A stretch of 64,000 bases of DNA from a bacterium (GCA_021781995.1 JAJXVT010000003.1:3112-67111), one strand, 5' to 3'; positions 1 through 64,000 are shown, counted from the first letter of the stretch. The notes: generated from the sequence alone by a model not told the origin. Numbers and translations: made by a program.

Positions 1-455
1 CTCAACAAGATATTGCCCAAGCTACTAAAATTGCACGTAGTATGGTTTGTGAATGGGGTATGAGCGATGAATTGGGCGCTGTCGCTTATGATGAACGTGC
101 TGAATCAGGCCAATATCTTGGGATGGCTAATTACCACGAAAAAAATTATTCTGATAAAACGGCTCAAGAAATTGATACTCAAGTCAAAAAACTCATTGCG
201 GATGCCTATCAACGCGCTCATGATATTTTAACGAATAATCGTGACAAGGTTCAGTTGATGGCAGATATGTTAATGGAGTTTGAAACGCTTGATTCTACAG
301 ATATTAAGGAAATCATGGAAGGCCGTTGGGATGTAGAGACTAAGAGGCTAAGGTTAAAGTCTGCAGATGAATTGCAGCGAAAAGCCCCACCTCCTATTCC
401 TCCAGCTCCAACAATCAATCCTGTAAGACCAACTCCTGAGCCAGGTTTTAATTAA
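1..455 (+). CDS. ftsH: ATP-dependent zinc metalloprotease FtsH, C-terminal part (5' end upstream of window)
   Basis: Frame is open from the window edge (QQDIAQATKIARSMVCEWGMSDELGAV...), typical of the FtsH peptidase-domain C-terminus. Pro-rich tail, stop at 453-455. Confidence 0.85.
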   Translation, partial: QQDIAQATKIARSMVCEWGMSDELGAVAYDERAESGQYLGMANYHEKNYSDKTAQEIDTQVKKLIADAYQRAHDILTNNRDKVQLMADMLMEFETLDSTDIKEIMEGRWDVETKRLRLKSADELQRKAPPPIPPAPTINPVRPTPEPGFN

Positions 456-456
456 A

Positions 457-531
457 GAAGCTAATGATTTGTCCGTTAAAATCTCCCTCGCGAGATCGTT
501 TTTAACGGACAAAGCTGTGACAATTAGCTTC
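457..531. repeat. Palindromic intergenic element between convergent ftsH and aspS-like genes (family motif TTGTCCGTTAAAA)
   Basis: Outer arms gaagctaat / attagcttc and inner arms tttgtccgttaaaa / ttttaacggacaaa surround a tcgcga centre. The ttgtccgttaaaa motif recurs at ~12648 and ~46105. Probably also acts as a bidirectional terminator. Confidence 0.6.
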
Positions 532-561
532 ATACTTTGTCAGCAGCGCTTTGATTTCTTA

Positions 562-2373
562 TTAGTCACATTTTGAAAATTTACCAAGTTTGGCTTCTGA
601 TAACGCGAGTAAATCTTTTGAACTCATAATAATTGACTCTGTTGACAAGCCACAGTTGAACGCGATGATTTCTTCTTGTAAAACGAGCTGATCGAGATAA
701 TTATCAACGTTGATGAGATTTCCAAAAGGAGGTACTCCACCAACGATAAGACCATAGCGTTCCTCGATTGCAGCAGGAGATTCAAACTCACATTTTTCTC
801 CGACAGCTTCTTGTACTGCCTTCATATCTAGCTTAAGGTGGGCTGGGATATTGAATTGATAGTTTTTTTTCGAAGATTTACCTCGTACGATCAACGCTTT
901 AACGCCTTGTTCTATACGTGTATCTCGAGTAGATGAGGAATGGAGCGCGGATGGAGTTGGAGCATGCTGCATATGCTCAAACGATATTTTTTGTTGATTG
1001 AGACGTCGTATCATGTCATTGCCAATATTTTCTCCACCAAAAAAGATGTGCGCTTTGAGTCGATTGCCAGCTATTCTTTTCGTATCAGATGGAAACAGCG
1101 ACGCTTCTCGAATGTTTTTGAGTTTTAACAATGTCATTGTTAATCGCTCTAATCCCATGCCAAATCCTCCATGCGGTGGCATTCCGTATTTAAAAATACT
1201 TAAATAATCGCCGAAATTGGCGGGATCCATTTGTTTTAAATAAAGCCCTTCGAGCATGGATTGAAAAGTGTGGCGTCTTTGCCCCCCTGATGTGATTTCT
1301 GTACCAGCGCAAAGGAGGTCAAACGTATTCGTAAGTTCAGGCTGATCGTCCGTCGGATAAGCATAAAAAGGACGCTTGATTGTTTTCCAGTCCGTAACAA
1401 AAACAAGATCTGTATTGCGCGTTTCAAAGGCCCATGTGCAAAGTTCTCTTTCTGCGGCAGGACTCAGGTCGGGCTCGTTGCGTTCATCGACGCCTGTACG
1501 TTCAAAATACAGTTGTTGCGCTTCAGCAAATGTAAGCCGTGGAAAGGGGACATCTTGCGGAGCCGAAATGATGCGGCCTCCGAGGGTTTCGATTTCTGCT
1601 GCGCAATGAGCATGTAAATATTGTACAATGAATTTAATACATTGTTCTTGGACGTCTAAAATATCGCGCCAAGTTTTGAAAAATCCCATCTCGAACTCAA
1701 GTTGTTTACCTTCCGAAAGATGTCTTGAGGTTTGAGAAGGTTCTGCTCTAAAAAAGGGCATAAGTGCAAACACTCTTTCATTGACGCCAACCATTATTTG
1801 CTTATAGAGCTGGCTGCTTTGCGCTAAGGTTGCAGGATACCCAAAATAGTCGACATTGAAAAATTCAGCGCCTCCTTCGGAAGAGGCCCCAATCATGTTG
1901 GGAGCAAAATATTCTACGGCTTTTATTTCATCGTGCATGAATAAGCGATAAGCATGTGCAATATCGGCTTGAATTCGAAAAACTGCTGCGATTTGTCTAT
2001 TGCGCAATGCGATAGGCCTGTGATCCAGAACAAAATCGAGGTCTGCATGAACTTCGGGTTTGTAATATTCTAGAGGAGGCACTTCGCGAATAGGGTTTTC
2101 AACAAAAATGGATGGCTCGATGATCTCAGCCTTTGACTGAGATTCTTGAGAAGAGACGGCCTTACCACGGATTGTTAAAATTGAACCGGGGTGAAGACCA
2201 TCGAGTTTGCGGGCTTCATCCTTGCTTTCGATGACGACTTGTGCAAATCCACTGCGATCTCGCAAAATGAGGAAAGTGAGCCTCCCGAATGCTCGGGTAT
2301 TGTTCAGCCATCCCCTCAAAAGGACCGGTTCCCCGATCCTGTTCGGCAATTCATTAGCAAGGATGCGTTCCAT
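562..2373 (-). CDS. Class IIb aspartyl(/asparaginyl)-tRNA synthetase, archaeal/eukaryal-type core, fused to a C-terminal YbaK/ProX-like aminoacyl-tRNA deacylase domain
   Basis: aa 1-~437 hold an OB anticodon-binding domain and the catalytic core, with motif 2 FFRAEPSQTSRHLSE and motif 3 GMPPHGGFGMGLERL, and no bacterial GAD insertion. aa ~448-603 (nt ~565-1032) match the YbaK pattern: KALIVRG...LKLDMKAV...GLIVGGVPPFG...IIAFNCG. Confidence 0.75.
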   Translation of the reverse strand: MERILANELPNRIGEPVLLRGWLNNTRAFGRLTFLILRDRSGFAQVVIESKDEARKLDGLHPGSILTIRGKAVSSQESQSKAEIIEPSIFVENPIREVPPLEYYKPEVHADLDFVLDHRPIALRNRQIAAVFRIQADIAHAYRLFMHDEIKAVEYFAPNMIGASSEGGAEFFNVDYFGYPATLAQSSQLYKQIMVGVNERVFALMPFFRAEPSQTSRHLSEGKQLEFEMGFFKTWRDILDVQEQCIKFIVQYLHAHCAAEIETLGGRIISAPQDVPFPRLTFAEAQQLYFERTGVDERNEPDLSPAAERELCTWAFETRNTDLVFVTDWKTIKRPFYAYPTDDQPELTNTFDLLCAGTEITSGGQRRHTFQSMLEGLYLKQMDPANFGDYLSIFKYGMPPHGGFGMGLERLTMTLLKLKNIREASLFPSDTKRIAGNRLKAHIFFGGENIGNDMIRRLNQQKISFEHMQHAPTPSALHSSSTRDTRIEQGVKALIVRGKSSKKNYQFNIPAHLKLDMKAVQEAVGEKCEFESPAAIEERYGLIVGGVPPFGNLINVDNYLDQLVLQEEIIAFNCGLSTESIIMSSKDLLALSEAKLGKFSKCD

Positions 2374-2381
2374 AAAACCTC

Positions 2382-4490
2382 TTAATGGTGAGCTTCTTGA
2401 GGATTTAATACCTTGTGGCTTAAACGGATTTGACCGCGGTCGTTGATGTCGATTACTTTTACATCGATCATATCGCCTTCTTTGAAAGGAGCATCATGAA
2501 TATTTGCGATTCTTTTGTGAGAGATTTCTGAAATATGGCATAGCCCTTCTTTTCCAAAGATTTCAACAAAGTAGCCAAAAGGTACGACTGATACAATTTT
2601 CCCGTGATATATTTGGCCGATTTCAACTTCTGCTGTTAGGTTGAAAATGATCTTCTTGGCTTTTTCCATTGCTTCGCCATTATTGGATGCGATGCTGACC
2701 AACCCGCTATCATTGATGTCGATTTGCACTCCGGTCTCTTCGATGATCGCTCGAATTTGTTTGCCACCGGGCCCGATTACAATGCCAATTTTACTTGGTT
2801 TGATTTGCATAGTTTCGATGCGTGGGGCGTAAGCTGACATTTCAGCTTTTGAGTGTGGGCAAACGGAAGTCATTTTATTCAAGATATGTGAACGCCCTTC
2901 TTTAGCTTGAGCTAATGCTGCGCGCATAATATCGATCGTAATCCCTTCCACTTTAATATCCATTTGAAATGCAGTGATGCCATTTGCATCGCCGGTAACT
3001 TTAAAGTCCATGTCGCCCAAAGCATCTTCAGCCCCGAGAATATCGGATAAAATTGCAAATTGGGAACCTTCGAGAATTAGTCCCATGGCGATACCTGATA
3101 CTGGACGTTTAATAGGAACTCCTGCATCCATCATTGCAAGGCAACCACCGCAAACGGAGGCCATAGAGGAAGAACCATTTGATTCAGTGATATTCGATTC
3201 AAGACGGATTACGTAAGGGAATTGCTCTTGTGCGGGCAAAATAGCTGTTAAAGCTCTTTCTGCGAGTTTTCCGTGTCCGATTTCACGTCGTCCGGGAGAT
3301 CCGATTCTCCCTACTTCTCCTACTGAAAATGGCGGGAATGAGTATTGTAGATAAAAACGCTGTAGCCCTTCTCCATGCAAATCTTCAAAGCGTTGGCCAG
3401 AAGTTTCGCCGCCTAATGTGCAGACTGCAATAGTTTGCGTTTCTCCACGGGTAAAGAGTGAGCTTCCGTGGGTTCTAGGCAAAACTGCTTGATCGATAGT
3501 AATAGGCCTAATGTCTTTCAATCCACGGCCATCTAGTCGTTTTTTTTCGTCTAAGACCATTTTTCGCATTAGCGAAGATTGTAGGTTTTTATAAGCGAGC
3601 GCTACATCAACTTTAGCATATAAAGGCTCAGCTCCTTCTGGAAATAAAGATTTCATTACTGTTTCTTTGATTTCGGCCAGTGCTTTTTCTCGTTCTAATT
3701 TTGCGCTGATTTGCAACGATGATTCGATGAGTGTTGCTGCGGCTGCATTTACAGCGTGAGTCACTGCGCTAGGAATTGGGCGCAATGTATCTAATTTTTT
3801 AGGTTTTCCTATTTTTTCGGCCCAATGTTTTAGATGGGAGCAAATAGATGCAATAGCTTTATGGCCGGTTTCGATTGCGTTTAACACTTGGTCTTCGGTT
3901 AAAAAACTGCAAAATCCTTCAATCATTAACACGGCATCTTCTGTTCCTGCAATCACGAGATCGAGTGTTGATTGTTTCATTTCTTCGGGAGAAGGATTCA
4001 ATACAAATTCGCCATTGAGCATTCCCACGCGGACAGCGCCGATAGGTTTGATGAGCGGGATGTCAGAGATCGTTAATGCAGCCGATGCTGCGTTGATGGC
4101 AAGGACGTCGGGGGAGTGTGTCCCATCATATGAAAATACATAAGCGAGCAATTGTACTTCATTATAATAACCGTCTGCGAACATTGGACGCAGAGGGCGG
4201 TCGATCAAGCGCGATGTTAAGATTTCTCGTTCGGCAGGACGGCCTTCGCGTTTGATAAAGCCGGCCGCTGTACGGCCTACGGATGAATATTTTTCTTGGT
4301 AGTCAACTCGGAGAGGAAAAAAATCGATTTCTGCACTAGCGGTAGGGGCTGCGCAAGCAGAGGCAAGAACTACTGTATCGCCGCAGTGGGCAAATACTGC
4401 ACCGTTGGCCTGTCTTGCGACTTTACCTGTTTCAAATGTAATAGTAGAACGCCCGACTGGAATTTGGATTGTGTGTTTGTGTTGTGTCAT
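2382..4490 (-). CDS. pnp: Polyribonucleotide nucleotidyltransferase (PNPase)
   Basis: 702 aa with two RNase PH-like domains, KH and a C-terminal S1 domain (GKIVSVVPFGYFVEIFGKEGLCHISE). Classical rpsO-pnp arrangement. Confidence 0.95.
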   Translation of the reverse strand: MTQHKHTIQIPVGRSTITFETGKVARQANGAVFAHCGDTVVLASACAAPTASAEIDFFPLRVDYQEKYSSVGRTAAGFIKREGRPAEREILTSRLIDRPLRPMFADGYYNEVQLLAYVFSYDGTHSPDVLAINAASAALTISDIPLIKPIGAVRVGMLNGEFVLNPSPEEMKQSTLDLVIAGTEDAVLMIEGFCSFLTEDQVLNAIETGHKAIASICSHLKHWAEKIGKPKKLDTLRPIPSAVTHAVNAAAATLIESSLQISAKLEREKALAEIKETVMKSLFPEGAEPLYAKVDVALAYKNLQSSLMRKMVLDEKKRLDGRGLKDIRPITIDQAVLPRTHGSSLFTRGETQTIAVCTLGGETSGQRFEDLHGEGLQRFYLQYSFPPFSVGEVGRIGSPGRREIGHGKLAERALTAILPAQEQFPYVIRLESNITESNGSSSMASVCGGCLAMMDAGVPIKRPVSGIAMGLILEGSQFAILSDILGAEDALGDMDFKVTGDANGITAFQMDIKVEGITIDIMRAALAQAKEGRSHILNKMTSVCPHSKAEMSAYAPRIETMQIKPSKIGIVIGPGGKQIRAIIEETGVQIDINDSGLVSIASNNGEAMEKAKKIIFNLTAEVEIGQIYHGKIVSVVPFGYFVEIFGKEGLCHISEISHKRIANIHDAPFKEGDMIDVKVIDINDRGQIRLSHKVLNPQEAHH

Positions 4491-4526
4491 TTGCCTTTTT
4501 CTCCTGAAAGAGATTATTTGAATTAG

Positions 4527-4627
4527 AAGGTAGAAAACGGCTATAAAAAAACTGGATAGAAATCAGAGAAGAGGACTCAATCAATAAATCCTGTTCTCTG
4601 TTCTCTATCCATACAGTTTTCTACCTT
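4527..4627 (-). promoter_or_regulatory. Long interrupted stem-loop in the pnp 5' leader (candidate RNase III / autoregulation hairpin)
   Basis: aaggtagaaaac (4527-4538) pairs with gttttctacctt (4616-4627). Inner pairs are tggataga/tctatcca and cagagaa/ttctctg. It lies between the rpsO terminator and the pnp start. Confidence 0.5.
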
Positions 4628-4632
4628 TGAAA

Positions 4633-4652
4633 AGCGGGTCGATGGACCCGCT
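4633..4652 (-). terminator. rpsO terminator/attenuator hairpin
   Basis: On the minus strand gagcgggtc-catc-gacccgct is followed by a T-rich tract, 11 nt after the rpsO stop. Confidence 0.6.
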
Positions 4653-4663
4653 CAAAAAATGGC

Positions 4664-4933
4664 TTACTTCCGCAATTTGAGGCGAGTAATCAGGTTCTGA
4701 TATCGCTTTGTGTCTGTGGAATTTAAGTAGTCTAGCAGCTTGCGCCTTTGTCCAACCAACTTCAGTAGGGCCAAGCGTGAGCTATGGTCCTTAGGAGCAA
4801 GTTTGAGGTGCTCTGTCAGTTCTGCAATTCTTTCAGTTAAGATCGCGATTTGAACGTCGGCGGAGCCAGTATCCTTCTCGTGCAACTGAAATTTTTTGGT
4901 GATTTCTTCCTTGGTACCTTTATCTAAAGACAT
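4664..4933 (-). CDS. rpsO: 30S ribosomal protein S15
   Basis: 89 aa; [22 protein letters not shown]...[21 protein letters not shown] is the S15 signature region. Confidence 0.95.
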
Positions 4934-5063
4934 GGGAGGAAGTTCTCCGAGTTCTGGGTTCTTTCAATGGTTTATGAATTCAACTACCGCGATTGTACTC
5001 TATTTGAACAATATCATCAAGATTTGCTATGCTGAACGTGCATTTTATCTGGAGGAACCCGCT

Positions 5064-5720
5064 ATGACAACAAAATATCATGCTTTACATCCGTGGCTCG
5101 ATGAGATTCTCACGGCTATTAAAAAAGACATTAAAACAGACTACCTACCTGCAGATACAGCTTTTTGCAGAGCGCATTTCGGCAATCGCCCTATAAATCG
5201 GTTGGCAAAAGAGGAGATCAATCAGGCATTTATCAAGACTTTATTAGAAGGTCATGAGGAGATGGATGCATGGGTTGTGAATCGTTGGGTATTTAAACAC
5301 GGCGATGTTTATTCTCATTTTGCTGAGCGCTTATCGGAAATGACAGATGATTTTAATTCTTTAGAAGAGCTTACAGAGGCGCAAAGCGAGGCCATTTTAG
5401 ACGGGGCTATCGAAAAATTTGGCGCCAAGGCTGTTTATTTCTTTTCTTTGCTTAACGATGTTGTGTTTCCAGCTTCGGTATTGATGAAGTTGAAAAAACA
5501 AGCTGAAGAATCTCATGGTGAATCTTTGGCACAGCAGTCTCAAGATTTAGAAAAAATGGATTTAGAAAAAATGCAAGAACGGCATGAGCGCGAAATAGTC
5601 CGTCTTACAGAAAAATATGAATCTCGATTGTCAGGCGTTTTAAAGCGTTATACAGTAGAAACTGATTCTTTGAAAAAACAGGTGCGCGCCCTGCAGCATA
5701 AGATCAACCAAATGGCATAA
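5064..5720 (+). CDS. Hypothetical protein with C-terminal coiled coil
   Basis: The ORF-track frame 4896..5720 overlaps rpsO. The ATG at 5064 is preceded by GGAGGA (5051-5056). The C-terminus is heptad-like (EKMDLEKMQERHEREIVRLTEKYESR...). Confidence 0.6.
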   Translation: MTTKYHALHPWLDEILTAIKKDIKTDYLPADTAFCRAHFGNRPINRLAKEEINQAFIKTLLEGHEEMDAWVVNRWVFKHGDVYSHFAERLSEMTDDFNSLEELTEAQSEAILDGAIEKFGAKAVYFFSLLNDVVFPASVLMKLKKQAEESHGESLAQQSQDLEKMDLEKMQERHEREIVRLTEKYESRLSGVLKRYTVETDSLKKQVRALQHKINQMA

Positions 5721-5724
5721 TATA

Positions 5725-6234
5725 ATGGAAAAATCGCCGCTTCAAAGCAATCTTTGTTCAGAGCAAATGCAAAAAGATATGCGCTTCATGCGCGAAGCCT
5801 TAAAAGAGGCAAAAAAAGCGTTTGCAAACGATGAGGTTCCTGTTGGGGCGGTGTTAGTATTAGACGATCAGGTCATTGCTAGAGGGCACAACCAAGTGGA
5901 GCTGTTACACGACGCAACTGCCCACGCCGAAATGCTCTGTCTTACAGCAGGGGCGGCTCACCTAGAAAATTGGCGTTTATGCAATACGACTTTATATTGT
6001 ACTCTGGAGCCTTGTGCTATGTGCGCAGGGGCTATGTTTGTCTCCCGCATTGGGCGTTTAGTTTGGGCGGCTCCTGATTTAAGAGTCGGCGCGAATGGAA
6101 CTTGGGTCGATCTGTTTAGTGCAAATCACCCCATTCATACTATAGAGGTAACATCAGGTGTGCTGCAAGAAGAAGCGGCTGATTTGATGCGCGACTTTTT
6201 TCAAAAGCGGAGAAAAAAAGGTGAATCAGACTGA
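5725..6234 (+). CDS. tadA: tRNA-specific adenosine deaminase
   Basis: CDA-fold zinc motifs HAEMLCL and PCAMCAGA, with a TadA-like length. Confidence 0.9.
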   Translation: MEKSPLQSNLCSEQMQKDMRFMREALKEAKKAFANDEVPVGAVLVLDDQVIARGHNQVELLHDATAHAEMLCLTAGAAHLENWRLCNTTLYCTLEPCAMCAGAMFVSRIGRLVWAAPDLRVGANGTWVDLFSANHPIHTIEVTSGVLQEEAADLMRDFFQKRRKKGESD

Positions 6235-6451
6235 AATATTGACTTTGATGCGTGAGTTGATCGAGCAACAAAGAAAGGTTGTGCTCTCTTCAGCGCATCG
6301 AATAGTCCCAGGATTGACCGAGGATGATCTTTTACAGCCTAACGATTTTCCAGAATTGGAAATGCACCCTCATTTTCGGCATGAAGAGGGGATTTTAGAC
6401 GGCTTGCAGATCGCTCAAGCGGCTTTTTTAAGAAAATTGCAAGAATCATAA
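6221..6451 (+). CDS. Small hypothetical protein (76 aa), GTG start overlapping the tadA end
   Basis: Co-directional 14-nt overlap with tadA; non-repetitive sequence; no family recognised. Confidence 0.45.
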   Translation: MNQTEILTLMRELIEQQRKVVLSSAHRIVPGLTEDDLLQPNDFPELEMHPHFRHEEGILDGLQIAQAAFLRKLQES

Positions 6452-6456
6452 GGGTT

Positions 6457-6606
6457 CTATCTGCGTTTAAAAAATTGAATTTCACGCTCGTGCTGCACTG
6501 CGGCTTTTCTGCTTCGAAATGTGCCTAAATTCCGCCTTTTCCCTGTTTTTGGGTTTTTTTTGCGAGAATAGAGGCGGTATTGTCCAGAGGCGAGTTTTCG
6601 TATCAT
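6457..6606 (-). CDS. 49-aa highly basic small protein (not in the >=60-aa ORF track)
   Basis: Hand translation: MIRKLASGQYRLYSRKKNPKTGKRRNLGTFRSRKAAVQHEREIQFFKRR*. ATG is at 6606-6604 and the stop at 6459-6457. It starts 15 nt downstream of the 6621..6851 ORF on the same strand. Confidence 0.55.
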   Translation of the reverse strand: MIRKLASGQYRLYSRKKNPKTGKRRNLGTFRSRKAAVQHEREIQFFKRR

Positions 6607-6620
6607 AAGCAGTTTGCTCG

Positions 6621-6851
6621 TTAAACATTTGATTTGCGCTTAGAAATCTCGATCATGCGGTTTCGCTCTTCAATGGTAAGGGCTTCCTCTCCTTCAAGCG
6701 ATACTTTGGCTAACATTGCATCCATAAAATCATCGTCGGGTTGGACGTGGGAGGGGATCGGTTGCCAAATGATAGCTGTCAAACGACTGCACAATTGAAT
6801 GACAGTTTTGAGGGCGGCTCGGATTTTGTGTAATAGGCTGAGTGTTGTCAT
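6621..6851 (-). CDS. Small hypothetical protein (76 aa)
   Basis: Clean ORF heading a two-gene minus-strand unit with the 49-aa basic ORF; no family recognised. Confidence 0.45.
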   Translation of the reverse strand: MTTLSLLHKIRAALKTVIQLCSRLTAIIWQPIPSHVQPDDDFMDAMLAKVSLEGEEALTIEERNRMIEISKRKSNV

Positions 6852-6949
6852 AGCTTTTTTTTACCATAAGTTGAGGTTTTTCTTGTATTTTTCTTGTATA
6901 TGAGGTAATTTACATGGGAAATTTCATCTTTAGAGAGAGAACTGTTCCT

Positions 6950-7270
6950 ATGAAAGAAAAAATACATCCTCCATACCAAGAAGTGTTGTTTATCGATTCT
7001 TCTACCGGCACTAACTTTTTGATTGGCAGCACTTTGCAGCCAAAAGAAAAAGCAATGTTTGAAGGGAAAGAATATCCACTCGTACGCGTACCTATATCAT
7101 CTGCTTCCCATCCTTTCTTTACGAAAGCAGGGCAGTTTGTCGATGCAGAAGGCCGTATGGACAAATTTGCGAAAAAATATGCTCGTAAAGATGCGGAATT
7201 GAAGCAGGCGCAAGAAAAACAAGACGCTGCTAATAAAGAAAAAGCGAAAACACCAAAAAAGAAAAAATAG
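6950..7270 (+). CDS. rpmE: 50S ribosomal protein L31 with Lys-rich C-terminal tail
   Basis: MKEKIHPPYQEVLFIDSSTG...HPFFTKAGQFVDAEGRMDKFAKKY is L31-like. The start was moved to the internal ATG at 6950 of ORF 6914..7270. Confidence 0.85.
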   Translation: MKEKIHPPYQEVLFIDSSTGTNFLIGSTLQPKEKAMFEGKEYPLVRVPISSASHPFFTKAGQFVDAEGRMDKFAKKYARKDAELKQAQEKQDAANKEKAKTPKKKK

Positions 7271-7276
7271 TTTTCT

Positions 7277-8344
7277 ATGGAAGAAAAGGTTCAGCAGCTC
7301 CTGGATAAGCTGCGGCAAGTTGAGGCGTTGCTGGGCCTTCCTGACATCTTAACCGATCAGAAAAGATATCGTCTTTTAACGCAAGAGCATGCCCAACTTT
7401 CGGAACTGAAGGAAGCTTGGGACGATTTATTCGGAATTCGTAAGCAATTACTTGAAAACAAGGCCCTTCTTTCTGTCGAAAAAGATGTCGAAATGTCTGA
7501 GCTGTTAAGGGATGAGATTCGATCTTTAGAACATAAAGAACCGGAAGCTTTGCACAGAGTAGAAACCTTGCTTGTTCCCCCGGATCCGCGCGATAGCCGC
7601 AATATCATTGTTGAATTGCGTGCCGGCACAGGGGGAGATGAAGCTGCCCTTTTTGTTGGAGATTGCGTCCGTATGTACCGCAACTATGCCACAGGAAAGG
7701 GTTGGAAGGTTGAGATGCTATCTGCTGCTGAATCGGAAGCTGGCGGTTGCAAAGAATACGTGATGTCCATGTCCGGCCAAAATGTGTTTCGCCTAATGCA
7801 ATATGAGGCCGGTACCCACCGAGTTCAAAGAGTTCCCGCTACTGAAACTCAAGGCAGAGTTCATACTTCGGCTATCACTATAGCCATACTTCTCGAACCA
7901 AATGACGATGATGATATTAAAATCGATGAAAAAGATTTAAAAATCGATACATACCGCTCTTCAGGAGCCGGAGGCCAGCACGTGAATACAACGGATTCCG
8001 CCGTGCGTATTACGCACTTGCCGACAGGCACTGTTGTTGCTTGCCAAGAAGAGCGCTCCCAGCATAAAAATCGCGATAAAGCAATGCGGATGCTAAAAGC
8101 TAGAATCGCAGAAGAAATGCGGCGCAAAGCGCATGAAGAAATGTCAGCGCTGCGCTCAAGCCAAGTAGGTTCGGGAGATCGTTCCGAGAGAATTCGAACG
8201 TATAATTTTCCTCAAAATAGACTTACAGATCATAGAATTGACCTGACTTTGTATAAACTCGATAGAATTATGGAAGGAGATCTCGATGATGTGACAGTGG
8301 CGCTCGTCAATCATTTCCATCAGCAGCAATTGTCTTCACCATGA
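7277..8344 (+). CDS. prfA: Peptide chain release factor 1
   Basis: RF1-specific PAT tripeptide ([10 protein letters not shown]) and GGQ motif ([11 protein letters not shown]). Confidence 0.95.
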
Positions 8345-9189
8345 AACATTTGGGCGAAGTTTTACAACTTTCGATTGCTTTTTTAGAAGAGCGGCAAGTG
8401 GCAAGACCGCGAAGAATTGCTGAAGAGCTACTTGCGACTGTGCTAAATTGTAAACGCATGGATTTGTACATGCAGTTCGACCGTCCTATTGAAGAGTCGG
8501 AGCTAGCGATTATGAGAGAGCGGCTGAAACGATGCGCAAAAGGCGAACCTCTCGAATATGTGATTGGTGAAGTGAAATTTTTAGGGTGCTCTATCAAGGT
8601 GGATCGTAGAGTTCTGATTCCCCGGCCCGAAACAGAAATTATGGCTGATTTGATTGTCAAAAGAATTCAAAATGATTTTGTGGATGGGAAAGTTTTGTGG
8701 GACTTATGCACGGGATCGGGGTGCTTGGGGATTTCGATTCAGAAGCTTCTGCCATCATTATCTGTGGCCATTTCTGATATTTCTGATGCGGCATTGTCGC
8801 TGGCCAAAGAAAATGTTTTGGCTAACCAAGTTCCGGTGCAAGTGATTCAAGGAGATCTTTTCGAGCCCTTTCAAAATAAAACTGCCGATTTTATTGTGGC
8901 AAATCCCCCCTATATTTCGGTAGCGGCATTTGATGGGTTGCAACCATCCGTACGTGATTATGAGCCGAAGCTTGCCTTGATAGGAGGAGAAAGCGGTATG
9001 TTGTTTTATGAGAGATTGGCTAAGTCTTTGCCGGAAAGATTGAATGCAGGAGGCGCTGCCTTTTTTGAGATTGGATTTGATCAAAAAGAGGCTGTAAAAA
9101 AAATTTTTTCTCACTATCCCTGGAGAGGAATTGAGGTTTTAAAAGACTGGTCTGGACATGACCGATTCTTTTTCCTTGAAAAGCAATGA
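8341..9189 (+). CDS. prmC: Release factor glutamine N5-methyltransferase (HemK/PrmC)
   Basis: SAM-binding motif [10 protein letters not shown] and NPPY motif (VANPPYI); 4-nt overlap with prfA. Confidence 0.9.
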
Positions 9190-9235
9190 TTTTCTCGACT
9201 AAACTGGTTCTCCATAATGGGAGCGTTTTACGCAA

Positions 9236-10558
9236 ATGTTCGGGTCGCTGACAGAAAAGCTGCAAAATTTATTTGCAAACCTCTCAGGAAAGAGGTCTTT
9301 AACTGAGGAGAATATCTCCGATGCGGTGCGTCAAGTACGACTTGCATTGCTTGAAGCAGATGTGAATTACGGCGTAACGAGTGATTTCGTTAAGCGCGTA
9401 AAAGAAAAATCGCTGGGTGAAGGGGTTGTAAAATCAGTTAACCCTGGCCAGCAGTTTATTAAGCTGGTTCACGATGAATTGATCGCATTGATGGGGCATG
9501 ATGAGGCTCCTCTCGACTTGAATGGCAAGATGTCGGTCGTGATGTTATGTGGATTGCAAGGTTCCGGAAAAACGACAACTTGTGCTAAAATTGCAGCCTT
9601 TATACGCAAGACGGCAAAGCACAAACGAGTTTTGATGGCCGCCTGCGATTTGCAAAGACCGGCTGCAGTGGAGCAGTTAAAGAAATTAGGAGCAGATCTG
9701 CAAATAGAGGTATTTGCAGTAGATGGCGAACTGGATCCCCTGAAAGTGGCGAAATTAGCGCGAGATAAAGCTGCGCGTGAAGAATTTGATGTTCTGCTGA
9801 TTGATACGGCAGGGCGGCTTCACCTCGATGAAGAGTTGATGAAGCAACTGCAGGCAATGAAGCAGTTATTAGAGCCCCGCGAAGTGTTATTTGTCGCCAA
9901 TGCCGCGACTGGGCAGGATGCGGTGAAAATTGCAGCTGCGTTTAATGAGAAAGTGGCAATCACGGGAACGGTGCTTACTATGCTCGACTCAAATACGAGA
10001 GCAGGGGCAGCCATTTCGATCCGCGAGGTAACGAAAAAACCTCTGAAATTTGAGGGCATGGGGGAGAGGGTTGCCGATTTGCAGGTATTCAATCCCCGTT
10101 CCATGGCCGATCGAATTCTCGGCATGGGAGATGTGATCAATCTCGTCAAGAAGGCTCAAGACGCTTTTGGCGAGAAGCAGAACGAAGAGTTTGAACAGAA
10201 GTTAAGAAAAGCTTCTTTTACATACGAAGACTATCTAAAACAGATGGGTATGGTGAAGAAAATGGGTTCCTTCAAAAGTTTGTTGAAGATGATGCCCGGT
10301 TTTTCTAACTTTGGAGACCTCGAATTTTCGGATAAAGAATTCAATCGGCTGGAGGCGATGATCCTGTCGATGACCCCTGCTGAGCGGCAAGAGAAAGTGG
10401 AATTGGAGCATAGCCGCCGCAGAAGAATAGCCAAAGGAAGCGGCGTTCCATTAGACGATGTAAACCGAATGGTGAAAGGGTTTAAAAAGGTAAAACAGTT
10501 ATTAAAAAGCATGCCCGATATTAAAAGCGCAGCGAAAAAGTTCGGGTTTGGAAATTGA
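9236..10558 (+). CDS. ffh: Signal recognition particle protein Ffh
   Basis: N and G domains (GLQGSGKTTT, DTAGR) followed by a Met-rich M domain. Confidence 0.95.
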   Translation: MFGSLTEKLQNLFANLSGKRSLTEENISDAVRQVRLALLEADVNYGVTSDFVKRVKEKSLGEGVVKSVNPGQQFIKLVHDELIALMGHDEAPLDLNGKMSVVMLCGLQGSGKTTTCAKIAAFIRKTAKHKRVLMAACDLQRPAAVEQLKKLGADLQIEVFAVDGELDPLKVAKLARDKAAREEFDVLLIDTAGRLHLDEELMKQLQAMKQLLEPREVLFVANAATGQDAVKIAAAFNEKVAITGTVLTMLDSNTRAGAAISIREVTKKPLKFEGMGERVADLQVFNPRSMADRILGMGDVINLVKKAQDAFGEKQNEEFEQKLRKASFTYEDYLKQMGMVKKMGSFKSLLKMMPGFSNFGDLEFSDKEFNRLEAMILSMTPAERQEKVELEHSRRRRIAKGSGVPLDDVNRMVKGFKKVKQLLKSMPDIKSAAKKFGFGN

Positions 10559-10577
10559 GAACAAAAGAAGGTAAAAC

Positions 10578-10898
10578 ATGTTAGTTATCCGCATGAGACA
10601 GCAAGGGGCAACCAGCAGACAGAGGTTCCGCGTTGTTGTCACTGATATTCGCAGCCCGCGCGACGGTGGGAGATATGTTGAGAAATTGGGTTGGTACAAT
10701 CCTTTTGCAGAAGAAGGCAAAAATTATCAACTGGACGTGCCTCGTATCCAATATTGGATCGATCAAGGCGCTCAAATTTCTGATCGCGTTAAGCAATTAG
10801 TAGCTAGATGCTCGCCAGAAACAGTTAAAGATATGACTGCTAAACAAGTGGCTAAAAAAGATAAAGCCCGCACATTGCGTAAGAAAAAGGACGCGTAA
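10578..10898 (+). CDS. rpsP: 30S ribosomal protein S16
   Basis: MLVIRMRQQGATSRQRFRVVV...GWYNP is the S16 N-terminal signature; Lys-rich tail. Confidence 0.9.
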   Translation: MLVIRMRQQGATSRQRFRVVVTDIRSPRDGGRYVEKLGWYNPFAEEGKNYQLDVPRIQYWIDQGAQISDRVKQLVARCSPETVKDMTAKQVAKKDKARTLRKKKDA

Positions 10899-10905
10899 GT
10901 TAGGG

Positions 10906-11616
10906 ATGAAATTCGATATCCTGTCTCTATTTCCCGAGTACTTTGCTGGGCCATTTGATGTAAGCATGGTAAAGAGAGCTAGAGAATCTGGTTCTATCGA
11001 ATTGAATCTAATCAACATCCGCGATTTTGCGCCGGGAAAACACAAACGAGTCGATGAGCGCCCATTTGGGGGAGGGCCGGGGATGGTCCTCGCTCCGCAG
11101 CCAGTGGCAGACGCGATTCGAAGTGTGAAGACCGACAGATCGCGGGTTGTTTATCTCTCGCCGCAAGGACGTCTTCTCAATGCAAAAAAATGCGAGGAAC
11201 TTTCGCGGTATGAGCACTTGATCTTGCTTTGCGGTCACTATGAAGGGATCGATGAGAGGGTCTTGCAAAAAGAAGTCGATGAAGAGATCAGCATCGGCGA
11301 CTATGTGTTGACGAACGGCTGTGTTGCTGCGATTGTCCTCGTCGACGCTGTGATGAGATTTGTTCCCGGAGTCATCGGCCATCCCGATGCAGTACATCAA
11401 GATTCGTTTCAAAACGGAATTTTTGATGCACCTCACTACACGAGGCCGGAGGAATTTGAAGGGATGGGCGTCCCTGAGGTATTGCGCAATGGAAATCATT
11501 CGCAAATCCAACGTTGGCGCCATGAACAGGCATTAAACAAAACAGGCCGGGTGCGACCCGAGCTGCTAGAAGGTTATTTAGAAGGAGTATATCGTGAGCC
11601 GCTCACCAATTCTTGA
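10906..11616 (+). CDS. trmD: tRNA (guanine37-N1)-methyltransferase
   Basis: MKFDILSLFPEYF..., YLSPQG and LLCGHYEGIDERV are TrmD motifs; rpsP-trmD-rplS synteny. Confidence 0.95.
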   Translation: MKFDILSLFPEYFAGPFDVSMVKRARESGSIELNLINIRDFAPGKHKRVDERPFGGGPGMVLAPQPVADAIRSVKTDRSRVVYLSPQGRLLNAKKCEELSRYEHLILLCGHYEGIDERVLQKEVDEEISIGDYVLTNGCVAAIVLVDAVMRFVPGVIGHPDAVHQDSFQNGIFDAPHYTRPEEFEGMGVPEVLRNGNHSQIQRWRHEQALNKTGRVRPELLEGYLEGVYREPLTNS

Positions 11617-12007
11617 GGAAGTTGAATCCTCGTATTTGAAAAAGGAAATCCCTCTCTTCAACGTAGGGGATACGGTCCGCATCCAGACCCGGATTATAGA
11701 AGGCGATAAAGAACGTCTTCAGGCCTTTTTGGGCATCGTTATTGCCCGCAAAGGCCAAGGTCTTTCGGAAACATTTACACTGTATCGTACTGCATACGGT
11801 TCGAGCATGGAGAGAGTATTCCTCCTCCACAGTCCTCGCATCTCCAATATTGAAGTGGTTCGCCCGGGGAAAGTTCGCCGTGCCAAGCTTTATTATTTGC
11901 GTGGTAAACAAGGCAAAGGTTCTAAAGTACGCGAACAATTCGTAGCAGGTGGAAAACAACAAGCTGCAGTAGTTTCTGCCGCACCTGCAGCCGATGTGGG
12001 CGTTTGA
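11594..12007 (+). CDS. rplS: 50S ribosomal protein L19
   Basis: FNVGDTVRIQTRIIEGDKERLQAFLGIVIA is the L19 core. GTG start with a GAAGGAG SD at 11581-11587. Confidence 0.9.
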   Translation: MSRSPILEEVESSYLKKEIPLFNVGDTVRIQTRIIEGDKERLQAFLGIVIARKGQGLSETFTLYRTAYGSSMERVFLLHSPRISNIEVVRPGKVRRAKLYYLRGKQGKGSKVREQFVAGGKQQAAVVSAAPAADVGV

Positions 12008-12620
12008 ACGCAGCCTCTGGGCTCAAGGTATTCACCGGCTAGCAGGAATTGATGAAGCCGGTAGGGGCCCGCTCGCCGGGCCTGTTGTCGCAGCTTGTTG
12101 TGTGTTAACAGCAGAGTCTCCTGGACTCAACGCTGTCAACGACAGCAAGCAGCTCGGCGAATCCGAAAGACTGAGTCTTTTCGATATCATTTGCAATACT
12201 TCCGAATTGCAATTCGGAATTGGTATAGCCGATCATCTTGAAATCGATCGTCTCAATATTTTACGAGCTACATTTTTAGCGATGCAAAGAGCAGTCGATC
12301 AGTTAACTAATAAACCTGATTTGATTCTAGTTGACGGTCATCTTGTACCTTCTTTTGGCATTCCTACTATCCCCATTGTCAAAGGAGATTCCAAGTCTAT
12401 AGTAATTGCCGCCGCGTCCATTTTAGCTAAAGTTACTCGAGATAAAATGATGATTGCATTTGACCTAGCTTATCCCCAATATGGCTTCAGCGGGCACAAA
12501 GGTTATGGAACGCCAGAACACTTAGCTGCCATTGACCGATTCGGCCCTTGCGATATCCATCGCCGAAGTTTCGATCCAATTAAAAAAAATTTTCTTCCAT
12601 CTCAGCTCGATTTTCTTTAG
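11994..12620 (+). CDS. rnhB: Ribonuclease HII
   Basis: GIDEAGRGPLAGPVV active-site motif and GDSKS motif. Confidence 0.92.
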   Translation: MWAFERSLWAQGIHRLAGIDEAGRGPLAGPVVAACCVLTAESPGLNAVNDSKQLGESERLSLFDIICNTSELQFGIGIADHLEIDRLNILRATFLAMQRAVDQLTNKPDLILVDGHLVPSFGIPTIPIVKGDSKSIVIAAASILAKVTRDKMMIAFDLAYPQYGFSGHKGYGTPEHLAAIDRFGPCDIHRRSFDPIKKNFLPSQLDFL

Positions 12621-12626
12621 AATCAA

Positions 12627-12674
12627 GAGCCAGTTGCAAAACTGCTTTGTCCGTTAAAAGCGCCTTTTTAAAGG
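12627..12674. repeat. Half-copy of the intergenic repeat family (TIR-like gagccagttgcaaaact + ttgtccgttaaaa)
   Basis: gagccagttgcaaaactgctttgtccgttaaaag parallels 46086-46117 (gaggcaattgcaaaactcatttttccgttaaaatg). Confidence 0.5.
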
Positions 12675-12716
12675 AAAACAAGTTTGGCAACTAGCCCTCA
12701 AAATAAGGTATTTTTC

Positions 12717-13604
12717 ATGATTGCAAGTATGACAGGTTTTGGCAGGGCAAAGCAAGATGGCCCTAAAGGGACTGTTATTGTAGAAATCCAATCTATCAAT
12801 CGCAAATTTCTTGAGGTGTTTGTTTCATTGCCTAAAGAGCTCTTGCGTTTTGAAAACGAAGTTCGTAAATCCATTGGAGAAAGCGTCCTAAGAGGACAGG
12901 TATCGGTTAGAATTCATTATCTGCCAAGTCTTTCGATGCTTCAATACTGTTTGCCGAATCGAGAGTTGCTAAGCGCTATGAAAATTGGCTGGGAACAAAT
13001 AGCCGATTTTTTAGGTTATGATCCCAAAACGATTGATTTATCTTTTCTTTTACAGCATTCTGTATCCGAATCCAAACAATCCTTGCTGGAATCTTTTCGC
13101 CAAGAGGATTTTATCCATATAGGTGCGTGTTTATCCGAAGCTCTGCAGCGTCTCAATGAAATGAAAATCAAAGAGGGACAAGCTTTAATTCACGATATAG
13201 CTGAGCGTCTTCGATTGTTAGCGCATTTATTGGATAAAATTGAACAACTTGCTCCGGAATCCACAATGAAAATGCGCAAAAAACTCAAAGAGCGAATGGA
13301 AGAAATTTTTCGACCTAACTCTGAATTAGATGAAAGACTTTTGCGGGAGGTTGCGATATTTGCAGAGAGAGTTGATATCACCGAAGAAATTACACGTTTA
13401 AAATCTCATTTTGCTCAATATCAAGCGATTTTAGCCAAAAAGCTTCAAGGAAGCGGTCGAAAAATGGACTTTTTAGTGCAAGAAATCGGGCGAGAAATCA
13501 ATACGATAGGCTCTAAGGCTTTGGATGCAGAAATTGCGCATTTAGTAGTAGAGATGAAAAGCGAGTTAGAAAAAATCAGAGAACAAATTCAAAATATTGA
13601 GTGA
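12717..13604 (+). CDS. yicC: YicC-family stress-induced protein
   Basis: MIASMTGFGRA N-terminus and C-terminal LVQEIGREINTIGSKA motif. The start was moved to the ATG at 12717 inside ORF 12684..13604. Confidence 0.85.
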   Translation: MIASMTGFGRAKQDGPKGTVIVEIQSINRKFLEVFVSLPKELLRFENEVRKSIGESVLRGQVSVRIHYLPSLSMLQYCLPNRELLSAMKIGWEQIADFLGYDPKTIDLSFLLQHSVSESKQSLLESFRQEDFIHIGACLSEALQRLNEMKIKEGQALIHDIAERLRLLAHLLDKIEQLAPESTMKMRKKLKERMEEIFRPNSELDERLLREVAIFAERVDITEEITRLKSHFAQYQAILAKKLQGSGRKMDFLVQEIGREINTIGSKALDAEIAHLVVEMKSELEKIREQIQNIE

Positions 13605-13606
13605 TC

Positions 13607-14194
13607 ATGATGCAAGTGCTTGGCGGTCTTCAAAAAGGGTTGGTCTTTGTGATCAGCGCGCCAGCTGGAACTGGAAAAACGACGTTAACGCGAATGCTTT
13701 GCCAAGAATTTGCTTGTGTCACCGAAAGCATTTCCTATACTACTCGATCCATCCGCAGCGGAGAAGTTCCAGGGAATGATTATTATTTTATTCCCCAGGA
13801 AGAATTTAAGAAAAAAATTATGGAGGGCGAATTTTTAGAATATGCACAGGTTTTTAGCCATTATTATGGCACCTCAAAAATTCAAGTCGAAGCTGAGCAA
13901 AAAAGGGGAAAACATGTTGTTTTAGTGATAGATACGCAAGGCGCTCTACAGCTTATGGGTACTTATCCAGCTGTTTTTATTTTTATTAAACCTCCTAGCA
14001 TTAATGAGTTACGTCGGCGTCTTGTGGCCAGAAAATCAGATGCCTTAGATGCAATTGAACAAAGGCTCTCATGGGCGGAAAAGGAAATGTCATTGGCCAA
14101 TCGATATGATTACACAATTGTCAATCAGGATTTAGATATAGCCTATTCTGTTCTGCGTTCTATCCTCATCGCTGAAGAACATAAAAATCATTGA
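13607..14194 (+). CDS. gmk: Guanylate kinase
   Basis: P-loop SAPAGTGKTTL, SYTTR motif and EYAQVFSHYYGT. ATG at 13607; an in-frame GTG at 13601 is an alternative start. Confidence 0.9.
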   Translation: MMQVLGGLQKGLVFVISAPAGTGKTTLTRMLCQEFACVTESISYTTRSIRSGEVPGNDYYFIPQEEFKKKIMEGEFLEYAQVFSHYYGTSKIQVEAEQKRGKHVVLVIDTQGALQLMGTYPAVFIFIKPPSINELRRRLVARKSDALDAIEQRLSWAEKEMSLANRYDYTIVNQDLDIAYSVLRSILIAEEHKNH

Positions 14195-14243
14195 AAGAAA
14201 TGCCTCTTTGGTTAACACTAGGTGAGTTAATCTCGAGGTATTT

Positions 14244-14438
14244 ATGCGTCACGATACACTCACTACAGAGTTTTTGAGAAAAAAATTTAAAAACAATTTT
14301 GACTTGTGCAACTTTTCTATCAATGTTGCTCGCAATGTCATTTTGAGCGGTCAACAAAGTTTGACTATTTATGAAATGCTAGATGCGATTTCGAGTCGAG
14401 CAGATGAACGTCGAGAAAGAAACGCATTTCAGTCATGA
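14244..14438 (+). CDS. Possible RNA polymerase omega subunit (64 aa)
   Basis: It sits immediately downstream of gmk, the usual rpoZ position. KNNFDLCNFSINVARNVILSG loosely matches the omega core (GNRFDL....AARRAR). Confidence 0.45.
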   Translation: MRHDTLTTEFLRKKFKNNFDLCNFSINVARNVILSGQQSLTIYEMLDAISSRADERRERNAFQS

Positions 14439-16474
14439 AGATTTTAATCACCTCGGCTTTGCCTTACGCGAATGGTCCTTTGCATTTTGGCCATATCGCG
14501 GGAGCATATCTTCCCGGAGATTGTTATGCTCGTTTTGAACGGTTGCAAGGAAACGAGGTGCTTTATCTTTGTGGATCTGACGAGTATGGCGTTGCAATTA
14601 CTTTGAGCGCCGAACTCGCCGGGCGTTCTCCGCAAGAACACGTCGATATATTTCATGCGATCAATAAAGCTCTTTTTGACAAATTGCAGTTTTCATTTGA
14701 TCATTATAGTCGAACGACTTGGGAAGGACATGCTGCTCCTGTTCAGGAGTTTTTCTTTGCTTTGCAGAAGAAAGGTTTGATCGAAGAAAGAACCGAAAAT
14801 CATCTTTATTCGATGAAAGAAAAACGGTTTTTGGCAGATCGGTATGTAGTCGGAACCTGTCCTAAGTGCAGTTTTGATCAAGCCCGCGGTGACGAGTGTC
14901 AAAAATGCGCTGCTTCTTATGAAGCAACGGATTTAAAAAATCCGCGTTCTAAATTGTCTGGCGATGCGTTGGTTTTAAAGCCTAGCACGCACCTTTATTT
15001 GCGTTTCGATCATTTTCGTCAGCAGCTCTTTGATTGGATTCGCTCAAAAGATTGGAAAGAAAATGTCGTTCATTTTGCGATGCGTTACATCGATGAATTA
15101 AAGCCGCGCGCCATCACTCGCGATTCGAGTTGGGGAGTCCCTGTACCCGGTTATCCGGATAAGGTTTTTTATGTTTGGTTTGATGCTCCTATCGGTTATA
15201 TTTCAGCAGCGCAAGAATGGGCACAAAAAATAGGCGATTCAAGAGCATGGGAGCGTTTCTGGTTAGAACCGGAAACAAAATTGATTCACTTTATTGGAAA
15301 GGATAATATCCCATTCCATACAGTCTTTTTTCCAGCAATGCTCATGGGGCAAGATCGACCGTATAAGCTTCCCGATGAAGTTCCTGCTAATGAATTTTAC
15401 ATGCTAGAAGGAAGGCAGTTTTCAAAGTCTGATAATTGGACGATTGATCTAGAAGATTTTTTTCAACATTATAGCGCCGATCAAATTCGATATGCAATTG
15501 CGTCCAATGCACCTGAAACAGCCGATTCAGATTTTAGTTGGAAAGATTTTCAGATGCGCTGCAATGCAGAACTGCTGGGAAAATTCGGTAACTTTGTACA
15601 TCGTGTTCTTGTATTTGCAAAGCAACATTGTCAATCTTGTGTGCCTTTAGCTCAAACATTGGACGAAGAGGATCGTTTTTTTTCTACACAGATGAGCGCT
15701 CTTGTTAAAACAGCCGCAAGTCATTATTCAAAATTTTCGCTTCGAAAAGCGTGTCAGACCTTAATGGAATTAGCTCACCTCGGAAATGCTTATTTTGATC
15801 ACAAAAAACCGTGGGTGTTAGCTAAAGATCCGGCTAAAGTTCCGATATTGCAAGCATGTATTGCCTTGTGTTTGGAATGCATTAAAAATTTAGCATTGGT
15901 TGCCTCTCCTATTATTCCAACTTCAGCACAGATTGTTTGGAATCTTTTGGGCAATCATTCCGAACTTTCGCAAGGATTATGGAATACTATTGCTGCTACC
16001 CCATTGCCTACAGGTCAGCGCTTAGGTGAATCGACTCCGCTTTTCCGTAAAGTAGAAGATGTTGAAATTGAGCAGCAAATCGCAAAACTTGGATTGAAGA
16101 AAAATCCCCAGGAGATTCAAATGACCGTTCCGCCGACCTATGAGCCATTTAAAGAAAGCATTGCTTATGATGCATTTGACAAAGTGGATTTAAGAGTGGC
16201 ATTAGTGTTAGAAGTTGAGAAAGTTCCCAAGTCCAAAAAGCTTCTCAAATTGACGTTAGATCTGGGATCGGAAAAACGTACTGTCGTGTCTGGTATTGCA
16301 TTGCATTATCAGCCGGATCAGTTAATTGGAAGAAAAGTTGTGTTCCTAGCGAACCTAGCTCCCGCAACGATTATGGGTATTGAAAGCCAAGGAATGGTGT
16401 TGGCAGCTGGTATTGGCGATAGTTTAGAGTTGCCTTTCATCGATAAATTAGCTCCAGGCGCTTCGATTTGTTAA
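14435..16474 (+). CDS. metG: Methionyl-tRNA synthetase with C-terminal tRNA-binding (Trbp111/EMAP-like) domain
   Basis: HIGH-type HFGHIAG, Zn knuckles CPKC...CQKC and KMSKS-type QFSKSD. The C-terminus (VDLRVALVLEVEKVPKSKKLLKLTLDLG) is the tRNA-binding OB domain. Confidence 0.95.
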   Translation: MKILITSALPYANGPLHFGHIAGAYLPGDCYARFERLQGNEVLYLCGSDEYGVAITLSAELAGRSPQEHVDIFHAINKALFDKLQFSFDHYSRTTWEGHAAPVQEFFFALQKKGLIEERTENHLYSMKEKRFLADRYVVGTCPKCSFDQARGDECQKCAASYEATDLKNPRSKLSGDALVLKPSTHLYLRFDHFRQQLFDWIRSKDWKENVVHFAMRYIDELKPRAITRDSSWGVPVPGYPDKVFYVWFDAPIGYISAAQEWAQKIGDSRAWERFWLEPETKLIHFIGKDNIPFHTVFFPAMLMGQDRPYKLPDEVPANEFYMLEGRQFSKSDNWTIDLEDFFQHYSADQIRYAIASNAPETADSDFSWKDFQMRCNAELLGKFGNFVHRVLVFAKQHCQSCVPLAQTLDEEDRFFSTQMSALVKTAASHYSKFSLRKACQTLMELAHLGNAYFDHKKPWVLAKDPAKVPILQACIALCLECIKNLALVASPIIPTSAQIVWNLLGNHSELSQGLWNTIAATPLPTGQRLGESTPLFRKVEDVEIEQQIAKLGLKKNPQEIQMTVPPTYEPFKESIAYDAFDKVDLRVALVLEVEKVPKSKKLLKLTLDLGSEKRTVVSGIALHYQPDQLIGRKVVFLANLAPATIMGIESQGMVLAAGIGDSLELPFIDKLAPGASIC

Positions 16475-18700
16475 TCAAACACCCAATTGCAATTGGGTGT
16501 GAATTGCAATATTTGGGCGCGGAGATTCTTTGATTGCCCGAATTAATCCAGTGTAGCGTTTTTGTACTTGGTCGTTATGAATGGCAATGGCAATTGCCTT
16601 TTTCATTCCTACGAGATAAACTTGTCGTTTGCCCCGAGTCACACCTGTGTATAGTAAATTGCGATGTAGAAGCTTGAAATGGGAAGTGTGAACTGGGATC
16701 ACAACACAGGGACATTCACTTCCTTGGAATTTATGTACAGAAGTAGCATAAGCAAGGACGAGTTCTTCTAATTCCTCAAACTCATATTCCACTTCTTGCG
16801 AATCGAAATGGACCGTTACGACTTGATCGTGCGTATTGATTTTCACGACTCGGCCGATATCGCCATTATAAATTTTTTTATCGTAGTTATTTTTGATTTG
16901 CATCACCTTGTCTTTTGGACTTAAACGGCGTCCGGAACGCACTATAGGAGTTGAAGATGGATTGAGTAGAGCCTGTAACGCATCATTGAGCAATTCAACG
17001 CCAACAGCCCCCCGCTTCATGGGTGATAGGACCTGAATATCTTCAATAGGATCAAATTTCCAAAGTGCGGGCAATTCTTTTGAGACTAATCGCAGGATAA
17101 TTTCTTGAATCGCTTCAGGAGTCTCTGCTTCGATGAAATGGAAATCGCTTTTAGGATCCGTGTGAATTTCCGGAAATTCACCGAGGTTGATGCGGTGAGC
17201 ATTTGTGATGATTTTAGATCCCTTGGCTTGCCGAAAGATTTCGGTGAGTTTTGTGACCCCGATAGAGCCAGATTCAATGAGATCTCGCAGTACAGTCCCA
17301 GGACCTACACTGGGCAATTGATCGATATCCCCTACAAATAACACTCGTGCTTGATTTGGCATTGCTTTCAGCAAGTGAAAGAGAAGCGGAGTATCGATCA
17401 TACTCGCTTCGTCGATGATTAATAAATCGCACTCTAGAGGATTTTCTTTACCTCGTTTGAACCCGCCCGATACAAAATCCATTTCCAGCATTGCGTGAAT
17501 CGTAAAAGCTTTTTTTTTGGTGATTTGCGACAATCGTTTTGCTGCCCGACCTGTAGGTGCTGCCAGCAAAACTCGATTGGTCAATTTCGATGCAACAGTT
17601 AAAATCGAGTTTGTAATTGTGCTTTTACCTGTTCCGGGTCCGCCGGTGATGATATGAACTTTGTCTGTTAAAGCGGCAATGACAGCTGCCTTTTGCTGCT
17701 CTGCAAATTGAATGTGTAGCTGGTTTTCTGCCCAATTGGCAGCTTTGTGTGTATCGATAGCGCGGATGGCTTGCGGGTGATTCAAAAGTCTTTGTAGATC
17801 TTTTGCAATGGCCTGTTCATAGCCCCAAAACGGTCCAAGCCACATAAGACCATCCCGTAGAATAATAGATTGAAGTTCAGATAATCGTTGAATTTCGGCC
17901 TCGATTAAAGGTTCCTCTACACCTAGAGCCTCTTTGGCGAATGGTAAAAAATCTTTGGTGGGAAAGCAAGTATGGCCATCGCCGCTGAGTTCCCATAGTA
18001 CGTGTTCAATGCCGGCGCTTAGACGTGCTGAAGAATGTAGTGGAAAGCCTAATTTTAGAGCGATAGAATCGGCGATTTTGAAGCCTACGCCGTGCACTTC
18101 TTTTGCAAGGCGGTAAGGATTTTCCTGAACCTTTTGGATGCAGGCATCTCCAAGCGAGCGATGAATTCGAACTGCAAAAGCTGGGCTTACTCCATGCGTG
18201 CGCAAAAATAAAATTACCTCGCGAACAGATTTTTGCTCTTTCCAGCTCTCTTTAATTTTTTGAATGCGCTTGGTTCCAAAGCCGTCAATTTCAGCCAATC
18301 GGTGAGGGGTATTGTCAAGGATATTGAGTGTTTCAGAGCCGAATTGGTTGACGATTTTTTCGGCATAAGAAGGACCGATGCCTTTGATGAAACCAGATTC
18401 TAAATATTTTTGAATACCCATTAAATCGGATGGTTTTGCGACCGTGTAATCTGTTACTTCGAATTGTCGTCCGTAATGTGGGTGAGTTTTCCAAATTCCC
18501 TGGCAGACGACAGTTTCTCCTGGTTGGACTGCAGGAAGTTGCCCGATGATAACGATAGGGTCTTTTTTTCGATTTTCTTTTAAACGCGCGACTGTGAAGC
18601 CATTTTCTGGTTGCACGAATATGATAGAATCGATGAAGCCGGAAATTTGTTCGGACATGCATACAGCGTAACCGTTGCCGTGGATTTTGTCCATTTGCAA
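16475..18700 (-). CDS. recD2: RecD2-type ATP-dependent DNA helicase (RecD/TraA family)
   Basis: Walker A GGPGTGKST, Walker B LLIIDEASM, HhH region and C-terminal ATSVHKFQGSE motif. Confidence 0.88.
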   Translation of the reverse strand: MQMDKIHGNGYAVCMSEQISGFIDSIIFVQPENGFTVARLKENRKKDPIVIIGQLPAVQPGETVVCQGIWKTHPHYGRQFEVTDYTVAKPSDLMGIQKYLESGFIKGIGPSYAEKIVNQFGSETLNILDNTPHRLAEIDGFGTKRIQKIKESWKEQKSVREVILFLRTHGVSPAFAVRIHRSLGDACIQKVQENPYRLAKEVHGVGFKIADSIALKLGFPLHSSARLSAGIEHVLWELSGDGHTCFPTKDFLPFAKEALGVEEPLIEAEIQRLSELQSIILRDGLMWLGPFWGYEQAIAKDLQRLLNHPQAIRAIDTHKAANWAENQLHIQFAEQQKAAVIAALTDKVHIITGGPGTGKSTITNSILTVASKLTNRVLLAAPTGRAAKRLSQITKKKAFTIHAMLEMDFVSGGFKRGKENPLECDLLIIDEASMIDTPLLFHLLKAMPNQARVLFVGDIDQLPSVGPGTVLRDLIESGSIGVTKLTEIFRQAKGSKIITNAHRINLGEFPEIHTDPKSDFHFIEAETPEAIQEIILRLVSKELPALWKFDPIEDIQVLSPMKRGAVGVELLNDALQALLNPSSTPIVRSGRRLSPKDKVMQIKNNYDKKIYNGDIGRVVKINTHDQVVTVHFDSQEVEYEFEELEELVLAYATSVHKFQGSECPCVVIPVHTSHFKLLHRNLLYTGVTRGKRQVYLVGMKKAIAIAIHNDQVQKRYTGLIRAIKESPRPNIAIHTQLQLGV
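16479..16500. terminator. Perfect 22-nt palindrome at the metG/recD2 convergent junction
   Basis: acacccaattg|caattgggtgt. The metG stop (16472-16474) directly abuts the recD2 stop (16475-16477), so the palindrome lies in the last recD2 codons. Confidence 0.45.
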
Positions 18701-18740
18701 TTAATTCCTCGATTATGTAGAATTGCTTTTTCGATTTCGT

Positions 18741-18812
18741 TCCGGGTTAGCTCAGCGGTAGAGCAGTGGACTGTTAATCCATTGGTCGCTAGTTCGAATC
18801 TAGCACCCGGAG
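18741..18812 (+). tRNA. tRNA-Asn (anticodon GTT)
   Basis: Hand-folded cloverleaf with acceptor tccgggt/acccgga, D arm gctc..gagc and anticodon stem gtgga/tccat. The loop ctGTTaa places GTT at 18773-18775. T arm is gctag-ttcgaat-ctagc; no encoded CCA. Confidence 0.9.
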
Positions 18813-18998
18813 ACTTCCTGGTTGATGTGGCATTGTAGACAGGGTCAAAAACGGCTCACGCAGTGTCACAAGCAGCCTTTTACCTTCCAATTGGAAGTTC
18901 GAAAATACAAAATTCAATAATTGCTGTTTTTCACCCAGTTTCGAACTCATGAAGAGTTCCTTTGCCCGTTTTGCCAAATCTAAGACTGTTTTTGCTGT
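18813..18998 (-). pseudogene. C-terminal remnant of a site-specific (serine-type) recombinase, abutting the tRNA-Asn 3' end
   Basis: The minus-strand frame reads ...TAKTVLDLAKRAKELFMSSKLGEKQQLLNFVFSNFQLEGKRLLVTLREPFLTL. From memory this resembles C-termini of recombinase-family proteins (..EKR.LLNF..SN..L.GK.L...L..PF). There is no N-terminal catalytic domain and a stop lies just upstream. Confidence 0.45.
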
Positions 18999-19055
18999 GA
19001 TAATACAAGTTTCGTTTGCAGTGTTACCTTTGTGGCAAAGATTTTATTTCCTTGT

Positions 19056-35100: not shown

Positions 35101-37777
35101 CCAAATCCATATTGTGTTCGACAATTAAAATTGTATTGCCCCGGTCAGCTAGCATTTGCAGCACGGAAATCAATCGATTTACGTCGTGAAAATGCAAGCC
35201 CGTCGTCGGCTCGTCGAGAATATAAATCGTATCGCCCGTCGGCGGTCGGATCAGCTCTTTTGCTAGTTTTATCCTTTGAGCCTCTCCGCCCGAAAGCGTA
35301 GTGGAAGACTGTCCGAGGGTTAAGTAATCTAGACCCACACGGCTCAAGAGCTCGATTTTTTTACGCGCTGATGGAATGTCTGCAAATAGTTCAAGCGCAT
35401 GCTCCACATCAGTCTGCAGTACATCGTGGATGCTTTTGCCTTTAAATTGCACTGACAAAACTTCCGGATCGAATTGCTTTCCCTTGCATTGCGGACACTC
35501 ATTCCATGCGTCTTCCATAAAATCCATATCGATCTTTACCTGACCCATGCCATTGCAATAAGAGCAAGACCCCTCTTTTACATTGAAGCTAAAATGGCCC
35601 GGTTTAAATCCCCGTAAACGGCTTTCCGGTAGTTCCGTGAAAAGATCTCGAATATCATCGAATAATTTAATGTATGTGGCGGCATTGGAGCGCGGCGTTC
35701 TGCCGATCGGAGTCTGATCGACTGCGATTACTTTGTTGAGATGCTCGAGACCTAAAATTTCCTTGTGAGCCCCGACCGGCAGCTGTCCATTATGGAATCG
35801 ATTGCAAAGAGCCGGAGATAAAATATCAGAAATGAGCGAAGACTTGCCGGAACCTGAAACTCCCGTCACGCAGACGATGCCCCCTAGCGGAATATCAACC
35901 GTTATCTCTTTTAAATTGTGGTGGCTCGCTTTGACGATGGTTAATTTTTTGCGGCCTAAATCCCTCCGCTTCGGCACCTCGATTTTCATGCGGCCGGATA
36001 AATAAGCTCCCGTGATGGATTTGGGCGCTTTCATGATATCGAAAATCGATCCATGTCCTAAGATTTCCCCCCCGTGAGATCCCGCTCCCGGCCCTACATC
36101 GACGATACAGTCCGCAGCGCACATCGTATCGATATCGTGTTCGACGACCAGTACCGTATTTCCCTGATCTCGCAACGCCTTTAAAGTGTCAATTAAACGG
36201 TGATGATCAGCTGGATGTAGTCCGATTGAAGGTTCATCTAGTACATAAATGGCCCCCACGAGCCCCGCGCCGATCTGCGAAGCTAAACGCACTCTTTGCG
36301 ATTCACCCCCGCTCAAAGTTGGCGATGTTCTTTCTAGAGTTAGGTAATGAACTCCAACCCGGATTAAAAATACAAGCCTCTCTTGAATTTCTTTCAATAA
36401 CTCAGACGCGATCATTAACTCAAGATCGCTGAGTTTTAAGTTTGTAAAAAAATCTTGCAGTTCCGTCAGAGTTAAAGCAGACAATTGCGCAATTGTTTTA
36501 CCTCCCAGCAGGCAAGCTGCAGGATACGGCTTAATTCTGGCACCATGGCAATCCGGACAGACCATTTCGGTCATGAGTTCGCCCATTTTTTTTCGATAAA
36601 GATCGCTTTTGGCGGCGTTGAGCCTTTCTTTTGCCTCAAATAGGACCCCGCGCCACTGCACATATTCATCCCAGCGGCTATCCTTTTCTGGATGGACAAA
36701 ACGCATTTTTGTCCATTTTTGATCATTTCCATATAAGAAAATACGCTGCGCCTTTTCAGATAAATTTTCCCAAGGCGTATTGATTTTGAATTGATACAGC
36801 TTAGCTAAATTATTGTAGATATTTCCGTAGCGTACCGTTTGATAAGAGCTTGCGATCGAGCAGCAGTCTTCAGCGATGGACAATTTGGGGTCGATGATTT
36901 TTGTAAGATCAAATTCTCTGGACACACCGAGGCCATGGCATGTAGGGCACATCCCGCTGGGATGGTTAAAAGAAAAATCATGAGGAGCTAGTGCATTATA
37001 AGACAAACCAGATTGCTGCGAATAAGCAAATTGCGAATAAATTTTTTCTTGTTTGTGATCCAAGAAAAAAAGACTGCAAATACCCTTGCCCTCTTCAAGA
37101 GCTGCAATCGCAGCCTCAGCGATGCGCGAACGATTTTCCTCGCTTGCTACGAGCCGATCGATGACCAAGTCCACGTCGTGACTTTGCAAGCCATCGAGTC
37201 GGTCTATCTCACCTAATTCCACCCATTCCCCATCGACCCTAAGACGGGTAAATCCGCGGCTTAAAAGCTCTGCAAAATCCTCTTTGAACTCAGCCTTTTT
37301 GCCCCTTGCATAAGGGCTTAGCACGACAAATTTTGTACCTATCGCGAGATTTTGCATCTCAGCGATAATTTTTTCGCGGCTCTGCGCCGCCACCGGCTCG
37401 CCGCTCACAGGACAGTGAGGGATGCCGATGCGAGCGAATAATACCCGTAAAAAATCATAAATACCCGTCATTGTCCCGACAGTTGAGCGCGGATTATTTC
37501 CCGCCTGTTTTTGCTCGATCGCTATCGTTGGTGCGATTCCCTCAATGCTTTTTGCATCCGGTTTCGGCAGATCTCCGAGATGCCGCCGCGCTTGGTGCGA
37601 TAAAGACTCGATGTAGCGGCGCTGACCCTCTACATAGATGGTGTCGAATGCTAAAGACGATTTACCCGATCCAGACACGCCCGTGAAGACGACTAGTTCC
37701 CCAGCGTTTAATGTGAGATCCACAGAGCGAAGATTGTGGACTTTCACCCCTTTGAGAATGATTTGAGGTCTATGCAT
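32135..37777 (-). CDS. uvrA: Excinuclease ABC subunit A, double-length (two complete UvrA units fused)
   Basis: 1880 aa. A second UvrA N-terminus restarts near aa ~945 ([38 protein letters not shown]). There are four Walker A sites, four LSGGE signatures and Zn modules in both halves. Confidence 0.93.
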   Translation of the reverse strand: [1880 protein letters not shown]

Positions 37778-37890
37778 AGAGAGAACATACCATATCCATC
37801 ACTCGTGATTCAAGAATCGAACTCAAAATTCGCGCCTGAACAACGTGCTGACAAGTCAATTTTTACAAATCGAAGTCTTTATTTTATTGT

Positions 37891-37918
37891 TTGACACCGA
37901 CTATATGTGAATTATTTT
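37891..37918 (+). promoter_or_regulatory. Candidate sigma70-type promoter for the 37986 gene in a very AT-rich spacer
   Basis: TTGACA (37891-37896), a 16-nt spacer, then TATTTT (37913-37918), about 70 nt upstream of the ATG. Confidence 0.3.
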
Positions 37919-37985
37919 ATTATTACAATAAATTGCAGAATGTGATAAAATAATTAAAATTAAAAAATTATATATTGAGGATGAG

Positions 37986-40016
37986 ATGACCCCGGATCTA
38001 GTAAATCGTTTTTTAAATCGTAAGCCATATATACCAGAAGCTCGATCTTTTTTGGCATTTTGCCAAAGTAAAGCTATGACTGATCCGGCGATACAAGAAC
38101 GCTTGAGACTAGCGATGCAAATTCCGGAAACTGCGCCTAGAGCTCCGGTAAAACGTGCGGTTCGTGTATTAGTCAATCTCTCCAATGACGATGTCACCCG
38201 CTTATGCGAAGAATGTTTTTCATCGAGTCAAAGATCTCAGTCCATACAAACTTCGACAGCAGCGACATCTAGCTTCATTTCTACTGCACAGTCCAGTAAA
38301 GCAGCGGCTATCGCTGCGCTTCAATCCGCTTCACTGCAACGGTTTTTAGATTGTACCATTCAGCCCCAAGAACTAGAAGGTTTTTGGTATTTTTGTAACA
38401 AAAAAGCAATTCACCATCCCACCCTTCAAGAGCATTTAGAGAATGCAGCGCGGCAGTTTCCAGAACGCCCAAATTCTGCGCCACTCAGCCGTGTATTGCA
38501 TGTATTAAATAATTATCCGTCGGATAAGCTTCATGAGCTGTGCTCAGAGTATTTGGATTCTTCCATGGGCCCACAGACCCTACGGCACGCAAGAGCCGCA
38601 GCCGCGGCGGCAGCCAGTTCAAGTTCTAGTGAAGTTGTGATTCCCGATAAAGCAGAAGAATTGATTCAATGGTTTTTAACCGCTACCCTATCACCTCATG
38701 AAGCAATGTATTTTTTTGAATTTTGTAAAACTAAATCTTTTAGCGATCCCATTCTTCAAGCATGCGTCCGCACAGCAATAAGTCAATTTCCGCAACATCT
38801 ACCTCAAGCTACACGATCACGCGTTTATTATGTTCTCCGCTGTTTAAAAAAAGAAGAACTGACTGTGCTGCATGGAGAATATTACGCCTCTTCACGCGAG
38901 TTGGCAGCAGTAAAGTCTTCAACAACCGGCTTGAGAGCCGCCACTGTTGCAGGTTCAAGTGCAGCCGCAGCAGCAGCCTCGTCTAGCGCCGGCACAGCCG
39001 CAGGTTCAAGTGCAGCTGCAGTAGAACCGTTTGAAGTTGTTGAAGCCGACAGGGACTTCATGGTACCAGATACAGCACACGATCAATACGCATGGAAAAA
39101 AGCGTATGAAATTTGTGGTTTTCCTTCCGAGAGAGCCCTCACTGAAGCGTTGAATCAACGCAAAAATACACTGAGAGGTGTGATGGGCGCTCTCTCATCT
39201 GAGCAGCAATTAGAAATCATCCTCTTAGCAATACGACATTGGTATCTCCAGGATAACTATAACTTTGGTTCTTCGCGTCTGTTTTTATGGAATTATGACG
39301 AAGAGATGTTAGAACAACGTAAAGGATCAGCCCTTCTACCTCCTATTTACGGGAAAGCTCCTGAAAATAACCTTCTAAAAGCGCTTATGCAGATACCGAA
39401 CTTGTCTCAAGAGGCGCTTCGCCAGAGCTTTCATATGGCTGCAATTTATGATCATTTCGAGTGGATGACTCATTGCATGACCTCTGAAATTCATAGCAAT
39501 CTGCTCGATGGCGCAACGATATGCGGCGTTTTGGATAGATTATCTCCAGAAAGACTCGACTTTGTGTTGGCACGTGGGCAAAGGTACCTGCCTAACAACA
39601 AAGAGGATATGTTAAAATTTCTGATGCCCGATGAGCCTGGCGGGATCTGCATGATTCGGGCCGCGACATGGCCGTCTAATGCGCGGGTACCCCAGCTTAT
39701 GCAGTTTTTTGGAGTCTCCTCTTGGAAACAATGCCCTTTCCCTCTCATTATTAAAACATTATTTGCATTGTCTCAAAGACAATTAACTAAAATGAATCCT
39801 GGTCATGCAAAGGCTATGAAGGTGCCCCCAACTTTTGAAAGAGAAGTGGCCAGAGAGATAGTAAAGTCGTATTTCGGCTCCAACTGCTTCCAAATCATAA
39901 ATGCACAAGAAGGTAAACGATTGAGTGAGCAGCAGCCGGGATATCGTAGTGAAGATAGGGCTTTATTGGAAGCTGTTTTCAAATGGGAAGATTTTACTCT
40001 GCTTTTTCGGGGCTAA
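37986..40016 (+). CDS. Hypothetical protein with three ~80-aa tandem domain repeats separated by Ala/Ser linkers, plus a unique C-terminal domain (effector candidate)
   Basis: The repeats start at aa ~4, ~116 and ~225. Repeat 1 contains FLAFCQSKAMTDPAIQERL...VRVLVNLSNDDVTRLCEECFSS. Repeat 2 contains FWYFCNKKAIHHPTLQEHL...LHVLNNYPSDKLHELCSEYLDSS. Repeat 3 contains YFFEFCKTKSFSDPILQACV...YYVLRCLKKEELTVLHGEYYASS. Confidence 0.7.
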   Translation: MTPDLVNRFLNRKPYIPEARSFLAFCQSKAMTDPAIQERLRLAMQIPETAPRAPVKRAVRVLVNLSNDDVTRLCEECFSSSQRSQSIQTSTAATSSFISTAQSSKAAAIAALQSASLQRFLDCTIQPQELEGFWYFCNKKAIHHPTLQEHLENAARQFPERPNSAPLSRVLHVLNNYPSDKLHELCSEYLDSSMGPQTLRHARAAAAAAASSSSSEVVIPDKAEELIQWFLTATLSPHEAMYFFEFCKTKSFSDPILQACVRTAISQFPQHLPQATRSRVYYVLRCLKKEELTVLHGEYYASSRELAAVKSSTTGLRAATVAGSSAAAAAASSSAGTAAGSSAAAVEPFEVVEADRDFMVPDTAHDQYAWKKAYEICGFPSERALTEALNQRKNTLRGVMGALSSEQQLEIILLAIRHWYLQDNYNFGSSRLFLWNYDEEMLEQRKGSALLPPIYGKAPENNLLKALMQIPNLSQEALRQSFHMAAIYDHFEWMTHCMTSEIHSNLLDGATICGVLDRLSPERLDFVLARGQRYLPNNKEDMLKFLMPDEPGGICMIRAATWPSNARVPQLMQFFGVSSWKQCPFPLIIKTLFALSQRQLTKMNPGHAKAMKVPPTFEREVAREIVKSYFGSNCFQIINAQEGKRLSEQQPGYRSEDRALLEAVFKWEDFTLLFRG

Positions 40017-40022
40017 CCCCTT

Positions 40023-40061
40023 GCCGTCAAGCGCTTTGCCCGGTACACAGCGCTTGACGGC
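40023..40061 (+). terminator. 13-bp stem hairpin downstream of the repeat-protein gene
   Basis: gccgtcaagcgct / agcgcttgacggc with a 13-nt loop, starting 7 nt after the stop. The T-tract is weak. Confidence 0.45.
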
Positions 40062-40172
40062 TCTTGCGAATAGAATGAACCTCTTGCGTAACCTCATTTA
40101 CTTGTTAGAATCGTTAATCAAGAAAAAATCAATGGCTTGATATCAAGTCCCAAGAATCCGAGAGCCAAGTGC

Positions 40173-40380
40173 CTAGAACTTCCGGAGGGCCGCGACGCCG
40201 ATGCGCCCATTGTCGTAGTCGTAGACGTCGGCGTAGACGCCCACGCCAGAAAGGGCTAAGTCTCCAATAATCAATGGGCACTTGAGTTCGCGGACTGCAA
40301 CCCTCTTTCCTAAATAACATATTCCAGCGAGAGGATATTTATCATAGGGCTTGACGTAGGCTAAACAGATGCTCCTCCCT
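40173..40380 (-). pseudogene. Start-less, GC-rich fragment resembling the C-terminus of a pepsin/retropepsin-fold aspartic peptidase
   Basis: The minus frame reads ...LAGICYLGKRVAVRELKCPLIIGDLALSGVGVYADVYDYDNGRIGVAALRKF*. Compare pepsin-family ends such as ..C..G...WILGDVF...Y.VFD..NNRVG.A. It has no Met and an upstream stop at 40398-40400. Confidence 0.3.
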
Positions 40381-40381
40381 T

Positions 40382-40399
40382 GAGTTTCGAAAGAGGTTC
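40382..40399. repeat. Solo terminal-repeat fragment (gagtttcgaaagaggttc) of the palindromic element family
   Basis: 15 of 18 nt match the right arm end ctagtttcgaaagaggtct at 54126-54144. It lies just downstream of the rsmI stop. Confidence 0.4.
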
Positions 40400-40424
40400 A
40401 CTGATTTAATTGGAAAATATTTTT

Positions 40425-41144
40425 TCAATCACGAGCGGTATAAAAACCAAATACGACGGGCTCTTTATTTAAAACCATTTGCAAGCTTTTGAATTTAGTC
40501 ACAGGCATCGATACGACTCTTTCTTGTGCAGTGGTTAGGCTGGCAGCAACGGTCAGGCGGGTTGTGGGTTGCAAGATAGCAAGCAGGGTGTCGAGAAGCT
40601 TTTGCGAGCGATACGGCGCTTCAATGAAAAATTGCGCAGCGTCTTCTTCGCGAGATCTTTTTTCCAACAGGCGAATAAGCCCTTCAAGGTCGGGACTTTC
40701 TCTGGGTAGATACCCATGAAATGCAAAGCGCTGAGAGGGCAGACCTGATAGCTGCAGAGCCATGATGATCGATGAGGGACCGGGGAGGGCTTCGACTGCG
40801 ATGCTGCGCTGTCGAGCAAGCCAGACGAGCTGCGCGCCGGGGTCTGCAAGACAGGGGAGTCCGGCGTCCGTCAATAAACCCCACCATTTACCTTCAACTA
40901 TGGGCGCTAATAAAGCAGGAAGGTCGGTGTCTTTTGTGTGCTCATTGAGCAATTTAAGCTGCTTGCGATTCATGTCTTCATGAGATAAAAATCGGCGCAA
41001 ATAACGGCGGGCTGATTTTTCGCTCTCGGCAATCAATCCTTCTATCGCATGCACGGCTGTCGAAACGGATGGGGGAAGAATGGTTTCATGGGGAAGTGTT
41101 TCTTCGAGAAGATTGGGGAGAAGGATGAGTTTACCGGGGTGCAT
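40425..41144 (-). CDS. rsmI: 16S rRNA (cytidine1402-2'-O)-methyltransferase
   Basis: Tetrapyrrole-methylase fold; ALPGPSSIIMALQLSGLPSQRFAFHGYLP is the RsmI signature stretch. Confidence 0.85.
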   Translation of the reverse strand: MHPGKLILLPNLLEETLPHETILPPSVSTAVHAIEGLIAESEKSARRYLRRFLSHEDMNRKQLKLLNEHTKDTDLPALLAPIVEGKWWGLLTDAGLPCLADPGAQLVWLARQRSIAVEALPGPSSIIMALQLSGLPSQRFAFHGYLPRESPDLEGLIRLLEKRSREEDAAQFFIEAPYRSQKLLDTLLAILQPTTRLTVAASLTTAQERVVSMPVTKFKSLQMVLNKEPVVFGFYTARD

Positions 41145-42108
41145 ATGTCATGAGCTGCAAACGAAATAGGTCTAGCAAAGCTCCGTACGCTGTCGTCTGC
41201 GTGCGCGATAGAAGCTCGATTTCAAATAGGTATTTTAAGCCTTGCCGAAAGTAGGTGGAGTGCAGTTGGGCTGCTTGCACAGTGCGCTTTTCTAATGTCT
41301 TAGGATAAATTTTGCCAATTACTTGCCCCCATTGCTCTTTTGCCGTGTCGGTTTCTAATAGCGTTGCGATTTTTAAACCAAGCTGCAACTGGGCGCGAAG
41401 AATCGGGACAATGGGATGAAAAGTTGCGTCATCTAAGACAAGCGCTGGCTGTTTACGCTCCCAAACGATCTCTTCGGCAGCTTGCCAAAAGGTGTGATTG
41501 CGATTGGCAGAAACTATTGCCATCACATCTGTAGAGGTGATTTGATCTGACTCTGCTGCGTAGCAAATTAATTTTTCAATTTCAGTCTTTAAAATCGCAG
41601 CATCCTTTTCGATGCGCTCAAATAACAGCGCTGTCGCATCCGGGGTGATGCGCTTTCCAGCATTGACAACTAATTTTTGAACTTCTTCAACTAAACGCTT
41701 TTCTTTGTCCCAGGGTTTTTCTTCTAATAAATCAAGCGCTACTCCCTCTTTTTCTACTGCTCCAGCTAGAGGGGTTTTGGCTTTGGCTCCTAAAATTAAA
41801 TATCCAGCGTGCAAAATTGTTGGAACTTGCGGCAGCGATGCCTTAATTATTTTTTCAGCTTCATCCACCACTGCGATGGGCTCGCCTCCAAAAAGGCTCA
41901 CTGTCGATAAATGCTCGTGAAGAGCTCCAAGATTGAGACCGCTGCCAGAAAATCGAGCCGGATCTTTGCCGATAATTCGGATGATTTCATCGATCACTTG
42001 ACTGCGTTCAAAATCGTCGGGGATTGCAACTAAATATATACGGCTTAAATGGTTGGGTGCAGAAGCTCGAATGGCCTTCAAAAACGAGGCCTTGTTCATA
42101 TAGCGCAT
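41131..42108 (-). CDS. holA: DNA polymerase III delta subunit (probable)
   Basis: About 320 aa with clamp-loader delta-like layout (IYLVAIPDDFERSQVIDEI...; helical C-terminal half). ATG at 42099 is an alternative start. Confidence 0.55.
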   Translation of the reverse strand: MRYMNKASFLKAIRASAPNHLSRIYLVAIPDDFERSQVIDEIIRIIGKDPARFSGSGLNLGALHEHLSTVSLFGGEPIAVVDEAEKIIKASLPQVPTILHAGYLILGAKAKTPLAGAVEKEGVALDLLEEKPWDKEKRLVEEVQKLVVNAGKRITPDATALLFERIEKDAAILKTEIEKLICYAAESDQITSTDVMAIVSANRNHTFWQAAEEIVWERKQPALVLDDATFHPIVPILRAQLQLGLKIATLLETDTAKEQWGQVIGKIYPKTLEKRTVQAAQLHSTYFRQGLKYLFEIELLSRTQTTAYGALLDLFRLQLMTYAPR

Positions 42109-42176
42109 ATCACTGCTTCCTTGACTCTTCGCAGAAAAAGCTCTATTATACAGGTTTAGCAGTATAGGTCAAAACA

Positions 42177-43664
42177 TTGGAAGTTAGCTCACTTTTTGCT
42201 CGATGGAAAAAACAATTTTGGCCCATTGAGACGTTCGAACTCAAGAAAATCCTTCCCCTTTTCTTTATCAAGTTCTTCATCACCCTCATCTATACAGTGC
42301 TGACGATCATGAAAGACGCCTCTGTGGTTACGGCAAAAGGCGGAAGCGCTGAGGTTATCCCCATCTTAAAGGGGTGGATTGTTCTGCCCGTTGCCATGGG
42401 CGCAACTCTTGTCTATTCCAAGCTGGCCAACCAGTTTCGCCGCTCGACTCTGTTTTACGGTATTATCACATTTTTTTTAACTTTTATTTTTTTATACGGG
42501 TTTGTCCTTTATCCCAATGTTGACTTTTTGTCTCCGCACGCATCGGCAGACCGCCTCGTTGAATGGGTTGGTGCTGAAAATTCTCATTGGGTAGCTATTT
42601 ATCGCAATTGGGTTCAGTCTTTGTTTTTTGTGATGGCTGAGCTTTGGGGCCAAGTTGCGATTTTTCTGCTTTTTTGGGGCTTTGTGAACCACATTTGCAA
42701 TTTTGGGGAAGCGAAACGGTTTTATAATCTTTTTTTGGCAGGCGGAGACCTCGCTCTGATTTGCACCGCGCCTCTTGTACTATCGATTGCTAGAGATAGG
42801 GGGGATTTTACTCCGGCTTTGCAAAAATTGGTTTTATGCATTTTGGGATTTGGCGTTGCTATTTTGGTTTTGCATTGGTTTTTAACCCGAATTTTAAAAA
42901 ATGACCAAAGGTTATTTTGCCCCGAAGAAAAGGGCGCGGCTCTCGATGTAAAGACAAAGTTGTCTTTATGGGAAAGCTTAAAGTTTATTGCGAGATCCAA
43001 ATATTTGTTTCACGTTGCTGTGCTCGTTGTCGCTTATAGTTTGGCCATTAACTTGACTGAGGTGACTTGGAAGGCAAATTTAAAACAAGCCTATCCGGAG
43101 ACTGCCGATTATCAGTCATTCATGGCTGGCATTAGTTCGTTCATCGGTTTTAGCTCTTTAGCAGTGTCGCTTTTCTTTAGCGGTGTTGTCATTCGAAAGT
43201 TAGGTTGGCGTTTTTCCGCTCAGATCACTCCTGTTGTGGTAGGTATTACGAGCTTGGGTTTTTTGACTTTGTTTTTGTTCCGTAATTTTCTCGATGTGCC
43301 ATTGCCTCTTGTTGCAATAGTGCTGTTTGGAGCTTTTCAAAATGGGATCAGCAAATTAGTGAAGTATACTTTCTTTGATCCGACTAAAGAAATGGCTTAT
43401 ATCCCATTAGACCAGGAATCTAAGACAAAGGGAAAAGCTGCTATTGATATTATTGGATCTCGGTTTGGTAAATCCGGAGCTGCGTGGATTCAGCTTGCGC
43501 TCATTCAGATAGCGGGAACCGGATCTGTTTTGTCGATAACGCAGTTTTTGCTGCCGCTCATCGCATGCGTTGTGGTCTTTTGGATTGTTTCAATCCGTTC
43601 TTTGGATAAACAATTGGCAACGATGCAAAAAGATCAAACGATTTCAGAGGCAATTGAGTCATAA
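42177..43664 (+). CDS. ntt: NTT/Tlc-family nucleotide (ADP/ATP) transporter
   Basis: 495 aa and about 12 TM segments. N-terminus FWPIETFELKKILPLFFIKFFITLIYTVL..KDASVV and C-terminal FFDPTKEMAYIPLD..KGKAAID are hallmarks of this family. Confidence 0.88.
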   Translation: MEVSSLFARWKKQFWPIETFELKKILPLFFIKFFITLIYTVLTIMKDASVVTAKGGSAEVIPILKGWIVLPVAMGATLVYSKLANQFRRSTLFYGIITFFLTFIFLYGFVLYPNVDFLSPHASADRLVEWVGAENSHWVAIYRNWVQSLFFVMAELWGQVAIFLLFWGFVNHICNFGEAKRFYNLFLAGGDLALICTAPLVLSIARDRGDFTPALQKLVLCILGFGVAILVLHWFLTRILKNDQRLFCPEEKGAALDVKTKLSLWESLKFIARSKYLFHVAVLVVAYSLAINLTEVTWKANLKQAYPETADYQSFMAGISSFIGFSSLAVSLFFSGVVIRKLGWRFSAQITPVVVGITSLGFLTLFLFRNFLDVPLPLVAIVLFGAFQNGISKLVKYTFFDPTKEMAYIPLDQESKTKGKAAIDIIGSRFGKSGAAWIQLALIQIAGTGSVLSITQFLLPLIACVVVFWIVSIRSLDKQLATMQKDQTISEAIES

Positions 43665-44737
43665 AATAGCATGCCACGCTCTGTCAAGCGTACGGACTCA
43701 TTGGTTTTGACGAGTAGCGCTTGCTCTTGTAGGTTCTCAATTGCTTTGTATGTTTCATTGGGTAAGCGGCTAGGCAGCTTCACTCCGTTGACTAAGCGTA
43801 GGCCCACGGCGAGCATTTCTTTTACGTCGGCAGGATAATCAAGTGTTTCTGAAAAATGAACAGGGGATTGGCCTTGCTTTAACGCGCGTACGTAGCGTTG
43901 TAAATTCGGAGTGTTTTGAAATCGAGATTTATCCCAGTAGCTAAAAGCGGACGGGCCTAAGCCTAAAAAGGGGCGAAAAGTCCAGTAGCCAAGATTGTGG
44001 CGCGATTCATAACCGTGTCTAGCAAATGCTGAAATTTCATATCTTTTAAATTGCAAGTCGGCAAATTTGTCTAAGGCCGATTGTAAATAGCGCAAGCTTT
44101 CTTCCGGGCGAGGTAGGTTTAAGGTTTGCCGATTGCGATAAAATGAGGTGTGCGGCTCGATGGTTAAGTTATAGAGCGAAATGTGGGTGATGGGAAGGGA
44201 TTGCAGTTGATCGAGGGTGTAGCTCCAAGACGCAGGTGTTTGATCCGGCAGATCATACATTAAATCGATAGAAATGTTGTCGATACCTGCTTTTTTTGCT
44301 GCAAAGATGGCTTCTTGAGCTCGTTTTGCGCTATGACTGCGTCCTAAAGTCTGTAAAGATCTATCATCCAGCGATTGAACCCCGAGGCTGATTCGATTGA
44401 CTCCGACTTGTTTTAGATCGTAAAATAGTTGGAAGTCAGCCTCTTCGGGATTTGTCTCAACAGTGATTTCCGGATGATTGGAAAGATCGATCCAAGAAAG
44501 CGTCTCGCCGATGGCTTGCGCTCCATATAGAGCCGGAGTACCGCCGCCGAAATAGATAGAAGCAATTTTATAGCCTTGCAATTTTGGTTTTTGCATGGCC
44601 CATTCCAAGGAAAATCCCTCAGCGAGCAACGCGTGGTAGCGCGGCTGGCTGGGGATTACATAAAAATGGCAGTAGGGACATTTTTTTGTGCAAAAAGGGA
44701 CGTGAAAATAAAGAGAAGCTTCACCAGTTGTCGGCAT
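43634..44737 (-). CDS. hemW: Radical SAM heme chaperone HemW / HemN-like protein
   Basis: LYFHVPFCTKKCPYCHFY (CxxxCxxC), GGGTP and a HemN_C-like end. The start was moved to the ATG at 44737 (17-nt overlap with the upstream gene) instead of 44869. Confidence 0.85.
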   Translation of the reverse strand: MPTTGEASLYFHVPFCTKKCPYCHFYVIPSQPRYHALLAEGFSLEWAMQKPKLQGYKIASIYFGGGTPALYGAQAIGETLSWIDLSNHPEITVETNPEEADFQLFYDLKQVGVNRISLGVQSLDDRSLQTLGRSHSAKRAQEAIFAAKKAGIDNISIDLMYDLPDQTPASWSYTLDQLQSLPITHISLYNLTIEPHTSFYRNRQTLNLPRPEESLRYLQSALDKFADLQFKRYEISAFARHGYESRHNLGYWTFRPFLGLGPSAFSYWDKSRFQNTPNLQRYVRALKQGQSPVHFSETLDYPADVKEMLAVGLRLVNGVKLPSRLPNETYKAIENLQEQALLVKTNESVRLTERGMLFYDSIASEIV

Positions 44738-45206
44738 CTGGATCTTCGAGGACTCCTCGTCTCCATCGATTGCGATCGGAGAATGGGTCTTCATCGTCTT
44801 CTTCTTCGGAAAGCGTCGATTCCTCATCTGTTCCGCCGCCGCCGCCGCCTGTTCCGCTTTCCGTTTCATCTTCGGCTGCGGTCGTTTCTATATCGAAGCT
44901 CTCGGTTTCCATATCCAGGCCGGCATCAGTCATGCCATCGCCCATGTCCATATCGGGCAATGTGTGCGGCTCTGCGTAAGCTTGGCGCGCGGCATTGCGT
45001 TTCGGTGTAACATATTCTTCGACTTCACCGCTTTCTTTCATGAAGCGTAGACGCTCTTTTTCCTCATCGATTTTCGTTTTGATGCCGCGGATTTCTTCCC
45101 TGTGTTTGTCCACATCTTTTTTAGGGACTAATCCTAGGTTCATCCACTGTTCGAGATCTTCGAGTTCTGTTTCTAGTTTTTTTAGTCGTTCGCTCTTCAT
45201 GTTCAT
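44721..45206 (-). CDS. Hypothetical acidic protein (coiled-coil N-terminus, D/E-rich tail with Gly6 tract)
   Basis: MNMKSERLKKLETELEDLEQW...TESGTGGGGGGTDEESTLSEEEDDEDPFSDR...DADNW. The Gly tract is encoded by a (GCC)n run near 44830-44850. The TTG at 45230 was rejected in favour of the ATG at 45206. Confidence 0.6.
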   Translation of the reverse strand: MNMKSERLKKLETELEDLEQWMNLGLVPKKDVDKHREEIRGIKTKIDEEKERLRFMKESGEVEEYVTPKRNAARQAYAEPHTLPDMDMGDGMTDAGLDMETESFDIETTAAEDETESGTGGGGGGTDEESTLSEEEDDEDPFSDRNRWRRGVLEDPDADNW

Positions 45207-45217
45207 CGTCAGGTTTT

Positions 45218-45356
45218 GGGCCAATTGCAAACTTTAAATTTGGCTGGTTATATAAAATATTTTTTAACAATCCTTAGATTTTTATGCAACATTCAGGATT
45301 GGATTTCGCGGTTCGCGATGAAGAGTTTTGCTCAAAAGTGAATTTTTTGCAATAGA
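45218..45356. repeat. Degenerate copy of the TTGCAAAAC-type repeat
   Basis: gggccaattgcaaacttt is on the left, and gagttttgctcaaaag plus ttttttgcaatag on the right. Similarity to the 56248-56430 termini is weak. Confidence 0.3.
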
Positions 45357-45377
45357 ACTTTGTGCATTCTGATCAAT

Positions 45378-46064
45378 TCAGCGTGAACTAGGTGCGTGGA
45401 GGAGTAATTCTGTAATCATGGTTACTCGCATGTTCGCAGAGCTGGTCGGCTGTGATGGATTATTATCAATTTTTCTTCTAAAGAAATTCATCACATATAC
45501 GCCGCAGTTATGCGAGTCGTATTGATGTTTGTCTGTGTTTTCAGTTAATCTATAATTGGCAAATTGATTCATTACGTGACGTATGATGGTATTTAAGCGA
45601 TCGTCGTTTCGATCTAGGATGGTAAGTCCCTTGGAGTCGTAATATTCAACGGTATGCGCTCTAGTATTGACTTGGATGGCAACGATATGATTTCGGAACA
45701 ATCCTTTTAATACGATGGGTATGCAAATATGAGTTTTGGCGCGAATCTCTTCAGGTAGATTCAGCTCTGATACGGGCTCATCAGGATGTAGATAATCCTG
45801 AACTAGGGATGATGTGCGCGGCCACTCTTGTGCATATTCTACAAGGACGCTGGCGGTAAGTGCTCTTTGCCTACATAGTTGTTGGACTGCCTGTGGATCC
45901 TCGTGTCGAGGCTCTTGTACTTTTGTGAAATAACTAAAGGTAGAGACCCAAAAATCAAAAAATATTTTACATGCAATGTCGCGGATTTTTCTATATAAGC
46001 TTGGGGCGACAGGGCGCTGATTTATTGAAAATTCTGAGAAAGTGGGAAGAATTCTTGCTGTCAT
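45378..46064 (-). CDS. Ulp1/SENP-like CE-clan cysteine protease (ChlaDub-like deubiquitinase/deSUMOylase candidate)
   Basis: Ordered His-Asp-Cys elements: RNHIVAIQV...EYYDSKG...HQYDSHNCGVYVMNFF (Q..D..NCG oxyanion/nucleophile block). ATG at 46064. Confidence 0.7.
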   Translation of the reverse strand: MTARILPTFSEFSINQRPVAPSLYRKIRDIACKIFFDFWVSTFSYFTKVQEPRHEDPQAVQQLCRQRALTASVLVEYAQEWPRTSSLVQDYLHPDEPVSELNLPEEIRAKTHICIPIVLKGLFRNHIVAIQVNTRAHTVEYYDSKGLTILDRNDDRLNTIIRHVMNQFANYRLTENTDKHQYDSHNCGVYVMNFFRRKIDNNPSQPTSSANMRVTMITELLLHAPSSR

Positions 46065-46082
46065 TTGCAAGTATTATAACAT

Positions 46083-46218
46083 AAGAGGCAATTGCAAAAC
46101 TCATTTTTCCGTTAAAATGTCCTCAAAATGGCGATTTTTCCAGGCAAAGCAGTTTTGCAATTACCTCATAAGAGCTGATTTTTATGGGCAAATCCTTTTT
46201 GCAATTGGCTCTTGAGGT
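46083..46218. repeat. Short MITE-like copy (46083-46172) plus an extra solo terminus (46196-46218) of the TGAGGTARTTGCAAAACT family
   Basis: Left end aagaggcaattgcaaaactc and right end gcagttttgcaattacctcataag are inverted. The interior cctcaaaatggcgatttttccagg parallels 56381-56406. A third terminus follows: tttttgcaattggctcttgaggt. Confidence 0.65.
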
Positions 46219-46266
46219 ATTAATTATTTCCGTGTTATCGGGTTGGAGATTGGGAGTGTTGTGTTC

Positions 46267-48909
46267 ATGGCTGATTTTCCTGATTTTGCAAGTCTTTCTA
46301 ATTTAGAGCTTATCGAAGAGATGTACTCCCGGTATAAGGGAGACCCAAATAGCGTAGACGCTTCGTGGCGTTATTTTTTTCAGGGAATGGGGTTTTCAAA
46401 ATTTTTAGAGGCGCGAGGCGGGTCGGAGAAGGAATGCCGGGTTTTGAGGCTGATCGATGCTTATCGTCGATATGGACACTTGATCGCACCGAAAAATCCT
46501 TTGGGACCGCTAAGGCCGGAACCTAGTGAGTTGCAAATGGTAGAGCAAGAGCAAGGGGTGTTTCCAACTTTTGGGTTCTTAGGCTCTGCAGAGGCCTCTT
46601 TAGGCGAGATCGCGGAGGGGCTAAGGCAGATTTATGGTTCTCGCATCGGTTTTGAGTACATGGGGACATGCGAGGAGATCGAAAAGTGGATGCAGGGGAA
46701 GTTAGAGCCACGTCTTGTGATTGAACCAACTGATGAGGAGAGGCGCTTTTTGGCCGATGCTTTGAATCGGGCTGAGAGTTTTGAGATGTTTTTGCATACG
46801 AAATATGTGGGGCAAAAACGGTTTTCGATTGAGGGGGCTGAGACGTTGATTCCTGTGATGTCGGAGCTGATCGCCCACGGGGCGGAGCTGGGGATGGAAG
46901 AATTTGTAATCGGGATGGCTCATCGAGGGCGCTTGAATGTTTTATCCAATCTTTTGCAAAAAAATTATTCGGTTATTTTTGAGGAATTTGAAGATTCTTC
47001 GCTTCCTCAAGAGCTCGAGGGCAGTGGGGATGTGAAATACCACAAGGGTTTTTCGGCTGATGTAACGACTCGATTCGGAAAAAAGGTGCATTTGCATTTG
47101 GCCGCTAATTCTTCTTGTTTGGAGTCGGTCGATCCTATTGTTCTGGGACTGACTCGTGCCAAGCAAATGGGTTTTGCAGGGGGCGATCAAAAGGCCGGGG
47201 CGATTTTAGTGCACGGGGATGCGTCGGTTTCGGGTCAGGGTATTGTGTATGAAGTGCTGGAGATGATGCGCTTAGAGGGATATTGCACAGGGGGGACGAT
47301 TCACGTTGTGGTCAACAATCAGATTGGTTTTACAACGCTTCCTGAGGAGAGCCGCTCGACTCGCTACTGCACTGATATTGCTAAAACTTTCGGATGTCCG
47401 GTGTTTCATGTGAATGCAGAAGATCCGGAAAGTTGTTTATTTGCGGCGAAAATGGCGCTTGAATTGAGGCTTAAGTTCAAAGTGGACGTGTTCATCGATT
47501 TATTGTGCTATCGCAAATATGGCCATAATGAGGGCGATGAGCCTGCTTTTACTCAGCCTTTGCAATATAAGACCATTCGCTCAAAAGAATCGATCCGGCA
47601 GATGTATTTAAAAAGTTTGCCAAACGCTCTGGCCAATCAAGAAGAGGAAAAGTTTCGATCTGTATTGGAAAATGCACTGGCACAGGCTCGTTCTAAGAGC
47701 GGTTTTGAACCTGAAATGCGCTTTGGAGCTCATTGGAAGGGTTTTTCTCAGCCGAAGGCAGAGAGCTTGTTTGAGGCGTGCGATACGAAGGTGGCGCGAG
47801 CTCGTCTCCAACAGGTGGTGGATGGATATTGCCAGATTCCTGTTCATTTTCATCTGCATCCAAAATTGCAAAAATGGGTCGGGGATCGCAAGTCTTTAAA
47901 TTCGATTGACTGGGGTCTTGCGGAGTGTTTGGCGTTTGGGTCTTTACTGCAGCAAAAAATCGCGATACGTCTAGGCGGACAGGATTGCCGGCGAGGTACG
48001 TTTAGCCAGCGCCACGCTGTGTGGGTAGATCAGGAAAATGGATCTTTGTATTTCCCTTTTGCCCATATTGCACAAGATCAAGCTGTGTTCGAGGTTTACA
48101 ATTCGCCTTTGTCTGAATTTGGGTGTCTGGGGTTTGAATTCGGTTATTCGTGGGGCGATTTGAAAAGTTTGGTGATTTGGGAGGCTCAGTACGGAGATTT
48201 TGCGATCGGCGCTCAGACGATCATTGATCATTATATCACAACGGCCGAACAAAAATGGGCGCGTTATTCCAATTTGGTGGTTTTGCTGCCTCATGGTTAT
48301 GAGGGACAAGGACCGGAGCATTCATCGGCGCGCATCGAGCGGTTTTTGCAATTGGCAGCCAACAACAATGTGCAAATTTGCAATCTTTCTACCCCCGCGC
48401 AATATTTTCATGTGTTGAGAAGGCAGATGCTGCGGGAAATTAAAAAACCGCTCATTATTTTTACGCCGAAAAGTTTGTTGCGATTGAGTCAATGCGTAAG
48501 TGCTGTCGATGATTTGAGCGAGGGTGGTTTTGAGGAGTTGATCGACGATCGAATCGATAGGCCCAGGGCTTTATTGCTTTGTTCGGGACGGATTTATTAT
48601 GAATTATTAGAGGAGCGTCAAAAACGAGGGCGGCAGGATGTTGCAATTGTCCGCGTAGAACAGCTTTATCCATTGCATATGGGTAAAATGAAGTCTGTTT
48701 TGGAGCGCTATAAAAAAGTGGCAGATGTTTGCTGGGTGCAGGACGAGCCGGAAAATATGGGAGCCTGGGAATTTTTGGCCCCGTCATTGCGAATGTTTTT
48801 TCCGGAAGTGCGCTATGCGGGGAGAAAAAGAAGCCCGGCAACGGCAACGGGTTCTCATAAACAGCATGTGTTAGAGCAACAGCAATTGATCAGTGAGGCA
48901 TTTCGATGA
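46267..48909 (+). CDS. sucA: 2-oxoglutarate dehydrogenase E1 component
   Basis: About 880 aa with N-terminal SWRYFF and ThDP-binding/transketolase-like blocks (GDASVSGQGIVYE; LLPHGYEGQGPEHSSARIERFLQL). ATG at 46267. Confidence 0.93.
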   Translation: MADFPDFASLSNLELIEEMYSRYKGDPNSVDASWRYFFQGMGFSKFLEARGGSEKECRVLRLIDAYRRYGHLIAPKNPLGPLRPEPSELQMVEQEQGVFPTFGFLGSAEASLGEIAEGLRQIYGSRIGFEYMGTCEEIEKWMQGKLEPRLVIEPTDEERRFLADALNRAESFEMFLHTKYVGQKRFSIEGAETLIPVMSELIAHGAELGMEEFVIGMAHRGRLNVLSNLLQKNYSVIFEEFEDSSLPQELEGSGDVKYHKGFSADVTTRFGKKVHLHLAANSSCLESVDPIVLGLTRAKQMGFAGGDQKAGAILVHGDASVSGQGIVYEVLEMMRLEGYCTGGTIHVVVNNQIGFTTLPEESRSTRYCTDIAKTFGCPVFHVNAEDPESCLFAAKMALELRLKFKVDVFIDLLCYRKYGHNEGDEPAFTQPLQYKTIRSKESIRQMYLKSLPNALANQEEEKFRSVLENALAQARSKSGFEPEMRFGAHWKGFSQPKAESLFEACDTKVARARLQQVVDGYCQIPVHFHLHPKLQKWVGDRKSLNSIDWGLAECLAFGSLLQQKIAIRLGGQDCRRGTFSQRHAVWVDQENGSLYFPFAHIAQDQAVFEVYNSPLSEFGCLGFEFGYSWGDLKSLVIWEAQYGDFAIGAQTIIDHYITTAEQKWARYSNLVVLLPHGYEGQGPEHSSARIERFLQLAANNNVQICNLSTPAQYFHVLRRQMLREIKKPLIIFTPKSLLRLSQCVSAVDDLSEGGFEELIDDRIDRPRALLLCSGRIYYELLEERQKRGRQDVAIVRVEQLYPLHMGKMKSVLERYKKVADVCWVQDEPENMGAWEFLAPSLRMFFPEVRYAGRKRSPATATGSHKQHVLEQQQLISEAFR

Positions 48910-50021
48910 GCGTGAATATACAAGTTCCTCCTTTGGGCGAATCGGTGACAGAAGCTACGGTGGGAGCGATTTTAAAAGCTTCGGGCAGCCAAGTGCGGGC
49001 GGATGAAGAAATTTTGGAACTAGAAACAGACAAGGTAAATCAGGTGTTGTATGCCCCGGCGGCAGGCGCGATTGAGCTGAAGGTCAAAACAGGCGATAAG
49101 GTGTTGGTGGGTCAAGTCATAGGTTCTGTCGATCCGGCCAAAAAAGGAGCGGCTCCTGCTGCGGCTGAGGAAAAGCCCAAGGCTGAACCAAAAGTCGTTG
49201 CTGCGGCGCCTGCTGTAGTAGCGCCTGCATTGGAACCAGGCCCTTTTCCTTCTGCACGCAAACCGGCAGAAGATTTGTTGATCGAGAAACAGATTTTGCA
49301 AGAAAAAAGCTCTATGGCGCCGAAATTAGGAGAGCGCAAGAAAATGAGCAAGCTGCGCAAAGTGATCGCGCAGCGGCTGGTTGAAGTAAAAAATCAAACG
49401 GCGATGCTCACTACTTTTAATGAAGTGGATATGAGCGCAATCATTGCAGTTAGAGAAAAAGAGCAAGAGACGTTTCAGAAGCGCTACGGAGTTAAGCTTG
49501 GATTCATGTCGTTTTTTGTGAAAGCTTGCGTGGCGGCTTTGCAGCAATATCCGGAGATCAATGCGCGTATTGAAGGCGATGAAATTGTCTATTTTCGTGA
49601 GTGCCATATTGGCATTGCAGTGAGTACAGAAAAGGGATTGATGGTCCCTGTTTTGCGCAATGCAGAAAAAATGAGTTATGCTGAAATAGAGACAGCGTTG
49701 AAAAAGTTTGCTCAAGAGGCGAGAACGGGATCAATTTCGGTAGATGCTTTGCAAGGAGGGACCTTTACGATCACCAATGGCGGAACTTTCGGGTCCTTGC
49801 TTTCAACACCGATTCTCAATCCGCCGCAAAGCGGTATTTTGGGTATGCACGCCATCGTTAAACGGCCGATTGCAGTAGATGATGAAGTGCAGATCCGCCC
49901 AATGATGTATTTGGCGTTAAGCTATGATCACCGCATTGTAGATGGTCAGCAATCGATTGGTTTTTTAATGCACATTAAGAAAAATTTAGAAGAACCTGCG
50001 AGGCTTTTGCTTGGATTATGA
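48906..50021 (+). CDS. sucB: Dihydrolipoyllysine-residue succinyltransferase (E2o)
   Basis: Lipoyl domain (LELETDKV), Ala/Pro linker and catalytic LSYDHRIVDG. Confidence 0.93.
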   Translation: MSVNIQVPPLGESVTEATVGAILKASGSQVRADEEILELETDKVNQVLYAPAAGAIELKVKTGDKVLVGQVIGSVDPAKKGAAPAAAEEKPKAEPKVVAAAPAVVAPALEPGPFPSARKPAEDLLIEKQILQEKSSMAPKLGERKKMSKLRKVIAQRLVEVKNQTAMLTTFNEVDMSAIIAVREKEQETFQKRYGVKLGFMSFFVKACVAALQQYPEINARIEGDEIVYFRECHIGIAVSTEKGLMVPVLRNAEKMSYAEIETALKKFAQEARTGSISVDALQGGTFTITNGGTFGSLLSTPILNPPQSGILGMHAIVKRPIAVDDEVQIRPMMYLALSYDHRIVDGQQSIGFLMHIKKNLEEPARLLLGL

Positions 50022-51387
50022 TGTAGTTGTGATTGGTGCAGGACCTGCGGGATATGTTGCGGCGATTCGCGCTGCGCAATTGGGGTTGAAGACGGCGTGC
50101 ATTGAAAAGGGCAAGCTCGGTGGAACATGCCTGAATGTAGGGTGCATTCCATCAAAAGCATTGCTTCATTCGTCGGAGCTATTTTGGAAATTGTCCCATG
50201 AATATGCCGACAACGGGATCGATGTAAAGGGCGCTCGATTTGATTTGTCTTTGATGATGCAGCGTAAAGAAGGCATCGTTCGAGGATTTAATGCAGGCAT
50301 CGAAGGACTGTTTAAGAAAAATAAAGTAACCTGGATTTCAGGGCAGGCTCGTTTGGCGAGTCCCACTTCTATCGATGTAGACGGGAAATCAATTTCAGCG
50401 CGCTATATCATCTTAGCTACAGGTTCAGAGCCGATTGCATTGCCGTTTTTGAAATTCGACGAAAAACAAGTCTTGTCTTCGACCGGCGCTTTGATGCTAG
50501 AAAAAGTGCCAAAAAGGCTTATTGTGATTGGAGCCGGCGTCATCGGAGTGGAATTGGGATCGGTGTATCGGCGGTTGGGAAGCGAGGTAGTATTCATTGA
50601 ATTTTTAGATCGGATTTGTCCTGCGTTTGATGGGGCATTGTCGAGCGGTTTGCAAAAATGTTTATCGGCGCAGGGGATGGAGTTTTATTTATCACATCGC
50701 GTCATGTCAGCAGATCTGAGCGGTAGCGGCGTATCGCTAATGGCACAAGGTCCATCTAGTCAGATGCAATTCAAAGGCGATGCGGTGTTGGTTGCGATTG
50801 GGCGCCGTCCTTTTACAAAAAATCTCCAGTTGGAGGCAGCTGGCGTTCAATGCGATGAGAAAGGGCGTATTGTAGTCGACGCTTCATTTAGGACCAATGT
50901 GAAAACAATTTTTGCGATTGGAGACGTCGTGGATGGGCCCATGCTGGCGCATAAAGCGTCTGAAGAAGGAGTTGCTGTTGCGGAGTTAATAGCCAACCAT
51001 CGTCCGGTTGTGGATTATGCTAGCATCGCGAGCGTTGCTTATACCTATCCCGAAGTTGCGGCCGTGGGGTTTACAGAAGAAGAACTCAAAGCAAAAGGGA
51101 TTTCTTATCGAGTAGGGCAGTTTCCGTTTAAAGCCAATTCGCGCGCGCGGTGCAATGGCGAAGATGAAGGGTTTGTGAAAGTGCTTGCGCAACACGGGTC
51201 TAATCGATTGTTAGGCGTACACATTCTTGGAGCGCATGCTTCAGAGTTGATCGCCGAAGGGGCGTTTGCGATTCGAATGAGAGCTAGCGCAGAGGATTTA
51301 GCCGACACGTGCCACGCACATCCGACGCTAAGCGAGTCGTTAAAAGAAGCGGCTCTCGCTGCTGTCAAAGCTGCCATTCATATGTGA
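50011..51387 (+). CDS. lpdA: Dihydrolipoyl dehydrogenase (E3)
   Basis: FAD site VIGAGPAGY, redox disulfide GGTCLNVGCIPSK and C-terminal HAHPTLSE. TTG start. Confidence 0.93.
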   Translation: MDYDVVVIGAGPAGYVAAIRAAQLGLKTACIEKGKLGGTCLNVGCIPSKALLHSSELFWKLSHEYADNGIDVKGARFDLSLMMQRKEGIVRGFNAGIEGLFKKNKVTWISGQARLASPTSIDVDGKSISARYIILATGSEPIALPFLKFDEKQVLSSTGALMLEKVPKRLIVIGAGVIGVELGSVYRRLGSEVVFIEFLDRICPAFDGALSSGLQKCLSAQGMEFYLSHRVMSADLSGSGVSLMAQGPSSQMQFKGDAVLVAIGRRPFTKNLQLEAAGVQCDEKGRIVVDASFRTNVKTIFAIGDVVDGPMLAHKASEEGVAVAELIANHRPVVDYASIASVAYTYPEVAAVGFTEEELKAKGISYRVGQFPFKANSRARCNGEDEGFVKVLAQHGSNRLLGVHILGAHASELIAEGAFAIRMRASAEDLADTCHAHPTLSESLKEAALAAVKAAIHM

Positions 51388-51393
51388 GCGGGC

Positions 51394-52941
51394 TCAGAGC
51401 GCTGCAGTTTGCGCCGCAGCAACGCGTGCCGCTTCATCAGCTTTTGCGTATGCCGCTGCAACTGCAGCTAAGCTTCCTGGTTTTCCCCCTGTTGCAACTG
51501 TCGCGGCAGGTACTGGGGAATGTAGTGGATTAGGTTCCAAGCCTGTTGGTCTAACCTCGGAGGCTCGCCTGCTTGGGGCGCTAGATGATGGTATTTGGGA
51601 AGATTGAGAGGGGGAGGAAAGTGTGTCAAAAAATGTTGTCAATGCTGAGCGATCTGTCTCATTGAAAAAGATGGGAAGAAATTCGTCTCTGTCCACTTGA
51701 ATAGACAATTTGTTGGTTGATGAATCTCTTAGTAAGGTTACTGGAACCGTTGAATATTGATTGTTGCCAACAATGAGACGTATGCCTGTGGTGCCATTTT
51801 TACGTATGGCTTGCAACTTATAGATCATCATTTTGGCATAAGGTTCATCAGCAGGGGTAGCTAGCGTTTTCATCACTTCTATTACCGGACCTAATTCTGT
51901 AGATAAGGTTTCTGCACTGGATGATGGCTGTAAGGAAAGATCGACTGTATTTTGATATCGAAACTCTTTTGTATGTATTAATTCGTGTGGGATAAGCCAC
52001 GTCCAATAAGTAAATCCTAACATACCTGCAACAGGAATTACTATTCCAGCGGCAGCAATGGCTGCTATGCCCGCGGTTGCTGTCATCGCTCCTGTTGTTG
52101 TTGCGACTTGAGCGCCCGTCAAAGCGTAGGTTAAACCAACTGTCGCGGCAACGGTTAATCCGCTGCCCACTGTTGCCGCTATAAATGAATGGTTTGAAGA
52201 ATTGTATGTGAAAGAAACACCATCAGGATGCTCGGCAGTAAATATCTTGATCGAACGGATGGATTCGGATTCATTTTCTTGAGGACCATTGAGATTTGGG
52301 GAGACCCAAAAAACTTCTACTTTCGTTGCTTGCTGAAATAATGCAGCTTGCTCTGAATCCTGTTGGATTGCAGTTACAATGTCTGTCCAGGTCTTTGATG
52401 TCGGCTCTTTGCTGCCATATGGAGCGGTTTTAAGCACAGGTGTTAAAAAATGAGCTCTATCTTCTGGAGTAATAGATATCCTTCTGCTGCGTGAAACAGT
52501 TTCAGTCATTGGATTTGGAAATACATATGTTATGGAAGTACGGCGGTTATAAAGAAGGATTCTGTCCCCGGCAATCAATTGATTAACATTTGTAGTATCC
52601 GGGTCGAATGGGTGTACTAGCCCAAGTATGTTTGGATCGGTACATTTCTGCCAAGGAGAACCTGAGATATCGCGTTGAGACACATCCGATGGAGCTGCGG
52701 CCTCGAGACCTGCGCCAGCGAGAGGACCTGCTTGGGCAGCGGCAGGGGGGGAGACCTGGATTGGTGAGATGCTGTGCCCGTGAAGAGAGGAAGAGGCGGA
52801 GGCGGGGTCTGGTAAGTCAGGGGGCGAGGGCAGAGGTGGCCCACCGCAACGTATGCCAGAGGGACGACGTGTCATCTCCATCTCATTTGAGGATGGATAC
52901 CGTGAAACAGCAGGTTGTGTAACAGTCGTAGAATTACTCAT
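51394..52941 (-). CDS. Hypothetical protein with Pro/Ala/Ser-rich N-terminus and a ~64-aa bilobed hydrophobic segment (Inc-like effector candidate)
   Basis: aa 253-316 (nt ~51994-52185) read FIAATVGSGLTVAATVGLTYALTGAQVATTTGAMTATAGIAAIAAAGIVIPVAGMLGFTYWTWL. The upstream region 52942-53010 is extremely AT-rich. Confidence 0.6.
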   Translation of the reverse strand: MSNSTTVTQPAVSRYPSSNEMEMTRRPSGIRCGGPPLPSPPDLPDPASASSSLHGHSISPIQVSPPAAAQAGPLAGAGLEAAAPSDVSQRDISGSPWQKCTDPNILGLVHPFDPDTTNVNQLIAGDRILLYNRRTSITYVFPNPMTETVSRSRRISITPEDRAHFLTPVLKTAPYGSKEPTSKTWTDIVTAIQQDSEQAALFQQATKVEVFWVSPNLNGPQENESESIRSIKIFTAEHPDGVSFTYNSSNHSFIAATVGSGLTVAATVGLTYALTGAQVATTTGAMTATAGIAAIAAAGIVIPVAGMLGFTYWTWLIPHELIHTKEFRYQNTVDLSLQPSSSAETLSTELGPVIEVMKTLATPADEPYAKMMIYKLQAIRKNGTTGIRLIVGNNQYSTVPVTLLRDSSTNKLSIQVDRDEFLPIFFNETDRSALTTFFDTLSSPSQSSQIPSSSAPSRRASEVRPTGLEPNPLHSPVPAATVATGGKPGSLAAVAAAYAKADEAARVAAAQTAAL

Positions 52942-53122
52942 AATTTTAGTTTCTCTTTAATTATATAATTAATTATACCATAAATATTTATTTAAAATAT
53001 ATTATAATACACTTCTTCTGGCGAGAATCTGTATGTTTATGGTTATCAATGAGTTATGTTTTCTTCTAAGTGCGCGATGGGGCAGTAAAAAAGGTTGTGT
53101 ACTCGTTCCGTTTGAAAGGTTT

Positions 53123-53974
53123 TTAATTCAAGTTTTTGTAGGGGCTATAGATCCATCCGCGGCTTGCTATATTGCAAAACCATTCAAATACACCGTCACA
53201 TTCTTCGATTAAAGGCTGTATATTATCGAGGCGCGTGCCGTGTTGAAATTCTTGTAAAATTTGATAACGAGCCATGGACATCTCTTCAAAACAATCTTGA
53301 TCAGCATTGCGAAACAAGACAAACTGAGAGATAGAGGAAGGTATTGAGAGTTTTGGGAAATCGTTTTGTTGCCAGTGATCGCAAGAATTTTTTAAAAGCT
53401 GTGATCGAAATTCCAAAATGGCCATCGTGGTTTTAGTCAATACAACGAAAGGCTGTAAAGCTAAAATGCGGTTTTCTATATTTGCTCCATCTTCTGTTGA
53501 AAGCGGAGCATGGCGCAGCGCGTATGTGAGATTTTCGTAAAGTTGATCCAATTGCGCTAATTGTACTGCAATAGCAGCACTTTTTTCATGAATGTGTTTT
53601 GCAATCCACTCTGGTAAAGCATGGCCGATATTGGCTAAAAACCAGTGTTTTGGCCTATGATCCATTAAGTAGGGCACGGCGATTTGTTCGTTAAAATCTT
53701 TGTATCCATAAAGCCGTAACAAGCTTGGGTATAATTTTTGTAAAACATTGAGAAGCCGCCACCAATATTGTTGCTGATATAATCCTATCCGCTCTTCTGC
53801 ATTTAAATCGGGGCCTTGCTTGATGATTGCTCGTATTTTTTTACCATCTTCTTTAGCATAGATAGGAAAGCGTCCGGATTCTAAGGAATCTAAAGGCGAT
53901 GAAATAATAGATGCAAACCAGTTTTGCCGATCGCAAAGCGAGTGTTGCAGCAAGCTTTGTGGATTTATAGACAT
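53123..53974 (-). CDS. DUF2063-family protein (MbnC/HvfC/BufC-like partner of MNIO enzymes)
   Basis: RIGLYQQQYWWRLLNVLQKLYPSLLRLYGYKDFNEQIAVPYL fits the DUF2063 N-terminal block as I remember it (..vYrn....l..aL...yP....llG...F). It sits downstream of a DUF692 gene. Confidence 0.7.
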   Translation of the reverse strand: MSINPQSLLQHSLCDRQNWFASIISSPLDSLESGRFPIYAKEDGKKIRAIIKQGPDLNAEERIGLYQQQYWWRLLNVLQKLYPSLLRLYGYKDFNEQIAVPYLMDHRPKHWFLANIGHALPEWIAKHIHEKSAAIAVQLAQLDQLYENLTYALRHAPLSTEDGANIENRILALQPFVVLTKTTMAILEFRSQLLKNSCDHWQQNDFPKLSIPSSISQFVLFRNADQDCFEEMSMARYQILQEFQHGTRLDNIQPLIEECDGVFEWFCNIASRGWIYSPYKNLN

Positions 53975-53977
53975 AAT

Positions 53978-54144
53978 AGACCTCTTTCGAAACTAGGGTT
54001 CTGTCGATTTTCGGGTTCTTTTGAGCCGCTGTTCGATTTAAATTTTAGGGGCCATATTCCCATCCATATTGCCCCTAAAATTTAAATCGAACAGCGGCCA
54101 AAATAATCCCAAAAAGCGACGAATCCTAGTTTCGAAAGAGGTCT
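53978..54144. repeat. 167-bp near-perfect palindromic (MITE/REP-like) element between the DUF692 and DUF2063 genes
   Basis: Terminal 20-bp arms agacctctttcgaaactagg (53978-53997) and cctagtttcgaaagaggtct (54125-54144) are perfect. Inner 28-bp arms gccgctgttcgatttaaattttaggggc (54025-54052 / 54071-54098) are perfect with an 18-nt loop. The middle arms are imperfect. Confidence 0.85.
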
Positions 54145-54968
54145 AATGTTTCTTGTTGGAATTCTTTAGCCCGCAGAGCTTCTTTCCACGTATCTTCAAG
54201 TGGAATAAAACGATCATCCCATTCTAAAAGAGTCGAAACCCCTCGAGTTTTAGGATAGACTTGACGATAGATTTCCCAAACTTCATCGCATACTGCATGA
54301 TCGTGAGTGTCCAGAACGTAACGCCCGTAGTCAGAATGACCTGCAAGATGAATTTGCACGACGCGGTGAAGGGGAATTTGCGTGTAGTATTGCTTAGGAT
54401 TAAAACCGAGATTGCGGCTGGAAACATAGAGGTTATTGACATCGAGCATAATGGAAATATCCGCTTGTTCAACGACTTCGGATAAAAATTCCCATTCCGT
54501 CATTTCATCGTCTGTAAAATCAGCATTTGCAGATAAATTTTCTAAGGCAAATGGAATTTCTAAAAAATCTTGCACGATACGCGCTTTTTGCGCGACATAC
54601 CTTGCAACGGATTTTGTTCTAGGCAAAGGAAGTAGATCGTGAAAGTGGGCGCCGGGTAGATGTCCCCAAGAAAGGTGATCGGATAACCATGGCGTTTTGG
54701 TTTTTTGAGCCAGAGTTTTGAGTTGGCGAAGATAATCCCAATCTAGTGGAGCGCTGCTGCCAATAGAAAGGGCTACTCCATGCATAACAACTGGGTAATG
54801 CTCTAAAATGCGCTCTAAATTATAAAGAGGAAGTCCTCCCTCCATATAATTTTCACTGATGATTTCAAACCAGTCGATAGCAGGCCACGTAGCAAAAATT
54901 TCCGGAAGATGCACCGATCGTAAACCAATGCCGATTCCTAAATTTGGAATGATTTGCTCTGTGGCCAT
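54126..54968 (-). CDS. DUF692 / MbnB-TglH-ChrH family multinuclear non-haem iron oxidative enzyme (MNIO)
   Basis: GIGIGLRSVH, IDWFEIISENYM, VMHGVALSIGS, WLSDHLSW, HDLLPLPRT, FALENLS, MLDVNNLYVSS, IHLAGH, LDTHDH and LLEWDD follow the UPF0276/DUF692 TIM-barrel pattern end to end. Confidence 0.88.
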   Translation of the reverse strand: MATEQIIPNLGIGIGLRSVHLPEIFATWPAIDWFEIISENYMEGGLPLYNLERILEHYPVVMHGVALSIGSSAPLDWDYLRQLKTLAQKTKTPWLSDHLSWGHLPGAHFHDLLPLPRTKSVARYVAQKARIVQDFLEIPFALENLSANADFTDDEMTEWEFLSEVVEQADISIMLDVNNLYVSSRNLGFNPKQYYTQIPLHRVVQIHLAGHSDYGRYVLDTHDHAVCDEVWEIYRQVYPKTRGVSTLLEWDDRFIPLEDTWKEALRAKEFQQETLDLFRN

Positions 54969-54977
54969 AAATATCTC

Positions 54978-55193
54978 TCAGTGTGTCAAAGCATCGCGCT
55001 TTGCTTGAGTCGCTCCACTTTGAGTTTCAGTATTTGTTGAGCTATTGCATCCGCTGCTGCCGCCGCAAGAAGACGTTTGGCTTGAACAGCTGCTTTTGTC
55101 TGCGTCTTTTTTTTCTTCGCGAGTGCAGCCGCATACGGCGGTGCCCATTGCAAGACCCATCAAAGCCATTTTGAAAACATCTTTTTTATTCAT
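54978..55193 (-). CDS. 71-aa secreted/lipoprotein-type Cys- and Ser-rich peptide, candidate MNIO substrate (RiPP-like precursor)
   Basis: MNKKDVFKMALMGLAMGTAVCGC|TREEKKDADKSSCSSQTSSCGGSSGCNSSTNTETQSGATQAKRDALTH. It has a signal peptide with a lipobox-like VCGC and core Cys residues at aa 36, 43 and 49. A strong SD (GGAAGGAG) precedes the ATG, and the stop is 9 nt before the DUF692 start. Confidence 0.65.
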   Translation of the reverse strand: MNKKDVFKMALMGLAMGTAVCGCTREEKKDADKSSCSSQTSSCGGSSGCNSSTNTETQSGATQAKRDALTH

Positions 55194-55248
55194 GTTCTAC
55201 TACTCCTTCCCCTTGAGTTTTTTAATTTTCTTATAGAATCTCTTTCGA

Positions 55249-55276
55249 TATATAAAAAAAACTGGTTTTTTGTCAA
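55249..55276 (-). promoter_or_regulatory. Candidate sigma70-type promoter of the peptide-DUF692-DUF2063 operon (coordinates +/-1)
   Basis: On the minus strand, TTGACA, a 16-nt A/T-rich spacer, then TATATA, about 55 nt upstream of the ATG at 55193. Confidence 0.3.
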
Positions 55277-55343
55277 AAAATGTTTTATATACTGAGCTTC
55301 AGATAATGATACTGAGCCGCTTAAGATTCTCTGGTATATATAG

Positions 55344-56237
55344 GTGAATATGTCGATTGATAAGCGCTATCTTCAGAGCGTTTTTTTTATGTTGCTGTCT
55401 TCGGTTGGCTTGACAATTACCGGTTTGCTGGCAAAAGTTGGTTTTCAAACCTTAACGTTAAATAGTCTTGTTTTTTGGCGTTTTTTTGTGTCCTTTTTGA
55501 TATGCCTGTCACTTCTATGGTTATTTCGTAAATTGGATGAAGAAGTTGATTTAGGTCAGATTAAATCTCATGTTTTGCGGGCGATTTTTTTGCTTCTTTC
55601 GCAATATTCGTTTTATTATTATTTAGAGAAAGCCACTTTATTAGATGCTGTGGCATTGTTGAATACAGGTCCGTTATTTATTCCTATGCTTGAGCGTTGG
55701 ATTATAGGTACTCGCGTACCTATGTCGGCTTGGGTAGGCATATTAGTTTCGTTTCTAGGTGTGATGTTAGTACTGCAGCCTGAAAATAGCATTATTGCAT
55801 GGATAGGTTTATTGGGCCTTTTTGGGGGATTTTGCCAGGGAATGTCGCAAGTTTTGTTTGGTATGAATACAAAACGCGAAGCATCGGATATTGGTGTGTT
55901 TGTTTTGATGTTATTGCTAGCTGTGTTTAGCGCGATTCCTTATTTTTTATCCGGCGATCGCACTTTAGTGGAAGGGCAGGAGCTGGATTGGTCGGTTATT
56001 GGTATCTTAATAGGTCTTGGAGTTGCTTCTGTCGCCAACCAACTATTTCGTGCAGAGGCATATAAAAGAGAGAGTCCATCTCGATTAGCTGCATTTTTAT
56101 ATATATCAGTTTTATTAGCTGGTCTGTTTGACTGGTGTTTTTTAGGTGTTGTTCCGGATTTTGTTTCAATAGTTGGCGCAGTGTTGATTATTTTAGGTGG
56201 GATAATTAAAGTTTATTATGGGACTGTCCAATCATAA
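55344..56237 (+). CDS. EamA/DMT-superfamily transporter
   Basis: 297 aa with about 10 TM helices in two similar halves; divergent from the MNIO operon. My hand count of the T-run near 55381 disagreed by 1 nt with the ORF track, so the track coordinates are kept. Confidence 0.65.
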   Translation: MNMSIDKRYLQSVFFMLLSSVGLTITGLLAKVGFQTLTLNSLVFWRFFVSFLICLSLLWLFRKLDEEVDLGQIKSHVLRAIFLLLSQYSFYYYLEKATLLDAVALLNTGPLFIPMLERWIIGTRVPMSAWVGILVSFLGVMLVLQPENSIIAWIGLLGLFGGFCQGMSQVLFGMNTKREASDIGVFVLMLLLAVFSAIPYFLSGDRTLVEGQELDWSVIGILIGLGVASVANQLFRAEAYKRESPSRLAAFLYISVLLAGLFDWCFLGVVPDFVSIVGAVLIILGGIIKVYYGTVQS

Positions 56238-56247
56238 AATAAGGAAA

Positions 56248-56430
56248 TGAGGTAGTTGCAAAACTTGAGCCCCCAGCAACATCGCCCTTTTGAAGCGGTT
56301 TGCGTCCCGCATCTTCGACCCAACTCTCTGGAGAAGGGTGCGATATTTGGGATTAGGCAGCTCTGCTGCCTGCGAAACCGGCCTCAAAATCATCGATTTT
56401 TCTGGGGGCTCGAGTTTTGCAACTACCTCA
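56248..56430. mobile_element. 183-bp MITE-like element with 27-bp terminal inverted repeats (best-formed copy of the family)
   Basis: Left TIR is tgaggtagttgcaaaacttgagccccc (56248-56274). The right TIR gggggctcgagttttgcaactacctca (56404-56430) matches its reverse complement at 26 of 27 nt. An internal hairpin ggcagctctgctgcc is present and the element has no coding capacity. Confidence 0.75.
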
Positions 56431-56447
56431 ACTGTCTAGAAATAAAT

Positions 56448-57038
56448 TCAAGTTGCTGCGGCCCAAAAAAAGGTAAAAATGATTGCCATCTTAGCAATTA
56501 AAATTAGAATGACTCGATGAAAATGACGCTCTAAAAATATTTTTACCTTATCTCCCCAGATCAGCATAGCAATGCCAATTAAGCCGAACCGAAGTAATCG
56601 CGCGGAAAAAATAGCAGAAAGATATGCCGGTAAGGCAAGGTGGAATACTCCTGCCGCTACACTCAGCGCTTTTAGCGGAAAAGGAATGAAAGCGCCTATG
56701 AAAATTGCCCCGCTTTCATATTGCATCAGTTGAGATGAAATGCGGTTGAATAGCGATTCTGATACTAGGTGCGGCACTATATAAGATCCGACAAAATCCC
56801 ATAACAAATGGCCTAACATATACCCTACTAATGCGGAAAAAACTGAAGCTGTGGCTGCGATGAAAACGTATAAAAAAGTTCGGCGAGGGTTATGTAAACA
56901 AAAAAACATTAAAATAGCGTCGAGGGGAACAAATAAAAATAATTCTAATCCAAATAGAATTGCCACCCAAAAAGGAGCTTTCGACGAGCTCGCCTTCAAG
57001 GTCGCCCAGTTATATAATTTTGCAGTTCCTGTTTTCAT
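56448..57038 (-). CDS. YqaA/DedA-like (SNARE-associated domain) inner membrane protein
   Basis: 196 aa with 4-5 TM segments. The layout and the FVPLDAILMFF / GAFIPFPLKA segments resemble YqaA-type proteins. Confidence 0.45.
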   Translation of the reverse strand: MKTGTAKLYNWATLKASSSKAPFWVAILFGLELFLFVPLDAILMFFCLHNPRRTFLYVFIAATASVFSALVGYMLGHLLWDFVGSYIVPHLVSESLFNRISSQLMQYESGAIFIGAFIPFPLKALSVAAGVFHLALPAYLSAIFSARLLRFGLIGIAMLIWGDKVKIFLERHFHRVILILIAKMAIIFTFFWAAAT

Positions 57039-57069
57039 CGAATAGCATTATACTATATTCCGAACTCTT

Positions 57070-58026
57070 ATGATACTAAAACAAGATCTGTATTGTCCTC
57101 CTCTTTTCTTGGCTCCGATGGAAGGGGTTGGAGATAAGCCATTTAGGTCCGCGATGGCCCGAGTTGGAGGCTTTGATTGGGCTTGCACTGAATTCATTCG
57201 AGTGCCTTTGACGCCGCATATTGCAAGCCTGAGTAAACAATATTGTTCTACTGATACGGCGCCCATTCCTCAAGCAGCTCAAATCATGGGCTCCAATCCT
57301 GAGCACTTAGCTCAAATGGCTCTTGCGCTTCAAAAAAGAGGAGCTCCTAGAATTGATCTCAATTGCGGTTGTCCCTCCAATACGGTGACCGGTAAAGGAG
57401 CGGGATCGAGTCTTTTAAAAACGCCAGAACTATTATATAATATTTTAAAACAAATGGTTTCGGCCGTGGCAATCCCTGTCACGGCAAAATTGCGCGCCGG
57501 TTTTGCTGATACTTCGCTGTTTCGAGAGAATTTATTGGCAGCGCAAGAGGCTAAAATAGCATTTTTAACGTTGCATCCGCGAACAAAAGTCGATGGTTAT
57601 GGTCCGCCTGCGCGTTGGGAATTGATTGCAGAGGCAAAGCAACTTTTGAAAATTCCTGTTATCGGCAACGGCGATATTAATACGGCAGATGACGCAGTGC
57701 GAATGAAGAAGCTCACCGGTTGCGATGGCATTATGGTCGGGAGGGGGGCAGTGGCCAATCCATGGATCTTTCATCAAATTCGAGCTAAATTCAATGAAAG
57801 TTTATATCAGGCTGATTCCGGCGCTTTTGAGCTGTATTTGCGGCATTATTTATCTGTATTGGATCCTCAATTAGAAACACGATCTCGAATTAGTAAACTG
57901 AAGCAAATGGCAAGTTATCTTTTTCGCGCGAATGATCGATTAACGAATGTGCGCTCTCAAGTTTTGAGCCGAACGTATGAATCAGAAGATGAATTCTTGT
58001 CTTTTATTTTAGGGTTTTACTTATAG
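57070..58026 (+). CDS. dus: tRNA-dihydrouridine synthase
   Basis: LAPMEGVGDKPFR, DLNCGCP and HPRT...GNGDI FMN-binding TIM-barrel motifs. Confidence 0.88.
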   Translation: MILKQDLYCPPLFLAPMEGVGDKPFRSAMARVGGFDWACTEFIRVPLTPHIASLSKQYCSTDTAPIPQAAQIMGSNPEHLAQMALALQKRGAPRIDLNCGCPSNTVTGKGAGSSLLKTPELLYNILKQMVSAVAIPVTAKLRAGFADTSLFRENLLAAQEAKIAFLTLHPRTKVDGYGPPARWELIAEAKQLLKIPVIGNGDINTADDAVRMKKLTGCDGIMVGRGAVANPWIFHQIRAKFNESLYQADSGAFELYLRHYLSVLDPQLETRSRISKLKQMASYLFRANDRLTNVRSQVLSRTYESEDEFLSFILGFYL

Positions 58027-58033
58027 GTAATTT

Positions 58034-59278
58034 GTGACTGTTTCCCGTCTACCAGCTATTAGTTTTTTTTATTCATCCGAGCAACCTAAAGAAATCGTGC
58101 GCGAAGGATTTTTTGAAGCTCTCTTGCAAAGGATGCGAGTTGCGCCTCAAGAAGGGAAGCTTTTATGTTATAGGGTGTTTCACGAAATTTTAAGAAAAGA
58201 CGAGCCAATCATCAGCAAACTCGCTAAACGAGCTCTTCAAAATCGTTGGGATGAACTCTCTTTTCAAGAGAGAGTTCCCGCTCTTTTCGCAGCGATACAA
58301 AATCAAGAAACTAGGCTTTTTCAAACATTAGTTGTTCAGAATTTTTTAATGGATTTGTATTCCGAAGATCTCGGGTCTATTTTTTTATGGATCGCGCATG
58401 TTGGCAATGCAGAAATGGTCCGAGTTTTTTTGTGGAAAACGAGAGTTCCTCCTCAGTTGCGCGCGGATGCTTTGTTGCGTGCTGCGGATCGCGGATCTGA
58501 AGAATTAGTATATTCTCTTATGAAAGACAGTCAGATCTCAATGGGTACTTTTTGCAAAGGTTTGATTGCCGCAGCGGAAAGTGGATCTATCAAAACTGTG
58601 CAATTGTTTATAAATCATGTACAATCTGCAAATATACCTTCTCAAGCAACGCATAAGGCCTTTTGCGAGGCTTCCAAAAAAGGCCATGTTGCGATACTCC
58701 AGCTTCTTGTAGCATCCAAATTTTTTGCTCACATGAATAATAGGAGTTTTAACGCCGCCGTTTTAACTGCGGTCTATCATGGACACTACAGCGCCCTTGT
58801 ATACTTGCTCTCTCTTCGGGATTATTTTTTAGATGTCGCATTGGATACTTATGCGGCAGTTTTAAATATCTGTTCCGAGGAAGGGTTGTTCGATATTGTG
58901 GAAGAATTGATCAGCTTTCCTCATTACGAACAAATTTCAATTCCAAATCTAGGAAATGCCTTTGTGTTAGCTGCGCAAAATGGACGTTGTCGGGTGATTG
59001 ATGCTTTTATCAATTCTGAACGATTTGAAAGCATGGCTGTCGATGATTTTATACGTGCTTGGGGTTTATCTGCTTCGTTGGGTTTTTTTGACACTATCGA
59101 GCGTTTAATGCAATGCGATCGTGTAGAGCAAGTACCTGTAGATCAGTTTGAGATTGTCTTTTCAGTAGTTCTTTCTAATGGCTATTGCGATATTGCCCAT
59201 CTTTTGATTCAAATGCCTCAATTCCATGCAATTTCTCCTGTTCTTTTGGAATATTATTTGAATTGTTCCAGTCAATAA
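58034..59278 (+). CDS. Degenerate ankyrin-like repeat protein (effector candidate)
   Basis: About 8 repeats of ~30-33 aa follow the pattern ..A...G....V..L. Examples are LLRAADRGSEELVYSLM, LIAAAESGSIKTVQLFI, FCEASKKGHVAILQLLV and VLAAQNGRCRVIDAFI. GTG start. Confidence 0.5.
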   Translation: MTVSRLPAISFFYSSEQPKEIVREGFFEALLQRMRVAPQEGKLLCYRVFHEILRKDEPIISKLAKRALQNRWDELSFQERVPALFAAIQNQETRLFQTLVVQNFLMDLYSEDLGSIFLWIAHVGNAEMVRVFLWKTRVPPQLRADALLRAADRGSEELVYSLMKDSQISMGTFCKGLIAAAESGSIKTVQLFINHVQSANIPSQATHKAFCEASKKGHVAILQLLVASKFFAHMNNRSFNAAVLTAVYHGHYSALVYLLSLRDYFLDVALDTYAAVLNICSEEGLFDIVEELISFPHYEQISIPNLGNAFVLAAQNGRCRVIDAFINSERFESMAVDDFIRAWGLSASLGFFDTIERLMQCDRVEQVPVDQFEIVFSVVLSNGYCDIAHLLIQMPQFHAISPVLLEYYLNCSSQ

Positions 59279-59294
59279 TTTATAGACCACATAT

Positions 59295-60758
59295 ATGTTC
59301 GATCATTTGAGAAATCAGCCGAAAGGGCTTTACTCTTTATTTTTTACTGAATTGTGGGAACGCTTTGGTTTTTACACGGTTCAGGCCATTTTGATCTTAT
59401 ACATGATCCATGGTTTGGGATATTCCGACGAGCGCGCGTATCTTTTGTATGGCACTTTTAGCTCGTTGATCTACCTCACTCCTGTTTTAGGCGGGTATCT
59501 AGCAGATCACCTTTTAGGATTTAAACGCTCGGTTATGATCGGGGGTGTTCTTTTGATGGTCGGCTATGCTGTTATGGCTGTGGAATCTGTCCAAACGTTA
59601 TTCCTGGGTATGGCGATTATCGTAGTTGCAAATGGTTTATTTAAGCCAAATGTTTCGAGCATGATCGGCGATTTATATACGCGCGACGATCCTAGACGCG
59701 ATAGCGGCTATACTTTGTTTTATATGGGAATTAATGTCGGTGCTTTGTTGCCGCCTTTGTTCATCGGTCGATTCGTGGATGCTGTTGGTTGGAATTGGGG
59801 TTTTTTAGTCGCTTCGGTTGGGATGGGGGTTGGATTTCTAACGTTTGTAAGTCAGCAAAAGGTGTTGGCCCATGTCGGCAAAACGCCTGTTGCTAGCCCG
59901 ATGCATTCACCTAAGAAAAAAATCGGGTGTTATCTTTGTCTATTTACTGCAATCGTCTTGCTAGTCGGTGTTTTGCAAATTTTGTTTTCTAGGCCTCAAG
60001 AAACAAACTCCGTATTAGTATCTGCTTCGATATTGATTTTATCAGTTGTAATCTATTATTTGGCAAAAGAACCAATCCACGCACGTAAGCGTCTTTGGGC
60101 ATGTTTAGTGCTCATAGCATTATCGGTCGGTTTTTGGGCTGTGTACGTACAGATGTTTACATCGATTATGCTTTTTGCTGACCGCAATATGACAAAAGAT
60201 TTTTTAGGGATCAAGATTGATGCGGAATTTACTCAGTTTTTTAATCCATTTTTTATTTTGGCCTTAAGCCCTATTTTAAGCGGGTACTGGATAAAATTAG
60301 CTTCTAAATCAAAAAACCCTTCGATTCCAGTTAAGTTTGCATCGGGTGTTTTGTGCATGGCGATTGGTTTTGGTTTGCTGGGTGGAGCAATTGGTTTTTT
60401 TTCAACAGATGGGATGACGTCTCCATGGTGGTTAGTCGCGTCTTATTTAATTATGACTACCGGTGAGTTATTGCTATCTCCAATTGGATTGGCTATGATT
60501 ACGCATCTGGCGCCATCGCATCTTGTCGGTATGATGATGGGGGTGTGGTTTTTAACTCAGTCGGCAGCATTTGCTGTCGGCGGTGTTTTAGCAACTTGGG
60601 CCGATATTCCGAAAGAGGCGAGTCTAGCTCAAGCATCCGCGATTTATTCTAAAGCTTTTCTAGAGTATGGGGCCATTTCTTTTTTACTGGCTATATTGGG
60701 TTTTTCCTTGGCTCCGTATTTAAATCGATTGATTAGGAAATCTCATGTGGAAAATTAG
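59295..60758 (+). CDS. Proton-dependent oligopeptide transporter (POT/PTR2 family)
   Basis: LFFTELWERFGFYTVQAIL (ExxERF motif), GGYLADHLLG and FYMGINVGALL, with 12-14 TM segments. Confidence 0.88.
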   Translation: MFDHLRNQPKGLYSLFFTELWERFGFYTVQAILILYMIHGLGYSDERAYLLYGTFSSLIYLTPVLGGYLADHLLGFKRSVMIGGVLLMVGYAVMAVESVQTLFLGMAIIVVANGLFKPNVSSMIGDLYTRDDPRRDSGYTLFYMGINVGALLPPLFIGRFVDAVGWNWGFLVASVGMGVGFLTFVSQQKVLAHVGKTPVASPMHSPKKKIGCYLCLFTAIVLLVGVLQILFSRPQETNSVLVSASILILSVVIYYLAKEPIHARKRLWACLVLIALSVGFWAVYVQMFTSIMLFADRNMTKDFLGIKIDAEFTQFFNPFFILALSPILSGYWIKLASKSKNPSIPVKFASGVLCMAIGFGLLGGAIGFFSTDGMTSPWWLVASYLIMTTGELLLSPIGLAMITHLAPSHLVGMMMGVWFLTQSAAFAVGGVLATWADIPKEASLAQASAIYSKAFLEYGAISFLLAILGFSLAPYLNRLIRKSHVEN

Positions 60759-61434
60759 TTGGAAGATTGCGATATTGTCTGTGGCAGCGGCTATTGTGTT
60801 TTTCTGGGTTGTGAAAACTGAGTTGATCGCAACTTATTTAACAGAAAAAATCAAAATCCCTGTGACGATAGGACAAATTGAATTGGGATTGAGTCAATCT
60901 CAAATTATCGATTTTCAGATTCGAAATCCTCGGGGATTTCACTCTCATTTTGCTTTGCTAGCGGCCAACACATCGATTGCCTATCAACTGACAGAACTTT
61001 TTAGCAGCCCTTCTATCATTGATACCATTGAAATCGATGATGTGTTTTTGAGCATTGAACTTTTAAATCCTTTGGGAACTCAAAATAATTGGACAGTGAT
61101 CGGAGAAAATATCCGTAAAAAAGAGGCTAAAGAGCGACTTCACGAAGTGGCGGTTCATACGTTGATAGTGCGCAACTTAACGGTTGAAATTCGCGGGTTG
61201 GGACTTTCCGGAGCCACTCAAGTAAAACAAATTCCTTATTTGCAGTTTGATAATATCGATAGTCATGAGGGCTTCCCGACAAAAGAATTGATTCAGGCTA
61301 TTTTTGGCGGCAGCGGTTTAATGCAATATATTCAGGATATTTTTAATCCGCAAAACTTGTTGCCGAAGGCTTTATCGCCTTTTCAACTGTTTGGAATGAC
61401 AGGGGGCTTGGAAAGCCCCCCGAATATGGACTGA
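60745..61434 (+). CDS. Hypothetical single-pass membrane protein
   Basis: N-terminal TM helix (IAILSVAAAIVFFWVV) followed by a soluble domain; 14-nt overlap with the POT gene. Confidence 0.5.
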   Translation: MWKISWKIAILSVAAAIVFFWVVKTELIATYLTEKIKIPVTIGQIELGLSQSQIIDFQIRNPRGFHSHFALLAANTSIAYQLTELFSSPSIIDTIEIDDVFLSIELLNPLGTQNNWTVIGENIRKKEAKERLHEVAVHTLIVRNLTVEIRGLGLSGATQVKQIPYLQFDNIDSHEGFPTKELIQAIFGGSGLMQYIQDIFNPQNLLPKALSPFQLFGMTGGLESPPNMD

Positions 61435-61437
61435 CGA

Positions 61438-63400
<1,963 letters not shown>

Positions 63401-63509
63401 ATTGTTCTCCATTTTGTTCCGCCTTTGGCGACATTGCCTCGGGCGAAAGAGGTTTTTAACAGTTCTGGAAAAGGAATATAGCGGATGAGCTTATTTTTTG
63501 CAAACGCAT

Positions 63510-63536
63510 TTAGCACAACGGCTGCTCGATTGCTAA
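63510..63536. promoter_or_regulatory. CIRCE-like HrcA operator upstream of groES
   Basis: TTAGCACAA-cggctgctc-GATTGCTAA, compared with the consensus TTAGCACTC-N9-GAGTGCTAA. It lies about 110 nt upstream of the groES start. Confidence 0.7.
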
Positions 63537-63595
63537 TCTCTCTGGCAGCTCCGCTGCAATTATATTGTAACCAATTAAAAATCAACGAGGAAGAT

Positions 63596-64000
63596 ATGGT
63601 TTTGTCGCGATCTGAACTTTCGAAAAATGACAAGTGGAATGTGGAAGCTCTCTATTCTTCCCCAGCTAAGTGGACAGAAGATTTTGCCAAAGCCAAAGGG
63701 GGGAGTGCAGAACCTCATTGGCCCGAGTTGCGGCAATATCAAGGAAAGTTATCTGATCCCCATTCTATCGCTGCTTATATGGAAAAATATTTAACAATAG
63801 ACCGTCTTTTGGCCAAATTGGCTACTTATGCCCATTTGCGAGCAGATGAAGATTTAGGAGATGACGAAGCGAAGCGCAATTTCGGTTTAATTTCTTCTGT
63901 CAGCCATGAATTTCGACTTGAGACATCTTGGATGGAGCCGGAGCTTTTGGCCTTGAAGCAAACAGAGATCGATCGTCTTTTAGCTGATCCTGTGCTGAAA
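63596..64000 (+). CDS. pepF: Oligoendopeptidase F (M3B), N-terminal part (3' end beyond window)
   Basis: The ATG at 63596 follows GAGGAAG and the frame stays open to the window end. MVLSRSELSKNDKWNVEALYSSPAKW...YAHLRADEDLGDDEAK is PepF-like. It is absent from the ORF track because no stop lies in the window. Confidence 0.75.
   Translation, partial: MVLSRSELSKNDKWNVEALYSSPAKWTEDFAKAKGGSAEPHWPELRQYQGKLSDPHSIAAYMEKYLTIDRLLAKLATYAHLRADEDLGDDEAKRNFGLISSVSHEFRLETSWMEPELLALKQTEIDRLLADPVLK

Follow-up and report, generated by a model that had tools for sequence, protein, structure and literature searches.

A putative bufferin-type operon with an unusually reduced precursor peptide in an environmental chlamydia

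Three co-directional genes occupy positions 53123..55193 on the minus strand of the window, by which we mean the whole 64,000-nucleotide stretch of DNA that was analysed, and they run from a gene for a 71-aa peptide, through a gene for an MNIO (DUF692) protein, to a gene for a DUF2063 protein. The initial annotation of this DNA had reported three such minus-strand genes with a gap of 9 nt between the peptide stop codon and the MNIO start; the ORFs were found exactly at its coordinates and the spacing was verified. In this the locus follows the bufA-bufB-bufC order of bufferin-type clusters, where the enzyme gene is directly preceded by one for a small precursor with Cys and a signal peptide. 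The features of the locus are as follows.

55344..56237, plus strand: divergent EamA gene, adjoining the operon
55249..55276, minus strand: candidate sigma-70-type promoter (TTGACA-16 nt-TATATA) 5' of the peptide gene, read by eye from the sequence
55203..55208, minus strand: Shine-Dalgarno sequence AAGGAG, 9 nt 5' of the peptide ATG, read from the sequence
54978..55193, minus strand: peptide ORF, a bufA-like precursor gene (71 aa), identified from the ORF and its conserved position
55128..55193, minus strand: signal peptide, residues 1-22, with n-region K3 K4 K8, h-region MALMGLAMGTAV and lipobox V-C-G / C23
55038..55097, minus strand: core, residues 33-52, KSSCSSQTSSCGGSSGCNSS, with C36, C43 and C49, the presumed MNIO target cysteines
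54987..55001, minus strand: C-terminal tail motif KRDAL, residues 65-69, a tail shared by relatives
54126..54968, minus strand: bufB-like MNIO (DUF692) gene (280 aa), PF05114
53978..54146, no strand: near-perfect palindrome of ~170 nt, inverted repeats filling the MNIO-DUF2063 spacer
53123..53974, minus strand: bufC-like partner gene (283 aa), DUF2063 N-domain and RRE-like C-domain

A promoter scan with a stricter consensus rule called no promoter 5' of the peptide gene. The operon sequence is 100% identical across all eight contigs of the same species, so there are no SNPs for a population-level test of selection, and the identical 71-aa peptide is encoded on 15 contigs. Assignment of the DNA to a chlamydial genome is borne out by the MNIO, whose nearest relatives (62-78% identity) come nearly all from Chlamydiota MAGs. 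A signal-peptide ORF with Cys lies just upstream of the orthologous MNIO gene in 30 of 39 chlamydial loci, answering in the affirmative whether a short Cys ORF upstream of DUF692 is conserved across Chlamydiota, and a DUF2063 gene lies 3' of the MNIO gene in nearly all of the loci compared. For both reasons the arrangement is beyond chance.

The MNIO was said to be a full-length DUF692 protein, and this proved correct: the product of 54126..54968 matches PF05114 (MbnB_TglH_ChrH) with 326.1 bits (cut-off 25; E=1.8e-97) over profile positions 1-262 of 263. Among NCBIfam models BufB scores highest by about 80 bits (BufB 303.1 bits, HvfB 225, MbnB 32.5), and the enzyme falls 7 bits short of the BufB equivalog cut-off (NF050167, 310 bits). 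Two other chlamydial loci (L003 and L007) score 300 bits with this model; the range is 323-326 for chlamydial MNIOs whose precursors are long and Buf2-like, and 338-386 for canonical enzymes. The closest solved structure is a Haemophilus DUF692 protein (PDB 3bww, E=2.5e-43). In an alignment of 78 homologues the enzyme keeps all 46 columns that are conserved at >=97%, including the near-invariant His/Asp/Glu/Asn set of H63, D97, H98, E143, D176, N179, H207, D220, H222 and E249, which we take to be the Fe ligands of the MbnB-type site. The model scores assign the MNIO to the bufferin type rather than the methanobactin type. For this enzyme clade the expected chemistry is formation of 5-thiooxazole rather than oxazolone-thioamide (PMC11626156; 10.64898/2026.07.17.739211).

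A DUF2063 protein had also been predicted in the operon, and the 283-aa product does match Pfam PF09836 (E=1e-12), with a conserved N-terminus. The AF2 model (pLDDT 72.9) retrieved TglI (8hi7_A, E=2e-5) and NGO1945 (3dee, E=1e-4, TM 0.69) in Foldseek, and the modelled fold is thus like that of these two proteins, i.e., an N-terminal DUF2063 domain followed by an RRE-like domain. This is the bufferin-type partner, encoded directly 3' of the MNIO gene. A PDB sequence search with the protein gave nothing relevant, and an NCBIfam search gave no match whatever, hence no match to MbnC.

The 71-aa peptide, MNKKDVFKMALMGLAMGTAVCGCTREEKKDADKSSCSSQTSSCGGSSGCNSSTNTETQSGATQAKRDALTH, contains five Cys residues, C21 and C23 in the signal peptide and lipobox and C36, C43 and C49 in the core, where they stand in the contexts CSS, CGG and CNS at spacings of 7 and 6. 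The lipoprotein-type signal proposed for this ORF is supported by the PROSITE PS51257 rule, which is satisfied with lipobox VCG and C23 as the predicted lipid-bearing Cys; by pattern, therefore, the peptide has the SPase-II signal that characterises bacterial lipoproteins and DAG-RiPPs. Searches of the curated families in Pfam and NCBIfam with the peptide returned no DUF2282, BufA2 or other family at E<=1 beyond noise. The claim that it is unlike DUF2282 is upheld, since neither that model nor the BufA2 model matches; DUF2282, which defines BufA1, also failed to match its relatives. The BufA2 family (NF050166, cut-off 60 bits) has six conserved Cys, the core of the peptide three, and the EGKCG repeats of oxazolins (Buf_EGKCG) are absent.

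It had been suggested that the Cys contexts of this core resemble those of methanobactin cores, and a methanobactin-like chalkophore, in which Cys would be converted to oxazolone-thioamide pairs, would fit a short peptide in which small residues come after the Cys and which is encoded beside an MNIO enzyme. As in MbnABC, an MNIO would act on the Cys of a ribosomal peptide to make a copper ligand. The resemblance did not survive comparison of the enzymes and partners: the enzyme reaches 32.5 bits with the MbnB model (TIGR04159), whose cut-off is 325, the partner is of the DUF2063/RRE type with no MbnC match, and the homologous precursors are Buf2-like. Methanobactin is a secreted chalkophore made from a leader-type precursor, whereas the Sec/lipoprotein signal of the chlamydial peptide points to tethering rather than secretion. 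We regard a chalkophore as very improbable.

Chlamydiae possess small Cys-rich outer membrane lipoproteins. The 71-aa ORF might accordingly be an ordinary envelope lipoprotein of this kind (OmcA-like) that is a chance neighbour of an MNIO whose real substrate is encoded elsewhere, and the failure of the peptide to match any RiPP precursor model would agree with this. The OmcA-type Pfam family, however, gave no match at E<=1 with the peptide or with three close relatives, nor did any other Pfam family, and this identity was rejected. Further, the slot immediately upstream of the MNIO gene is conserved in ~30 loci with gaps down to 4-9 nt, and there is no second precursor-like ORF within the 64-kb window. 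A chance neighbour is therefore highly unlikely, and the upstream 71-aa peptide is likely to be the MNIO substrate.

Comparison with the peptides encoded in the same position at other chlamydial loci suggests where this precursor comes from. These peptides share a signal peptide, a Cys spacing of ~6 residues and a C-terminal KRxxA tail. Their N-termini are near-identical (MxKKxVxKLALxGLAxG..GC), and a motif of the relatives, CS(S/G/N)(K/Q)T..SC(K/G)GxxGC, aligns with the peptide core, which lacks their Lys/Gly context (CKGxNGC) and keeps three Cys. A spacing of 6 is the commonest both in this family and in Buf2-type domains. The lipobox is present in 16 of the 30 chlamydial loci that have a signal-peptide Cys ORF, and the aligned Cys is also found in several database relatives. 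Of 30 relatives from the databases 26 carry a tail of the KR(K/E)SAA type, as do the long chlamydial precursors that are Buf2-like; taken alone, the tail is weakly significant (31 of 1000 shuffles reach its score). In the closest relatives (L001, L002 and L004) the core contains 6-9 Cys and a DoxX gene is adjacent. The L007 peptide, which is 48% identical to the 71-aa peptide, likewise has three core Cys at spacings of 6 and 6, and minimal versions with 2-3 Cys recur beside intact enzymes in other species (L007, L021, P0013 and P0029).

These relatives grade into BufA2-like domains with six Cys. Their matches to the BufA2 model are graded and sub-threshold (12.6-41 bits, E 1.5e-10 to 0.12), and an hhalign comparison of mature regions at the family level with canonical BufA2 gave a probability of 95.8% (E=8e-9), with reversed controls for that family at <=5%. 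The 71-aa peptide alone scored 8-12% against the BufA2 or chlamydial Buf2-like profiles, near its reversed control, and a word-indexed search with it returned only the self-match; the relatives were reached through the family alignment. A reversed control of the chlamydial Buf2-like profile against BufA2 also scored 93%. As Cys repeats are quasi-palindromic, reversal is an imperfect control, and a shuffle test was therefore added: the mature region of the peptide scores 11.4 bits with the family HMM, a score reached by 0 of 1000 shuffles. By these alignments the 71-aa peptide belongs, in shortened form, to a lineage of chlamydial precursors with a gradual passage into Buf2/BufA2-like domains. 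The description of the precursor as unrecognised thus holds in so far as no curated model matches it, but it is no new type. The gene order and the families of enzyme and partner are thereby established for the locus, and across Chlamydiota the position of the precursor, the signal peptide and the Cys periodicity are conserved.

The position of the DUF2063 gene after the MNIO gene was correctly given, but the wording concealed a near-palindromic insertion without counterpart in relatives. The spacer between the two genes is 151 nt, whereas in relatives the genes overlap by 4-8 nt and lack the palindrome. The palindrome overlaps the last seven MNIO codons and the ribosome-binding region of the DUF2063 gene, and its predicted RNA hairpin has a free energy of -114.4 kcal/mol (z=-18). 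Contigs of the same species terminate in or beside the palindrome, and one (L084) carries a different gene, AbiEi, 3' of it, a putative structural variant. The core of the palindrome is restricted to loci of the same species, with no exact match in the metagenome collection. An Rfam scan of the window found only a tRNA, and nothing at the hairpin; neither the hairpin nor the end of the DUF2063 gene was called as an intrinsic terminator in a terminator scan. The separation by a palindrome of the MNIO and DUF2063 genes, which normally overlap, is a feature unreported before, and the predicted fold suggests that the insertion may lower bufC expression.

These observations bear on whether the operon is decaying, i.e., whether it is non-functional or heading for loss in a reductive intracellular genome after the precursor was cut from at least six Cys to three, DoxX was lost and the palindrome uncoupled bufB from bufC. 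The greater Cys content and adjacent DoxX of the closest relatives, the hairpin insertion in place of a gene overlap, the different gene after the palindrome in L084 and an MNIO slightly under the BufB cut-off are all in keeping with such a course. Yet none of the three ORFs is broken or truncated, every near-invariant residue of the MNIO is kept, the N-terminus of the DUF2063 protein is conserved, the peptide gene has a strong Shine-Dalgarno sequence, precursors with 2-3 Cys recur beside intact enzymes elsewhere and DoxX is dispensable (PMC11626156). Decay is, on this balance, unlikely.

The absence of DoxX had been pointed out as a feature of the locus. There is indeed no DoxX gene within the 64-kb window, but this is no distinguishing mark, as the model buf2 cluster lacks it as well (PMC11626156). 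An adjacent divergent EamA transporter was also noted; the gene is present, but the meaning attached to it falls away, since the adjacency is not conserved in chlamydial loci. A role for EamA as dedicated exporter was rejected: such a gene is near only 2 of ~40 chlamydial loci, there on the other side of the operon, and a peptide with a Sec signal needs no dedicated exporter. No copper-related genes were found near the operon.

By function, bufferins are defined as peptides with Cys converted to 5-thiooxazole that bind Cu with high affinity and protect against copper stress. Among described systems, the closest parallel is bufferin 2 of Caulobacter vibrioides (BufA2-BufB2-BufC2), in which BufBC install thiooxazoles and the bufferin is exported by Sec (PMC11626156). 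The chlamydial operon shares with it the order precursor-MNIO-DUF2063 without DoxX, a Sec-type signal on the precursor, BufB as best enzyme model, a partner with a DUF2063 and RRE-like fold, Cys ~6 residues apart and a precursor lineage that matches BufA2 at the level of the family profile. It differs in a precursor that fails the BufA2 model, with three core Cys rather than six, no CKGxNxC context, a probably disordered core in place of a small folded domain, a lipoprotein rather than SPase-I signal and a chlamydia-specific KRxxA tail, in an MNIO 7 bits under the BufB cut-off and in the hairpin that parts bufB from bufC. The oxazolin system HvfABC of Haemophilus influenzae (PMC11252979) has the closest solved MNIO, a DUF2063 partner and a signal-peptide precursor, but the chlamydial peptide lacks EGKCG motifs and its enzyme scores 225 bits with HvfB against 303 with BufB.

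A membrane-anchored, MNIO-modified copper peptide had been put forward; as a concept this is not new. Publications of 2025–2026 already cover lipidated bufferins and oxazolins, as well as signal-peptide Cys ORFs that precede MNIOs and belong to no defined class. Lipoprotein signals are predicted on 16% of Buf2 precursors (PMC12452194), and lipidated bufferins and oxazolins have been described as "DAG-RiPPs", with experimental proof for NedA (PMC13056109). Like DAG-RiPPs, the chlamydial system has a lipobox peptide with predicted cytoplasmic modification by an MNIO, followed by Sec, Lgt/LspA and membrane tethering. The demonstrated cases are ChrH-type macrocycles (DybA) and a Neisseria EGKCG-repeat oxazolin (NedA), whereas the chlamydial system is BufB-type with a Ser-rich three-Cys core, and the phylum Chlamydiota is unmentioned in that paper. 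Small ORFs with a signal peptide and 1-18 Cys, without a Buf1, Buf2, EGKCG or CxxxxC signature, are also described as preceding the 'mega-cluster' MNIOs (PMC12452194). The 71-aa ORF fits this group ('Other signal peptide-containing precursors') exactly; no families are defined there, and the chlamydial family is now delineated by its signal peptide, Cys periodicity and tail. In the same study, DUF692 and DUF2063 but no precursor signature are recorded for Protochlamydia and Waddlia, and Table S4 has zeros for C. trachomatis. The literature that we found on chlamydiae with DUF692 or bufferins consists of taxonomic listings, with no dedicated study.

The best explanation, to which we give a probability of about 0.6, is that an environmental chlamydia here carries a bufferin-type (buf2-like) bufA-bufB-bufC RiPP operon whose precursor is unusually reduced and which would make a lipid-anchored, thiooxazole-containing copper-binding peptide. 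The operon is a reduced form within a class already published rather than a system of a new kind. The iron-dependent MNIO, with its DUF2063/RRE partner, would act in the cytoplasm and oxidise at least one of C36, C43 and C49 to 5-thiooxazole, each a four-electron oxidation with a loss of 4 Da. Sec would export the modified peptide, Lgt would place a diacylglycerol on C23 and signal peptidase II would cut after G22, with N-acylation possibly following. The product would be a 49-residue lipopeptide, tethered to the membrane in the periplasm or at the surface, that would bind copper through thiooxazole S/N atoms and, in the vacuole of the host, buffer metal stress. Ancestrally bufB and bufC would have been coupled in translation, a link that the palindromic insertion would have broken, and the hairpin probably lowers or regulates translation of BufC. 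Counting against a bufferin are the lack of significant BufA2 similarity for the peptide alone, the MNIO score 7 bits under the cut-off, a core with only three Cys and no CKGxNGC context, the hairpin before bufC and the absence of copper genes nearby.

Some of these points would suit a working system with another role, such as the binding of another thiophilic metal, a redox or envelope function connected with the disulfide-cross-linked chlamydial outer membrane, or a different modification by a slightly divergent MNIO subclade. The core context, Ser-rich and without Lys/Gly, is unlike that of characterised substrates, the subclade scores under the BufB cut-off, copper genes are missing near the operon, and metals other than copper were raised as a possibility for bufferins by the authors of the bufferin 2 study (PMC11626156). 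But the MNIO shares 47-50% identity with enzymes whose partner precursors are canonical BufA2, the Cys periodicity is kept and no positive evidence points to another metal or reaction, which makes another role improbable.

If the bufferin-type operon is functional, the 49-residue, three-Cys mature peptide would be a handy minimal substrate for examining Cys choice and tail recognition by BufB and BufC. A more speculative proposal, which we think doubtful, is that environmental chlamydiae evolved their own branch of bufferin-like precursors, in which the RRE of BufC recognises neither an N-terminal leader nor a folded core but a C-terminal 'follower', the conserved KR(K/E)SAA(Q/K)K. The core would then be free to shrink to a disordered three-Cys stretch, and the 71-aa peptide would serve the chlamydial envelope as a minimal thiooxazole ligand, anchored by lipid, against host copper in the amoebal vacuole. 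Should this be true, it would represent a rare RiPP natural product from an obligate intracellular phylum. The general picture of MNIO systems is unchanged, as publications already cover the class, export by Sec and lipidated variants. The chlamydial precursor family may nevertheless be turned into an HMM, which would close an annotation gap in Protochlamydia and Waddlia.

In summary, a functional operon would mean that amoeba-associated chlamydiae retain a bufferin-type copper-buffering RiPP despite genome reduction, while Chlamydiaceae lack the bufferin system, C. trachomatis having zeros in the published survey (PMC12452194). Such retention would agree with the view that protozoa employ copper as a weapon against the bacteria living inside them.

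The operon under study and its surroundings are laid out as follows.

54978..55193, minus strand: putative precursor peptide of 71 aa, with AAGGAG 9 nt 5' of the ATG
54126..54968, minus strand: MNIO (DUF692 enzyme) of 280 aa, starting 9 nt past the end of the peptide ORF
53978..54146: palindrome of ~170 nt at the MNIO/DUF2063 junction, predicted to fold, as RNA, into a hairpin (-114 kcal/mol, z=-18)
53123..53974, minus strand: DUF2063 partner of 283 aa (PF09836, E=1e-12)
55344..56237, plus strand: EamA gene, divergent from the operon and upstream of the peptide gene

The three co-directional minus-strand genes described in the initial annotation are borne out by the ORFs and Pfam matches, and the DUF692 protein is indeed full-length, matching positions 1-262 of the 263 in PF05114 (E=1.8e-97). 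The peptide, as proposed, falls outside DUF2282-type models, with no meaningful Pfam or NCBIfam match. The described layout omitted, however, the near-perfect palindrome that makes up almost the whole of the 151-nt spacer between the MNIO and DUF2063 genes.

The enzyme pair belongs to the bufferin/oxazolin clade and not to the methanobactin systems, to which the peptide had been likened. Against NCBIfam models the MNIO scored 303.1 bits for BufB (cut-off 310), 224.6 for HvfB, 92 for ApyH, 65 for ChrH and only 32.5 for MbnB, and its nearest solved structure is a Haemophilus DUF692 protein (3bww, E=2.5e-43). All 46 alignment columns with at least 97% conservation among 78 homologues are intact, and a His/Asp/Glu/Asn set among them has a spacing that matches the presumed metal ligands of the MNIO MbnB. 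A PDB sequence search with the DUF2063 partner gave no relevant relative. Its AlphaFold2 model (mean pLDDT 72.9), helical in the N-terminal domain and built of strands and helices in the C-terminal one, best matched TglI (8hi7_A, E=2e-5), the partner of the MNIO TglH, and NGO1945 (3dee, E=1e-4; TM 0.69, normalised to the target), the archetypal DUF2063 plus RRE protein. The MNIO subclade is slightly divergent, with BufB scores of 300-303 bits; chlamydial enzymes whose precursors are Buf2-like reach 323-326.

The precursor, unrecognised in the initial annotation, is not an orphan: in 30 of 39 fetched chlamydial loci a Cys-containing ORF that begins like a signal peptide ends shortly before the MNIO start, and 16 of these 30 ORFs satisfy the PROSITE lipobox rule. 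The closest peptide relatives (from loci L001-L005, L007, L012 and L021) resemble the window peptide in an N-terminus that is nearly the same (MxKKxVxKLALxGLAxG..GC), in a core of the form CS(S/G/N)(K/Q)T..SC(K/G)GxxGC and, in several cases, in a C-terminal ..KR(D/E)A..L tail. The L007 peptide is 48% identical and likewise has three core Cys; in most close relatives CKGxNGCTGKxDCTG repeats lengthen the core, which then has 6-9 Cys. In chlamydiae further removed the precursors are long and end in a CKGxNxCKGxGxC..NxCxGxxxCKG domain, and outside Chlamydiota the MNIO relatives adjoin canonical BufA2 precursors. A search of 5.8 billion proteins with a family-alignment profile found ~30 further peptides, all unnamed or 'hypothetical', without a Pfam domain and, where the source was named, chlamydial; three of them (P0015, P0034 and P0035) carry Ser/Gly-rich Cys repeats like those of the window. 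Several relatives have two tandem signal-peptide and Cys ORFs upstream of one MNIO gene (L003 4272..4932; L012 4411..4819; L015 462..1225; L034 4076..4993; L046 1160..2047). Cys counts range from 2 to 19 between species, suggesting rapid repeat expansion and contraction of the precursors.

Does this family connect to the canonical bufferins? With the NCBIfam BufA2 model (cut-off 60 bits), canonical precursors scored 92-132 bits, long chlamydial precursors 27-41 bits and the closest relatives of the window peptide 12.6-20 bits; the window peptide itself had no match. Comparison of mature regions by hhalign related the window-type family to canonical BufA2 with a probability of 95.8% (E=8e-9; reversed controls of this family, at most 5%), statistics that need cautious reading as the relation leans on intermediates and on low-complexity, repeat-rich sequence. 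The window peptide alone was not significant against the BufA2 profile in the same comparison. As one reversed-sequence control scored high, a shuffle test was added: the window mature region scored 11.4 bits against a family HMM built without it, a value reached by none of 1000 composition-matched shuffles (mean -0.4 bits, sd 2.3, maximum 9.6). Its Cys spacing of 7, 6 fits both the 6-residue periodicity dominant in the family and the series 6, 6, 7, 6 typical of Buf2-type domains. From these sequence comparisons we conclude that the window peptide is a reduced form within a lineage of chlamydial precursors, and that this lineage grades into Buf2/BufA2.

A C-terminal tail of the KR(K/E)SAA type is present in 26 of 30 database relatives. 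It takes the form KR(K/E)SAA(Q/K)KV(M/V)(E/Q)G(Y/S) or a shorter KRxxA..L, and was located at 54987..55001 in the window, among the database peptides P0007-P0036 and in L003, L005, L016, L033, L034 and L036. The tail also occurs in long Buf2-like chlamydial precursors and is absent from the canonical BufA2 of other phyla. The window tail alone is weakly significant, its score being reached by 31 of 1000 shuffles. According to the bufferin literature, BufA1 can be modified without its signal peptide, which places recognition in the mature part; the conserved chlamydial tail is thus, speculatively, a candidate partner-recognition element. In Buf2 the first and last Cys are unmodified and the central four modified.

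Nearly every relative has an overlap of 4 or 8 nt between the stop of the MNIO gene and the start of the DUF2063 gene, a sign that their translation is coupled. In the window the palindrome separates the two genes. Its outer arms supply the last seven MNIO codons (..LDLFRN and stop; relatives end in the ..KEFQKEIIHA type) and extend over the region (AAGAGG) for ribosome binding in front of DUF2063. The palindrome is single-copy in the window, absent from all fetched loci other than same-species ones, without an exact match in JGI metagenome contigs and without a matching Rfam family. The insertion is specific to this lineage. Four same-species contigs (L082, L085, L086 and L087) stop within the palindrome, at its border or just a few bases before it. 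Another, L084 (1455..3052; GCA_027457365.1), shows no difference up to the 3' edge of the palindrome, beyond which an AbiEi_4 gene stands in place of DUF2063. Either the sequence has truly been rearranged at this point (a structural variant or mobile-element boundary) or the repeat was misassembled. The hairpin is not a canonical terminator because it lacks a U-tract. It should occlude the ribosome-binding site of the bufC-like gene and could stabilise the upstream message.

The initial annotation had also drawn attention to a missing DoxX and an adjoining EamA transporter. There is no DoxX in the whole 64-kb window, but this does not set the operon apart: neither modification nor function depends on DoxX, and the model buf2 cluster of Caulobacter vibrioides has none (PMC11626156); its absence is therefore uninformative here. 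DoxX directly follows DUF2063 in the closest relatives L001 (6662..7078), L002 (6626..7042) and L004 (6617..6979), two of which have it on the opposite strand. Most other chlamydial loci are without it, a pattern implying repeated gain or loss within the clade. The divergent EamA gene is present as described but is not a conserved neighbour. Since EamA occurs near only two other chlamydial loci, on the opposite side of the operon, and since a peptide that leaves by Sec requires no exporter of its own, EamA most likely adjoins the operon by chance.

Attribution to a chlamydial genome is well supported: the best 40 MNIO loci in one-genome-per-species GTDB contigs (62-78% identical) are nearly all in MAGs labelled Chlamydiae, Chlamydiales, Parachlamydiaceae or Waddliaceae. 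From the phylum we infer an obligate intracellular lifestyle. L001 and L004, with MNIOs 75-76% identical and a chlamydia-type lipoprotein precursor, come from MAGs labelled Acidobacteria/Acidobacteriota; these are probably mis-binned chlamydial contigs, horizontal transfer being less likely. The exact 71-aa peptide occurs in 15 contigs from metagenomes and MAGs, some of them NCBI assemblies whose TPA accessions belong to one series with that of a 'Chlamydiae bacterium' MAG, and no within-species variation at the operon was seen among same-species contigs.

Two further ORFs were noted in the window. One of 515 aa (51394..52941, minus strand), which follows the operon on its strand after 181 nt, is rich in Pro, Ser and Ala at its ends and hydrophobic over a long stretch in the middle (..GLTVAATVGLTYALTG..AGIAAIAAAGIVIPVAGMLGF..); it had no Pfam or NCBIfam match and no tblastn match in any of 80 related loci, and to us is reminiscent of chlamydial inclusion-membrane/effector proteins. 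The other, of 414 aa (58034..59278, plus strand), has weak ankyrin-repeat matches (precomputed Pfam, identical gene in locus L081). Ankyrin-repeat proteins are typical of amoeba-associated symbionts, and this one is unrelated to the operon.

By homology to characterised systems (PMC11626156, PMC13056109), the window operon most likely works as a BufABC-like system with a lipidated MNIO product. The cytoplasmic MNIO/DUF2063 pair would oxidise some of the core cysteines C36, C43 and C49 to 5-thiooxazoles, and Sec would export the modified peptide. The lipobox C23 would then receive diacylglycerol and signal peptidase II would cut off the signal peptide, leaving a 49-residue lipopeptide that would be tethered in the envelope and bind copper.

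The finding is real and was correctly spotted, but its concept was already anticipated by three publications. Chlamydia, as part of the PVC group, already figures among the taxa with MNIOs in the 2024 bufferin paper (PMC11626156). The 2025 MNIO landscape paper reports lipoprotein signals in ~16% of Buf2 precursors and hundreds of small ORFs, each with a signal peptide and 1-18 Cys, that precede bufferin-clade MNIOs outside any signature; its genome table gives Protochlamydia and Waddlia DUF692 and DUF2063 with no recognised precursor (PMC12452194). The 2026 DAG-RiPP paper demonstrated lipidation of MNIO-modified peptides, named lipidated bufferins and oxazolins and confirmed NedA experimentally (PMC13056109). 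Our literature search found no paper devoted to chlamydial bufferins. The new elements are modest: an MNIO subclade that diverges slightly, a hairpin insertion, an extreme 3-Cys, Ser-rich and probably disordered precursor family member, and the delineation of a family of chlamydial precursors in which signal peptide and tail are conserved.
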